Source: Styela clava (lineage: Eukaryota). From it: a stretch of DNA of 64,000 nucleotides. The stretch is taken from NCBI RefSeq assembly GCF_964204865.1, contig NC_135250.1, positions 7,936,001 to 8,000,000 on the forward strand. The letters are read 5' to 3'. Positions 1 to 64,000 of the stretch are shown one piece after another; the first letter of the stretch is position 1, and each line of letters begins with the position of its first letter. A model generated the notes under the pieces. That model made no database searches. It was not told where the DNA came from and worked only from the letters and a program-made list of their open reading frames with translations. Made by a program: the position numbers and the translations under genes.

Positions 1-42
1 AGGTCTATTTCGTGTCAAATAATGGAGAATAATTTTTTCCAG

Positions 43-3000
43 CTCTGTGATTTTGGATTGAGCACCATGTCTACACTGACTGAACTTCGAACCAGTTCAA
101 TTATCGCAGGAGGTAACATTACATTTTCTTCAGCACAGTATTTGTATATACAGTAGTTTGTAAACAATCATGATATTACATCATTGTTTCTAATTCCCAA
201 CAAAAGATTTCAGACGACCTCGTTGGATTATAACTCAAATCAACTTTTTCATTTTTATATGATGTCTACTATTATTTAACATAGTGGATATGATCAAAAA
301 AAATAATGGCTGATTGTATATGTGAATAAATTCGGACTAAGCATGGATATATAGTTCATATCGCCACTTGAATGACATCTTCCGCGAAGGGCCTACTGGG
401 GTGTACAAATCAAAATAAAGAACACATTTTAAGATGTCTCAGTAATAATCAAATATTTATATATACTCGTCGGTAAGCTATCGATAGGAATTAACAAACA
501 CAATGACATGACCGTGTACGAATGTTAAATAAATTTATACACAGCCTGGAATTTACTTTGATGACTTCATACACAGCAAGGCGCATTCGACTGTTATAGC
601 AAATTTTTATTGAGTATTGGATAAATGTAATAGCATTCGTCTATGAAATCTTTTGAGTCATAACGGAATACGATAAGTAATGATAAAATGCTTCCGATCG
701 TAAAATGAAATTTATATTTGACACAAATATTGTCACAACATTTTACGACGGAAATGTGGAATTTTACGAGTTATGTTCGATAGTAAGGTTGACTTATTCA
801 TATAATATACCAACAACGCACCCACTTAAAATGTTTCGAAATTCCCTTCTAGTTAGGCTTACCATACGTCCCGGTTTAGCCGGGACAGTCCCGGTTTTGA
901 CAAGCGGTCCCGACGTCCCGCCCGGTAGCCTTAAATGTCCCGGTTATGCAGCATAGCAGTCATTAAAACATTTATATATACAAAGTTTTTTTATTTAACG
1001 GAAGCATCCAATTTATTTCTGATTCACTAGTTAACAAAGGAAGGACTACTGTGTTGTTGTGTCATATGTATTATATGTTCATTGCAATAATTTGAAACCC
1101 AACGTAAACAGCACTGCCGATATCTCATCAAAAAGCCAAATGGGATTGTAGAAAGACGAGTGGCAATAATGTTTCCTTAAAACTTAAACCGAGCATTTAT
1201 GGGACCGTTATAAGATGTGCGCTCATTTACTTTAAAACTGAATTCATCATCATTCCGCGGATTTGCCCGTTTGAGTAGAAAGTCTTGTTGTCAAATTGTA
1301 TAAATTCACACTGTTCAAGTAACAGAGCAGAAATCATTTTGACATTATGAGTACAACTATTGCAGTATGGCAACGAAGGTGTATCTCTTATGTCGATTAT
1401 TGAAATGTTCGAATAATTGAAAAGTTATTCTAACTCTCAATGATATTCTGCTTTTATACAAAATGTTTTGCGACCCCGCGTACGAAATAAAAATATAGCT
1501 AGTTTTGAAGGCCGGTATCTACTCGCAAAGATATGAAAGAAGTTTCAGATATTACTGAGGATCTGAATCGAACCAAAGTTTGTTCGATCCTCACTGTCCC
1601 GGTTTTCTGTTCCAGATATATGGTAAGCCTACTTCTAGTGAGAGTCCACAAATTGCTTTAATTTGAGCCTATATAAGATTGTGGCCTCGCTATAAGATTT
1701 GATAAGGTTTTTCTGGCTCGTGGTACTTTATCAGTCACTAAGATATTTCTTTTATTTATTTCAAAAATTTCTGCGGGCTGTATGAGATTCGATCATCACT
1801 CTGAATTTTTTTTTGTAATGATGTAATCATAATAAAAAATGGCGCTCCGTGCCGTGGCTACGCTATCGCATGTCAGCGATCCAGTGGTAGTCATAGGTGC
1901 GGCCTTCGGCCTCCCAACGAGGGGGAAAGCGCTCACGCGCACATTTACAGCTTCCACAATATTTACCCAGGGGAGTTGGATCTGCTGTTGTAGGATGACA
2001 TAATCGATTAGGCCTACTAAACTATTCAACTTAATATACTATTTATAGGTGTGCTGGGTGGCACTTTGGGTTTTATTGCCCCTGAAAGGTTACGAAACGT
2101 TGAGGCAAAGCCAACCACAAAAGCCGATGTTTATTCGTGAGTCAAGTATATATATAGTGAGATTAACTTACTACATCTGTATTATATTCTTCAATACCCT
2201 TTTTCATACTCCACAGGTTTGGAATTTTGATGTGGGAAATTATGGCAGACGAACAGCCGTTTGCAGGTTAGGAATGCTATTACTTAACAACCATTATTCG
2301 TTTCAGTGAGGGTTACAAAAGATTGGAGACTGCTTGGTTTTTGTCCGAACAGACTAAATAGCATGGAAGTAAAATCCATGTGTCTTACATCCAAACCAGG
2401 GGTCACTAAATTACGGCCCGCGGCGTCCTTTCATCTGGCCCGCAATAACACGAACAAAGTGTTGTCCGAATTTTTTTCCAAGAGATGTTTCCCCAGAAAT
2501 CGACTTCGATTTTTATTTCGTAATATTGGCCAATCAGCAAGATGCAAATAATGACGTAACAACAAGAGAGCTATGCTTAAATATATGGACACGTTACGCT
2601 GAAATTCACTGTGGTACGATACGGTAACTCACCAGCAGGCTGGACCACGGAACCTGTTCGCTGATCACGTGATCAATATGTGTTTGCGAAAGCGCCACAT
2701 GGTGGCAAATTCTGATGACGTCATAGCTCGAAAAAAAAGGAATCCCTAAAGTCCCATAGTATCCCATAGTAGTTTTTGAAATTAATAAAAGTGATAGCCT
2801 TCTAGAAAAAAAATTCCATTTTCAACTACTGAAAATTTCAAAGCAATTGGTCCAGTAATCAAAGAGAAAAGCAACCTTTTAAAAACGTGTAAAAGAACAA
2901 GAACAACAACAACATAATATTGAAACGATCGTTATGTCCACTAACGTGTTCAATAAGCCTTTTCGCATCCACTCATACAGATTTTCAGTCGTAGTTGTGA

Positions 3001-6000
3001 AAAATACCTCATTTTTGCGTTTTTGAATGCAATTCGTTAGTTTTTGGTTGTGTTTCAGAAATTTAAGTATGAATCAAATAAGTCAATCATCACTCTGCCT
3101 TCTTAGGAGGTGTAGTGTAATTGCTTAATAATCTAAAATTATTCTAGGAATAGCTGTGATATAGTAGGCTAAAATTCTCTACCGGTACGCAACAGTTTTT
3201 TGCGAAGGATGCACTCTTGGCGCGTGCTTTCGGCGAAACTGTTACTGTGTACGTTTCTTGTGCTTAAATAAACGTCGAACGTGCATTTTGCGCTAATAGT
3301 ACTGTAATCTCTCGTGTACTGCTCCAATTTCACAAGTCACATTAACTTTTGTACTGCTCACATGCGGCTATGCATGACAGCAGTGTTTTGCTAACAGCTA
3401 ACCTCGGGATAGCTTTCTAGAGATGGACATCTTGTATATTTCTTTTTTTATGATGTTCTCGATCTATATTCTGCGATATAGAATTTGATATCCAAATCTT
3501 CAGAAATGTAGAATTTATATTGTTGAATAAATTGAATGGATTTCCCGACTTTTGTGAATTTATTGTATTGCATTGAAAAAAATATTTGTCCGGCCCGTTT
3601 CAACACAGTTTAAGTCATACCTGGCCGCGGTCAAAAAAGTTTGGTGACCCCTGATCCAAACGAACGTCAATATTTGCCCAAGTTCCGCAAAAGTATTATT
3701 GAATGAGTGGTTTCCAAAATGTTAAAAATATTACCCAATATTATCAATTTGTGCTTCCAACTGTATGACACAAAAATAATAATTTCTTATTTCAAGAGGC
3801 AGCTGATGTATGACTCCCTGTGATATATATGTAATATTCGGAAATAAATAAATTGATATTTAGAACTCGGAACAAATGATTATCATTTGCGTCAAGCAGA
3901 GGAGATGCGACCGAATCCGTCGCTCATTCCAGATGTGTTTCCGAATGAACTCTTAACTATGATGCAGTTGTCGTGGTCACAACATCCAATAGATCGACCA
4001 AGTTTTAAAAGTAAGTTCTAAGTTAAGTTGATTCATATAAGACAAAGTAATATTGACCCATAAGTAGGTATACTATTCGCAAACTTTTCTACCAACAAAA
4101 CGATCAAATAATTTTGAAGTGAAATATTAAAACTTCGATTGCATTCTGAACAGAACTCTCCTAGCAGAGTGGCCTATAACACAAGTGATACGGTGAGCAT
4201 TGCCAACTTTCATGACATTTGACAGATTTTGTCAGCAACATAATTGAGGGGACGCTGGCCCAACGACTAACATGCGCTTGCCTTACCGCGCTTATTCGTA
4301 CATGCTTCGAAAAGCTCGCTGTGTGTAAATGTTGATCCAATAGTCTTTTCAATATTATAAATTACAGACTAATATTATGAATACAGACTAACTTATGTTA
4401 GGATGCAGGTACAGTACCACGATCAGTTTGTAGGTTGGGTTGAGTACGGTACCGGTACCTGTTAGTGGTACACGCGTACCGGGACCTGGTAGTGGTACAC
4501 GCAAACCGGTGCTACAGTACCGTCATAGGATCGGATATCGTGTCAAACTAGTCCATAATGTACCTTAAAACACTGACATATTACGGAAAATTACTTTAGT
4601 ACAGTATCTCTCAGATCAGCTACGCCCAACCACATGCGAATGCAAAGCAAAATCGCAGCGTCCCCTCAAAAAGTGGTTCTGGCAGCAGTCTTCACGCTCC
4701 GTTGATTCGTATGAAAGTTGGTGATTGGGACTCAAAAGCCTTATCTTCCAGAACTACTGAATTGTGTAAACGGCAGCAAGTCCATATTCCTTAATAAAAC
4801 ATTGCATTAAGTTGGTATGAGTTTAAAATATGGTAACTTTTTAATAAAGATTTGAGATGACGGAAGATGAAAAGTTTGACTTAAGCAGATAGTTGATTAC
4901 TGTATTCCTATTTTCAGAACTAGATGAAGATATGCTTTCAATAATTGAACGAATTCAAGACTACAAAGGACAAGTTCGGGAGTCCCGAATTATAATTTTA
5001 AGATTATACGAATCAGTAAGAATACTTTTCTCACCCAGCCTTACTTCTAAATCATCTTATCCATTTCATGGTAGGCCAGCCATCAGGATATGTAGAGGCT
5101 TCTTCGAAGACCGATTCAAGGGACCGAAAGTCCCAGTGTACGCACTGATCTGTGCAACCAAGTCATTCTGTTGTTCCAACACAGTGGCGTACCCATGATC
5201 ATTGGTGGGAGAGACATATAGTTTCTTTTGAAAACTCCATAATACACACAATTCAAAAATGGAGAATTCTGGACAGCGAGCAAAACCTTTAAAAAAGTTT
5301 AAAACATGAAAAATATCATGTGCCCGCTCACCAGCACTCACAAAACAAATAACAAAGATCACAAACCTAGTTAAACGAGGCTTGGGCCAGAAATCGGAAC
5401 CAAGAGGATTTTTAGCCGCGAACGATTTCTGAAATATTTGTGGTAATGCAAATACTGTACCAGTATTGCATTTGCAAAAAATCTTTCTCATCAAAAGTTC
5501 ATATACAGATACAAAATATTATAGACCATCAATTTCTGTATACAGCATTCAAACATATTATTATCGTGTTAGAGGGAAGAAAGGTGTCGGTGAGTTCTCT
5601 AGCCCCACGACCATTACTTAGCTTATATGACTTGAGAGGCTTCCATGAGGGTGTACTTTGTAGACTCATATTACTGTTGAGTGTTGACATTTGTCAGCGG
5701 TTACCAACTACCTTTCGTTACCTCATCACACAGGTTATATCTCGCCATAACACTAAAAAAGTTTCAATGTAACGGTTTCAATCGTCCTCATGGATATATA
5801 TATATATCAAATTCTAACACACCATAACTTTTCTGAGTGATTCAATAGTCTTGCTGCACACTAGCACAATTGTGTCAGTGTGCAGCAAAACTCTCGAATC
5901 ACTCAGGATAGTTATCTTCACTCTTGCATCCTTGCATTATATGCATACGGATCCACCGGCACAAAGGCGTAGAAGGATGAGTATAGTTGGTCCCATAGAA

Positions 6001-9000
6001 ACCCAATCGACAGCACATCATAACTTTGTACTTTTCTTTCTTTACTCAGGTAGGTGGTCAAACGTCATCCAGTCTCGGGTTTCACCAGCCATGCGATTCA
6101 AGTGTACAAATTGAATCATCTGTACCACAAAATGGAGAAGAAACATCTCCGAATACGTCACCCAAAGCGGTCGAAGAAAACACAACGCAAAAGGAGCACC
6201 CTATATCTATGCCCTGTTTAGATAATGAAGAGAGCGAATTTTTCCTCCCTCCTCCCCATTACACACTACAGGATGATACTGTTTTTGTTTCCGATTCCAT
6301 TCGGGCTGTACGCCCTCTGACTTGTGGTAAGCGTTTACAGTGCATGACTAATAGGCAAGAGGACTACTTCGCCAGTCACTTCTAAAATAGGAAATTTATT
6401 TCAGCTATATATATATAAGTAGCAAACATTCATATATACCGTATGTCGAACTCATGCATTTTATTTCAGGACATAGACTGAAAACCTTACTTCAGTCAAA
6501 AATCTTTGTCTTCATTGTTTCCGTTTTTTTATTATGTGGGATATCATCCGTGGGAATATGGTTGCTCGTATCAGAATTCAGTAAGTAACTCAAGATGACG
6601 GTTGTAATAATACACAGGCTACTGCAGTAACTTAGATAGAAACACTAGCAAGTATGACGAAATACTAGTGCCGGGCAACTAAAAATTGTTGAATGGAATG
6701 ATTTCGACGGACATATCAAAAGCAAATGTGGATGGCGAGAAACACCCCCAACCTGAACCCCAGTATATTGCGGGTAAAATATGACGTCATATCTCCGCTT
6801 CAACGGGCACGAGGCATACGATCTTGGTATCAATCGTTAGTGTGTTTCGAGCCCGTTATTATGAGCTATCGCTCGAACCATTCGAGCGTATTGGGCGATT
6901 TAAAGGATGTTCCCCTTTTTTGATATTTTTCTGCTTTTTTCTCTGCAGTTGTATGTTTGTTCATTGAAAATTGAAGCTCGTAAACCACCAAAAATAGCTA
7001 GGGAACATTCGTTCTTTGTTTTGAGACTTCAGAGTAGACTTTGGACTATTCATTTGTCGTCGACACAGGGAATAGTGTTTATGACTGCGGACGAGAGTCG
7101 TCTTTTTATTATTGTTATGCAGTTGATTTCGGTTCTAAAGGGATATTGTTATATAAGACGTATTTGTAAGTTTATTAGGATTCTGGTAGCTATAAATCAG
7201 ACAAGGTACCGTAATGGAGAGTGAGAGCGATTTTGATGCAAGGTAAGTGCAATACCTGCATGCATTCTTCTGCTATTTTTTAAAAAAAATTCTCTTTATA
7301 TTCTGAGAAAATGATAGTTTGTAAGCTGACTGTGGCAATTGTTTGAGCAAGCCTCATAGCTTGGACTTGTTATTAGTAATAATCCAGTCGTTAATCAACG
7401 CAATTTTTCTTTTAGTTCTGGTGACGAGTGGGAAGAGACGAGTGAGTCATCTAGCTCCGATGAAGAGGTTGTCCCAGTCCCGGCTAGGCGCTATGCTGCA
7501 AGCACTGAAGATGTACCAGCTGAAGCAGCAGCGTCAACGGGCGGAATGTTCGGAGCTTCGAGCCCTCGGCGATCACGAGTTTGCAGGGTGTGTTCTGAAC
7601 GGGACAAAAAAGAAAGAGAAAGAGAAGGCAGTAGCAGAAAATTGAAACAAAAAAGGTCTTCATATTGGTGTGAGAAATGCCAGGTAACACTTTGTGTTAC
7701 CCCGTGTTTCGAGAAGTTTCACACCCTCCCAAACTATTGGGAATAGGAATCAAAACTTATGTGCAATATTGTGATGTTGACTTTATCAGAGACTGTGATT
7801 TTTGTTGACTTTGCCAGAGACTGTGATTTTTGTTGACTTTGTCAGAAACTGATTTTTCTTTTTACGTGCACCAAGGTGTTTTATGTACATACTGTGTAAT
7901 TCTTCATTTTCGCTATTATTATTTCGTATGCACACTTTCTTTTCACATTGTTTTTCACCACTGTTATTCACATTCTTTCAAAACTGACTGAATTTAATTT
8001 TTTCGTGTCATTTTTTACTCGTATGTAAATATAAATATCTGATTTTTCGAAAACAAAATTTTCAATTTTTTCGAAAATTTCTGCCATTTACCTGAAATTC
8101 ATCAGCCTACCATGACAATTTCATGTCAGTTAGAGAAAAACTGCAAATTTTCCCAATAAGGTTACACCTCTACCCTTCTTGTGAGTAAGTTTGATATGTG
8201 TAGTGTTTATAGTTTGTGTGTGAGTATTTTGTCTTTGAAAGTGGTCATTTTAGTCATATTTCGGACGAAATTTGAGAGCCGTAAAAAGTGTGTCAAAGCT
8301 GAGCCATGCCACTGGCTTGCTGTTAGAACAGGTGTGAAAAACTTAGTTTCCTGGTGCTGTGCTTGGAGTTGCCTTTCAAAAAAACCAAGAACTGTAGGGA
8401 TTGGGCCTATGGTTAGCTTTTGACAATTTTTTAAAGTTTGTGAATTTTGTTTGAAAACGCCAGGAATATAGTGTTTTTTCGATATCGCGGTCCAGGGCAG
8501 AAAGAGTTAAATTTCATTTTCCACTAAAATTCTAGTCTACTTTTGTTTCCAGCGATAAATATTATATATCTGTAGTCCTAATCGGGTATAGAAAATTTCA
8601 ATATTATCTTTGTCCTATTACGGTCAACTTTTTTTTAGAAGGTGGCCAAGCAGATCCGTACAGTAGATGCATATCAATCGGGGGAACTTGTCACAATTGG
8701 TATGAGCACGACTGCTCCGGGGGTTATAAAACCGGCTTATGTGACGGGGAGTTTTCGAACACTCAATGCTGTCTTCCGTGCAATGCGGCATGTATGAAAT
8801 ATGTGTCAGATTGTTTTATCTTATTTACTAGTTTGTTAATCATATTAATAAAAACCTGAAAAGTCTTAATGATATAAAGTATTGTTTTGCAGGTAAGGAC
8901 GCTGAAGCTAGCTATAAGGACATCCCCTGCGAAGAGATTAATGGGATTTGTAAGCATAAAACTAATTATTGCTCACAAACATACATTAAGGAAAAGTGTG

Positions 9001-9934
9001 ATGGTCCGGAAGACAGGCGATGTTGCCCACCCAATCGTGAGTGCGAGAGTATTTAGAAATGAAATATATACAAATATCTATATATTATTATCCCAAGAAG
9101 TTTTGAGTTGAAATACTGAAGAAATACGATGTCAAAATTATTCAGATAATAGTTATAGAAACCACCAAATATTTAGCTGCTAAATTTTCTAAAATAACTC
9201 TATTATTGACGCGTTCATTCATTTTTAGAAACAAATTACGCTCGTCTTTTCGATGATTGTATGATTTGTATATGTAACGCCTGTTAAATCGTAAATACTG
9301 TATGGTGAAATCAATTGATTTTATGCTGCCTGAAGATACATCGCAAAATATGCAGATCCGACCAATGACATTGACCAACGTGGTACCAAATTATTTGGTC
9401 ATAAACGCGGTGCACGCTTCAGTGGTAGCGGCTCAAACACTGACATATGTCTATTATCATTTCAGCTGCAGACACAGAATGCACAAAACGGGGAGGGATG
9501 TGTCAAAATTGGGTCGAATATACTTGCGTTGCTGGATACAGGAGTGGATTATGCATCGGTGGGTCCGCGATTAGATGCTGTTTGCCATGTGATACCAAAT
9601 GTAAGTAACTTACATATTTTTCTTCCTACCGCTAGTCAACTTCTGCCATCGTTAATTCTTATTTATGCTTAGTTTTCTTAATTTTAATTTTTTTCCGATC
9701 GTAAATCTCAGCATTAAATTTCATCGTGAACCCATACGGTACAAGAACGATAACTTCATACTGACCGGTACTTATGCTATCTTATACGCAGGCTATGATG
9801 ATGAAGCAATATTTCATGATCCGGCATGTGATAGTTTGCATGGGACTTGTATGGATAATACTAATTATTGTGCCAGTGGATATCTACCCGAAAAATGTCA
9901 TGGACCGGACTCCAGGCAATGCTGTCCCCCATAG
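43..9934 (+). CDS. RIPK/TKL-like protein kinase with C-terminal TM helix and four Cys-rich defensin-like repeats (5' part lies outside the window)
   Basis: Manually spliced, phase-consistent GT-AG exons: 43-112 (LCDFGLS), 2049-2136 (GGTLGFIAPE...KADVYS), 2217-2266 (FGILMWEI), 3864-4010 (MRP...W.QHP.DRPSFK), 4918-5015, 6050-6326, 6470-6580 (TM IFVFIVSVFLLCGISSVGIWLLV), 8639-8791, 8893-9036, 9466-9600, 9792-9934 (TAG). Total 1416 nt, open throughout, 471 aa within the window. Confidence 0.85.
854..1631. mobile_element. Non-autonomous hAT (Blackjack-like) element
   Basis: TIRs taggcttaccata / tatggtaagccta; 8-bp TSD cttctagt at 846-853 and 1632-1639; subterminal gtcccgg repeats. Confidence 0.9.
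2397..3653. mobile_element. Non-autonomous hAT (Charlie-like) element
   Basis: TIRs caggggtcactaaa / tttggtgacccctg; 8-bp TSD atccaaac at 2389-2396 and 3654-3661; subterminal ggccc/ggccgc motifs. Confidence 0.9.
2561..2956 (-). mobile_element. Helentron/HINE-like element nested in the hAT MITE
   Basis: Begins aacaagagagctatgc (CTTGTT end on the - strand with a small hairpin); sub-terminal inverted motif ggacacg/cgtgttc; second copy at 47932-48213; the homologous host sequence at ~44880-45110 lacks the insert. Confidence 0.6.
4200..4725. mobile_element. Degenerate fold-back/MITE-like element
   Basis: Inverted pairs ccaactttcat/atgaaagttgg and gaggggacgctg/cagcgtcccctc flank a gtac-rich centre; ends and TSD not resolved. 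Confidence 0.45.
6470..6580 (+). CDS. Transmembrane-helix exon of the kinase gene
   Basis: tttcag|GA...TTC A|gtaag; translates GHRLKTLLQSKIFVFIVSVFLLCGISSVGIWLLVSEF, a ~23-aa hydrophobic stretch preceded by basic residues. Confidence 0.85.
6750..8510 (+). mobile_element. Internally deleted piggyBac (PGBD4-like) element in a kinase intron; left end approximate
   Basis: Encodes the piggyBac C-terminal Cys-rich domain (CRVC...YWCEKCQVTLCVTPCFEKFH); right end ...ggcagaaagag|TTAA (8507-8510); no DDD catalytic core; left TIR not found. Confidence 0.7.
7214..7746 (+). CDS. Spliced mini-transposase: acidic N-terminus fused to the piggyBac Cys-rich domain (~119 aa)
   Basis: Exon 7214-7242 (MESESDFDAS, AG|gtaagt) plus exon 7416-7746 (tttag|T; SGDEWEETSESSSSDEE...RRSRVCRVC...FHTLPNYWE*), in frame with no internal stop. 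Confidence 0.65.
8639..9934 (+). CDS. Four phase-1 exons, each encoding a six-Cys beta-defensin-like module
   Basis: CISIGGTCHNWYEHDCSGGYKTGLCDGEFSNTQCC; CEEINGICKHKTNYCSQTYIKEKCDGPEDRRCC; CTKRGGMCQNWVEYTCVAGYRSGLCIGGSAIRCC; CDSLHGTCMDNTNYCASGYLPEKCHGPDSRQCC. Confidence 0.88.
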
Positions 9935-10244
9935 CTTCCTATAAGTTCTAAACTGGTATGTTCCAAGTCAGAGACTCGCTGTGCGTTTATGCATCTCTGT
10001 ATCATAGAACTGGATACGCAAGGCATTATGCTCCTCACAAAACCTCGTTAATGCAAAATTACATGAGCACAAAATGTTTAGTGTTATGAATCAATGAAAT
10101 AGAGAATAATAGCAGTGAACAAATATCAAAAAGGGTGCTCCCTGTGATACAAACAATTTAAAAACCTTCATACTAAATACCATGCCGTGACAAGAGTACG
10201 GCGCAAACATTTTTATGATACTTCGATTGTGTTATACTAGGATA

Positions 10245-10701
10245 GGATTTACATATTTATCCAAGGGGAGAGGAAAGTCGATAAGACGGAATCCCGTGGG
10301 ATGGGATGGGACAGCACAGATTTTATTTCCCATGGGACACGAAAACCGTATGATTTTCGGGGAAATGACGGTAAAACATGGACATGGACTTCTTATCCAT
10401 ATATTCGAGCATATATATCTCTCTTCTTAGCTATAAAGAGCAAAATATATTCAGCATTAACAATATACTTCGTGAAGGGGCTGATGGACTCATTTATAAT
10501 ATTTATGAATATAAAGTTAACGAAGTCCGTGAATTTTGTTGTTTTGTATGTCTCTTCGTACATGTAGTCCTGTTTAGTAGACGCTAAACTTGAATTTAAT
10601 AATTTTTATTGAATTGTATTCCAATGGGAATCCCATTGGATGGGACAGGCATGCTATGGGATGGGAATGGGACAGGAAAATATGTCCTATGGACAAGCCT
10701 G
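10245..10701. mobile_element. SINE-like 3' fragment joined to a truncated hAT-like MITE end
   Basis: 10245-10290 is the reverse complement of 44670-44713 (ccgtcttatcg.ctttcctctcccc..gataaatat.taaatcc); gggat/gggac repeats end in ggacaagcctg. Confidence 0.45.
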
Positions 10702-11179
10702 AGTATTTGAAATCAGGTTATAAAAATTTGAAGACCTGAGTGGATACCCCGGCCGATGATCAAGCAACTGCTCCTTTTCAATTAAATCTCATAAGTATGG
10801 CTAATGGTACCAATATTTCAGAATGCGGTGACAGAGCATTTGAAATCTGGTTTTCAGTTTAGCAAAATTGTTGTGTTTCTAGTTTTTAGTGTTGCATGTT
10901 ATTGTATTGAAAATGTGCGTATCAACAACATAATACCTTACGGGTTGCAGTAGAGTAGACACTACAGTAAGTAATTTGAGGAGAGTCAGTTTTGTGCATG
11001 TATGGGGGAATAGGAATTTTCAAAAAACTGATAAGACGACTTAATTACTCGGTTACCAGTCCGAGTAGATTATGGCAATCGCTAGCCAGCATATTGTTAG
11101 TAGAATTAGCCACCATCGTTCTCAACGGTCAGAATCGGAGATCTCCAGCATTAAATGGTCGGCGCTTCTGAAGTATGCG

Positions 11180-11385
11180 TACCAAGATGGCGGACACCAG
11201 ACCGCGGTATATGTACCAGGTTAAGATAAGGCCATAATTTTATGTACAAATACTACGGGAGTCACTTGGCTAGTCCCCCGACTCGTAATAGAACTAAAAT
11301 AAGGAAAATTGGAATAAAATTATGACCTAACCATGACCTGGTACACATACTGCGTTCCGGTGTCCGCCATCTTCAGGAGTACCAA
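11180..11385. mobile_element. Fold-back MITE
   Basis: ~60-bp imperfect inverted repeats aagatggcggacacc...ataattttat / ataaaattat...ggtgtccgccatctt; partial second copy at ~22948-23040. Confidence 0.75.
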
Positions 11386-12267
11386 ATGGCCGGCCATAAA
11401 ATCCGCGACTTGACGACTAAACTGCCTCAACGCAATCAAAAAAAACAAGAGAAATACATTTTGGAATTAATTCTTCTTATTTTGCGAATAAAATTGACAG
11501 ATAAATAAACAAGAAAAAGTGAAAACGAAATTCACCACGAGTAAAATAAACCTACTCATTGCTCTCTTTATATTTCATGAAATATGATCATGCACAAGTA
11601 TTAAATGGATGCAATTGGTTGCGGAAGAGAATTCGGTATTAAACAAGACAGATTAGCAAATAGCAAAAATAAAATGATTGATTTCAAAAGAATACTTTGT
11701 GACTTCAAATTACTTTAGGTAAACTATTGCGCCCTACGATTGGACAATCAACAACAAAATATGAAGGCGATAAAGACAGAGCAATAAAAAGGGCGCTGAA
11801 ATTAAATGATGATTGCCATCGGTTCGTTAAAATGAAATAAATTAGTGCTAGACAAGCAATCACGTGAATGGAATTTAGAATAATAAGTCTAAACAAAAAA
11901 TATCCCAAAATGCAAGACAATATGCAATAAGTTTGCTCTTAATGAATGAATCAAATACAATCAGAACGGAAACTTGGATGTACAAGTGCATGGTTTTAAT
12001 CGCTTTTTTCTGGCAACGCGTTACAGATGAGGAAATAACATGATTATAGTCAAAAATGGGCGTTGCATTTGCATAACAAATATCGAAAGAGAGGCCAGGC
12101 AATACTACGTCATATTACGCAAGACGTCTCTCGACTACATTTTTTATATTCCTCTCTTCTCAATTCGCGAGCACATTGCTCAATAACGCAATCACAAGCC
12201 TTCAATTTTAATCGAATTCTCTCGCAAACAATTTTTAAATACTGAAAATATTCCAATTTCTCACACA

Positions 12268-15200
12268 TTATTCACAAATAGTACAACCGCAGGATAAAAT
12301 TCTTTTCAAAGACATATTATATGTCAATTCTTGTAATTTACACGATACAGTGACTTCTTCTTCTTCGAGTGGCTTGCAACAATACTTGTCACGCAACGCT
12401 TGATCTTGTTTTTCTTCAGTACAAACGTCATTTGGAGAATCGTTTGGATATTGGTTCTTCTCAATACAACGAGCAAAATTATTTTCGTCATCCACGGAAT
12501 CTGGCAACGTTCCAGTAGCTTTCTCATTACCACATGCTCCAGTGTTGAAAGTTGTCTGTAACAAAAATGAAGAAAAATTGAAGACATGCAAGTTGTAACA
12601 GACTACAAATTAAGGTTACATAGGAGGGCTTAATCATATCGGGCTACCTATACTCAGGCATAGGAATAGATATATCTAGTACATCATTACAGACGTAAGG
12701 ACTTAAGGTGGAGGATGCCTACCCAGTGAGTGGTTACGTAACCCACCACGTGACAGAAACGGCCAGCAGCTTATCCATTTTTAATCATCCCACTCCTGCA
12801 GTGTGATACGTGTTCGGAACGCAAATTTTCGTATTTATTTTGAAAGGCATTTTTGTATAATATTCTTACCTGTGAACATCCTTCCGGTAATGGAACGAAT
12901 TTATCTCTCGGTTCTGGGTCGCATAAATCTGTCCAATTACCTGAAAACGAATAAAGTTTTTGATAAATCGTACAAAAATAACGACACAAGGAAGTAATGA
13001 TGATTGGCTATTAGCGTAGTAGCCGAAGTACTAAAATGCTTTATTGCCCGATAACGTTGTACAACTTATCCAACCTCACCTAATACAGATTACATATACA
13101 ATAGTCCACGAGTTTTCAATCGGTTACAGTTAACATTATTGCGGCAAAATTTCAACCATGTTTCAACCATTTTCAATGTACAGCTATTTTGTAAAATTGA
13201 TTTAGCTATTCCCCGAAACTGACAATAATGAATTTAACTGCGACGGAACACCCATTTCTTGGTAGTATAGATACCTAAGGCTTTTATAGACTTACCATAT
13301 ACTGTCAAAGTTGCTGGATCCGACTTAACAACACCAGCTTCGTTTTGTACTTCGCAGGCATATTGACCACCATCCCATACCATTAACTCCGGTAATATGA
13401 GACTGAAATATAAAAGAAAACATTTACACTATTTCGTTTACTTCATTAAAATAGAAGTTATATAATATTATGGCATACCTTGGATTTTCCAATGAATAAC
13501 CATACACTGATGGGTCGAGACGAGAATTATCTTTATACCAAATGTATCTGCTTGGCGGTTGCTCGCTTTCAGCTTCACAGCATAATACTACTTTCTGATC
13601 TGCTAACCGTTCTTCATTGGTAGGTGCCAACGTGAATGTTGGTAAAACTGAACGATTTGCAAAAACAATTAATCAATCATTTATTCGATATCAGTATCCA
13701 CAGAAATAACGTACTGACAAACTACATCATATTCTCTGTGTTAATATGGCTCTTATGCATAATTTTTTTGTGTCGTATCACGACCGACTTTTAACGAAAG
13801 AAAAAACATGACAAACCAATCAAGTTTGGAAGTCCCACTGGGATACCTAGAGACTAAAATGAACATAAGGAAGCCATAACAAACAAACAATAAAACAAGT
13901 CTTGCAATATAATATTAAGGACTTCTGTATTCGACAATTTGCTGCTGTCTTGCAAACTTGGCGCACGAGATTCTTTGCCTACCTCGGTGATTATAATGAT
14001 TCGATGTCAAAATCTTCCTAGGCAATGAAGGGAACAGCTACCACGTAAACATGACTCTAAATCTCCTATTATCGTATTTCAAAATGGGTGGCTAAAGTTG
14101 AAAGCATGTATATATAACCAGAGTCTTTGTGTAAACTTACATAATCTTGTCATTGAGAAAGATACAAATCCCGCCTTTTGGTCGGTTTTAGATTGTGTAG
14201 GATGAACCAGACTTATCCGGTACATTTCCCTCTCTAACCGAAGTTCGTTGTCACCGTTGGAACAGACGCCTTCAAATTGGAATTTACCATCATTATTTGT
14301 CCCACCGAGTAAAAGTGTTGCTCCGTCTCCTTTATAAACTGTAAACAAGTAAAGCGTTATTTTTTTCTATATGCTTTGATTGTCTATCGTTACAAGTGCC
14401 AATATTATTGCTAGATGTTAGAAGACATACATACTTTTAACACCGGGTAATGGATTTTCATATTCGTCCGTTATTTTTCCAGTTATAATATGGCCTTCAC
14501 AGGTACAACGTCTACAATCTTTGCTCAATGTTCCAACGTCACAAATCCTCGAACAATCTAAAAATACATATTTAGGTTCAAAAATTGAAAGTTACAATAA
14601 ATAAAGTCGTGACTGACTTGTAGGATACAGGGTCACATGTATTGGATCTGATTTGAATGTCGAATAAAGCGAAAATCGATATAATAGATTTTGCAGTCAT
14701 ATAACAAGGTATGTCATTTAACTGGACTTTATTCGAAGACTTAAATTCACCTCACAACTAACAAGGTGTTTGGTAATATTTATACAGTACACGAAGCCTG
14801 CAAGGAACGCATATCGTGGCATCGTATGGTAAGAGACAAGTTTTTAAAAACAAGTGGCATTCAAAAAGACGCCAGCGGTTACATTTGAGAGAAACGAAAA
14901 GCCGACGGTAGTGCTTTCAATACAACAGGCTGTAATAACATGGTTCCCAATTTGTAATTCACAAGAAGCGTTAATAACTTCGTTTATGATTTAACCCGAA
15001 TAATCCCCAAAGCTTGTATTTGTCGAATCACCTTATTAAACCGCGCTATCTTTCGGGTTAAGTTGATATTAATGGCTTTCGTTATCATTCTTTGCGTCCG
15101 CAACGCGAAATTTGGTAATTTACACGTAGAATGACTTCCGGTCAGATTTTGTTTACAAATTATTCCCAGCATTGATTAATTATTATTATCTAATATAAAT

Positions 15201-18200
15201 ATTGCGCAAATGGCTGGAATAGTGGCTCAATAACAACGCAACGGCAACAATTTATAACACTAATAATATGAAGCCAACTTTAGGTATTTTTCTAAATAGG
15301 AAATTCCAAACATTCCATGGGCTGGATAAATAAATTGACCGTGTTGAATACTTGTATATAGTTGTGCTTACATGGTCTTTGGTTGCGACATGTAGTGTTC
15401 GGAAACATCAAATTTAGAAAGTCAAAAATTACACCTTATTAGTGGTGTGAATTTGCCAGAAAATTTCCGATTCCGATTTGCCCAAAACGAACTGGGCCTA
15501 GTATTAATGTTCGTAGTCGACTCTTTGTGATCGAAAGGTCGGGCGATGAGATACGTGATCAATTTTTGGAAAGTTAGTCGTCAGCCCTTCAACGCAAACT
15601 TCATGTGGTTAAGCCACCTAATGAAATATATAAAATCAACCATGGGCCCAACAGTGATGAAACTCATTCATTCATACATCCAAACATGATCAGGGATACA
15701 GCTAAACAAACTTTATATTTAAATAATGACTAATCCGCGACCTAATTTGCGCCAATGCAAATAGTGCTAACACTATTTGTATAGAGCATCTGACTGAAGC
15801 TCCCTTGTTCGCAATAGATTAACCCCTAAAAACGTTTGAACACTATATGAAAATCGAAACGAGGTTTGCAAGAACTGAATTTCCAATGCAGTGGATTTCA
15901 TAGGTTTCTGTATGACTCTTAATAGGGACTTTCAATCTGGCCCGCCTGATGTTGCCACAGCCCAACTAAAACCGAATTTCAATGTTTTAGCTGAAAAATT
16001 TCTCTACGAATTTGTTTAGATTGCGATTAAATTTAGTTTTGGCACGAGGCTCATTGTTTTCACCTTTTGCTTTCGTAACACGTAAATATTGTTCATAAAA
16101 TGTAACTTTTTACGTCACACTTGGCATGGCATAGAGTAGGAAAATAGTTAAGCATAGAGTAAGAAAATAGTTAGGTACCTTGGCATGGCATAGAGTAGGA
16201 AAATAGTTAAGCATAGAGTAAGAAAATAGTTAGGTACCTGGACACTCTATTGGTGCGTTGCAAGTTCTTATTTGATATTTCAGGCCATCGCATTCTTTAC
16301 CACCATCTTCAGGGCTTGGGGAATCGCATTCACGAGTTCTGTTTTGGATGCCTTCACCGCAAGATGCGCTACACTGAAACCAAGGCCGCCAGGAACCCCA
16401 TTCGCCATCAACTGTAAAATGAAACAATCTATAATTTCATTGCCCAATCAAAGTAGGGTGTGGTGGTTAGCGTGTTTTTCGTGGTATTTTGTCATCGCAT
16501 TCGCAGAATACGAGTTTAGTCCTGATTCGGCGTTCAATCGGACGGTGTCCACCGGAACCGGAAAGTAATAAATTATGTTCCATATATATATAATGGTTAT
16601 TTCGTCATTCAGCTTGGAACTTTACCAAATTTGAGAGAATTTAGAGAATTATTGTTGCACATCTAAATAATTAAGAATGCGCAATATAAGATTGGTGCGC
16701 GGTATAATTGTGTGGATTTACAAGCAATATCTAGACGTGAATAACATATTTTACCTCAATACAACACTATACGATTTGAAATGTAAGCATAAAAAATGCT
16801 TTTTATCACAAAAATAGGGTTGCTTACCTGGTTGAGACGATTCCACCAAAGGTTCTGCAAAATAAAAAATCATACCATTAAAATCGTTTATCCACTAACC
16901 AGTCAAAACACTTGTCCCAAAAAAATGTTATGTATATAGACATGGTAATGACTTTGATTAAATGGTTGCTCTATTTTCTACAGTTTTTATTCCAGAAGAT
17001 AATTGGGGCTCATTGTTTGTTTGACTGTAGTAAGACATTACCCAAATAAATTATTCCCAAGGTAAAAATTAACTTATATTCAATTATCCAACTTCCAAGA
17101 CCGGAAATTTGGGAAGCCACCACCTCTAAAATAAAACCTATTTCGCTGTGTATCCAATACACATTTTTCAAATAGCTACCCCAAAAAAATCCTCAAATTT
17201 GAGTAAATTTGTTTAAAATGAACAATTAATACTTACGTAGAACTGATGGCCATACATAAAAATACACAATAAGTCCAATTGCCAAGAATACAGTAATACC
17301 GATAGCGACAGTGAGAGCAATGCACTGCCATCTTGGACAAAACGGTCGTTTCGTTGATACGTAGGATGTTTTAGAAAACCCAAGTCCAGTAGAAGCAAGA
17401 CCACTGCTTCCCAAGGTCACGTGTGAGTTATGCTTCGTTGATTTCTTATTTTTCGTACTGTACAAATTGTTACCGCGGTAAATTGGGTCTGTCGGGGTCT
17501 TATCTTTTTTAAATGGATTAAATGACCCTTTTCTTCCTTGAGCAGAGGTGCGACTGTTAATTCTTGGTATGGAAGACTTCTGGGGATTAGAATAGCTCCC
17601 CGTTCCTGCCGTAAAACTGTCATTGTGTTCGTATATCGTTACCCCGTTATCAGGTGCATCTGACCCAGACCCCAGGCGCAGAGCTGATTCTGTAGGCAGA
17701 AGCAAAGCCCGTTGTCCGTATTCTTCACGGTGCGCCAGAGAGCCATTATCTCCGCGTGAACTTTTACTGCTCTCTCCATTTGAACCTCTGCTTTCAATTG
17801 TCCTTTGCAACAATCTGGATTGTTGACTACCGACGTCATTCATGACGTCACCTTGTTCGTTTCCGTAGGCAACAGGAGACTCAAAACCTCTTGCAACGCT
17901 TTTCTTAGCAGCTGCAGCATTGTAACCATATCCAGTACCAGCGGGTCCGTATGTGTCATATGACATACCTAGAGTGTTGAATTCACATCCTGGAATAAGA
18001 TGAAAAAATGAGTAAATTTTAAGGTTGTTTGTTAAAACGCAAATGTTTAAAATGAAATGCAATGATTTTCTATCAAACATGAGCCTATCCCGATGGATTT
18101 CGAGATATATAATAGGTAGAAATTTGATCAATGACTAGGATGTGTTTAGGTCATAAAACAAATAGATGGAGATTTCATTACGACAAAATTGATAATTCAA

Positions 18201-21200
18201 GAAAGATTAGTAGATAATGCGTGAGTGAAACAAGATTAAATATTATTTTTTTAAATGTGATTGATGTCAATTCAACACTCCCTCCACTTTTCCTTTAGTC
18301 ATCATAAATTACAATGATGCGTCTCGTTTACTGAATTGCGCGCCAAAACTTTTTTTATGTGGCCACTCATATATTTCCATCGATTACGCTTTGTTTATTA
18401 CGATTCTTTCATGTCGTATGCTTGATCCACGACCAACCATTGTTTACTTTTTAAATATTGGCTTTCGTTAAGTACGTGATTGTAAAATCAAACATAAAAT
18501 CTGAAGTTATCTGTAAATGAAGTTTTCCTTTTTGATGAGTCCAAAACAAGAATTACAACGCGAATACTCAAGTACACATTTTTATAGATTCAATATATAA
18601 ATGCTAATGCCATTTTGATATACAGATTGAAAATTCGAATAGACACAAAAGTTGATATGAAATTCAAATGACATTTTTAGTTCATTTCATATAATTTTTT
18701 AGTGCCTCAGACAAATTTTTCAAAAATGCTAGTTTTCTCCATTGAAACAGAGCTGGCGGATTTATAAATCTACTTTCGCAGAGGAAATCTCCAAGAGGTA
18801 TTGTCTGTCGACTTATTTACGATTTGATATTATTCGTACTGAAAAGCAAGGGTTATATTGTCAAATGCTTCAAGTCTAGGGCAGTAAGGATGGCATACCC
18901 GTTACGACCATCGGTATAATTTTTATAACCTATCCCAGCGCCTGATATGTCTTTTTAAGTCAAAATAAGCAATATGAACAACATATTAACTCAAATACCT
19001 GCGATACCACTTTCACCAGATGAGACGTTATGGTGCGAGTTGTTTGGTCCAACAGGAGTCTCGTTATGATAATCTTGATACGTGGTATTTGATTGCACAG
19101 GCAATCCGTTATCAACGTAAGGCGGCGAATAATAAACATCGTATGGCGTCCCATGGTTTGCAGCATAGGCGCCATGATGGCTTCTTGTGGGCATGCTGCC
19201 AACTTGAGTATACTGCAATGCTCCGTTGTACGGAGGCGTTGCACCGCCATTCGTGAGGTCGTTATCAGCGGCTGATAGCTCGTTCCTCCCTTTGGCGAGT
19301 GATCGATCCATTCGCCTTCCACTGTCAAATGCAATATTAAAATACAGCATTGATTTGTTGTTGAATGTTGAAAATTTGAGCCAATATTGGATTTTCAATC
19401 TGAATCCTTACAGATTGTATCATCCATTGGTTGGATATCATTAATTTCGGAGTGAAAACCTTTTTGGGGGGAGCAAAATTAAAACATTTCGGAATTCCGC
19501 AGCATATATAACTTGGCGAGTCAAAACAATTATGCAACTCACTGACATATAAATATTAGACGTTTCACAGTTTTACAATGACCCAGACAGAGGGCAGAAG
19601 CAGGACAAATACAGCCACATACAGGAAGGCTAATATATGTTGGAATGATTCAAATCTTTCCCGAGTTCCCGCTTTGTAAATGCGACTACTTGAAAACCAC
19701 TATATGTTTGAACGCAAGACGGCAATTCAGCCAGAAAGACACAATTTGATTCACATCGTACAAACCCGCTTCCGTTTTAGAGAGGATTAAACCCTCGCAT
19801 TGATTTTCTATATATGTCGGAATTATGCAGATAACAAAATCGTTTCCCACCTAACACCTTTATCCAAATCTAATGATTTACAGGTAATTTTAGAACTGAA
19901 ATCATGCTAGACTAAACAATGTCATTAACTCCTCAGCTGACGTCCAGAAATCAATTTTATTGACAACCTATCATGTTTTGGAATATTAAAAATACTAATA
20001 ATATTTTCGCTTTGTTTGTGTACTAATCCTGGCTGTTTTGATGCCATGAAAATGCAAACGTTGCATTTGAGAATCTAGTCCCCTTTACACGTCGATATTC
20101 AAATATGATGATGACATTGTATCTAATTCTAAAATATCAATAACACAATAGATCCATTGCTGGGCCCACCGTAAAACAATCGTAAATGGACAATATCAGA
20201 ATACACACACATTACTTGTAATATTATAAGATTACAGTTCGTTTATTTTGACCAGGAGGTTAATTCATGTTTTAGGCAACCTTGTCAAACATGATTGCGT
20301 TTGACATGATTCGATTTTCTGTCGCATAAAATTTGTGACCCGGGCTGCCTGTACATCGCCGTAATTAACTTCAAACCCGACCTGAAATTCCGTTATAGAC
20401 ACAAATATTTTCGATCTCTTGACACGGAATATTAGACGACGAATTTGCATCAAAATTGCAAACGTTCGGCGAAATTAATTTCGTAACAGGATATGCTTCA
20501 GCACGAGAAAAGACAAATCCGTTTAAAGTTACTGCATGCTGAGTATTGCCAATATATATAAACAAGAATCGGCAATTTTGCATTTTTCTATCTTACATCA
20601 TTTGTTTACTAAGTTTTTATTGCTACCTATGACACATTTCACTTAGTGTTTCATGTGACACAAAAACTCGAAATCAAAACAATATTAGAAATCTGTGGAT
20701 ATCAACTGGATCTCTGGTTTAATTTTAAATTTGATAAACGTGGGCATTATTCACAAATGCCCATTGTTGGCGGACAGTCACGGACAACTGTTTTATAACT
20801 ACCGTAGTTCATATAATGCAGCACCGAAAATCGTAGCTGTTTCGATTTTTCATTGTACATGAATGAAAAGACATGGGAAAATTACCTTCGTTTGCGCTTA
20901 TTTGTTTAGCCGGCATCCTTCCTAACATTTTAGGCCTAAACACCCGTATCGATACAATTTGTAACGAAGGGTACGCACGTGAAAATTTAGAAACACGTAT
21001 TTAAACAACGACCTTAGCGAGGCAAATGTTTATATACTGACCTTAGTGAGTCATCAAGACTATGCTGTGAGTCGGCATTCATTACACCTCTTCGGCCGCC
21101 ATCTAAGAACAGCAATCCCGATCCGACACCACTTTCATCTTGCCTGTTTGGTGTTTCTCTTCCATTGGGATTGAACTTTGACATTTTATGCCTTCTGTCG

Positions 21201-24200
21201 TAGGGGAGAGTGGTCCTGAAAGAAAATGCATCGTGTCATTTTGTATCAAAGCTATCAAAGCATATTTTCTTACGCTATTCTGTGCTGAAAACTTAGTTTA
21301 GCAAAGTACGTCATAATTAAAGAAATCGAACTCGGGGAATCATATATTTTATCCCGACAGAGCGACAGCTATCAAATTGAGCGAGGTCGGAATAAAATCT
21401 GCGAAAAACTGAGCGCTCTATATGTCTGTATTAAGTACTGAATATAAATCAATATCATTCTTTTATAATCTATCATTATGTTGTTATTTGATTTCAGCTA
21501 TATAGGTATATATATTAATACGGTTTTTATTTGTTAATACTAAATTATCGATTTGACAAATATTATTCATATACGGACATTGAAATAAAGCAGAAATGAG
21601 GTGAAACTCATAAACCTAATCACTTAATATTTTACATAAAAATTGATTTTGTAAATTTACGAAATCAATTTATTTGTTCAATGAAATGTATGTTTGTGAT
21701 TTCCCTCAACAAACAGACAGCATCGCCTATAATATATAATGTATTTTAATTAGAGAATGGGAATTAAATAAAAGGTCACGGCCCCCACCTGGATCAGTTT
21801 AGGCGCAATCCCAATATATACTAAGAAGCGTATAATATGGGCGACAGTCTGTTTTATTGGGTTCTGTGTACAACACTGGGGGCTGTGGCACTCTCCAATA
21901 TTATTCACATATTCAAACTCATCGCACTATATATTTCGATCACAATTATACCTAGAAAGTCTTTCATACCTGTCTATTGTCGAAGAATGATTAGCTTTCG
22001 GTGTTCTCTGAAAACTTGAATATGAATCCACATTCTGATTGGAAAAGGTTGAAATCGGCGTGGGCGATAAATTTGCGGGAGACATAGCGTCCTTGAACGT
22101 CGACATACTGCCGCTAAAATAGTCGTAATTTGCTCCTCGTGCCGTCATATTTGGATCCACTGATTGTGACGTCATGTATTTCCGGCTTGGATATCCATCC
22201 ATTTCTGCTGATCCGTCAACGCTATGGTTGAGCTGAAAATTATTGAGATACGGATGGTAAATATGGCTGTACATATTCTCGGTTGATTATTCGATAATAC
22301 TGGAATGAAAAAATGACATGTTAAGATGTACTGTGACGACTCTAATTTAGATTTGCAAGTGCCATTCGGATGGATCGCGTCAAGAAAAATATGGAAATAT
22401 AAAGTAGGTAGAATAAATGATATGAACACGACTACGACAAATGTCAGCAAAATTCCAGCTAGTGTTACAAGAATTTTACCGAATGTAATATGATGGTGCG
22501 CGCTTCAATTACACCTATACGCAACAGATAAAATGGGGTTCCCGGGAAACTCAGATAGAATTGTATAGGAAATAAAAGTAATATCCTTAGCGAGCTTTCC
22601 CACCTCATGTTAAAATATTTGAAATAGATTGTTTTGCGGAGAACAGCGATTTATTCACAACAACAACAAACAAAACCCGAAACTCTTATCAGTGAAAACA
22701 ACAACAACTTTGCAAAGTGAACTATATCCACTTCGAGTCCAAATCAACAGAGAAAATTTATGTTATCTTTCTGGCAAGCAACCGATTTATCAATCACACC
22801 TTTATACGGTACTTGTAAAAACTCCGGAGCTCCAGAAGTGTGTGTACCAATATGGAGGTAACTAATTTTGTTCGCCTACTTTACATCAAGTTGTATAAAT
22901 GGACGGAAACTTATGGGCAGGGGGTATATTCAATTGGCTAACACAGACAGTCCCCGAACTCGTAATAGAACTAAAATAAGAAAAATCGGAATAAATTTAT
23001 GGTCTAACCCTAACCTGGTACACACCCTACGGGAGTACCAAAACTGCACCAGCAATCATTATGCCACCCACATCCGCTGCGCGCGAAAAATCACAAAACC
23101 CAGCGCGATTTAATTTAACGCCTTATACCAATTTAGACTCCGGTGACTCAACTGGCTTAAAATAAAAAGCATGAAATCACAGTTTAAAATTCCCTTGTAA
23201 ATTTAACTGAAAAAAATAATCCACTATTCTATTCGTTCGCGGTTTTCAATCAATATATATTAGATTTAGCCATCAGGTGCTTTTTGATGCTATGAGGTCT
23301 TTATTTACTTCAAGTATATTAGATTAAAATAAAAACACGCACCTGGGCGAAAAAGGAGCTCCACTGAAATAAGAGGAGTGACCGCCAGTAGATAGAGTAT
23401 TTGTTTTATTTGTTTTGAACCACCCTTTCTTCAAATTAAGCGTAGAGGACCATTAGGTGGGATCGATGTCTCGTTAATTTACTTGATCATAGCACTTATA
23501 AAGGTTGAAAACTTCGAAATAGATTTTTTATTTTTCCAGAAACTTCGTGACATAATGGTGTAACAGTTATTCACAGACCAGGATAAACACAAAGCACTTT
23601 TTATCGCATCCTGATATCAATTTTTTCATTATTTGTATCTTATTGACATGTTTATGACGTCATACTTGTAGAGATTGCACTTCAAGTGAAATTTAATTAA
23701 AATTGAATGACAAATATTTTTATTATTGCAACGGAAAGTATATTAAAACAATGTAAATTCGGATGTTAACAGATATTTAACGTACACCGTAATTCATAAT
23801 GACCGCACCTGACTATTCAAAAAACATTTATACCGGAGCATTGTTCTAAATCAGCTGACTTGGCCATATTTAAATCAAAACAACAGCGTTAGCCTACGAT
23901 GGATAATATCGTAGAGAGATATGTACTAATTACTTTTCTGATAAATACTCCTTTCATTTCGTTCCAAATGAGAGCCGTGGGTAGGCCTAAACTCAAAAAG
24001 ATAATAACTATATATCTATCTTGCATGGTCTATTGTAAAGTTAGTACAATATAACTTTTAAAGGAATTTCCTCTCTGACAAAACACAGACTTTAAGCTCC
24101 GTGATTCAGGAGTGCTTGGCAGCTCTGCGCTCGATTCTCGGCTCCCTCGAGACATACCGGGCGTTTTAGGAAAATAAGGTTGTACGTTAACCCTCTAATC

Positions 24201-24800
24201 ACCCTTCTAAATAGACGAAACGACAGCAATATCGAATTACACAATTTGAATTTTGGTCAGTTTTAGTCGGAGCGAAATCCCAATGGAAAATGGATTGTAT
24301 ACCATAATTTGGTATTTTGGATGTGTTGATATGTGATGTGTTTGATTAATTCACGCCAAAATAGAATTTATTTGTGAAGCCTGATTAGACACAAAATCAC
24401 AAGCCCGAAATAGTAGTTTCTATTCTAAATATACCATTGAAATACAATTAAGCAGTATCCTAATATTTCAGTCAGAGACTGCGCCATCGATAATCACGAC
24501 ATATATTCCAGATACTAATGTGCCAAAAACGCAATGAGATGCCAAGCAAGAAATCATTAAAAAGGATTTAGTACCGGTTGCGAAATTTCATCTTTGTCTC
24601 TTCTGTATTTGTGGTTGGATGATATAAAAGATATATTGCCGTAGAGGAAAGTAACATACACGGCTTTAAGATAAGCATATATATCATACCTCATTCGACT
24701 TCAGAGATGTAGTCCCGTCAGAAGTAGTCTTTAGTGAATCCGTATTCAATGGCTTAGGAGGCCTTTTGAAAGAGCTAAAATCACATGCCCTTGCGGCCAT
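12268..24800 (-). CDS. Type II transmembrane protein with a CILP N-terminal-like ectodomain (TSP1, carboxypeptidase-regulatory-like, Ig, Cys-rich), ~926 aa
   Basis: 13 phase-consistent exons: 24690-24800 (gccATGG), 21970-22232, 21042-21215, 18999-19321, 17237-17989 (TM IALTVAIGITVFLAIGLIVYFYVW), 16828-16854, 16238-16411 (TSP1 WGSWRPWFQCSASCGEG..RTREC), 14435-14557, 14141-14338, 13479-13647 (VVLCCEA...YIWYKD), 13296-13402 (DGGQYACEVQN), 12870-12940 (CDPEP...LPEGC), 12268-12555 (CC...SCGCTICE*). Total 2781 nt. Domain order matches the N-terminal half of cartilage intermediate layer protein. Confidence 0.85.
16120..16237. repeat. Perfect 59-bp tandem duplication at the splice donor of the TSP1 exon
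   Basis: cttggcatggcatagagtaggaaaatagttaagcatagagtaagaaaatagttaggtac at 16120-16178 and 16179-16237. Confidence 0.95.
22948..23040. mobile_element. Partial copy of the 11180-11385 fold-back MITE
   Basis: Shared actcgtaatagaactaaaataag...cctaacc..acctggtacac...ggagtacca. Confidence 0.7.
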
Positions 24801-27800
24801 GGCAAAATATTCTTACTATGTTTCCTTTTTATTCTCGGTTTTATTTCACCCAAAAATCGTTATATTCTTTGGTAATCGTTTGTTATAAAATCACAGTGAA
24901 ATCGTATATATTATCTTTATTAAAATTAATCAGTTATCTGAAATGAAAATGGGAAGTTAGTTGACTATACATATTCTGGTGAAAATGAATTTTCAAAAAG
25001 TATAATTCTTTTTGGCTTTGAGTATTGTTACGCCCCGCTATTGCAGCTAGTCCAACTAATTGATTAACCAATCAGGCATTTACTATACATTTGAATATTC
25101 GTATATTTTAAAATTTCGTCAAAGTAATAGTCGAGATCTCTAGCCTGTCAAATACGATTATATTCAAACCACAGAAACATTACGATTACGACTATAATTG
25201 ATATTTTATGTAGAGTGAACCTGAGCGATACCAGCCGGAAAATAATCTATTGTGACAGCAAAGTTGAGATTTTTCGCTGTGGCGTATCTTAACAAATTTC
25301 AACAACGTAAAATATTTACTACAATGCCGATTGTCGCATGTATAGAACGTGTTACGCTACAAATTACCCGATAATCATGTTGAATTCTGCGTGCTGGTTG
25401 CGCATAAGAGGAAATTATTTTTGACCATGGTTGACTCATAGACTAGTCAATAGACTCGACTCAACTATAAATAATCAAAACTATTTCCTGTTCAAAAAGC
25501 TAACGTTATACAGAGATGTAATATATACATTTTTTAAATCTAACAAAATATTTACTTTCAAGTACTTTTCTAAGTACTACAGCTATATCGAACCTGCAAT
25601 TAAATACACGGTTTAAAATGTATCTAAAATATTCTCCCGTAAGCTGCGAATCTACGAATCACTTAAAAATAAATTAATATACCGTTTTTGTACTATATAT
25701 CACACATCCAATTAACCTAGATAACAGTTAAAGCCATGATGTACTTATCCCCCGTGGACACAATTGCGGCTGTGATAGCAATGTCTCTGAGGGACATTTG
25801 TTAACTGACCGTAATAGCCACTGGTCACTTTGTTTGTACGGCAAAAAGCAAATATACCACATGATATTATCCCTTACATAGTATAATTAAATAAAGCATT
25901 ATTGTTTGTTGAGTATATATATAGTTTATAATGTAGTTCATGATGCGTTTGTTTTCTGGTTGCAAAGGGTTAGTTTCAAATTGTACGAAAAACGTAAAAA
26001 AATGTCAAATCGTGAAAATGCACGCGGGATGTGTCGGTAAACCAACACCGAGGGCAAGCTGATGTGATCCAAAGACAATAGGACTTGGTGGGGTATTGAG
26101 CTCCAATCACAACACGCTAAGGAGATGACAAAAAGAAGCTCAAAACTTCCCACAATGCGGGCAAGAAGACAATTTCAAGGTCCGACAATTTACAATAGTC
26201 ATTGGGATATCGGATGACGAGTTAAGCTAGAACACAATTTTGGTTTGGTTTAGTTTGTGATCGAATTTTACATCGATGCAAAACAAAGAAAGGTCACACT
26301 GGGGGCCTAAAATTGACGTTTACAAAATTACGAAAAATAAAACAAGCCATTCACGTTGTTCGAAAATAATGAAGGAGAGTGGCTGCAAATTTAAAAGGAA
26401 GCTACGATTTTGCCTACTATTTATCCAATAAGAGAATTTGAAATTAATGTAAAATTAGTTCATGTATGAGAAATAGACGGGTAAAAAAGAAAAAACATCG
26501 TGCCATTACGACCTCCCAACAAATTTCGTTGTAACAAAGAGAGTAAAACGCATGATTTGTGAGCAGACTGTGTCAATAAAGCATTAAACTAATAAACCAA
26601 CCCCGTGCACATCCCTGAATAACAAACACGTAGCGTCATTCGAAAGGCTGAAATCATGCAAACCGCATTCCATCATTTATGTAAAGCAAATTGAATTGAA
26701 ATTAGAAATCCTCTAGCGCCATAACAAATTCTCTTATCGCATTTTTAATGTGGATTACATTACACGGTTAGGAGAGCGAGAAAGCGAGTTTATATTTTCC
26801 GCTTCATCAGACACAAGCCAGCTGGGAAAGTGACGACATCAAACTGCGAGGAGTATAAAGTTGTGTCGCGGGAGATTGACAAACTCGGGAAAATCACCCC
26901 CAGAGTCATCGCGATACGAACGTGAGAGGCCACCAAATTAGACAGCGGAAACGAAGGTTGGCTTATTCGGGTATTGTATATAACGATTGAGACCATATAA
27001 CCATCCCAACACCTAACAGTCGTGATACCCAATTATAGGCTGTTCATAGAAAAACTGTAACCTAATGCGTGATAAATTCATATGTGTCATCAGAATACAC
27101 ACGAATTCTCAGGAACAGTATTTTTCACGACATATGGTTGGCCAAATCATACAGATATAAGGTGATAAACTCAAGCAAGTGTCTGACTCATTTTCATATG
27201 AACAAAATGAAAGTTAATGATTTACATATCAAATAAAAAGCCTATATACGGGATGTATTTTCAAGTATGATTTGCATATTAAAATATTATTTTGTTTAGT
27301 AAGTCATTACTTGCCAGGTTGAACCACCGAAGGGACTCGAGACGCGCGAACCCATAATGAGTATCCCGTATTTTATTTTAATATTAGGGCTTCAATAAAA
27401 ATGTTACGACCGAACTGGATTTTTAATAAAATAATGCCTTATCAGGATAACAACGTTTGTCAAAAGTCTCGGTTGAAAAAACTGCAAAATTAACTACATT
27501 TTTCAGTAAACAAAACCTTAACGAATACGGCCGAAACGCGATCGGCAAACGGAGTCACCCTACCCTTGAACTCCGCCCTTTTCGGCGAATATAAATTCCA
27601 AATAGGATACTTATAAACATAATTACCTACAAATACTGTAATATACTATTAAATTTGAGGGTTTTTTTCATAGTGATATTCAGATTTACATAGGTGCATA
27701 TTCAATGGAACGAGCGTGACATTTGAAAACCATATAAATACACTAATGGCACCTACCTATTATCTTAGTAATCCGGGCAGATGAAACTGATAATTTTGTC

Positions 27801-30800
27801 TCAATTTTTATTCACGAAAAGCACGGAGTCAATAGTATTATCACATATAAACCAAAATGGCACATGGCAATATATTATTTTTTATTTAATAGCTGAATGA
27901 ATGGAACAATGGCGATCACCAACGTAATAAAAGCGAATTTAATTTTTCGCAAACGGAAATAAAATGATTTGAGTTCAAGAACTCGACTTAACCCGCTCAT
28001 CCGTTACCTTTTTGGCGAACTTCAACTCGGCTATATTCTGCGATAACGGGAGTCGCGAATAACAAATAGTCTATTTAAATCCTCCGTAGTCGTGCATCAG
28101 TTAGTGCTTGCGACAAGATTAGTACCAATTAAAAAAATATTTACTGTGGGGATGTAGGACTAATCCCTATTCCGGCCACATAAACTAGGCTAGGCTAACG
28201 TTGTATCACGCTGAGAATGTCAACAACACTCGACGCTCGTGGACAACAACGCTCTATTAACATAAACAAACATTACAAGTACGTGGATGTTTTAAAACGG
28301 TAAAACGAATACAATACGGGTAAAAATGTATAGTTGTAATGTATGTATAGTATACTAAATACATACTAATTTATATAGCTAAGTTAAGGCAAAGAACTGT
28401 CATTTGAACACGTACAACTCGAAAACCTGCATCTACTTTGTGTACGTATACTTACATACAAGTTCATTGTGTTCATTTACGTTACAGCAGGTAAAATAAC
28501 TGCCGCACTGCATAGAATCACATTCCCTTCTACATAATACATAAATATCATGATTTGCATTAAAATTAGTTCAAAACTTTGGTATTTGTTGGAAAACTAA
28601 GTGGGACATATTCCTGAGAATGTCACTACACTCAAGCTTTTCATGTTCTGCTATTATTGACCGAAAATGGAATACAGTACACTTTCAGCAGTAGTTAAAC
28701 AATGCCATCGAACTTCACACCTTCTTGGGGGAGAGTAACATACGCAGACGCTTACACAGGAAAGGCAGAAATTAGTACAGAGAGCCAACGAGCCAACTAG
28801 AAATCGAAATTCCGTCACTATAATTGACAGAAACAATTGCTATTATTGCCCAACTAATGAATTGAATCTGAAATCGCCCCCTGTCATTATCACGATTGTC
28901 ACTACTAAAGACATCAATCGTATAAGATCGATAACATGTAATTACGGCGCAATTGAACGGGCTTTCTAATTTGGTTATGAAGACAACGTTTTTATCACAG
29001 CGGGAATAAATCGCAACCCCGTCAAACGGAACGTGGTTAACTATGGGCCAATGATGAATAGCTCGAAGAAAAGAAAATTCTTTATGACGTATGGACCAAA
29101 ATGATAACTTATGAGTGGAAACGATTCTTGACACTTTCAATCCTAATTCCGGGGATCAAATGAAAACGAGACACGCCTACTACTGCCACACGCCATTGTT
29201 ATTTGTGACATCGACGGGCATGAACACTAAAATAAATTCGCAATTAAAAGATCGTACTGTAAATTTGACACCACAAACAAAGCAGTGACTGAATCACAGC
29301 AAAACTGCATTAAATGGCGGTTTATGGCTGGTCGTACAAGAGATTTTCCATCCTATATACAATTCTACAATCGAGATCCTTAAAATATCATTCGCCACAA
29401 TCATTAATAAACTGATATATTCATACCCACTTGTTTCTATTCAAATTTTAACATCGCCCTAATTAGCAAGTATGCATTACATGCTAGAATGACCTTGTCC
29501 TTGTTGACCTCTACTGCAAAACAACTTCGCGTCATAAACTAGCGTTCATTGCAAACATATTGCGCAAATAGGTCTGATAGCGAGCAAACACTCCCTTTGT
29601 TTAATTTAAGCTGGTCCAAGAGATAGCAAAATATATACAAGCAAGTATGGGATACGCTGTGTAAGCTTGAATATCTTTGGCAATATTCGACAAAGAATCA
29701 TTTTGGCAATGGTATACTATATATATGATAAAAAACGGACGTCTGTTCTAGTTTTTGTATCGCCAAAAAGAATAATATTGAGTCTCAGTGAAGAATAAAG
29801 GAGTAAATAAACAACTGAAAGCAGCAGTAAGGGCGATAACAATAGAATATCAGAAACACAACTATGAATCAACATCAAGCTCTTTTGTTTGATACAAATT
29901 CAAAATAAATGTCAACACCTTCAAATACTAAACTGAAAACCTCATTAAATTAGACGTTTGATATATATATATTCTAGTGTTGATCTTGAATTAGCATAAA
30001 ATGCTATTTCTTGAAGACTTCGTGCCATTTTGAATATGCCATATTAGATGTTAAAATGGGTAATCTATATTTTTGGAATATAGATTGACAAGTTTTGATT
30101 AATTTTTTAAAAGTTCAATTGTAGGTAGCACAGTTACTTACAGAGCAACTTTACTAAAATCCTAAAAGCTATTCAATAATTCTGTATTCTCGTATTTTAT
30201 TACACCACACTGTATTCTGATAAATTATCTTCTATCTTCCGTATAACCAACGTTAAGCATCGAATCTCGCCACCACACTCTCACACTAAAGCACTATATA
30301 TTATAATGAAGAAGACAAAAAGTAATCTGCAGATTCGCATCTTAACCTATTTTCGAATCCGATTATCTCGAGCGAACAAAACAAAATACATATTTATTCA
30401 ATCGAAGAATCTATATTACTGTGCCACAAACTTGTTTTGGTGGGGTTTCAAGATAGAACAATGAATATAAATGGTCGCTATGCTCGATTCAATAACAATC
30501 AAGATTGGCAACTGAATAGTTCTTCTCGCATCGAACATAACATACGATCTGGTATCCAAGGCTTAGCCTTATGCCAGTTCGATTACCAACCGTCGATACA
30601 AAATTAAAATAAAACGTATTTTTACAGCTATTTTTCAGAGACAATGACGCTTAAAGGGTACTTCAGCTTCCTAAAGTTTGAATCCTAACAAGCTATCCGT
30701 TTCCATAAGTACGTTGTTCAACAAGTTAAATCGTCCCAAAATGTGTTTTTATTTAAGTTGAAAATTTTAAAGGGAACCGCTATAAAAGCTTTGCGAGTTT

Positions 30801-32079
30801 CCTCTGCCTCAGGACTATTTAATATAATATATCAAGTACAAGTACAAGTTTTTGTGTTGAAACATAAGCAAATGGAAATTTTACATTTTCGCCGCTATTT
30901 AGATTAAAAATATTTCGGTAAAGTTTTGACTGACGAGTGGCGATAAAAACCTCTACGTCACAATTCCTTATAGATTTAAACTATGCAGCCTACGTTGTAA
31001 TCGAATATTCACTTTTGATTCGTACACTCTGGCTGCGTCCTTCTCCAAGCTCAATCCGTACTGGTTGATCCAAGTGATTGAAGCAAATCAGATTATGTTA
31101 CAAAATCATGAGATTTAATTAAGAATCAAGTTAAGCTCATTATTGTTTGTTTACTAACATCGTCTTCGTCAACTACAAATCGCCTGGATCATAAGCTTCG
31201 TCAACTGGTCCTAGAACAACGGCTGTGTTGAAGTCGTTAGTATCGAAAAGTTCGGCTTCTAGGCTAAGCAGTTGCATTGGTATGTCTAGAAAATTCAGTT
31301 TCAAGTTTCAACCAATCCGCACAAACTCTCATGGGGCCTCATTCTAACTATCTGATGGCATATTACAACAGCTATGCATAAATATCATTTAGGCTTATCT
31401 TATCCGGAGCTATTACGAGTAAATCGTCAATTAGTGAACCCATTCGTTACAACTTTCGCTTCTTTGTCGCAGCTAACAAACAAAAAACTACAGACTTCGC
31501 AAGTTCCCGCTATTTCTGGACCGATTTATCTCACGTAACAGTGGGAGGTCCATCGTACGAAGTGTGAGAGGTTCTAACTTTTAAGAAAGCTTTTACCCGC
31601 ACAGTAGGCTGTAGCCGTCTCCCTCGTGACGGGACTCTCCAATAGAGAGTAAGAGAAGTAACCTTTTCGACGATTAAACGATATTTCAAAACTCAATACT
31701 CTCACTGAAAATCATAAAAAGCTTCATAAGATTGTTGCGAAATTATGACGTCATCCGCCTTGAATAGCGTGATACGATACGCAACCATCGGGATAATTCA
31801 TAAAAATTACTACACAATGAGTAACCTACAAACCGCATATTGTAACACCTGAAACGATGTCTTTCTGTTTGTGATTGCCGTAACTCATAAAAATTTAATT
31901 TTCGCCCTGCGGGCCCACTCAATCGTCCCTCAACTGCATACAAATAAAATACTGATTAATTTAATTTTCCACCACATGCTACCAACTAAATACATCAACA
32001 GCTTTGACAAATGTCAGCTGTGAATAATAAACTTAAATTAAAGGAAACGGGCGTATTTCATATATATGCAAAAAATAAT

Positions 32080-35000
32080 CGTGCTCAAATCAATATTAGG
32101 TATCAATTTTTATATATTAAACGGATAAAGTTATATTTTGGCTACAAGGAAACTTTCTCCAATATTATTACGGTTGCGAGTATGTTATTCTTTTCACCCC
32201 CGGGGCAGTAAACTAAATTTCTCACGTATTTTATGCGAAAGTATCGTAATCCTGTATTATGGGTTGAAAACGCCAAAAAATGATAAATCAAATTTCTCAA
32301 TTTAATAAGAAAGTGATATATTTTACACATGGCCAAACTTGAAAATGTTTTTCCTAAAAACGATGTACTGCAAAACCTAATGAATGAAGCATGTTTTGCT
32401 GAAACTACCGATATTCGAAAGCACACATCCACACCGAAAAATAATTTGAGGTCAGATATAAAAGGAGAAAAACTCAAGAATCGATTGTTTCTTTAGCTGC
32501 CACGAAACGAGAAAAAAAAAATTAAAAAAAAAATACATGCATAATTATACTCTTCTTTACGGGATTAAGTCTTTAACCAAAACATCTGAATAACAATAGC
32601 TTCGAAATTGAGAAAACACATTTTGCGAAACATGCAAGCCATGCTGAAGCCAGGAAGATGTGTAAGAAAGATTATTTCGGCTTATGGCGAATTTGTCTCA
32701 ACACGACGTGGAAGCGGGAGACACTAATGCGAAAACAACAGTGCCGGTAGCAATTAGAATTGTACTGAAGTAGTAAGTCAGACTGCCGTCACATCACCCC
32801 AAACCATACAACAACAACCTGGTTCAGTCCAAACCCCTGCATATCCTCCAATACTATATTGACAGTGACATCTCAATTTGCTGACGTACAGCCTAACCAT
32901 TCTGAAACAAGTTCATTGATGTCCTATCTGAAAGAAAAGTTTAAAACGTGCTTCCCGTCGACATCAATAGCCCACACCTCTCGAAACTGGGCCTCGTGGG
33001 CGACGCCGTAACTAAAATAAACAAACGCCTTTGTGCAGTGATATAAAGAAGGTCGCGATGTGACAACGACTATTTACATTATTACTAACACGACGAAGTA
33101 TCTCCAATGCAAGAGGGCGACGAGATCGCTATCGCCACCGAATTAATAAGGAAACAGCGAGGTGAAGCCAGATCGCATTATAAATGCCTGATCTAACGGC
33201 GTTCAACTCCAGCCTAAAATATCTCAATGGACAGATAACGAACGTCAACGTTCCTGACCAAAGTGCTCCGTGTGACTTAATCGACGTATATGTACAGTTA
33301 CACATGGCGCAGACCAGACTAGTAAATCGTCAAATATGGAAGTGTATGTTTGTGTGAGTTTCGAGGTACTGCAGAAAATATGAGACCTATGTTGTGTACA
33401 TTTTTCGGATATTTATGCTTTTCGCATTTCTTATTTATTTACTGATGTTCATATTGTGAATCGAATCGCATCACTCTGGGCACACATGGTCTTTAAAATA
33501 AATTCGACGAAGTTATCGTGTGCAACCTCATTTTATCTTGACATAAACGAGATAACTATTAATGAGACGACATCATAATTATAAATATTTCAAAACGACG
33601 GTATCCAATATTTTTCCGAAGCCTGGCTTTTGTATATTTGGCAATGAAAATCCAAATTTATTTGATTAAAAACGTTAAAAACAAAAGCAAAGCATATTAT
33701 GAGGCTATGTTAGCTGCTTTCTGTTGGTTCAAGCATTTTGAATCATAACCCATGAAATATGAAACCGAGAGCAGGGTCTTTTGTAATTTGGATGCATCGA
33801 ATTGCAGCTATCAGAAATTCGCTTTTGATTACTTTGAAGAGATCGAATAAGCTCAATCATGAACGATTAAAAATCTTTATATTTATGCACAATTCATTAG
33901 TGGCTTAAGATAATTCAAACGCGAATAGAATATATCCCAGGGAACTTGTTTATGAACAGCTGCAATCAGGAGCATAAATATTCCGACAGTCGCGACGCCG
34001 ATGTTATGCACGCGCCTTGGCAGATTCGATGTTATGACTGGGCTTAAAATTAGCATCATATTATTGGGATTGTAAAGTTTGGACCGTCTATCTATCCTAT
34101 ACAATTGATGCGAGTTGCAGTCAGCGCTATACATGGGAAACATAGCAAAGATAGTGAATTCCATAAGAAAGAAGCCGTAAGAGGAAGAAGTTCAACCTCG
34201 AAGAACCGTTGTGCAATTGATTATATCTATACTGTATTTGATTATATATATATTTGCTATCATAAAATATGCCAATAAAAATTTGAACCTAACTATCAGT
34301 TGCGGTTACGAAAAAGTAACTACATTTCCATGCTCTTGTCTGAACCTTAGAGCAAGGGGATCCGCATCCCTGTCGCGCAGGTGCTGTAGCAAGAATATAG
34401 ATGACTATTCTATTTAATTCGAGAGTCTTGCTGCACACACCTGAAAATCTTCAGCAGAACACTCGGGAGCATACACTCATTATAGGATTGTATTATACTT
34501 CTGTATTTTTATAATATTTAACCTATAAACATACTTTCCAATTTGTATGTCAAGTTGCGGAACTCAGGTAAACCCATTGCCAATTTTTTAATACACTCCT
34601 TTGTCTATCCGTAAGCTCTTCATACCTCTTACCACTCATCAAAACCAGTTTTCATTCAATCTTCACAATAGACAAACATAATTACGAAGTATATATAAAA
34701 CAACACTTGCAGTGTGAAGAGGGACGCGATAAACCAGTGAAAGTTATCGAGCAGCGTCATCCTGTGCACTCGTTCCATATATATTCGGTATTTAAATGAC
34801 AAGCATGTGATTTATTATTCCACATACTTTTGTATAGATTGGTACGTGCAATGATCGGTTCATTTAGAGTAGTGATTAGTGCAAATACATAGGGAATACA
34901 TGACTAAAAAGAGATTTGTATTTGTTTTATCCAACAAGATTGTTGAAAATTGAATCTCTAGCACCTCCACTTGGAAAAGTCATGGAATGACATTGAAAGT

Positions 35001-38000
35001 TAGTGAAATTTTTCTGGAAGCACATGGCGTTTCATTATGTGAAAACAGTAAAAATTCCACAACTAAAAAGAGCTAGACTTGGCCATAAGAAAACTTGTTT
35101 GGCTAGGTGCTTATCTCCCTCATGCTATTGACCAACTCGACAAAATCTAAAACTGTTCACGTTCCGAGGATACATATTATACAGTAGTCGGTATTATCCT
35201 AAAGTTTCGAAACCACGCGATAGAAAATTCGGTATACCGAAATATCGGTAAGTACGGCAACAATTCTTCATTTCGTTTTAAAATATTATCATGATCATTT
35301 CACACATTTTGAAGATTTCAAGTTTAAAGACCTCTGCAAATATTACTGGGAACGCTGTGGATTTTGTACGTGAAAAACCCCATTAAATCTACAGCATGTG
35401 TTAGTGAAAAGGAAAGAAGTGTTTAATTAAGTAAAAATCGCGTTATCAAAGTGTGCATTATATACGTACTATATCACTTTATAACACAATTGTTGAAACA
35501 CCGTATATTTTTCTTGCTATACCACAATAATTCACGTTCTTTACGTGTGTATAAATTACGTACTATTCCGCGTTAAATCCGCAATTTTTTATCCTATAGA
35601 CCTATAGTGCATGTCGATATCCTTGAATTAATATAATTATATTGGTCAAACAAATATTAGCTTCTACCTTAAATGTGGTAAACAAAATATAGACTCTGGC
35701 TACATTTATTTTTTCATAAAAATGGAAAACAATGAAAAGGTTATTTTCACAGCAACATCCTCATCTTTCATATTTGGAATTTCCCAATACTTCTTCAACT
35801 TTCGGAATAATGTATCATAGGCATTCACCGGGAAACTTTCAGAAAATTTCTGAAATATTGGCACAACCATACAGTCTTTTTTAAACTCTTTAAAGTTAGT
35901 GCGAATCTCAAATTTCAATTTGTCATCCCACCATTTCTGCAATTTTGTGTCGATTCCGTTGTATAAAGCTTGAAAGCGATCACAAACGTGTTGCTCCGGG
36001 TGATTCATTTTTTTCACGTAATCAGTTAGCGGTTGAAAGTAAAAGTCCTGGAAAACACCATATCCTGATTTTGAATCTATATCGCCGTTTTCCAATTCAA
36101 TATCTGATATCACAAAGCCGTATGCAGCAACCATGCCTTTGGGCTTTAGCACCCTTTCGCATTCCTCTACAAATTTTGATACATCCATGAAATGCAAAGA
36201 AAAACAACTTGTGACCAAATCGACGCTTTTGTCGTCACAGGGAAAAGCATCGGAGTTGCCAACGACGTAAGCCACGTTTTCTTCCAATTCCATCTCCTGG
36301 GCTAGTTTTATTTGCTCAGAACTGACGTCAAATCCTAAGATTGAATTAAAATTAGGCGAAAAAGCTCTGGTCGACCTTCCACTACCGCATCCAACGTCGA
36401 GCATAAATTGAAACTTTACACTCTCATCGGATGTTTCGCCGTAGCATTTTGTTAACTCGTATATAATTTTTGTAGTTATCGCAGTATCCAACGGTGATTT
36501 CTTGGAGAATTTCATAGCGGAGTCTCTGCTGCTATATTCATTCATAGTATTTTTGTGAATAACAAAATTTGGATGCCGTACATACACGTAACTTTATATT
36601 TTGTAATCTGGTTAAATATATCAGTAGATTACAAGCCTGAGAAGTCATAAAAGTAATTTAAAGCACTGAAAATTGGATTTTTCAAATTACTATCCCTTTT
36701 CAATTCCAATTAGGGTCACCTATAAACAGTATCTGCAGTATTTTTGTGGGGGAAAGTCATCACATTTGTACAAAACAACATATTGCGTTCCTCGTCTCAA
36801 AGGTATGCTTCTTCGCCCGAATAGATTAAGAAGGACAATCGCAAAGTTGTTTTATCAGTTTCCCATATATTTTTTCAAACAAATTAATAAGTTCTATTTA
36901 TAACCTTATTTCGACGATAAATGCAAAACAACACCACCAACTTTAATTAATTTATAAACAGACTTGACATATTCTTTTTTATCGCAATTGTACGCCACAA
37001 TATACATTTTCTGTCGCACTAAATCTCAAAAATCTGGCATATATTACCTATTTGTAAATATATTGTCCTGGCTCATTGAAACTGGTCGCCGACCAAAAGT
37101 GTATAAAGCACCGTTTACTTCGATTCGCCTTCGATTGCCTCGCCTTGCTGGAAACAGAAACGCTGATTCGCGATAACGGTTAGTTATAAAATGCGAAGAT
37201 CGACGCGAATTACCAATACAGATCCGTAACACAAGAGCAATAAATCAAATAATCGATCAAGCGGATATGTCTCTGTAGAGTTGACAAACGCTTAGTTCGT
37301 GTTACGATTACGATAATCCATCCTACACGTGAGTTGATGTTTCGCAGAAATATGTATTACATCAGTAACAACGATGTCTTCTTGTCCCAAATATTTATCG
37401 TTTGAATGGATAAAAAAATAATTACGATAAAATGAATGAATTCGTCTACATTTGAAAAAAAATCTACCTATCTAACCCTAAATAAAACTTTAAAGTAATT
37501 ATGCAGTTTTAACGTAATGACGCCTTTATATTTTGATAGGGTCAAGACAATATCGATATTAATACTAATTTATCTTGGCAACAACGAATCTAATAATTGA
37601 TATATTTTTTACTTTCTGATCCTTTTTTTAGGACCCGTTTATTTTCGAAATATGTAAAACTAATGAAGAAATGCCATGAAGTTTTATCACAATTTACTCG
37701 GGTGATTGGTGTGCGTATCCAACCGGTAGTAAAAGGTTTGGCGCAATTTGAAAATTTATTCATGACGTCATATAACATATTTACATAACCGTGAAATGTC
37801 TATTATGAAGACATAATAGATTATTGTGACCTCACGAATGACATAGCCAAAGGCTTTTAATTATCTAAATTCGACCCTGCTAGTTGCACAAGTGGTTACA
37901 CATATTGCAATTTTTACGCCATTACTGATTGATTGGTCATTGTTACGGAAATAAACAAAGAAATTGATTATCGGTGGAATATATATATCCAATGAATCCA

Positions 38001-38600
38001 TATCCATACTGAAACTTACTTCATAGGAAAGAATGCCCCTCTCTGCGTGTTATTACCCCGTGTTCCCAACAGACTTCTTCAGAGGTCGATTATATACAGT
38101 ATATTGTAATGCCAAAGGTTCGTATATAAATATATATTGTAAAGTTGCACGATCGAATTGAATCCAAACAAATATAAGGAAATATACACTTAAACCTTAA
38201 TACCAGTTATACGGTTAAAATTCAAATCAGTATTTCTGCGAAAACATGAAAAACACTATATTCTCAACTCTTAAACGAAGGCTGAAAACACGTCACAACT
38301 TCCTCGATACGAAGAACGGTCGATAACAAAGAAGGAATGCTGAGACTTGTCGCTTGTGGTGATAAATCATAATCAGGGAAAATAGGTCACTGACCTATTT
38401 ATTGAATTCACATACTATTAATTCAAAGTGGTTAAATAACATCAAAATCCATAGTTATCAAAGTTTCAAGTGCTTAGTGAGTGACCCCCCATGAAAGTCA
38501 TGATCCAACCCTGCCTGTATCGCTTACCTTTTTTATGGATATTGAACAACCAATCAGATATAAATTTAATATTATTTAAAGTGCATTAAATATGCAAGTA
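32080..38600. repeat. Segmental duplication unit carrying methyltransferase copy 1
   Basis: Blocks recur: ~32080-33280 at ~43624-44640; ~34800-35230 at ~43340-43590; ~35245-37370 at ~45995-48380; ~38150-38580 at ~49340-49960; ~33100-33345 at ~42405-42630. Confidence 0.85.
35706..36545 (-). CDS. Class I SAM-dependent methyltransferase (Methyltransf_11-like), copy 1, intronless, 279 aa
   Basis: Motif I LDVGCGSG, GFDVSSEQI and SVDLVT; start MNEYSS matches the paralog starts (the ORF track extends further upstream to 36587). Confidence 0.9.
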   Translation of the reverse strand: MNEYSSRDSAMKFSKKSPLDTAITTKIIYELTKCYGETSDESVKFQFMLDVGCGSGRSTRAFSPNFNSILGFDVSSEQIKLAQEMELEENVAYVVGNSDAFPCDDKSVDLVTSCFSLHFMDVSKFVEECERVLKPKGMVAAYGFVISDIELENGDIDSKSGYGVFQDFYFQPLTDYVKKMNHPEQHVCDRFQALYNGIDTKLQKWWDDKLKFEIRTNFKEFKKDCMVVPIFQKFSESFPVNAYDTLFRKLKKYWEIPNMKDEDVAVKITFSLFSIFMKK

Positions 38601-39169
38601 ATGGCAAATATTGTAAATAACCAGATGAAAAAAAAAACCGGCTAGTTAAATATACACCTATTATGGTAATGGTATAATCCTGACATAGACAAACTATGGT
38701 GCAAACTATATCAAAGTGTGCATTATATACGTACTATATCACTTTATAATATAGCCTACTTGTTGAAACACCGTATAGGCCGCGAGACGAGGTCGTATAT
38801 ATTTCAGTTCCGTCGCGCACATAAGGGAACTACTAGTCTACTACCTGAAAATAATTTTGAAAATCTCTATAGAAATTTAGTAACAAATATTACGTTGTAC
38901 CCATTTCCAAATGTTGCACGTTTCACGAAAAAGAGGCTTTTACTACAAGAAATATCTGTCCTATATTCTCTACGTTTCCGGCAACAGTGGCCAATGACAC
39001 AGACTTCTGCAAGACGTAACAATTAAAATTTGGTTAGCTGTAAGCGGTCGGATGAATCTCAGATCTACTACTCGCTTTTGCGAGTTGTGTATCCTTCTCA
39101 TTGTCTTTTTAGTTATCATTAGTCAAATTAATCTAAGACGGTGTTAAAGAGTATTAGTAAGCTATTGTG

Positions 39170-39700
39170 AAGACCCTTGTTTTGTCTGCTAAAGCAGCTA
39201 AATGATGTCATGTGATATTGTTTCCATATAGCTATTTTGGCATTGAAGACACTGGGGGGCGTTGTGACACTGTCGGTTCTGTTCTTTTAGATGGCTGTTG
39301 GCGTGTGGTGTGGTTGGTGCCGGTACAGTGCGGTTGGTTTTCAGTTGGATTCTGGTCGTGTGTGTCTGTGGGGGTGCCTCTGATCTCAGGTGGGTTGTCG
39401 GCGATGTTGATTTGTGGTTTTTTGGCTGCGGTATAGGGATTTGTTGGATGTTTTTAGGCTAGACAGTAGGCTGATATTATTGTTTCAGTACAGTGCCATT
39501 GCAGTTTTTTTAGCGTTGTATTTTTGGTTGTTGTCAGGGAATTAGCTATCATCAATACGATTCAAAGTGTTTTTATTGTGTAGCCTATATTCTGTTTTCT
39601 TGCATTGTGCTGCCTGGTACTTGTTGCTTTATTGTATGCTTTTCGTTTCATTGGAGTGTTTGGCTGTATTAACCGTTTCATTGTAGGATAATTATTAAAT
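39170..39700 (-). mobile_element. Possible degraded non-LTR retrotransposon 3' fragment
   Basis: Strong strand skew (GT-rich on +); the - strand reads CLQC..METISH, resembling the CCHC knuckle at the end of LINE ORF2; frames are interrupted. Confidence 0.3.
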
Positions 39701-40806
39701 ATAACAAAATAGCATAAATTGAAGTGAATATTGAGAGGAAAATTGACGCCAGACTATATTGGAGGATATTCTGAACTTGGATAATTATTTCATAGACTGT
39801 CGGTACGCTACACTATTAAAAAATTGAAAATTCTTACCTTGAATAGCAATATTAGTTGAGCACTAGCTCATAAAACGTTGATAAATAGGTACGGTAAGGT
39901 AACTCCAAAGAAGGCTAAACCTAGAAAGATATGTCACAAATAACGATATTGCTTGTATGGAAGGTTTATGATTAATATAATGACAATACTACTAGACTTA
40001 TACTACTATATAGAGTACAGCACCTTTGATTCAGAAAATATTTGATTCAGTTTGTGTAATACACATTTGTGAGAAAGAGGGGAAAGTAACCAATTTTTCT
40101 GATGTTAGTTGGTCTAAACTCTAAATTCCCAGAGTCGACAAGAACCTGGGCAACAATGTTTGGAGGAAAGTTGAAAGAAAAATACAGTATAGTATTGGAA
40201 GCGATTGAGAGGTGAGGAATCGAGGAATCACGTATGAAGTTGTAGGCCGACAGATGATGTTTTAAAATATATGTTAAACACTCATGTTGTTCCAAATATG
40301 ATTTTCTTCCTCATTTTAGATACTGTCTACAGAAGACAGCGGCAATGTTTTACCCATCCCGCCTAACGCAGGCTACCATCGCTGCTGATATCAGTGCTAT
40401 ATCTGTAAGAATAAAATTAATCGAAGAAGAAGTCTTAAAAAAAACGCAACGGTATAGGAGAATCATACCAGTTGCAAACAGTTTGAATAGGCTATTCCTA
40501 TTTAAATACATGGCATTCTTCTGCACCTGATGAGAATGAGAATTTCGGAAGCAATTCAAAGGAGAGTCGATTAGATATTGAAGTTAATTTAATAAATATT
40601 ATTCATCAGTTTTTTCTCATACATCTGCTAGTGTCGAAAGTCCTGTTTCTATAAATAATATTGCCTTTGTTTGAAAAAAGACTAATTGTAATATTTCTGT
40701 TCATTATGTTATGTACTGACTGTATTCATTTAATTTTCTTGATTTTTTCATGTAAATTTCTCAGGGAGAAATAACCGAAAGAAAGAAATAACTTATATAG
40801 GAGAAA

Positions 40807-41078
40807 TGCAACTTTTTACGCTGTGTCGTTGTGAACCTATGGTTATTGATTTTCGGCGAATCCCCTTATACCCAATTTTTGCATCAGGATTTTAACCGAT
40901 TTACTTTGTTACTGTGTTTTTGGGCTCACGATGTTAATTTGTGACTTCATCGGATAAAAACTGATGCGTTTGATGGCTTCTATAAAATGAATGCGACTTT
41001 TTATGCTGTGTCGTTGTAAACCTGTGGTTATTGATTTTTGAGGAATCCCCTTATATCCAATTTTGCATCAGGATTTTT
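40807..41078. repeat. Direct repeat of ~87 bp, two copies
   Basis: atgc.actttttа-type start to gcatcaggatttt end at ~40807-40893 and ~40991-41078 (shared gctgtgtcgttgt...ggttattgatttt...gaatccccttata). Confidence 0.85.
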
Positions 41079-41427
41079 GAAGCAGGTTTTACAGAAAATG
41101 TGCAACTTCCGTTAGTGGGAACAAGCTGTAATGCGTTCAGTATGTTCATTTTTACACAAAATTAAGAATTTATTTACTACATGTGCGCTACGAAACCTAT
41201 TTTCTAGGCGCTTTTAAGGGCCTTGTCTCACGGTCGAGTATATTTTACTTGCTTTACCACAATCACGTACTTTACATGTGTTTAAATTACGTACTATTCC
41301 GTGTTGAATTCGCAATTTTTTCCTACAATACATGACGATATCCTTGAATTAAATATGCTCAAACAAATATTAGCTTCTACTTTGAATGTGGTGACAAAAT
41401 ATAGACTCTGGGTCAGTCTGGCTATAT

Positions 41428-42267
41428 TTATTTTTTCATAAAGATGGAAAACAATGAAAAGGTTATCTTCACAGTAACATCCTCGTCTTTCGTATTTGGA
41501 ATTTCCCAGTACTTCTTCAACTTTTGGAATAATGTATCATAGGCATTCACCGGGAAACTTTCAGAAAATTCCTGAAATATTGGCACAACCATACAGTCTT
41601 CTTTAAACTCTTTGAAGTTAGTGCGAATCTCAAATTTCACTTTGTCATCTCGCCATTTTTGCAATTTTGTGTCGATTCCGTCGTATAAACCTTGAAATCG
41701 ATCACAAACGTGTTGTACCGGATGATTTAATTTTATAGTGTAATCAGTTAGCGGTTGAATATAAAATTCCTTCAGAACACCATATCCTGATTTTAAATCT
41801 ATATCGCCATTTTCCAATTCCATATTTGATATCATAAAGCCGTAGGCAGCAACCATGCCGTTGGGCTTTAGCACCCTTTCGCATTCGTCTACAAATTTTG
41901 ATACATCTATGTATTGCAAAGAAAAACAACTTGTGACCAAATCGACGCTTTTGTCGTCACAGGGAAAGGCATCAGAGTTGCAAACGACGTAAGACACGTT
42001 TTCTTCCAATTCTATTTCCTGGGCTAGTTTTATTTGCTCAGAACTGACGTCAAATCCTAAGATTGAATTAAAATTAGGCGAAAAAGCTCTGGACGATCTT
42101 CCACTGCCGCATCCAACGTCGAGCATAAATTGGAACTTTACATTTTCATCAGATGTCTCGCCGTAGCATTCTGTTAACTCATATATAATTTTTGTAGTTA
42201 TCGCAGTATCCAACGGTGATTTCTTGGAGTATTTTATTACAGCATTTCTGCTGCTAAATTCATTCAT
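41428..42267 (-). CDS. Class I SAM-dependent methyltransferase, copy 2, intronless, 279 aa
   Basis: Intact ORF, collinear with copy 1; LDVGCGSG motif. Confidence 0.92.
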   Translation of the reverse strand: MNEFSSRNAVIKYSKKSPLDTAITTKIIYELTECYGETSDENVKFQFMLDVGCGSGRSSRAFSPNFNSILGFDVSSEQIKLAQEIELEENVSYVVCNSDAFPCDDKSVDLVTSCFSLQYIDVSKFVDECERVLKPNGMVAAYGFMISNMELENGDIDLKSGYGVLKEFYIQPLTDYTIKLNHPVQHVCDRFQGLYDGIDTKLQKWRDDKVKFEIRTNFKEFKEDCMVVPIFQEFSESFPVNAYDTLFQKLKKYWEIPNTKDEDVTVKITFSLFSIFMKK

Positions 42268-45200
42268 AGTACTTTTGTTTATAACAGAAATTGGATGCCG
42301 TATATACCTAATTTTATGTTTTGTAATCTGGTTAAATATATTAGTAGATTACAAGTTTAAAAAGTCATCAAAGTAATTTAAAACACTGAAAATCGGATCA
42401 ATCGAACCCGACGAAGTATCTCAAATGCAAGAGGGCGACGAGATCGCTATCGCCAAACTAATAGGAAAGAAGCGAGGTGTCTGATCTAACGGCGTTCACC
42501 TCCAACTTAAAATATCTCAATGGACAGATAACGAACCTCAACGTTCCTGAGCAAAGTGCCCCGTGTGACTCAAATCAATTCATATGGACAGTTACATATG
42601 GCGCAGACCAGTAAACAGTCAAATATGGAAGTGCTTGCGAACGCGAAGTTGGCGTGTTCAGCGTAATTTATTAATAACATAAAATAGATAAATAATATTG
42701 AGATTTCCTAACGACAGTATTCAATGTTTTTTTGAAGTTAACATTCGTTAATAAACAAAAGCATGACGCAATGTTGGTTGCTTGTCCAAATATTTTAAAC
42801 ACACATATTAAAACCGGTGTACACTAAAATATTTATACATACTATACCAGAACATGAAATATGAAACAGAGAGTCGGGAAATGCAACTATCAGCAATCAT
42901 ATTTTGTGCTTACTTTGAAGAGTTCAAGCATGAACGATCAAAAATATTTTTATATTCATCCACAAACCTCATGCTCTAATACAATACCTTTGCCTATCTA
43001 TAATCACTTCAATCACAATACTACGCATAAAACCCGTTTTGCAATCAATCTTCAATAGATTACCAGCTAGTGAGATAAGATTTCTAACTCTGGATTTTGC
43101 AAAATCGAAACAGGCTGTCGTGTGCATACATCGCAAATTACTAATAAGAAAAGAAAAATTGGTAATATTACAAACAAATTAAACACCACAGGAAGGAACG
43201 AATTACCTCTTCCTCCATTTGCTGATGGAATTCGGTATTCATAACCAGTTGGGAAACACAGCCCTTGAGCCCGTGTTCTTTGATAAGCAGGGAAATATAT
43301 TGCTCTCGTTTCATACATTTTTGGTATATAAATTGCGAGCATATGATTTAATATCCACATACTTTGTGTAGATTGGTATTTGCAATGATCGGTTCATTTC
43401 GAGTGGTGATTAGTACAAACTGTGAGCTTGTGTATCAATATGTGGAACAGTGAAAATTCCACAAATTAAAAAGGGCTAGACTGGACAAAATCTAAACTGG
43501 ACAAAATCTAAAACTGTTCACATTCCGAGGATACATATACAGTAGTTGGTATTATCCTAAAGTTTCGAAACCATGCGATAGAAAATTTTACCTATCTATT
43601 TGTACTGTATGTATCAATGTATGTACTCAAATCAATATTAGGTACCAATTTTTATATATTAAACGGATAAAGTTATATTTTGGCTACAAGGAAATTTTCT
43701 CCAATATTATTACGGTTGCGAGTATGTTATTCTTTCCACCCCCGGGGCAGTAAACTAAATTTCTCACGTATTTTATGCGAAAGTATCGTAATCCTGTTTT
43801 ATGGGTTGAAAACGCCAAAAAATGATAAATCAAAAAACGATGTACTGCAAAACATAATGAAATGAAGCAAGTTTTGCTAAAACTACTGATATTCGAAAGC
43901 ACACATCCACACCGAAAAATATTTTGAGGTCAGACATAAAAGGAGAAAAACTCAAGAATCGATTGTTTCTTTAGCTGCGACGAGACGAAAAACAAAATTT
44001 TAAAAAATTACATGCATAATTATACTCTTCTTTACGGGATTAAGTCTTTGACCAAAGCATCTGAATAACAATAGCTTTGAAATTGAGAAAACACATTTTG
44101 CGAAATATGCAAGCCATGCCAGGAAGATGTGTAAGAAAGTTTAGGTCTACTTCAGGCGAATTTGTCTCAACACGACACGGAAGCGGGAGACACTAACGCG
44201 AATTGCATAGCCTCCAATACTATATTGACAGTGACATCTCAATTTGCTGACGTACAGCCTAACCATTCTGAAACAAGTTCATTGATGTCCTATCTGAAAG
44301 AAATGTTTGAAACGTGCTTCCCGTCGACATCAATAGCCCACACCTCTCGAAACTGGGCCTCGTGGGCAACGCTGTAACTAAAATAAACAAACGCCTTTGT
44401 GCAGTCGATATAAAGAAGGTCGCGATGTGACAACGACTATTTACATTATTACTAACCCGACGAAGTATCTCCAATGCAAGAGGGCGACGAGATCGCTATC
44501 ACCGAATTAAGGAAACAGCGAGGTGAAGCCAGATCGCATTATAAATGCCTGATCTAACGGCGTTCAACTCCAGCTTAAAATATCTCAATGGACAGATAAC
44601 GAACGTCAAAGTTCCTGACCTAAGTGCTTCGTGTGACTTAACCGGGTCGTGGTTCGCCCTAGTGTTGAGCCGTCTTATCGGCTTTCCTCTCCCCGGGATA
44701 AATATATAAATCCCAATTTTTTACGTATAGACTGTAGAAGGTAATTAAAATGTAAAATACTGCTTCTCTTCTGAGAAGTATAAGCCTTCGGTCGTACTGA
44801 TGTATGTACGATACCTTACTTCGGTACTAGGCCTATAAACCTTTCCCCGAGCATCGACTTTCTTGTTTACTCCATGACATTGGCCAATCAGCAAGATGCA
44901 AAAAGTGACGTAACAGTGCTCCCCTTTCGCATCCACTCAGACACTTTTCTCACTCAGACACTTTTCTCACTCAGACAGATTTTCAGGCGTGGTCGTAAAC
45001 ATTACCTCGATTTCGCGTTTTTGAACTCCATTCGTTAGTTTTCAGTTGTGTTTCGGAAATTTAAATATAAATCAGATAATTCAATGATCACCCAAACTTC
45101 TTAGGAGTTTTAATTTGATTGCAGTAATAAAAAATTAGTGTAGAAATAGCTGTGATAGACTAGGCCAAAAAATTTACCGGTTGTTTTAAAAAACAGATTG

Positions 45201-46434
45201 TTATATGCGATGAAGCATAATAATGGTGTGAACAAATACCACATTTTACAGGTGCCAACTCGCGAAACCCATCTAAAATAAACCCCGAAAATTTTGCAAT
45301 GGTAAAGTATAGGAAAAATTTTTCGGGGGTCAAAGGTCGGGGAAAGATCCATAGGGTACCGGTAGTGCAGTCACTGCTAAACAAATGCGACAATGGGTTT
45401 TAAAGATCAAGTAGAATAAAGAAAATCGAGGGAGGAATTGAATGTGTTCGAGCACGTGCTATTTTATCATTTGTCGGTACCGGTACCGATTAATTTTGCC
45501 CCTAAGAATACTGGATAACAGACTGATCGTCCTACCCCATCCGGTTCATCGCACAGCCACGGTACTCAAATTTTACTACGAGAGTACGATACAGTATCGG
45601 TACATGTTCTGCGGAGAGTAACAATATATAATAAATTATTGGACACAACAAAACTTATGTACAGGTACGTTAGTAAGTCGACTTAAAACTTTGGGAACAC
45701 CGTTTGTGCGCGTAGGATGACAACGTTGGTCCCAAGTAGAAGCAAAACTTTTTAAAACAAAAACGCTTGACAACGATTGGCCGGCATATTCGTGTTTTTT
45801 TTACTAGTGACAACGATGGGACCCATACTACTGGAAAGTATGATGTTGCCAAACCTTTCGAAAGTTTCAAACCCGACGATTGCAGTTATAAAACTGTTAT
45901 AAAACTGCACAGGCACGGAACATGCGTTTTGTGGGAGGAATTATACTGCATTCCTAATGTATATTGAACTCAATGTCTTTCGTCTCATTTAATCGGTAAG
46001 TACGACAATAATTCTTCATTCCGTTTTAGAATATTTTTATAATCATTTCACACATCTTGAAGATTTCGAATGTAAAGACCTCTGCAAATCTTACTGGGAA
46101 CGTTGTGGATTTTGCACGTGAAAAACCCTATTAAATCTACAGCATGCGTTAGTGAAAGGGAAAGATGTGTTTAATTAAGTAAAAATCGCGTAATTAAAGT
46201 GTGCATTATATACGCACAATATCACATTGTAACATACTTGTTGAAACACCGTATATTTTTCTTGCTATACCACAATAATTCACGTTTTTTACAAGTGTAT
46301 GAATTACGTACTATCAAGCGTTGAATTCGTCATTTTTTTTACAAAACATGACAACTTCTGTGACTTAACATTGTTCAAACAAATTTTAGTTTCTACCTTA
46401 AATGTGGGAAACAAAATATAGACTCTGGCTAGAT

Positions 46435-47255
46435 TTATTTTTTCATAAAGATGGAAAACAACGAAAAGGTTATCTTCACAGTAACATCCTCGTCTTCCGT
46501 ATTTGGAATTTCCCAATACTTCTTCAGCTTTCGGAATAATGTATCATAGGCATTCACCGGGAAACTTTCAGAAAATTTCTGAAATATTGGCACAACCATA
46601 TAGTCTTCTTTAAACTCTTTGAAGTTAGGGCGAATCTCAAATTTCACTTTGTCATCTCGCCATTTCTGCAATTTTGTGTCGATTCTGTCGTATAAAGCTT
46701 GAAAGCGATCGCAAACGTGTTGTTCCGGGTGATTCATTTTTTTCACGTAATCAGTTAGCGGTTGAAAGTAAAAGTCATGGAAAACACCATATCCTGATTT
46801 TGAATCTATATCGCTGTTTTCTAATTCAATATCTGATATCATAAAGCCGTAAGCAGCAACCATGCCTTTGGGCTTTAGCACTCTTTCGCATTCGTCTACA
46901 AATTTTGATACATCCATGTATTGCAAAGAAAAACAACTTGTGACCAAATCGACGCTTTTGTCGTCACAGGGAAAAGCATCGGAGTTGCCAACGACGTAAG
47001 ACATGTTTTCTTCCAATTCTTTCTCCTGAGCTAGTTTGATTTGCTCAGAGATTGAATTAAAATTAGGCGAAAAAGCTCTGGTCGATCTCCACTGCCGCAT
47101 CCAACGTCGAGCATAAATTGAAACTTCACACTCTCATCAGATGTTGCGCCGTAGCATTTTGTTAACTCATATATGACTTTTGTAGTTATCGCAGTATCCA
47201 ATGGAGATGTCTTGGAGTATTTTATTGCAGCATCTCTGCTGCTAAATTCGTTCAT
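46435..47255 (-). pseudogene. Methyltransferase copy 3, pseudogene
   Basis: A 1-nt deletion near 47088 just after GCGSG causes a frameshift (split into ORFs 47031-47255 and 46435-47100); an 18-nt in-frame deletion near 47050 removes LGFDVS. Confidence 0.85.
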
Positions 47256-47931
47256 AGTACTTTTGCGAATAACAAAAATTGGATGTCGTACATACGTAAC
47301 TTTATATTTTGTAATTTGATTAAATATATATATTATTAGATTACAAGTTTTAAAAAGTCATCAAAGTAATTTAAAACACTGGAAATTGGATTTTTCTCAA
47401 TCCCCTCCCTTTTCTATTCCAAATATGCCTATATGGTCACCAAAAACCAGTCAGTATCTGCAGTATTTTTGTGGTGAAAACTTTATAAATGAGTGGTCAC
47501 ATTTGTGCAAATCAAAATATTAAATACTTTGTCTCAAATGTCCGATTATGTATCCGAATAAAATTTGGACAATCGGAAAGTTGGAATGTTTGAAATGCAG
47601 AATCAGTTTCTGATGAGTGCTTCATAGACAACGTTATAAGTTCTAATTATAACCTTACCTCGACGATAAATGCAAAACGCACCGCCTACTCAATTAACCG
47701 ATAAACATACTTCACATTCATTTTTGTTTGCAATCGTACTCTACAATATACCTTTTTAGCCCCCCTAAATCTGGCATATATTACCTATTTGTAAATATAT
47801 TGTCCCAACCCAGTAAAACTGATGTTATAGTCGCAGATCGAATGCGCGTAAAGCAACGTCCGATATTGATTCGTTTGCCTCGCCTTGCCGGAAACAGAAA
47901 CGCTGATACGCGATAACATGTGAAATGATAA

Positions 47932-48213
47932 AACAAGAGAGCTATGCTCAAATATATGGACACGTCACAAGGTGTCGCTATTTTTTATTTTGACACATAA
48001 AAAACGAATCTCTCGAAGTCCACAGAAATTCTTGAAATAAGTAAAAGTAATAGCCTTCTGGCAAAAAAAAACAATCTGTAACCATTGAAAATTTCAAAGC
48101 AATTGGTCCAGTATTCGAAGAGAAAAGCGATTTCATCATGACGAAGGAGGAGAATAACAAGAAATACAACATAATATTAAAACGATTGTTATATACACTG
48201 CCGTATCCAATAA
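47932..48213 (-). mobile_element. Helentron/HINE-like element, second copy
   Basis: aacaagagagctatgctcaaatatatggacacg...aaatttcaaagcaattggtccagta...cgtatccaataa, shared with 2561-2956; absent from the paralogous site near 37185. Confidence 0.6.
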
Positions 48214-49537
48214 GCAGATCGATCGATCTGTCATTAAAGTTCGTCACACAAATGAAATGAATTAAATAATCAATTAAGCGGATATTTCACTGTAGAGTTG
48301 ATAAACTCTTAGTTCGTGTTACATCAATTCATCCTATATACGTGAATTAAAGTTCCGCAGAAATATGTGTTACATCAGTAATAAAATATTGGCGTATATA
48401 TTACCTCGATAGATTGGCAATCTGTCACGGTAATCATGTAAGTAAGAATAAAAAGGATCGTGTATTACAATATTGCTCATGGTTTGAATACAGGTACAGT
48501 TTTCTTAAGAATTAATATAATTCTTGATCATTCCGAATCCACCAAAGCGTTGATTCGCCTGTAAGCACTTCATCATTTTGACCAGTGTTCATGGCTGGGC
48601 ACGTGCTTAGGGCACCACAGAAATTCCCATACCTAAATCTCCAATGGTGCCTCAGTGTTCAATAAAACATTTCAAATTGATTAGGCGATTCAGACCTCAA
48701 TATTGGACATGTTGAAATAAATTTTCGCTTATTTTTCTTTCTCAAGTATAATCTTAAACCTCTCTATGAATGTTTGAAAGCGTTGAAGCTAAATCAATGG
48801 ACTTCTCGACCCTTGACCCCGGAAAAATTCCTATTATACTTTACTATTACGAAAATTTTGATGCTTATTTTGAGAAAGTTGACGCTTACAAACTGGTTTG
48901 GGTGTTTGAAACTATTTGACCATGTGCCAATTGCGGGTACTGACTAAATCTGACAAATACCACGCAAAACCACTGAAACGAAGCAATAAGTGCAACGATG
49001 CCTTAGGGGCCTGTGCGGACATTCGATTTTAAAATATAAATCATTTTCAAATCGTTTTGAAACTATAAAGGCTTGTTCCATAATGAAACAGGTCTGATAT
49101 TTGTTCAAATTGTTAATCGGGCTATTAATTCTTGTCCTAAACATTAACAATCGATTGGGGAAAATATTGAATACGATAAAATAAACAAATTTCTCTAAAT
49201 TTGAAAAACTTTACTCCTCTAACCTTAAAACTGCTTAAATTAGCGGAGCGGTTGGTGGAGTAAAACCCCAACTCACTCCTCCAGAGGTCAATAAGCACAC
49301 AGTATATTATAATGCCAAATGTTTGTGTGTAGTTTTGTTGCACGATCGAGCTGAATCCGAACAAATATAGGGAAATATACACCTAAATCTTAATACCAGT
49401 TAGAAGGTTGAAATCCAAATCCGTAATTCTGCAAAAACATGAAAAGCACTATATTCTCATCTCTCAAACGAAGGCCGAAACACGTCAAAAGTTGCTCGAT
49501 ACAAAGAACGGTCAACAAAGAAGCAATGCTATGACTT

Positions 49538-49737
49538 GGTTCCATTACATTTGAACCCACGTACATTTGAACCCACGACAATTGCACCTGTATACTGTTG
49601 CACCTATGGATTTTTTACGGATATTTGAATCCATACTAACCAATGAATTTTAGCAACCTCATATAGATTGAACCCGCGGATATACGGGTGCAAATGTATT
49701 GGTTCAAATGTACGTGGGTTCAAGATGTACGGTCACC
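49538..49737. mobile_element. Mutator-like MITE
   Basis: GG...CC termini; long imperfect IRs with repeated tacatttgaacccacg; 9-bp TSD ctatgactt at 49529-49537 and 49738-49746; the paralogous site near 38340 is empty. Confidence 0.85.
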
Positions 49738-50516
49738 CTATGACTTGTTGTGACAAATCACAATCAGAGGAAATAGGGCACTGATCAATTTATTGAATTT
49801 ACATACTTTTAATTCAAAGGAATTAAATAATATTAAAATGCATATAGTTAACAAAGTTTCAAGAGCTTAGGACCCCCCAAAGTCATAGTTAGGCCTTGTC
49901 AGTGTCGCTTACTTTTCTTATGGATATTGAATAACCTATCAGATATAAATATATTATTATTTGAATTGCAATGAATAAGTAATTAACGGGGAATATTGGA
50001 AATTACTTAAAGAAAGAACATCGCTATCTCAAAATATACACGTAATATGGGAACAGTCTAATCCGTAATCCCGAAAATGCCTTAGGCATATTTGGCTAAT
50101 TTTATTCGAAAAAACCGTAGTGGGATAAACACAAGTTTATCTGAATTGCATTGCCAGGGTCAAATTACCCGTTGTTGAGCTGCAGTTGTCTATTTGCGCT
50201 GGGGTGATGATGTCTTTCCTTTTTTTCTGGAACTAACAAATCCCTTAATTGTGTAATCCACACAGAAACTACTGCAGCCCTTTGAAAAATCACAGTGCTT
50301 TCCATATGAAACGATATATTTATTTTATATATTTATACATATTGTGTAAAAACTGTTTATTATTTTCTATAAGTAATTGTACAATTTGGTTTCCTTCACA
50401 ACAAATGACCGCACACACGGCAGCTTGCAATTGTAAAACTCTATAAAGCATGGATTTCGTCAGACATTGAGATTTTTGTCCAGGTTGGGTTATATTAAAC
50501 AACACAAACACATGAT

Positions 50517-51930
50517 AAAAAAGCAACCGTGAATGGAACTTGAATTTCAAATCTATTCGTCACCTAATCCTAATGGGTCATTTACGGATTAATTAGTTCA
50601 ACTAAAAGAGTTGCCAATACAACATTTTGGTCTACTTGATTCTATAAGAAAGAAGTATAGCATACTTGAAATGGAGGACAAAATTTTTGTAATATTTTTA
50701 CAGAATTAAGACGTAACTCTTGATGATGACATGGAGTTTTTTGTTTCAAATCGACCAATCAAAGTGTATTCGCCCGGGTTTTGCGATAATTGAAGCCTTT
50801 CAGCTCTTACGGTAGACGACGCAAATCATTAACACGCAATTATTACGTTAATACGACATATAATTTATACGTTGAAACTATTCACGAAGCTCTGAAATGG
50901 ATAGAGTGCCACATCATGAAATACTCACATAGTGCGTTTCTTGTGATATTGTTCCACACCCGAAAAAAGGGGCTTTATCGGCGGTACGCTGCCAGAGTAA
51001 AACACTGAAGTGGTACCCAGTCGGTAAAAGGTTGAGAGCAATACCATAGCTGTATGCGCTCAATGGTAATTATTTACTGGAGGGCAGTTATACATATACA
51101 TGCGAAAGCGTTATTTTTTTTTTATGATAATATACTTATTATTGTAATATACAACGTAATACGTAACGTAACTTATTATTGTAATATACAACGTCCAAAT
51201 TGTTGCAAGGTAAGACCTAGTATGGGACGAAGGAAAAAGAAACGTATCAGACCACTTCGAGAACACATGGAGATGAAACAAAATTGATTTGGAAATTAAA
51301 AAAGCAACCGTGAATGGAACTTGAATTTCAAATCTATTCGTCACCTAATCCTAATGGGTCATTTACGGATTAATTAGTTCAACTAAAAGAGTTGCCAATA
51401 CAACATTTTGGTCTACATTGATTCTATAATAAAGAAGTATAGCATACTTGAAATGGATGACAAAATTTTTGTAATATTTTTACAGAATTAAGACGTAACT
51501 CTTGATGATGACATCGAGTTTCTTGTTTCAAATCGACCAATCAAAGTGTATTCGCCGAGTTTTGCGATAATTGAAGCCTTTCAGCTCTTACGGTAGACGA
51601 CGCAAATCATCTCGTGAGTTAACACGCAATTATTACGTTATTACGACATATAATTTATACGTTGAAACTATGCACGAAGCTCTAAAATGGATAGAGTGCC
51701 ACATCATAAAATACTCACATAGTGCGTTTCTTGTGACATTGTTCCACACCCAAAAAAAAGGGGCTTTATCGGCGGTACGCCGCCAGAGTAAAACACTAAA
51801 GTGGTACCCAGTCGGTAAAAGGTTGAGAGCAATACCATAGCCGTATGCGCTCAATGGTAATTATTTACTGGAGTACAGTTATACATATACATACGAAAGC
51901 GTTATTATTTTTCTATGATAATATACTTAT
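50517..51930. repeat. Recent ~780-bp tandem duplication
   Basis: Units start aaaaagcaaccgtgaatgg at ~50517 and ~51298 and are near-identical; the 51189-51294 segment recurs at ~54649-54756. Confidence 0.93.
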
Positions 51931-52212
51931 AGTCGTCTAGATATCAATATGCGATGTCCGGTGAGCAACGAAGACAGTCAAAGAATTTGGAAAAAAATAA
52001 TGATTATAAATATGTGAAAGTAAAAAAAGTGTTGCGCAATAATACGAACTTAACTTTCAGAGATGTAGTTCACAGAAAAAGCTAGAAATGCGTCAATTTC
52101 AGCAAATATGAGTTTCACAAATTTAACTTAGAACTTTAACTTAGTTTGCGTAAATTTAGTCCATAAGCCTTTTTATTTTTATATATCCTCCCTTGAAGAT
52201 ACAGCAAAGAAT

Positions 52213-53058
52213 TCAGGGTAATTGTTTCAAAAATACGATGAACACAGAAAAAGTCAATTTGATTTTGACATCTGCATCGTTTTCTTCCTTCATCTTCCAC
52301 AACTCTTTCAACTTTTTGCACAAAATATCAATCGGGCTTTCAGAAAAACTTTCATGGAACTTGCGAAAGATAGGAATGCACTGGAATTGAGACTTGAGGT
52401 CATTCAGAGTACACGTATTGTCAAATTCTACAATATCGTTTCTCCACTTTTTCATTCCAGTAATGCTATCATAAATTGACTGATATTTGTCAATGGCGTG
52501 CTTTTGTGGATGATTCAATTCGTGAACGAATTCAGTAAGAGGTTTCAGGTAGTATTCATTATAAATATCCATTCCAGACAGAGAAATATTCTCATTGCAA
52601 TCGTCAAGTATAAGATCCAAAACCGCTAGACCATACGCAGCTACAATTCCATTGGGTTTTAACACCCTCTTGCATTCGGCAACAAATTTTTCTGTGTCCA
52701 TGTAATGAATAGCAAAAGAGCTTGCAACCAAGTCTACGCTTTCGTTTTCACATGGAAAATTGTCTTCTGTTCCGGTCACATACGTTACGTTATCATTCTG
52801 TTCTGATTCTTGTGCCATTTGAATTTGTTCCAGACTTATATCAAATCCGACAACTGAATGGAAATACGGCGCGAAGATTCGCGTTGATCTTCCACTTCCA
52901 CATCCAGCGTCTACCATCTTCTGAAATGGGATATTTTCTTCGACAGGCATATTGCAACTCTTTCGCAGCTCATGCATAATTGTCTCCGGCACTGCTTCTG
53001 CCCATTCTCGTTTCTTAGCGTAACATGTAACAATATCTCGGTTATTATATTCGTTCAT
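52213..53058 (-). CDS. Class I SAM-dependent methyltransferase, divergent copy 4, intronless, 281 aa
   Basis: VDAGCGSGRSTR, GFDISLEQI, SVDLV, AIHY and RVLKPNG; collinear with copies 1-3 but more diverged. Confidence 0.92.
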   Translation of the reverse strand: MNEYNNRDIVTCYAKKREWAEAVPETIMHELRKSCNMPVEENIPFQKMVDAGCGSGRSTRIFAPYFHSVVGFDISLEQIQMAQESEQNDNVTYVTGTEDNFPCENESVDLVASSFAIHYMDTEKFVAECKRVLKPNGIVAAYGLAVLDLILDDCNENISLSGMDIYNEYYLKPLTEFVHELNHPQKHAIDKYQSIYDSITGMKKWRNDIVEFDNTCTLNDLKSQFQCIPIFRKFHESFSESPIDILCKKLKELWKMKEENDADVKIKLTFSVFIVFLKQLP

Positions 53059-55670
53059 TTTGTGAAAGTTATAACTTCGTTACCGGTACCGGGTATCTGT
53101 AAACATAGTGATAGTGCACCTTAAAAATTTATATGAAATTTGTGACCTTTTGTAGACGGGCCTGCTGAAAAAAACACTCCCGCTACCGCTCAAATAAAAA
53201 TAGTAATTATACAGTCAATGTTGGGGTAGAGAATGCAGATTAATTACTATTTTTTTTTTATTTCAAAACGCGGCGAGGTTTGTTTTTCCAAATCTCATAT
53301 TTTAGTGGATAGGGCTTTCTATTAACGATCCAAAATGTGTACTAGCTTTGTACGACGGTAGTGAATTATGATGCCGATATTCTCACTATCATATATAGAA
53401 CACCACTTGATACGACGTCAAAGCACTCAACCTTCTCGGCTGCATCTGTTTCCTGAATAATATCAGTTTTTGTCATGCTACCGCGCTGAGAGTAATCGAA
53501 ACTCCTTGCTATATAACTACTCTGGTGATGTCGTTTTCAACTGCTGTGTAACGGTCTATTGATGGTTCCTAACCCGATTGATAAGTTAGTTGCTACGTCA
53601 ACGACCATTTAATTGAAGATTTGTTTTAAGAGCTATAACATTATCGTTTCGTAATTAGAGCGGCTGGATACTTGATGTTGGTATAATTAGAGATAATGTG
53701 GGTTACTAGGCATATTTCGCTATTATTTTCTTGGAAAAAACTACAACCATGAACGAGGATTTTAAATTATGGGATGGATATTTTTCTTAGTAAAGACTAC
53801 AAAATTTTAACAGCCCAAACGCAGAGTACTGGTAGGAATGTTTTGGCTTGCCACAGAAGATTGTACTTTGTTAGTCGACACATATTCCTGCCAATATTGC
53901 ATTACATTATTAAAAGCATGTTTACACTATTGCGAGAGTAGAATAATGTCGAACTTGCTTGTTGCTGCTCTCTACCCCCTGTAGGGCCTTTAGATTAGTC
54001 TACACTCTGTTGGATTATACGACAAGAAGATTAAATCAATTCATTTCTGATTCTTTTACACTTGACTTGCTTTTAGGAAATCCTGTCACTGCCGGATCAT
54101 CAACTAAATTTGCTTCGTTTTTGGTCTTCTCCAAACCTTTAACCCCAATGACTTGTATGACACTTATATCTGTTTACGACACACACACAGCAATGAATTG
54201 GCGGGTAGGTATTTATGTGCGGAAAAAACGTCTGACATCGGCTACTGTGGAGTGTAATAATCCACACTACAGGCATATTGCGTGAACGTCGAGCAACGGT
54301 ATCAAAATATATCACCACTATTTCTCGCCTTTCCACGTTATACCGATATGACGTGTCTTTAGACACTGATCCGAGCTTTGGAAAAATTTCTGATCCGCAT
54401 ACGTAGAAAGAAAAAATAATCTACGTCCTCGGGCGATACTTCAGTCCAGCAGTGGGGCTAATCTGTTTCAGAGCTCGGTATGTTTATACATAATAGTTTC
54501 GCTTGTGTCGCTTCGCTTCGGTTTCAATCAAAGCGAGACAAATATAATGAGGAGAGCGATATTTGTGTAATTACCAAACAGGTAACTTGAAATATGATAT
54601 ATATACATATATCGGTAATTCTTGAACGATCCGTGTATCTATTGTATGACAACGTCCAAATTGTTGCATAGTAAGACCCAGTATGGGACGAAGGGAAAAA
54701 GAAACGTATCGGACCACTTCGAGAACACATGGAGATGAAACAAAATTGATTTGGAACATTCGCAATTAAATCCCATAAGAATTGAAATAAACAGAATACT
54801 ACGCACAGCAGTGGTTCGAATCTAATAAAGAGGGTACAGACCTCCAAGCACGTCATTTTCGCCACCGGAAATGCATTGGGTTTCACAATCAAATATCATT
54901 TCTTCACTAATACGTCGTTATGAAAAATGGGAACTAAGTCATACGTTTCTGTATCTACGACACGGTCGGAACTATAGCGAACCTTTCATCTCTTGCGTTA
55001 CAACAAACTGCACTGCAAGTACACACACAAGCACATGAAATAAATACGCGAAGCAGCTAACACCTAATTAGGCATGTGGTTATGAAAAAGGAGCAATTTA
55101 TGTACGGCCGATATGTGTCCAGTAATAAACGGCACTCCATCCATTTTTCGTTGACACATGTTTACCATATTTTTGCTTGACTTGGTGACTAATTGTGCGC
55201 ATGATTTATATATGATATCCAGTCAATTAAAAGCCCATCAGCTTATTTAATAGCCCTCTGAATGATTCCCAATAGTATTGGAGTGGAAGCTCTCTCGGAG
55301 CTTTTATCGCTCACGTTCCTCTCCGAACAACAAATTGAATGGAATTTCCCTATTGAGTGTATGTGTAAAGCGCATTCGATTATATCTATATATGTACATT
55401 TATTCTTACCTTATATTTATTTATTAGAGAGAGGAAAACCATTAAAGCGTCTTAATCATATGAGCGAGCACGATTTTTCGCCCTTTTGCCATTCCAGGTC
55501 AAATACGTAAATAGGTAACCAATTATTCGTTTCTGTCGCATTCATAATCACGATTGTGACACATACCTCTTTCCCTAGCAAGAAGTCTATTGAGTTATGC
55601 AAATATTTCTATGTTAAAAATTCGTGAATTCACAGTGAAAGTAAATTAAAGCTCAATATGCTGTTATTCT

Positions 55671-58600
55671 TCATTCTTCTTCGTCGCTTCCCTCTGGGTC
55701 TGCAATATCAACAGCTCCGACTTTGGTGTCGGAACTTGTTCTTCTCATTTTATCCCGCCCTTCGGCTTTACTGTTAAAATATTAAATAGAATAAAAGCGA
55801 AGCCGATATGAACCACAAAGTGGGAAGGTTAAGTCAAAAGAGAGACATGCTCATATATGTAAACACGAAGGTTCAATTATTAACTGCAGTGCCGTTGGCC
55901 AATGCGACTCACACGAAAATATGACTGAGCGCCGAGTTCCCAAACCAAAACGTCAAAAACAGTCGTGACATAGGTGGTCACGCTTGGCGGAATAAAAAGC
56001 AGTGTTTCGATGAATGGAATAGCGAAAACTTGGGTCAAATAAGGGATCCCTAGAACTCAAAAGAAAATTTGAAAAGTAATCGATTTGTCCAATAAGTTGA
56101 GGAGAAGGGCGATTTTCCGTACGAAAAATTCGCCCCAACGAAGTTGTAATTCCACTTCGTGCCGAATAAATGTTTTTATTGTATCTTCGTTTTCGGTACG
56201 ATCACTACAAAGTGGGTTTCAGTTATATCTGTGTACATTGCTACCAGACTGTGTACTAAGAAATTGAAGATAAAACCTTTCATATAGATTAAAATAGCTC
56301 GGCACCGAGGAAGACCCCGGATAAAAATATAGAAAAACATATTCTGCTGTTTGATGAAGCTTTCACAATTTTTATGATCGGTGAGGAAAGTGTCTGGGTT
56401 ATTCACTTGACTCAAATCAGGGATCTCTAGTCTCTACCCTAGTTTTCTCCACATAATAAATACGACTATTATAACTGCATTTATGGATTTATTGCAGTTA
56501 AGCTGCGCGCACTATTGATTTACTCATATGGCATCACAATAAAACTTACTCGTCAAATTTTTTAACATTCTCTTGGGACGATGATCTTTTTACTTCATTG
56601 TCATCTGGCGTGAAGAGTTCATCGTCGACATGAGTATCCTGTTGTTGAACTTGAGTACTCGGAGTTTTCTTCAATTGCCGCAGAATATTTTGAAGTTTTC
56701 TGAAGAGAACAACAGTGAAACTACAACAATAACTCTATAACTGCCTGCTATACACAATTGTAGCCCTTTCGCGAGCCAAATTTTTTGAACGTAACGGGGT
56801 ACTGGACAGGTGTGTGCCACGGCATATAACAAGTTTGAGCAACTCACTCGTCCATATAATGTTCACTTCCATCTTTGCTTACAACTTTCATGGAATGGAA
56901 TTCCTGGATCAAATTAACACAGGCTGAACTATTGTGCAGTTTTCTTTGTGAGTCGTCCGGCACAAGAAGATGAGCCTGAACAAAGAATAGTATTGCATAT
57001 AGTTTGACCTGCTCACAGTAGAAACTATGACTCGGAACCATTGTCGGCGCGAGATTTTCTCAACCAAGGTAGATTCCCGTTTCGGTAAACAATAAGAAAA
57101 TTGGAAATTAATATTGTCTGGAATGATAGGAATATTCTATATAATTATTTTTTAAACGCAGCAGGCGCACACACAAAAGTATCAAAATTTGATTTTTATA
57201 TATAGAAATCTACGTCGCTTGGCACAGGATTTCCAAACTAATAGTAATAAGTGTCAGATATATGCACCAATGAAAAAGATGCAAGGTGTCTTATAGCTTA
57301 GATACTAATACAACTCTTAGATTTCATGCTTCGTGGAAGTAAAATTTCCAAGTAACAAATGTTCCCATCACTAAATATTGTAGCAACTTTATGACTATGG
57401 ACTTACCGGCAGAGATTGACGTCTTGCTAAATTCACCATGCGATGAGAGTCGAAACCTGCATGACTAGCTCTGCGCATGCCAGATACTTCCTGGCCACGA
57501 AGGGCCCGAAATCTGTCCATAGCAGGATTAAAATCAGAATTCTGAAAAGTATATGAAATTGAGGGATTAGCTCATGATTCCTGCATAACAAAACTTGCAA
57601 CTTTTTGGGGTATCAATTTATATGATCTTGAATTTCACGTTTTCGATGCAACAATGTCATAACCAAGTCTTGAGCGGCCATTTGGCCAGCTATAGCTATA
57701 CTGGGTCTGGAATGACCGTAAGTTTCGTCAATTTTTATACAATGAGCGGCATGAAGCATTCACGTAGGCTACGTGATATTTTTTACTCCCAGTCTTATTC
57801 CAAGAAGTCTTCAGGTGAGTGCTTTGGTTTTGGCATTATTTGGGAATTGAAAGAATAATTTCCGAAGCCCGATTTCGACAATTTCCGACATTGGGATTAC
57901 ATAATTATTACTGTATGTTGACAAATATTATTCCTACTCACTCTGGTCAGAAGTTTGACACTATAAAACTTTGTATATAAGTCTTGAAATAAAAACTTCC
58001 CTTTTGATCAATTTTATAAAATATATGGAAAGGGTCATACACTACTCGTCGGCGCTCCGTCATCCATCGCTTTGCTTGTTTTCTTTTCTAAAGAAAATAA
58101 TAGTTTACAAACTATAAGGAAAGGATGCACAGCTACACATAATGAAAGTATCAATAAACTACGCCATGTCACCTTTTGAATCTTGTTTAGTTGCGTTTTC
58201 TTCTGATATATCTGTTTCGCTTGAGCGGAACTACAACGTAAAACAAATTTTAACCTCGTGATAGGTCTTGGTAATGAGTATTGACCAAATAATTATCATA
58301 GAGTTGTCAGCTCCGAATCCAGTTACGAATATTGCTGGACCGTTGGTGTTTAGATTTCTACGCATAGGCCTTTTGCTTGCCCGTATCTAACTTAGGACGT
58401 TTACCTGGTAACTAATTCCATAGGCCTACTTTATTTGGTACATGCGGTGATCTGATTAGGCGGTGTCCCGATTTTCTACACAAAAAGGAAAAAATAAACG
58501 CATTTCCTTAAAGATCCTAGATTTGTGGCTACTAAGTTATGTTTTACTCCAAGTACCGTTAGCGACCATTTTTCCTATTAGGTTTATACTTGATAATTCT

Positions 58601-58841
58601 TCAAGCAGATCCTGAAGTATGAAAATATGTATTAATAATCATATTATTGGCGTTGTATAACTAACCGCAGCTTATTCACCTTTTTCTCTGGGGTAGGCGG
58701 TGTGACGATGATCTTAACGGGCGATTGTTTTATCTTGTTTTTACGGCGTGGCCTGGAAGGTTTGGTTTTCTTGGGTTTTTCTTGATGAGTTCTTGGCCGC
58801 CCTCTTCTTTCTCGTAAGTCTGAACTACAACAAGCGCCCAT
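55671..58841 (-). CDS. Uncharacterised, predicted myristoylated/palmitoylated protein (259-270 aa, 7-8 exons)
   Basis: Exons 58666(or 58680)-58841 (MGACCSS...), 58173-58230, 58041-58087, optional 57942-57960, 57407-57541, 56848-56975, 56550-56699, 55671-55770 (...EGSDEEE*); all GT-AG and phase-consistent. Confidence 0.75.
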
Positions 58842-59180
58842 TCTCCGCTAAAAATGATGGATACATGTCGAAGCCAAGTTCGACAGTTAAATCTAATCGG
58901 TATGTGAACTGAAATCATTACAATGTATACATAGAAAACGTCGATTATTTGGTAACAAAATATTTCTTATTTTATGACGCCACAAAGGCATGCTGTAATT
59001 GAATGAGTTTCCAGTTGTATTTTCCACCAGTGAAGACTTTCCATGAGTAAGACAGTCAAAATGAATTATATCCGAAATGCCAATGTTTTTGCTATACATT
59101 CGTTAAACTCGATAATTAATCTCGCCTAAATAAATACGGGAGAGAGAGGCATTGCTGGCATTCACTTCGATGTATATAGC

Positions 59181-59654
59181 TAGGGTAACCATATTTTTGT
59201 GACCTAAAGCGGGACGCCTCTAAAGACCATAGCTTTGATTTTTTTCAACTTTAAATTTACCGATTTTACAATAGAGGTATACATCACATCCCGGCTGTCT
59301 TCACTGACCATATTGTCATCGAGAGTTCATGCGCTGTCTGTCTAAATATAGGTTTCAGTTAGAAAAATAGAAAGGAATTCACCTTAACGTTAAGCACCCT
59401 CTTGGCTTGGCGTACGGGCCTTACAAATAACAAATTGTAGCAATTATCCGCCAACAATGTTAGCGGAAAACAACGAAACAAACAAAACCACGCATCCACC
59501 TTCAGCATCGAGAACATGCTAATTGGTAATGTTCGTGTATTATGCTCACTGGCTGAACGCCAAAGCGGGCCTTTTGGCTGGCCAGTCGGGACGCCGGGAC
59601 AAAACGTTGAAGAGTGGAACTGTTCCGCCTAAAGCGGGACGTATGGTAAGACTA
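59181..59654. mobile_element. Non-autonomous hAT (Blackjack-like) element
   Basis: TIRs tagggtaaccata / tatggtaagacta; 8-bp TSD tatatagc at 59173-59180 and 59655-59662; cgggac subterminal repeats. Confidence 0.88.
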
Positions 59655-60989
59655 TATATAGCAGTCAAAAGTTACAAGCATCATGCATTATGACATCCTC
59701 CTGTATCATATAAATTTTGACCTGCTTTGAGCAACCAAAAAGACTATGAAATTCCGTGAAGCAATTTTAGTCACTAACTCACTAGTCGCGTCTCTCTATG
59801 CATGTTTACTGATGGGGAGGAAACATGAACTAAAAAACCTAAGGTTGGGAGTAAATTTCACAAAGCATAAGTTGTTATATTCAGGCGTGATACACCTTGG
59901 CTACTCCATTGATCGCATGACAAAATGCACACCGTTCTTGAACCAATAAGTTGTTCTACACGTCAGGTTTTATTGCGCTCTTAGTCACAGGTCGGTCCTG
60001 GGATGAACACGAGCAAAGGCCTTTACTAGATACCATTCGCGGGGACCACATTAATTTAAAGTGAATTGACTTTGATTTGTTCAATTATTTGCCTGTGATG
60101 CAGTTATTTTAACGTGGCGGAAATGGTGAGAGTCTTTGAAATGGGGCATGGATCACTGTTTTACGATAAATGTCGCGAGTTGACGCGCGGTTCCAACAAT
60201 TATATTCTTCTGCAGCATTTGCTTTCATCTTTCAACGCCTGTTCGTTACCGAGGTGACTTCCGACCATGCTCGATCACGTCATGCAATTTCTACTGTAAT
60301 ATGTAGTGACGAAATAACGAACGAACTGCTTTGTCAGCTAGTTTATGATTGACAAATGGAATGAGTAGGCGGCTTATATATGACGCCTTAAGCGATGTCA
60401 TCTCTTTATGACAGGGAATTGTTGCAGTCATTGCTCGTATAAATGATAAGAACTTCTCCTATTACAGTTGTTAGCAAGTTTCAAGTGGAATATTCCAGCG
60501 ATCTTGCACTTCCTATGTGTGAAATTAAAACTTGTCGCTTCAGTGCGAATCAACATACCGGTACGTGGGCATATAAGTATCTGTGGTTTCCACATCGGCA
60601 ATCGAAGAACTGAACGTCCTTGTCTGACGCGTTTCGAGTTACAGAAACTTTATAAATAGCCGTTCAGTGGGTTGCCGATGGCGCGGGCCATTATTAGTAT
60701 TATGGTATAAGTAGGCTATATCACTGTACGACATAGCAACCATTTTAGGTTCAGCAACCCAGAGTACGACAGAGTGAAAAATTAGCCGAGTATCAGCAGA
60801 TAATTAACCTTAAATCATATCCTAAAGGTGTGCGAAATGCGAATGTCTGGCAGAAGTCAGTGATGCGAGGCGAGGGTGTTTGCGTTTCTCTTGTTTTGCG
60901 TTGTTTATATTATTCCTGTTAGACTTGTGTAGCTTTACGTTTGGACCTAAGATTAGTCGTGTGTGGTTGGATAATAAATAACATTCATA

Positions 60990-62534
60990 ATGTTAATTAA
61001 GATTCAAAGACACTTGTTGCGAAGTTTTTACAACATGGCAAACGAACGAGGCATAGCGAGTAGCTCGGCTGCATATAACAAAATATTGACGTTAGATAAC
61101 ATGAATCCGCACATTAAAAACGTGCAATATGCCGTCCGTGGCCCCATTGTGGTTCGGGCAGGACAACTCCGGAAAGAAGTCGAAGAGGGAGCAAAGAAAC
61201 CGTTCACTGAGGTGATATCTGCAAACATTGGAGATGCTCATGCTATGGGTCAAAACTCTGTTACATTCTTGAGACAGGTGGTTGCGTTATGTGCATATCC
61301 TGAGCTTTTGAAATCCAACGACTTTCCCAGTGATGCAAAGGAAAGAGCGAAGCGATTGCTAGGGGGATGTGGTGGCGGAAGTATTGGTGCTTATTCAGCG
61401 AGTCAAGGAATTGAGATAGTTCGCAATGATGCAGCCGCATATATTGAAAAGCGGGATGGTGGGATTCCTGCCAATCCAAATGATATATTTTTGTGTACTG
61501 GAGCAAGTGATGGGGTGGTTGCAATGCTGAAGCTTCTTGTTGCGGGGGAGGGGAAAAACAGAACTGGGGTCATGATACCTATTCCGCAATATCCTCTATA
61601 CTCTGCCACATTATCAGAATTGGATGCTCATCAAATTTCATACTACTTGGATGAGGATAATAATTGGGCCCTGAGTATTGATGAACTTGAGAGATCATAT
61701 AACGAAGCAAAGAAGACTTGTAATCCTAAAGTTTTGTGTGTCATTAACCCTGGAAACCCAACTGGTCAAGTTCTAAGTCGAGATAACATTGAAAAAGTTA
61801 TTCGTTTTGCTGTTAGCAAGGGTCTGTTTATCATGGCCGATGAAGTGTACCAAGACAATGTATACGCCGATGGTTGCTCTTTCCATTCATTCAAAAAAGT
61901 TCTTTTCAGCCTTGGCGAAGAGTTTAGTTCAAATGTTGAACTAGCATCATTTCATTCTATATCAAAAGGATATATGGGAGAATGTGGTTTTCGTGGTGGA
62001 TATATGGAAGCAGTCAACTTACATCCTGGAGTCAAAGAGGAACTCAGGAAATTGGTCTCTTGTCGCCTTTGTCCTCCTGTAACAGGCCAGGTTGCACTTG
62101 ATATTGTTGTAAATCCCCCATCTCCCGGTCAACCATCTTATGAAAAATTCATAGCAGAGAAAACAAAGAACTTGACAGATCTTGCTGACAAAGCCAAACT
62201 AACTGCTGAAATGTTCAACAAAATCCCTGGAATTAAGTGCAATGCAGTGCAAGGAGCCATGTATTCTTTCCCTCGTATTACAATACCACCCAAAGCTATT
62301 GAAGCGGCGAAAGATGCAGGTGAAGCTCCTGATAGCTTTTATGCTATGCAGCTTTTGGAAGAAACCGGAATTTGTGTCGTCCCTGGCAGCGGGTTTGGCC
62401 AATTACCAGGAACACATCATTTTAGAATGACCATTCTACCACCTAAAGCGAAAATGGATTCTCTATTCAAACTTTTCCACGACTTTCATACAAAATTCAC
62501 TGAGCGTTATGGTGGAGAATGTGGTGACAAATAA
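60990..62534 (+). CDS. GPT: Alanine aminotransferase (PLP-dependent, class I/II), intronless
   Basis: [45 protein letters not shown] (PLP lysine) [21 protein letters not shown] motifs; single 514-aa ORF. Confidence 0.96.
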
Positions 62535-64000
62535 TTGCAAAAAAACATATTAAACACAAAGATGAATTATTTTACTGTAGTGATGCACTTGGAAATATCA
62601 CAATCCTAATGATTTTATATTATTGCCTTACCTATATTATTCAGGGTGGCAAAGACAAATAATCAATCACCTATCCAAAAGTCTTTCTTGTTGAAAATGA
62701 AGTTTATAATTTTCTATTAGCTTCCACTTGCTGTGAACAACTCTCATTACCTTGTCCCTAAGCAGCATTATTTAAAATATATAAATCCTCATTCAATTAA
62801 TTCTTATCAGCATTCAAAATCTTGTATTTTTCAAACTGCCATTTTCTGGTTATTTGTTTTGTTAATGTTGCTGGTATCCTTGTCTCTAAAACTATTGAAC
62901 AGCATGACTCTGGTCAAGAAATCTAGTCTTAAAATGTAATTATTCGTGCCAAGTTATTATTTTATATTCTGTGCTTACTATTCTTGCGATTTTAAATGGC
63001 CATTTGACTAATGTAATTGAAAAATCAAATTAAAAGACATTTGTTTGTATATATCATTTTGTAAATACCGGCAGTTTCTCTCTTTGAGCATCACTGCATG
63101 AAATTATGATATGCTGTATGATTATGCATGTTTCAATCAAAGTACTTAAATCAGTAAAACTAATATCAAGAGCTGTAACAATTGAATTGTTTCTCTTATT
63201 TCAAGTACAACAAGTTTATCCATACATAATTGTGTATGGACCATTGATATATTGTGTTAATGAGGACGATCCATACATGGTTGCGTGCATTAAAAAGTTG
63301 TATAGCCTACTCTATTTTGGCTTAGAAGCTGTGTTGTGTTTAAATGAAATAACAATGCAAATATGAAAACGTCTCTTTTTGATATTTCTATAGTTTTCTG
63401 ACTTATTCCGCGACCGTTTATCCTTGAAATATGTTACATGACATGAAGGAATGCTGTGAGAGTATGGACACATGCGTATGGCAGGCTTAAGGAATCAGAT
63501 TTTATGGAAGGCTCGGGTATCATTTATCAAAGTGACCCTGTCATATAAATGGAATTACTCAGTCTTGTAAACCGTCGGCGAGACTGCCTCGAGTGATGAC
63601 ATGTGGCGCTACATGACTCGCAGTTTGGGGTTCTATCCAACGCTGATTAGCAAAGATAAATCTGGTTATCTCTTATTACATAGATGACAGTAAGTTTATT
63701 TCGACACCGTTATTCGCACAACGGGCAGTAAAGTGGTTGATAAAAACAAATAGAGAAATACTGATTATGAAATGAGGAGAGCAAACAAAACCTCAGACAA
63801 GGTTTCAAACGTACAGAATATAAGGGGGAAGATATTGCCCGGAAAAAATTGTACATGTTCACACACCTGACACACACACAACCAAAGAAAAATTATAAAG
63901 TGAGAAAAACGCGATAAAGTCAAGATAAATTGCATAGTAAACAAAAATAATGAATAAAAATTATTTGGAATTAAATGTGAGTCAATGTTTGGATGTGCAA

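Follow-up and report, generated by a model that had tools for sequence, protein, structure and literature searches.

The product of the Styela clava locus described here is probably a 641-aa membrane protein with single-pass type II topology, in which a RIPK-like TKL kinase is followed by a helix, a linker, a transmembrane (TM) signal anchor and a double-defensin ectodomain, and which we read as a wall-sensing receptor kinase. The locus lies in a window of 64,000 nucleotides of contig NC_135250.1, and coordinates given below are those of this window unless stated otherwise. The fused design is secure for the tunicate family, where it recurs in a paralogue, in two genes of Ciona and in a contig of a further species, and is a candidate for this locus; the architecture as such is well supported. 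The observation behind the original prediction, that of kinase exons, a TM helix and Cys-rich modules joining in one frame, was confirmed, while its interpretation as a one-component sensor kinase is partly supported, with a split annotation weighing against a single gene at the locus.

As predicted, 11 exons in the window join in frame. All lie on the forward strand with canonical AG acceptors and GT donors (exon 9 ending at 9036), and they form a single open frame of 471 codons that closes with a TAG at 9932–9934. Four of them belong to the kinase domain: the exon with the DFG motif, which is the fourth coding exon (43–112, placed by its AG/GT sites and frame, identical to P0271 and near-identical to P0273), the exon with the end of the activation segment, APE and the start of DVYSFG (2049–2136, placed by splice sites and frame, with an 81% identical exon in the paralogue), the exon of subdomain IX (2217–2266, placed by splice sites, frame and paralogue comparison) and the exon of subdomains X–XI with RPSF (3864–4010, placed by frame and giving by itself a weak PK_Tyr_Ser-Thr match). 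DFG, APE, DVYSFG and RPSF, all reported earlier as intact, are found in the spliced frame. Directly after the kinase comes an exon for a conserved helix (4918–5015, residues ~304–323), which is 66% identical in the C13 paralogue and modeled as a confident AF2 helix, and then a Ser/Thr/Pro-rich linker exon of 92 aa (6050–6326), predicted to be disordered (pLDDT about 30) and only 29% identical in the paralogue. Intron 6, the disputed junction (6327–6469, 143 nt), leads to the TM exon (6470–6580, phase 1-1), where the basic HRLK..K and the one hydrophobic helix of the original prediction were both recovered: the basic residues precede about 23 hydrophobic ones, with a Kyte-Doolittle value of 2.64 over 19 residues, an AF2 helix at 421–448 and an equivalent in the C13 paralogue. 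The last four exons each encode a beta-defensin-like module with seven Cys, namely A1 (8639–8791, phase 1-1, with a tandem acceptor at 8639 and 8642), B1 (8893–9036, phase 1-1), A2 (9466–9600, phase 1-1, placed by frame, fold and the RNA splice 9600/9792) and B2 (9792–9934, including the stop codon, placed by frame and fold).

Three further coding exons lie 0.9–1.9 kb before the window (L005 8099–8280, 8659–8881 and 8988–9092) and contain the start codon together with the G-loop, VAMK and HLD. The start codon, an ATG at L005 8099, is fixed by an in-frame TGA six codons before it, and the stretch between the two contains no AG. Together with the 11 window exons they give a full spliced product of 641 aa, ordered as RIPK-like kinase, conserved helix, disordered linker of ~100 aa, one TM and four Cys modules (28 Cys). 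This predicted product matches an older S. clava RefSeq protein, XP_039262782.1 (P0273), bar a few allelic differences, an agreement far beyond chance.

The Pfam models Pkinase and PK_Tyr_Ser-Thr score P0273 at 146 and 141 bits (cut-offs 23.1 and 31.7), the latter with E = 1.6e-42 on the whole protein. Read directly, the catalytic set consists of a GRGGMS G-loop, VAMK, the alpha-C Glu (in REMAIL), HLDLKSDN, DFG and APE; the VAIK and HRD motifs that had been left to be sought upstream are represented in the three upstream exons by VAMK and HLDLKSDN. With every catalytic residue present, the domain is predicted to be an active-looking, non-RD (HLD) Ser/Thr kinase, whose HLD loop presumably resembles that of RIPK4/ANKK1. 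In the PDB, the top matches are RIPK1, RIPK3 and RIPK2 (E = 2e-35 to 3e-32, the next family at 1e-26), and the ranking places RIPK1, RIPK3, RIPK2 and RIPK4 before CTR1, ZAK and TAK1. The closest kinase domains are those of vertebrate RIPK1, RIPK2, RIPK3 and RIPK4/ANKK1, at E = 2e-35 to 9e-27 and about 30–34% identity, and RefSeq names the tunicate genes RIPK1-, RIPK2- and RIPK3-like. A quick tree, which had no RIPK1, IRAK or LRRK rows, places the tunicate clade within a group of RIPK and RIPK-like kinases (support 99) and outside the vertebrate RIPK2/3/4/ANKK1 clade, without orthology to any one vertebrate RIPK. Both the PDB ranking and this kinase phylogeny uphold the earlier assignment as RIPK-like.

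Outside the kinase domain the likeness to RIPKs ends. Known RIPKs are cytosolic and have death, CARD, RHIM or ankyrin tails. In contrast, the Styela protein carries a TM and an ectodomain: Pfam finds only the kinase in the whole protein, with no death domain, CARD or ankyrin, and the RHIM core [IV]Q[IVLC]G is absent from five members of the tunicate family. A survey of RIPK architectures, in which no tunicate was included, lists no transmembrane form (PMC9573974).

The ectodomain is made of two double-beta-defensin units in the order A-B-A-B. Its AF2 model has a mean pLDDT of 86, mostly 86–98 within the modules, which superimpose on hBD1, hBD2, CpoBD13, AvBD11 and crotamine over 34–38 of 36–42 target residues at an rmsd of 1.6–2.4 Å, with Z-scores (2.8–3.8) that are modest, as expected for domains of 40 residues. 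As modeled, the modules adopt the beta-defensin fold, and these matches agree with their earlier description as defensin-like. Modules A2+B2 share 49% identity over 94 aa with an alligator sequence that bears the name ‘Beta-defensin’ in UniRef. Pfam defensin models give matches below cut-off on one module exon, B1 (Defensin_int E = 0.03, Defensin_3 E = 0.56), and none on the whole ectodomain and nine relatives, and in PDB profile searches the sole matches are beta-defensin 106 (E = 3.5) and platypus Int-DLP (E = 0.22).

Beta-defensins, AvBD11 and big defensins have in common with the Styela modules a six-Cys pattern ending in CC. For beta-defensins and AvBD11 the fold match covers the whole domain, with one domain per exon after a phase-1 intron, and AvBD11 contains two divergent domain types in tandem, as do Styela A and B. 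The modules differ from beta-defensins in their Cys spacing (C-x6-C-x6/7-C-x8-C-x7/8-CC), in an extra Cys pair forming a putative bridge between A and B, and in being acidic parts of a membrane kinase, whereas defensins are small, cationic and secreted. A phase-1 intron precedes each of the four module exons, both here and in the C13 paralogue; such an intron before the exon of the Cys-rich domain is a feature of beta- and big-defensin genes, and big defensins are reported to be absent from tunicates (PMC7203481).

Along the 641-aa protein, hydropathy has an N-terminal maximum of 0.12 and a lone peak of 2.64 at residue 425, with five Cys before the TM and 28 after it. The scan covered the upstream exons as well and found neither a signal peptide nor a further hydrophobic segment, either of which might have reversed the topology. 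A single hydrophobic anchor inside the chain, no cleavable signal peptide and a C-terminal domain of lumenal type are together typical of type II proteins. Flank charges favor N-in for the Styela protein (+3 versus −1) and do not for the C13 paralogue (0 versus +3). Given the kinase-first start, the lack of a signal peptide and one TM followed by 28 Cys, a cytosolic kinase with extracellular modules is predicted, the only topology that makes sense and the one originally proposed.

The gene belongs to a small tunicate family with four genes in Styela, two with defensin-like and two with Sushi ectodomains, and at least two in Ciona. The paralogue on contig C13, which is fused in the current RefSeq (P0002, P0151), has the same exon order, TM exon included, and is 63% identical in the kinase, 58% in the ectodomain and 27–29% in linker and TM. 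The fused Ciona genes are XP_078494468.1 (691 aa) and LOC100180162, and a 1,481-nt contig from a species other than S. clava (P0001) holds an unbroken ORF from the kinase C-lobe to the stop. In the remaining two Styela paralogues, Sushi domains take the place of the modules on the shared kinase-TM frame. A screen for hydrophobic segments in the 118 listed kinase relatives (P0151–P0268) shows a TM after the kinase in Styela proteins only; in the TM-bearing proteins from elsewhere, it always precedes the kinase. The architecture had been put forward as unrecognized; a literature search found no description of a kinase-TM-defensin-like protein, yet such proteins are present, unremarked, in automatic RefSeq models. 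By these comparisons the fused design is conserved in tunicates, and in the literature searched it is unreported for animal receptor kinases.

At this locus, the current RefSeq annotation of GCF_964204865.1 splits the exons at intron 6326/6470 into two genes. The kinase model (XP_039262790.2, 432 aa) comprises kinase and linker and stops inside intron 6, and the second model (XP_077970960.1, 233 aa), named ‘laminin beta-3-like’, starts from an ATG in intron 6 at about 6455–6457. The corresponding reading, in which a cytosolic RIPK-like kinase of 432 aa is made from an mRNA ending in or retaining intron 6, a module protein of 233 aa uses the hydrophobic exon as a signal anchor or signal peptide, and the fused frame is an ancestral relic, strikes us as unlikely though deserving of weight. 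Besides the annotation of both models on the same assembly, it draws on the proteins of the module family, which are mostly secreted, and on the RNA contigs of four runs, none of which covers 6268–6609, so that the splices 6326/6470 and 6580/8639 are without read support. Of the three junctions proposed earlier for an RNA check, only 8791/8893 is seen, in run X1, as is 9036/9466; the splice 5015/6050 is present in an RNA-like contig of the same run, and 9600/9792 in all four runs. Contig depth in run X1 is about 88 for the 3′ Cys exons and about 10 for the kinase contig, a roughly nine-fold gap in a measure that, by the tool's own warning, gives no valid ranking of parts of one gene. One run X1 contig continues unspliced from 8481 into exon 8, and this contig and the depth gap could both stem from a 3′ transcript that is separate or arises by read-through.

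However, both split models need read-through of a 143-nt intron whose donor (GTAAGC) and acceptor (a pyrimidine tract and CAG) are strong and which is removed in the fused models. The ATG of the second model lies about 15 nt before the acceptor, within the pyrimidine tract and in weak context, and exon 7 has no in-frame ATG. An older RefSeq release carried two fused isoforms, X1 and X2, differing only at the exon-8 tandem acceptor. The possibility, allowed for from the start, that kinase and Cys-repeat exons belong to separate genes is thus partly borne out by the split annotation, while the fused paralogue, the Ciona genes and the other-species contig preserve the family design. It may be that the current release cuts through a conserved gene model here, and the locus may in addition give rise to partial proteins, consisting of the kinase by itself or of the modules by themselves in anchored or secreted form.

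For the fused protein, bacterial cell-wall sensing by a type II receptor kinase is the best reading, a function that we infer from the partners of the module. Among the best 150 module-bearing representatives from other eukaryotes, recurring partner domains are mostly peptidoglycan hydrolases: Amidase_2/PGRP (8), Phage_lysozyme2 (6), Destabilase (4), Tae4 (4), VanY (3), M15_4 (2) and M23 (2), plus GH25, C-type lysozyme, SpoIID and 3D. This company lends real support to the innate-immunity role that had been called plausible. With the TM helix as its internal signal anchor, the receptor would bind, through the defensin-like modules, a bacterial cell-envelope polymer, for example peptidoglycan or its lipid-linked precursor. 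A multivalent ligand would cluster the receptors, and trans-autophosphorylation of the clustered cytosolic kinases would set off a response of the inflammatory or NF-kB/MAPK type. In this scheme the protein would do in one component what NOD-RIPK2 or PGRP-LC-IMD do in several, while sitting in the membrane in the manner of bacterial PASTA kinases.

The fused protein could instead carry an effector as its ectodomain, a tethered antimicrobial or a proteolytically shed module whose trafficking or shedding is controlled by the kinase. The beta-defensin fold, the homologous modules in secreted antibacterial enzymes and the cationic Ciona ectodomains (+13 and +6) are in keeping with this, but the ectodomains of Styela (net −9, pI 5.1) and P0001 are acidic, unlike membrane-active defensins, the Sushi domains that sister paralogues carry on this chassis are better explained by exchangeable recognition domains, and a conserved, active-looking kinase argues for signaling; we regard the effector role as improbable. 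Across the compared homologues ectodomain charge ranges from −10 to +13, so that a common ligand, as the wall-sensing reading would have it, is not obvious. Binding of an endogenous ligand in cell–cell, developmental or self/non-self signaling would fit this variable charge, the Sushi domains of the paralogues, which are common in host protein–protein recognition, and the double role of vertebrate beta-defensins as ligands of host receptors, but it is very improbable in view of the peptidoglycan hydrolases that dominate among module partners and of a nearest kinase family that works in innate immunity.

The wall-sensing reading has a parallel in layout in the bacterial PASTA kinases (PknB, PrkC, StkP), which likewise have an N-terminal cytosolic Hanks-type kinase, one TM and C-terminal extracellular repeats. 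PASTA repeats sense peptidoglycan fragments or lipid II, the ligand class proposed for the Styela modules. However, those kinases are of the bacterial eSTK lineage, as opposed to eukaryotic TKL/RIPK-like, and PASTA domains bear no relation to the defensin fold, nor are they rich in disulfides; with no Pfam match to PASTA repeats in the Styela protein, topology alone is in common, and the likeness is one of convergent design, with no homology implied. Drosophila PGRP-LC/IMD and vertebrate NOD1/2-RIPK2 couple peptidoglycan recognition to a RIP-type signaling protein, and PGRP-LC, likewise a type II receptor in the membrane, has its recognition domain outside the cell. In those pathways the recognition domain is PGRP or LRR and the sensor and RIP-family component are separate, joined by RHIM-like, death-domain or CARD contacts, whereas in Styela a defensin-like domain and the kinase would share one polypeptide. 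Type I receptor kinases (animal RTKs, TGF-beta receptors and plant RLKs such as LysM-RLKs) are also single-pass with extracellular recognition and a cytosolic kinase, and TGF-beta receptors and plant RLKs are TKL-group kinases, but their polarity is opposite: a signal peptide leads, the ectodomain is N-terminal and the kinase C-terminal.

To our knowledge, described animal receptor kinases are all type I, and described RIP kinases are cytosolic and adaptor-dependent. We tentatively raise the possibility that tunicates hold an unrecognized class of type II receptor kinases, in which a RIPK-like kinase is combined with interchangeable ectodomains (double beta-defensin or Sushi) and the defensin-like unit is a recognition module for the cell wall (peptidoglycan/lipid II). 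Ciona is genetically tractable, so this hypothesis is directly testable. The modules place beta-defensin-like domains in tunicates, the group for which big defensins were reported absent, and their partners link the defensin fold to peptidoglycan-degrading enzymes across eukaryotes, with bacterial cell-wall binding as a testable ancestral role. If the proposal is true, the beta-defensin fold would serve widely in eukaryotes as a cell-wall-targeting domain, an ancient double-defensin unit would be common to tunicates and vertebrates, and RIP-kinase immune signaling would once have existed as a one-component transmembrane sensor. Tunicates are the sister group of vertebrates, and a conserved family of this kind would add a receptor class with an N-terminal kinase, a TM and swappable ectodomains at the root of the vertebrate line. 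By uniting pathogen sensing and RIP-type signaling on one polypeptide, it would also amount to a natural experiment.

The kinase-to-module gene was examined by reading the region and by running a local script that tested each exon boundary for splice sites and frame. The window lies on the plus strand of contig C1 in the 377 Mb S. clava genome, and the predicted 11 exons, all on that strand, were recovered at 43-112, 2049-2136, 2217-2266, 3864-4010, 4918-5015 (encoding a post-kinase helix), 6050-6326, 6470-6580 (the hydrophobic exon), 8639-8791, 8893-9036, 9466-9600 and 9792-9934. Their AG acceptors and GT donors are canonical throughout, and the joined exons form a single open frame of 471 codons that ends in TAG at 9932-9934. 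The kinase motifs named in the original prediction (DFG, APE, DVYSFG and RPSF) were all found in the window exons. In the product of exon 7, HRLKTLLQSK precedes about 23 hydrophobic residues, which make up the sole hydrophobic peak of the whole protein (Kyte-Doolittle 2.64) and agree with the single helix after basic residues that had been proposed. Exons 8 to 11 contain one Cys module apiece, every one in phase 1-1. The modules alternate between type A, spaced C-x6-C-x7-C-x8-C-x8-CC-x2-C, and type B, spaced C-x11/12-C-x6-C-x6-C-x8-C-x7-CC, giving two A-B units with 28 Cys altogether. An interspersed repeat in intron 1 (~850-1500) has dozens of genomic copies that are 72-97% identical, for example at C2:17353807 (95%) and C1:15505002 (97%). 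In intron 3, apparent terminal inverted repeats (CAGGGGTCAC... / ...GGTGACCCCTG) flank the stretch ~2397-3655, probably an inserted DNA transposon.

The N-terminus was sought in the 10 kb upstream of the window (L005), where further exons carry the ATG, the G-loop GRGGMS and VAMK (L005 8099-8280), the alpha-C Glu and hinge (8659-8881), and HLDLKSDN (8988-9092). The expected VAIK and HRD motifs are thus present as VAMK and HLD. Every catalytic residue is kept, and with HLD in place of HRD the enzyme is a non-RD kinase. An in-frame TGA lies six codons 5' of the ATG with no AG between them, so that no upstream coding exon can splice ahead of this ATG; with the start codon fixed there, the protein opens directly with its kinase domain, and the total spliced product is 641 aa. 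No signal peptide was found (maximum hydropathy near the N-terminus is 0.12). About 10 kb 5' of the kinase start, a plus-strand open frame with a Sushi/CCP-like Cys pattern (L003 9764-10000, G000:C1:7925764-7926000) is probably part of a neighbouring gene.

Public annotations of this locus differ at intron 6 (donor 6326, acceptor 6470). The older RefSeq proteins XP_039262782.1 (P0273, 641 aa) and XP_039262790.1 (P0152, 640 aa), named “RIPK3-like isoform X1/X2”, equal the spliced model of the locus apart from a few allelic differences and a tandem TAG/AAG acceptor at 8639-8642 (8639/8642), which makes the one-codon difference between the isoforms. The newer RefSeq models on the window's own contig divide the locus in two. 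XP_039262790.2 (P0271, 432 aa) reads through donor 6326 to a stop within intron 6, whereas XP_077970960.1 (P0272, 233 aa, “laminin subunit beta-3-like”) begins at an ATG at ~6455, inside the same intron, and reads across acceptor 6470, taking the hydrophobic exon as its N-terminal anchor ahead of the four modules. The prediction of one fused gene agrees with the older annotation but not with the newer one, which has separate kinase and Cys-repeat genes, the situation that the original prediction listed first among those that would refute it. The splice signals of intron 6 are strong, with a GTAAGC donor and a long pyrimidine tract plus CAG at the acceptor, and the P0272 start ATG sits within that pyrimidine tract in a weak context.

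Nine sequencing runs labelled “RNA?” (a guess; they are not recorded as RNA) contain 24-50% of the sequence words in window 4900-10000, and Logan contigs of four RNA-like runs from three studies were mapped to the locus. Joint 9600/9792 is seen in all four runs. Run X1, one of the four, additionally contains 5015/6050, on a 1,307-nt contig reaching back through the kinase exons, as well as 9036/9466 and 8791/8893, the last being a junction for which the original prediction sought transcripts. Between 6268 and 6609 there are zero contigs across the four runs, leaving 6326/6470, 6580/8639 and intron-6 retention without coverage; at the point where older RefSeq is fused and current RefSeq split, the available reads are silent. 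On balance, we consider a fused mRNA the likely product of the window locus. An extra 3' transcript is compatible with two features of run X1, as is 3' bias: depth is ~88 for the 3' exon contig versus ~10 for the kinase contig, a measure that by the tool's own warning cannot rank parts of one gene, and an unspliced contig spans 8481-8794, from intron 7 through exon 8, at a depth similar to that of the 8791/8893 joint. Upstream of exon 8, the frame is closed by a stop at 8557 and offers no ATG. Such a transcript could come from read-through of a transposon-derived unit nested in intron 7, and the unspliced contig may be read-through of this element or an alternative 5' end of a Cys-only transcript. 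As exon 7 contains no ATG in frame, a separate downstream gene produced by an operon or by trans-splicing at acceptor 6470 is rejected.

The unit nested in intron 7 (6725-8510) is itself repeated and transcribed. Its plus-strand ORF of 118 aa comprises two exons (7214-7242 and 7416-7746), and its C-terminus has a weak match to the piggyBac-type zinc finger zf-Tnp_2 (E=0.0012). All four RNA-like runs show splicing of its intron (7242/7416), and contigs diverge at ~6725 and ~8510, which suggests other genomic copies of the unit.

A search of the S. clava genome with the module profile found 38 module exons. On the minus strand of C13 (15.058-15.069 Mb), the whole exon order of the window gene is repeated, with kinase exons 49-81% and the four modules 57-67% identical to their counterparts, separated by exons for a linker and for a hydrophobic segment (Kyte-Doolittle 2.99). 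This paralogue, LOC120338289, stays fused in current RefSeq (P0002, 593 aa; P0151, 663 aa). Overall identity between the C1 and C13 proteins is 63% in the kinase and 58% in the ectodomain versus 27-29% in the linker and TM segment, a pattern that would be expected with selection on both globular ends. Ciona intestinalis has two fused-type genes, one encoding the full kinase-TM-four module order (XP_078494468.1, P0269, 691 aa) and the other, LOC100180162 (P0296), a partial sequence. The same order is found in P0001, whose ORF of 421 aa continues without interruption from the C-lobe of the kinase, by way of linker and TM, into four modules on a Logan contig of 1,481 nt. The S. clava genome does not encode P0001 (best exon identity 60-72%), which hence belongs to another species; because the equivalent stretch in S. 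clava is interrupted by eight introns, its contig most likely reflects a spliced mRNA. These genes lend the fused design independent support. At the other module loci, on C2, C16, C17 and C5, kinase exons are absent within ~10 kb upstream, which indicates that most module genes are not kinase fusions.

Two further Styela genes, P0155 and P0275 (681 aa), share the kinase, helix, linker and TM but bear Sushi repeats on the outside. Together with the C13 defensin-type gene they make up a cluster of three kinase-TM-ectodomain genes within ~33 kb of C13 (15036024-15068804, covering L007, L008 and neighbouring sequence); the Sushi-type genes lie one on each strand and the defensin-type gene on the minus strand. 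Among the 118 listed kinase relatives screened, a TM after the kinase occurs in Styela proteins only, and the few other TM-bearing relatives have it before the kinase. The helix at residues ~304-323 (exon 4918-5015), with the core ..YK.QV+.SRIQ.L.L.., is well kept both among Styela paralogues and in two Logan proteins and may be a dimerisation or regulatory element.

Pfam kinase models match the whole protein at E ~1e-42. The best PDB sequence matches are RIPK1 (2e-35), RIPK3 (9e-33), RIPK2 (3e-32) and RIPK4 (9e-27), ranked above CTR1 and ZAK (both 1e-26) and TAK1 (4e-22). In a quick maximum-likelihood tree, the Styela genes form one clade (support 99) joined by Ciona (support 85), with defensin-type and Sushi-type genes in separate subclades. 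This tunicate clade falls within a support-99 group that also holds vertebrate RIPK2/3/4/ANKK1 and invertebrate RIPK-like kinases, and the vertebrate RIPK clade (support 90) excludes it. By these comparisons, the kinase is RIPK-like and not an orthologue of any single RIPK; we use the wording “RIPK-like” because RIPK1, IRAK and LRRK rows were left out of the tree and two long-branch plant rows are placed oddly in it. By kinase sequence the protein falls in the RIPK-like branch, but it lacks the accessory domains that characterise the RIPK family: Pfam detects no death, CARD or ankyrin domain, and a search of the linker found no RHIM core. Neither tunicates nor transmembrane forms figure in a published overview of RIPK architectures (PMC9573974).

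An AlphaFold2 model of P0272 from a 34-row alignment has a mean pLDDT of 86, with the modules mostly at 86-98. In the full-length model, the kinase and helix 304-323 are confident, the linker is disordered (pLDDT ~30) and the TM helix spans 421-448. A Foldseek search with the ectodomain model gave no match significant by E-value, as expected of 40-residue domains, and a list made up largely of beta-defensin folds (AvBD11, hBD1/2, platypus DLPs, crotamine, crocodile and duck defensins, and tick carboxypeptidase inhibitor). With a second structural aligner, all four modules match some defensin, covering 34-38 of 36-42 target residues (rmsd 1.6-2.4 A, Z 2.8-3.8); these whole-domain matches of the modelled structure bear out the description of the repeats as defensin-like. 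PDB profile searches with the modules returned only beta-defensin 106 (E=3.5) and platypus Int-DLP (E=0.22), an ESM Atlas search with the ectodomain gave no usable match, and no curated Pfam family covers the module in single exons, the whole ectodomain or relatives. Over 94 residues, the A2-B2 unit shares 49% identity (pairwise E=5e-23) with the Alligator mississippiensis protein P0020, named “Beta-defensin” in UniRef. Like AvBD11, which has two divergent defensin domains on separate exons (PMC9138766), the S. clava ectodomain has divergent tandem domains, one per exon, and each module follows a phase-1 intron, as do the domains of beta- and big-defensin genes (PMC7203481). Big defensins are reported absent in tunicates (PMC7203481).

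Searching the four-module profile (A1) against 1.84 billion representatives yielded 364 with the module at E<=1e-3. Carriers include a chytrid fungus (P0014), a salamander (P0006, four modules), the alligator P0020, Oikopleura (P0284), many metagenome proteins and Styela P0011 (contig C5), a type I membrane protein whose C-terminal TM is preceded by six modules; on the module itself, no Pfam model reached its threshold in any tested member of the family (P0001-P0150). The best 150 of the 364 are mostly secreted proteins with N-terminal modules, plus a few type I membrane proteins, and among them only the tunicate kinases place a TM ahead of the modules. A Pfam scan of the same 150 counted as partners Amidase_2 of the PGRP type (8 proteins), Phage_lysozyme2 (6), Destabilase and Tae4 (4 each), VanY (3), Peptidase_M15_4 and Peptidase_M23 (2 each), and C-type lysozyme, SpoIID and 3D (1 each). 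GH25, and M15_4 in an Oikopleura protein, are further partners. The recurring partners among these 150 are mostly peptidoglycan-cleaving enzymes, and the module-first, hydrolase-second layout is reminiscent of lysins, which combine cell-wall binding with catalysis. Partner domains are the best available clue that the module may target the bacterial envelope, as an association and not a proof. The C1 ectodomain is acidic (net -9, pI 5.1), which suits binding better than membrane disruption; the argument is weak because charges across the compared homologues span -10 to +13. As a ground for excluding an antimicrobial peptide, acidity is valid for the C1 protein and P0001 and fails for the paralogue and Ciona.

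The analysis establishes the order of the domains, with catalytic motifs intact, only one membrane anchor, no signal peptide and a C-terminal part rich in disulfides, and shows that the arrangement is conserved in tunicates; the observation behind the original prediction is real and its structural reading largely right. We are confident that tunicates possess a genuine protein family with the kinase-TM-defensin architecture. The architecture is already present in automatic RefSeq models, under misleading names, and searches of the open-access literature, where absence is not proof, found no description of it, of a type II animal receptor kinase or of a tunicate transmembrane RIPK. A role as a microbial sensor is possible, and we propose it tentatively. 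The kinase would be cytosolic, the hydrophobic exon would provide an internal signal anchor, and the modules would lie outside the cell or in the lumen, where they might bind a repetitive component of the bacterial wall. Clustering would then unite the kinases, leading to trans-autophosphorylation and downstream inflammatory signalling. Such a design would be similar to that of the bacterial PASTA kinases, of which the tunicate protein is not a member, and its pathway logic would be similar to that of PGRP-LC-IMD and NOD-RIPK2, to neither of which it belongs, but carried on one polypeptide.

What the first reader, a model, noticed from the sequence alone, without database searches (positions are those of the whole stretch)
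8639..9934. A-B-A-B defensin-like ectodomain built from symmetric phase-1 exons
Seen: modules 1 and 3 share GGxCxNW.E..C..GY..GLC.G....CCLPC, while modules 2 and 4 share GxC...TNYC...Y..EKC.GP..R.CCPP. An extra CxxxC (CNAAC, CDTKC) straddles each A-B intron, so a two-exon cassette was duplicated. All introns are phase 1, typical of shuffled extracellular modules. Recalled, not searched: similar C-x6-C...C...C...CC modules occur in beta/big defensins, tick carboxypeptidase inhibitor and N-termini of some invertebrate g-type lysozymes and peptidoglycan amidases. Inference: the modules bind microbial surface or peptidoglycan.
Basis: partly seen in the sequence, partly recalled or inferred. Interest (0 to 1): 0.75.

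Follow-up and report, generated by a model that had tools for sequence, protein, structure and literature searches.

The report
Cysteine-rich repeat ectodomain of ascidian kinase
Four small exons of a sea-squirt gene encode two copies of a known defensin-like cysteine-rich repeat pair, normally found on bacteria-digesting enzymes, but here placed behind a membrane helix at the tail of a RIP-type protein kinase, which suggests an unusual "inverted" surface sensor for bacteria.

Summary
Exons 8639-8791, 8893-9036, 9466-9600 and 9792-9934 (+) encode A-B-A-B six-cysteine modules, and all their introns are phase 1. Three splice joints appear in RNA-like contigs.

The genome is Styela clava. The exons are the C-terminal part of a RefSeq-predicted 640-aa protein, "RIPK3-like". 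It has an N-terminal RIP-family kinase, no signal peptide, one membrane helix, then the four modules. The same layout occurs in a paralogue on another contig, in Ciona intestinalis and in an unnamed transcript contig.

The module is already in print. It is the "cysteine-rich repeat" pair of rusticalin (Daugavet 2019, 2020), reported there as beta-defensin/tick-carboxypeptidase-inhibitor-like and as accompanying cell-wall hydrolases. My searches reproduce that link: g-type and i-type lysozymes, PGRP amidases and M15 peptidases.

The kinase/receptor context is absent from the texts I could read. Binding of bacterial wall material is inferred from these fusions only. The one experiment I found, on a placozoan lysozyme, shows a stabilising, cleaved pro-domain.

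Pfam beta-defensin membership was not met. No earlier finding of this scan on other DNA was shown to me.

The parts
8639..8791 (+). Exon A1: A-type cysteine-rich repeat (C-x6-C-x7-C-x8-C-x8-CC-x2-C-x3-, with the last Cys codon split by the intron); phase 1 at both ends.
   Evidence: Joint 8791->8893 in run X1 (one contig, side of 27 letters). Maps to P0170 residues 452-501 at 100% identity.
8893..9036 (+). Exon B2: B-type repeat (C-x6-C-x6-C-x8-C-x7-CC); phase 1 at both ends.
   Evidence: X1 record 5 covers 8893-9036 joined to 9466. Maps to P0170 residues 502-548.
9466..9600 (+). Exon A3: second A-type repeat (C-x6-C-x7-C-x8-C-x7-CC-x2-C-x3-, with a split Cys codon); phase 1 at both ends.
   Evidence: Joints 9036->9466 and 9600->9792.
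9792..9934 (+). Exon B4: second B-type repeat, ending in CCPP and stop TAG at 9932-9934. The transcript continues as 3' UTR to at least 10100.
   Evidence: Joint 9600->9792 in X1, X2 and X6. X1 record 5 runs to 10100.
6470..6580 (+). Transmembrane exon (IFVFIVSVFLLCGISSVGIWLLV), 111 nt, phase 1 at both ends.
   Evidence: reading. Maps to P0170 residues 414-451. Highest hydropathy of the protein: Kyte-Doolittle mean over 19 residues is 2.64. No contig covers it in the RNA-like runs.
6050..6326 (+). Cytoplasmic linker exon (VGGQTSS...RPLTC); phase 0 at its start and phase 1 at its end.
   Evidence: Covered at low depth in X1. No Pfam family.
4911..5010 (+). Exon just after the kinase domain (LDEDMLSIIERIQDYKGQVRESRIIILRLYES). 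The end coordinate is approximate.
   Evidence: tblastn of P0170 residues 287-330. The exact donor site was not checked.
3857..4009 (+). Kinase exon (subdomain XI, ...HPIDRPSF). Limits are those of the tblastn match.
   Evidence: Pfam PK_Tyr_Ser-Thr profile positions 225-252.
2033..2265 (+). Two kinase exons (2033-2137 with GTLGFIAPE...KADVYS; 2209-2265) and the short intron between them. Limits are those of the tblastn matches.
40..114 (+). Kinase exon with the DFG motif (LCDFGLSTMSTLTELRTSS). The three first coding exons lie upstream of the window at L003 8099-9095.

Best explanation
What it is (well supported). The four exons encode two tandem copies of the rusticalin-type pair of cysteine-rich repeats (CRR; A-type + B-type, beta-defensin-like six-cysteine modules). 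They form the whole C-terminal part, about 190 aa with 28 Cys, of a single-pass membrane protein of Styela clava. Its N-terminal 300 aa are a RIP-family Ser/Thr kinase with intact catalytic motifs and no signal peptide. The kinase should therefore be cytoplasmic and the repeats extracellular or luminal, a type II 'inverted' receptor-kinase layout. The layout is conserved in ascidians.

How it most likely works (inferred). Elsewhere the same repeat pair sits on secreted peptidoglycan-degrading enzymes. I therefore take the ectodomain to recognise bacterial cell-wall or envelope material, or bacteria as particles. Multivalent ligand would cluster the receptor, activate the RIP-type kinase by trans-autophosphorylation and start an immune response.

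Shown: exons, splicing of three joints, homology, architecture, domain associations. Inferred: topology, ligand, signalling.
For: Gene and architecture.
- Pfam finds only a kinase domain, at residues 21-293.
- The nearest solved kinases are RIPK1 (2e-35), RIPK3 (9e-33) and RIPK2 (3e-32).

Conservation of the layout.
- The paralogue on contig C13 has kinase exons, a TM exon and A-B-A-B in the same order. Its proteins are P0006 and P0169.
- P0005, a 421-aa ORF on a 1481-nt Logan contig (so intron-free), runs from the kinase C-lobe through the TM helix to B4. It is 43% identical to P0170 over 429 aa, E 6e-119.
- Ciona intestinalis LOC100180162 (P0201) is colinear with P0170, 28% identical over 488 aa, E 3e-40, with a kinase C-lobe by Pfam.
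- Between the two Styela paralogues, kinase (61.7%) and ectodomain (60.1%) are equally conserved. The linker is not (33.6%).

The modules are extracellular elsewhere. P0001, P0002, P0042 and P0196 carry them behind N-terminal hydrophobic leaders that I read as signal peptides (no signal-peptide predictor was run).

Association with cell-wall hydrolases.
- I scanned 131 of the top 150 module-bearing representatives (19 were left out for length). Matches were Amidase_2 9, Destabilase 5, Phage_lysozyme2 3, Tae4 3, Peptidase_M15_4 2, and Phage_lysozyme, Lys, VanY, 3D, SpoIID and GH25 1 each.
- One search listed 30 proteins. Six are named g-type lysozyme or lysozyme, 4 carry Amidase_2 and 2 carry M15_4.
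- Styela P0196 residues 125-306 match goose lysozyme at 1e-58.
- Two Styela A-B loci are followed by M15_4 exons.
- The same association is published (PMC7379824, passages).
Against: - No binding data exist for any CRR that I could find. The one functional study I saw (PMC12855814, passages) reports that the CRR domain of a placozoan g-lysozyme stabilises the enzyme, lowers its activity and is cleaved off at maturation. That is a pro-domain role, not a binding role.
- The rusticalin authors also propose an inhibitor/regulator role.
- The TM->A1 splice of this locus was not seen. RNA-like contigs have zero depth on 6323-6604. One X1 contig runs unspliced over 8481-8794. Depth on the linker exon (6-9) is about tenfold lower than on B2-B4 (88).
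- The positive-inside rule fits P0170 (K+R 3 on the N side, 1 on the C side). It is reversed in the C13 paralogue (1 vs 3).
- The ectodomain is acidic (net -8, pI 5.15), unlike cationic defensins.
- The beta-defensin relationship is not significant in most of my tests.
Confidence: 0.55

Rival explanations
1. The repeats bind a protein partner rather than a microbial surface. By analogy with the double-headed tick carboxypeptidase inhibitor, or as a pro-domain-like stabiliser, they could dock a secreted peptidase or lysozyme, or another host protein. The kinase would then report that interaction, or the ectodomain would merely stabilise the protein.
For: - Published HHpred similarity of the CRR pair to tick carboxypeptidase inhibitor 1ZLH, and the authors' alternative 'regulatory subunit' scenario (PMC6339383, sections 7 and 11).
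- The placozoan lysozyme CRR domain stabilises the enzyme and reduces its activity (PMC12855814, passages).
- One of 30 Styela modules gives a weak Inhibitor_I68 hit, E 0.087.
- The ectodomain is acidic.
Against: - CRRs accompany at least 11 unrelated Pfam families of wall-degrading enzymes, not one enzyme type. That is easier to explain by a shared substrate or target than by specific inhibition of each fold.
- Multi-repeat proteins without any enzyme domain exist: P0001 with 6 repeats plus a TM helix, and P0002 with 5-6 repeats plus Sushi domains.
Confidence: 0.2
2. The ectodomain is an effector, not a sensor. It would be a membrane-tethered or shed defensin-like antimicrobial domain, and the kinase would regulate its trafficking or shedding.
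For: - Beta-defensin-like cysteine framework, with marginal hits to AvBD11 (E 0.0087), Defensin-BvL (0.05) and platypus DLP-2 (0.83).
- Small secreted A-B proteins exist, for example alligator P0042 at 121 aa, named 'Beta-defensin' by UniRef.
Against: - Net charge is -8 for this ectodomain and -10 for P0005. Across 351 modules, 36% have net charge of 0 or below and only 27% have +3 or above.
- No furin-like or other cleavage motif was looked for, and none was seen by eye between the TM helix and A1. Only about 8 residues separate them.
- Kinase and ectodomain are conserved equally between the paralogues, as expected for coupled function.
Confidence: 0.1
3. Gene-model artefact. The kinase+TM gene and the A-B-A-B exons would be separate transcription units merged by prediction.
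For: - No read-level support for the 6580->8639 joint.
- An unspliced contig covers 8481-8794.
- There is a tenfold depth difference between the linker exon and the B2-B4 exons.
- A separate repeat-derived spliced transcript lies inside the 2-kb intron (all).
Against: - There is no start codon or signal peptide in frame upstream of A1. The open frame 8536-8700 has no Met.
- Exon phases match: the TM exon ends in phase 1 and A1 starts in phase 1.
- The same order is seen at the C13 paralogue.
- The intron-free contig protein P0005 and Ciona P0201 carry kinase, TM helix and repeats in one ORF.
Confidence: 0.07

Closest known systems
Rusticalin-type cysteine-rich repeats (CRR pair) of Styela rustica rusticalin and rusticalin-like proteins (Daugavet et al. 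2019, PMC6339383; 2020, PMC7379824)
   Same: - Same motif, Cx6Cx6-7Cx8Cx7CC, occurring as a pair.
- My profile of Styela modules hits the cluster of Ciona XP_002128942.1, which is listed in their Table 1, at E 4.5e-16.
- Same association with cell-wall hydrolases.
   Different: - Here the pair is doubled (A-B-A-B).
- It lies at the C-terminus, behind a membrane helix and a RIP-family kinase, instead of at the N-terminus of a secreted enzyme.
- 'Kinase', 'receptor' and 'transmembrane' occur 0 times in the main text of PMC7379824, and 'kinase' and 'receptor' 0 times in PMC6339383, where 'transmembrane' was not searched. The supplementary table was not seen.
N-terminal CRR domain of the placozoan g-type lysozyme PLys (PMC12855814, passages read)
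   Same: Two repeats with six disulphides precede a g-type lysozyme. Styela P0196, Ciona P0206 and lamprey P0202 have the same arrangement.
   Different: In PLys the domain is a cleaved, stabilising pro-domain. In the window's gene there is no enzyme to stabilise, and the domain is the whole extracellular part.
Beta-defensins, the avian double beta-defensin AvBD11 (PDB 6QEU) and tick carboxypeptidase inhibitor (1ZLH)
   Same: - Six-cysteine framework ending in CC, a Gly before the second Cys, and tandem pairs.
- Both domains of AvBD11 align to two tandem modules, E 0.0087.
- A published HHpred link exists.
   Different: - No Pfam threshold is reached.
- A-type modules carry an extra CxxxC.
- The domain is acidic rather than cationic.
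- The fold was not tested here.
Bacterial PASTA-domain Ser/Thr kinases (PknB/PrkC/Stk1)
   Same: Same order: N-terminal cytoplasmic kinase, one TM helix, then C-terminal extracellular repeats. In the bacterial case these repeats bind muropeptides (established knowledge, recalled).
   Different: There are no PASTA domains. The NCBIfam PknB_PASTA_kin match covers only the kinase part and scores 101 bits against a cut-off of 450. This is an analogy of design, not homology of the sensor.
Vertebrate NOD1/NOD2-RIPK2 peptidoglycan sensing and plant LysM receptor kinases (recalled)
   Same: A RIP/TKL-group kinase is coupled to recognition of bacterial wall fragments.
   Different: - In vertebrates the sensor and RIPK2 are separate cytosolic proteins joined by CARD domains.
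- Plant LysM receptor kinases are type I, with the ectodomain at the N-terminus.
- Here the sensor candidate and the kinase are one type II polypeptide. No CARD, RHIM or death domain is found.

Membership tests
Rusticalin-type cysteine-rich repeat (CRR) | Cysteine motif Cx6Cx6-7Cx8Cx7CC (as given in PMC6339383, section 5) | tested here: met
   B2, A3 and B4 fit exactly. A1 has x8 in the last loop. In the alignment of 30 Styela modules the six Cys and one Gly are invariant.
Rusticalin-type cysteine-rich repeat (CRR) | Significant sequence similarity to published rusticalin-like proteins | tested here: met
   The profile hits P0081 at E 4.5e-16. Its cluster holds XP_002128942.1, which is listed in Table 1 of the paper. 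Styela loci on C17 and C2 have A-B followed by M15_4 exons.
Rusticalin-like protein (whole architecture) | Signal peptide, an N-terminal CRR pair, then a C-terminal MD-peptidase domain | tested here: not met
   P0170 has no signal peptide. It has a kinase at 21-293 and a TM helix at about 425-447, and the CRRs are C-terminal. There is no peptidase domain.
Beta-defensin (Pfam PF00711; SCOP g.9.1) | Match to the family HMM at or above the curated threshold | tested here: not met
   - The four window modules give no PF00711 hit.
- 2 of 30 Styela modules hit it at best E 0.24.
- The genome-wide PF00711 search hits no module locus.
Beta-defensin (Pfam PF00711; SCOP g.9.1) | Sequence similarity to solved beta-defensin-fold peptides | tested here: inconclusive
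   - Broad profile A2: AvBD11 6qeu E 0.0087, Defensin-BvL 0.05, DLP-2 0.83.
- Profile A1: best defensin hit E 2.4.
- Profile A3: 0 hits.
Beta-defensin (Pfam PF00711; SCOP g.9.1) | Three-stranded sheet with C1-C5, C2-C4, C3-C6 disulphides | not testable with these tools
The Atlas did not hold the sequences. A published HHpred analysis supports the fold.
Big defensin (Pfam PF14862) | Match to the family HMM; hydrophobic N-terminal domain before the defensin domain | tested here: not met
   The genome-wide PF14862 search gives two hits on C14 at E 0.87 and none at module loci. No hydrophobic domain precedes any module, by reading.
RIP kinase family (RIPK1-5-like, TKL group) | Kinase domain closest to RIPKs, with intact catalytic motifs | tested here: met
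   The best solved relatives are RIPK1, RIPK3, RIPK2 and RIPK4, before CTR1/MLT/TAK1. VAMK, HLDLKSDN, DFG and APE are read in P0170. No phylogeny of kinases was made.
RIP kinase family (RIPK1-5-like, TKL group) | Partner domain typical of vertebrate members (RHIM, death domain, CARD, ankyrin repeats) | tested here: not met
   Pfam at E<=0.01 finds only the kinase domain in P0170, P0169 and P0201. RHIM is short and may escape Pfam. The stretch VQIE in the linker is not a canonical core (my reading).
PASTA-type receptor kinase | PASTA repeats in the extracellular part | tested here: not met
   The NCBIfam PknB_PASTA_kin match is limited to profile positions 12-271 (the kinase part), at 101 bits against a cut-off of 450.

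The most novel reading that the evidence does not exclude
Ascidians possess a conserved family of type II ('inverted') transmembrane RIP-family receptor kinases. Their ectodomain is built from the same cysteine-rich repeat pairs that accompany animal lysozymes, PGRP amidases and M15 peptidases. On this reading it is a cell-surface pattern-recognition receptor that senses bacterial wall material directly and signals through its own RIP kinase. Chordates would then have had a one-polypeptide counterpart of NOD-RIPK2 sensing, convergent in design with bacterial PASTA kinases and plant LysM receptor kinases.
Probability: 0.35. Interest if true: 0.78.

Novelty: new variant of a known kind. Interest (0 to 1): 0.55.

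Why it matters
In vertebrates RIP kinases are cytosolic adaptors that receive signals from separate receptors. A RIP-type kinase that is itself a membrane receptor, with its kinase at the N-terminus and a bacterial-enzyme-associated repeat domain outside the cell, would be a new receptor architecture in animals. It would also bear on how chordate innate immunity was wired before NOD/TNFR-RIPK pathways.

It also gives the widespread but functionally unclear cysteine-rich repeat a test case in which it cannot be acting as a pro-domain of an enzyme. Binding assays on this ectodomain could therefore settle what the repeat recognises.

If the ectodomain proves inert towards microbes, the finding reduces to one more domain shuffle of a known module.

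Tried and rejected
The protein Atlas did not hold module B2 or the stored homologue P0015.
- Short free-standing peptides. A word search with the module profile for 26-90-aa proteins scored none of 13 candidates at E<=0.01. By the tool's length rule this blank says nothing about longer kin.
- Pfam on single modules gave only sub-threshold hits. Among the 30 Styela modules these were Defensin_3 3 of 30, Defensin_beta 2, Defensin_int 1, Inhibitor_I68 1 and PTN_MK_N 1. In one search the window modules gave Defensin_int and Defensin_3 for B2 and PTN_MK_N for A1.
- The midkine N-domain resemblance (E 0.06, 0.39) was considered and set aside as not significant.
- PF00711 and PF14862 searched in the whole genome hit no module locus.
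- The AB-cassette profile A3 against PDB gave 0 hits.
- I looked for tRNA genes in the introns, because Daugavet et al. report them in the Ciona gene. There are 0 in window 1-12000.
- An alternative signal-peptide first exon directly upstream of A1 was rejected. The open frame 8536-8700 has no Met.
- My first guess of a 6054 acceptor for the linker exon was rejected in favour of 6050.
- Literature searches that found nothing on a kinase- or receptor-linked form. One search found 0 occurrences of 'transmembrane', 'tunicate', 'Ciona' or 'Styela' in PMC9573974. Searches found no description of the module on PGRPs or lysozymes beyond reviews. The relevant papers came only.
- My recollection that oyster PGRPs carry a 'defensin-like domain' (Itoh & Takahashi) could not be checked in the library.
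- The search of earlier findings by words gave nothing.
- The C18 cluster could not be fetched whole.

Full report
**Observation.**
On the + strand of the window there are four short exons: A1 8639-8791, B2 8893-9036, A3 9466-9600 and B4 9792-9934. Each is bounded by AG and GT.
- Translated one by one, each gives a roughly 45-aa module with six framework cysteines.
- A1 and A3 share GGxCxNW.E..C..GY..GLC.G....CCLPC. B2 and B4 share GxC...TNYC...Y..EKC.GP..R.CCPP.
- BLASTP gives A1/A3 20 of 41 identical (E 1e-13), B2/B4 22 of 45 (E 3e-17) and A1/B2 13 of 37 (E 4e-4). All four are homologous and the A/B alternation is real.
- Every one of these exons begins with two bases and ends with one base of a split codon (phase 1). 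The Cys that closes the extra CxxxC is the split codon at both A-B introns.
- B4 ends in CCPP followed by TAG (9932-9934).
- At DNA level only one 31-nt direct repeat (87%) remains between B2 and B4, so the duplication is old.

**Transcript evidence.**
I laid contigs of three RNA-like runs and one DNA-like run on 5900-10100.
- One 762-nt contig of X1 reads 8893-9036 | 9466-9600 | 9792-10100.
- The 9600->9792 joint is also in X2 and X6.
- The 8791->8893 joint is in one X1 contig with only 27 letters on its shorter side.
- The DNA-like run X10 shows no joint and covers 6761-10100 contiguously.
- Not shown: the joint from the transmembrane exon (ends at 6580) to A1 (8639). RNA-like contigs have no depth on 6323-6604. 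One X1 contig runs unspliced over 8481-8794. Depth on the linker exon is 6-9, against 88 on B2-B4. These are contigs, so depth is a poor measure.

**The gene.**
Instead, a search with the paralogue's ectodomain returned P0170. [quoted passage not shown]
- tblastn maps it colinearly to three exons upstream of the window (L003 8099-9095) and to window 40-9931. A few residues differ, which I take as allelic or assembly differences.
- At the TM|A1 junction P0170 reads SEF-N-GQADP. The window, using the AG at 8637-8638, would read SEF-K-GGQADP. A second AG at 8640-8641 makes a tandem acceptor possible. I could not resolve this.
- The genome is Styela clava, by the names and contig lengths of several hits.
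- Pfam finds only a protein kinase domain, at residues 21-293.
- The nearest solved kinases are RIPK1 (2e-35), RIPK3, RIPK2 and RIPK4.
- VAMK, HLDLKSDN, DFG and APE are present.
- The N-terminus is hydrophilic, with no signal peptide. The only strongly hydrophobic segment is IFVFIVSVFLLCGISSVGIWLLV, encoded by exon 6470-6580.
- All 28 cysteines of the four modules lie behind that segment.
- The kinase therefore needs the cytosol, and the modules are extracellular in other proteins, so the topology should be N-in/C-out. This is an inference. The positive-inside rule agrees for P0170 but not for the paralogue.

**Conservation of the architecture.**
- Contig C13 of the same genome carries six kinase exons, a TM exon and A-B-A-B in the same order. 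Its proteins are P0006 and P0169.
- P0005, a 421-aa ORF on a 1481-nt Logan contig and therefore intron-free, runs from the kinase C-lobe through the linker and TM helix to B4. It is 43% identical to P0170 over 429 aa.
- Ciona intestinalis LOC100180162 (P0201) is colinear as well, 28% identical over 488 aa, E 3e-40, with the kinase C-lobe confirmed by Pfam.
- Between the two Styela paralogues the kinase is 61.7% identical, the ectodomain 60.1% and the linker 33.6%.
- In a tree of 45 modules, the A and B types separate on one branch (97/85; 0 of 500 label shuffles as low). The A1s, A3s, B2s and B4s of P0170, P0169 and P0005 each group together. The cassette duplication therefore predates these genes' divergence. 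A newt A-B-A-B protein duplicated independently. The alignment has only 40 columns, and 22 of 42 inner branches are unresolved.

**What the module is.**
- A profile of 30 modules from the Styela genome finds 648 representatives at E<=1e-3 among 1.84 billion proteins, and 163 at E<=1e-10.
- I scanned 131 of the top 150 with Pfam (19 longer than 620 aa were left out). The co-occurring families at E<=1e-4 were Amidase_2 9, Destabilase 5, Phage_lysozyme2 3, Tae4 3, Peptidase_M15_4 2, and Phage_lysozyme, c-type Lys, VanY, 3D, SpoIID and GH25 1 each. Lipase, trypsin, VWD, stanniocalcin, trefoil and TSP1 also appeared, and a kinase once.
- Named examples:
  - Dreissena and Gigantopelta i-type lysozymes.
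  - Saccoglossus, Glandiceps and Solemya PGRPs.
  - Ciona and amphioxus M15_4 proteins.
  - A newt A-B-A-B protein with a weak M23 match.
  - G-type lysozymes of Styela, Ciona, Clavelina and a lamprey, and an Oikopleura PGRP.
  - Styela P0196 residues 125-306 match goose lysozyme at 1e-58.
- In Styela itself the A-B pair also precedes M15_4 exons at two loci.
- It also builds a type I membrane protein (P0001) and the head of a Sushi/WAP protein (P0002).

**Prior art.**
- Daugavet et al. 2019 (PMC6339383; abstract and sections 5, 7 and 11 read) described this pair as the N-terminal 'cysteine-rich repeats' of rusticalin.
  - Its motif is Cx6Cx6-7Cx8Cx7CC.
  - They reported HHpred similarity to beta-defensins and to tick carboxypeptidase inhibitor.
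  - Their Table 1 lists XP_002128942.1, which is in my hit cluster.
- Daugavet et al. 2020 (PMC7379824; passages) found 382 CRR proteins, mostly joined to phage lysozyme, PF01510 and M15 domains. 'Kinase', 'receptor' and 'transmembrane' do not occur in its main text. Its supplementary table was not seen.
- A 2026 paper (PMC12855814; passages) shows that the CRR domain of a placozoan g-lysozyme stabilises the enzyme, lowers its activity and is cleaved off.

**Defensin question.**
- Pfam thresholds are not met.
- PF00711 and PF14862 hit no module locus in the genome.
- PDB profile searches give AvBD11 at E 0.0087 with one broad profile, and nothing significant with two others.
- The ectodomain is acidic, with net charge -8.
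- The fold test could not be run.
- I therefore file the module as a rusticalin-type CRR. I treat 'beta-defensin-like' as a published, plausible relationship that is untested here.

**Verdict.**
The finding is real. The module is known. The receptor-kinase context is the new part, and ligand binding is inferred only from domain fusions.

Noticed in passing
window 6730-8510 (inside the TM|A1 intron): RNA-like contigs of X1, X2 and X6 cover 6730-7240 joined to 7414-8510 (GT..AG joint, absent from the DNA-like run). Loose ends at about 6725/6730 and 8510 suggest the borders of a repeat copy expressed from several loci. The stretch holds an open frame 7360-7743 with a weak piggyBac-type zinc-finger match (zf-Tnp_2, E 0.0012).
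   Followed up: partly
window about 850-1500: A dispersed repeat. The DNA search of the genome with window 1-1500 gave 50 matches, many at 75-97% identity over positions 850-1500. It lies in the intron between two kinase exons.
   Followed up: no
window 8637-8641: Two AG dinucleotides 3 nt apart lie at the A1 acceptor, so a tandem (NAGNAG-type) acceptor is possible. The database isoform P0170 has one residue fewer here (SEF-N-GQ) than the upstream acceptor would give (SEF-K-GGQ). The residue itself also differs.
   Followed up: no
L003 5781-6635 (just upstream of the kinase gene, + strand): An uninterrupted 285-codon open frame containing a VGCGGG-type motif that I recall from SAM-dependent methyltransferases. 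It was not scanned against any library.
   Followed up: no
L003 278-2043 (+ strand): Several open stretches rich in cysteine, with CxxGY..G patterns that look like Sushi/CCP exons of a neighbouring gene. Not tested.
   Followed up: no
L024 138-2303 (+ strand; contig C13): A further RIP-like kinase (exons matching K3-K6 at 46-75% identity) lies tail-to-tail next to the paralogous kinase-TM-ABAB gene. No repeat modules follow it on its own strand within the stretch held.
   Followed up: no
proteins P0009/P0161 (Pleurodeles), P0079 (Lissotriton), P0042 (Alligator), P0202 (Lethenteron): The A-B pair also exists in vertebrates. There is a newt A-B-A-B protein with a C-terminal part that matches Peptidase_M23 weakly (E 1.4e-4) and that I recall as LECT2-like. 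There are small secreted A-B proteins in a newt and an alligator. A lamprey g-type lysozyme carries an N-terminal A-B pair.
   Followed up: partly
G000 C14:12376684-12376800 and C14:12387551-12387667 (- strand): Two identical-scoring weak matches to the big-defensin model PF14862 (E 0.87, 18.5 bits), 11 kb apart. They could be tandem big-defensin-like genes or chance.
   Followed up: no
protein P0004/P0162 (Neocallimastix californiae) and metagenome proteins P0003, P0007, P0011: Anaerobic-fungus and unnamed metagenome proteins carry up to 19 module-like stretches by the profile. They do not fit my cysteine-spacing pattern (0 regex matches in P0004), which suggests a divergent branch of the repeat.
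   Followed up: no
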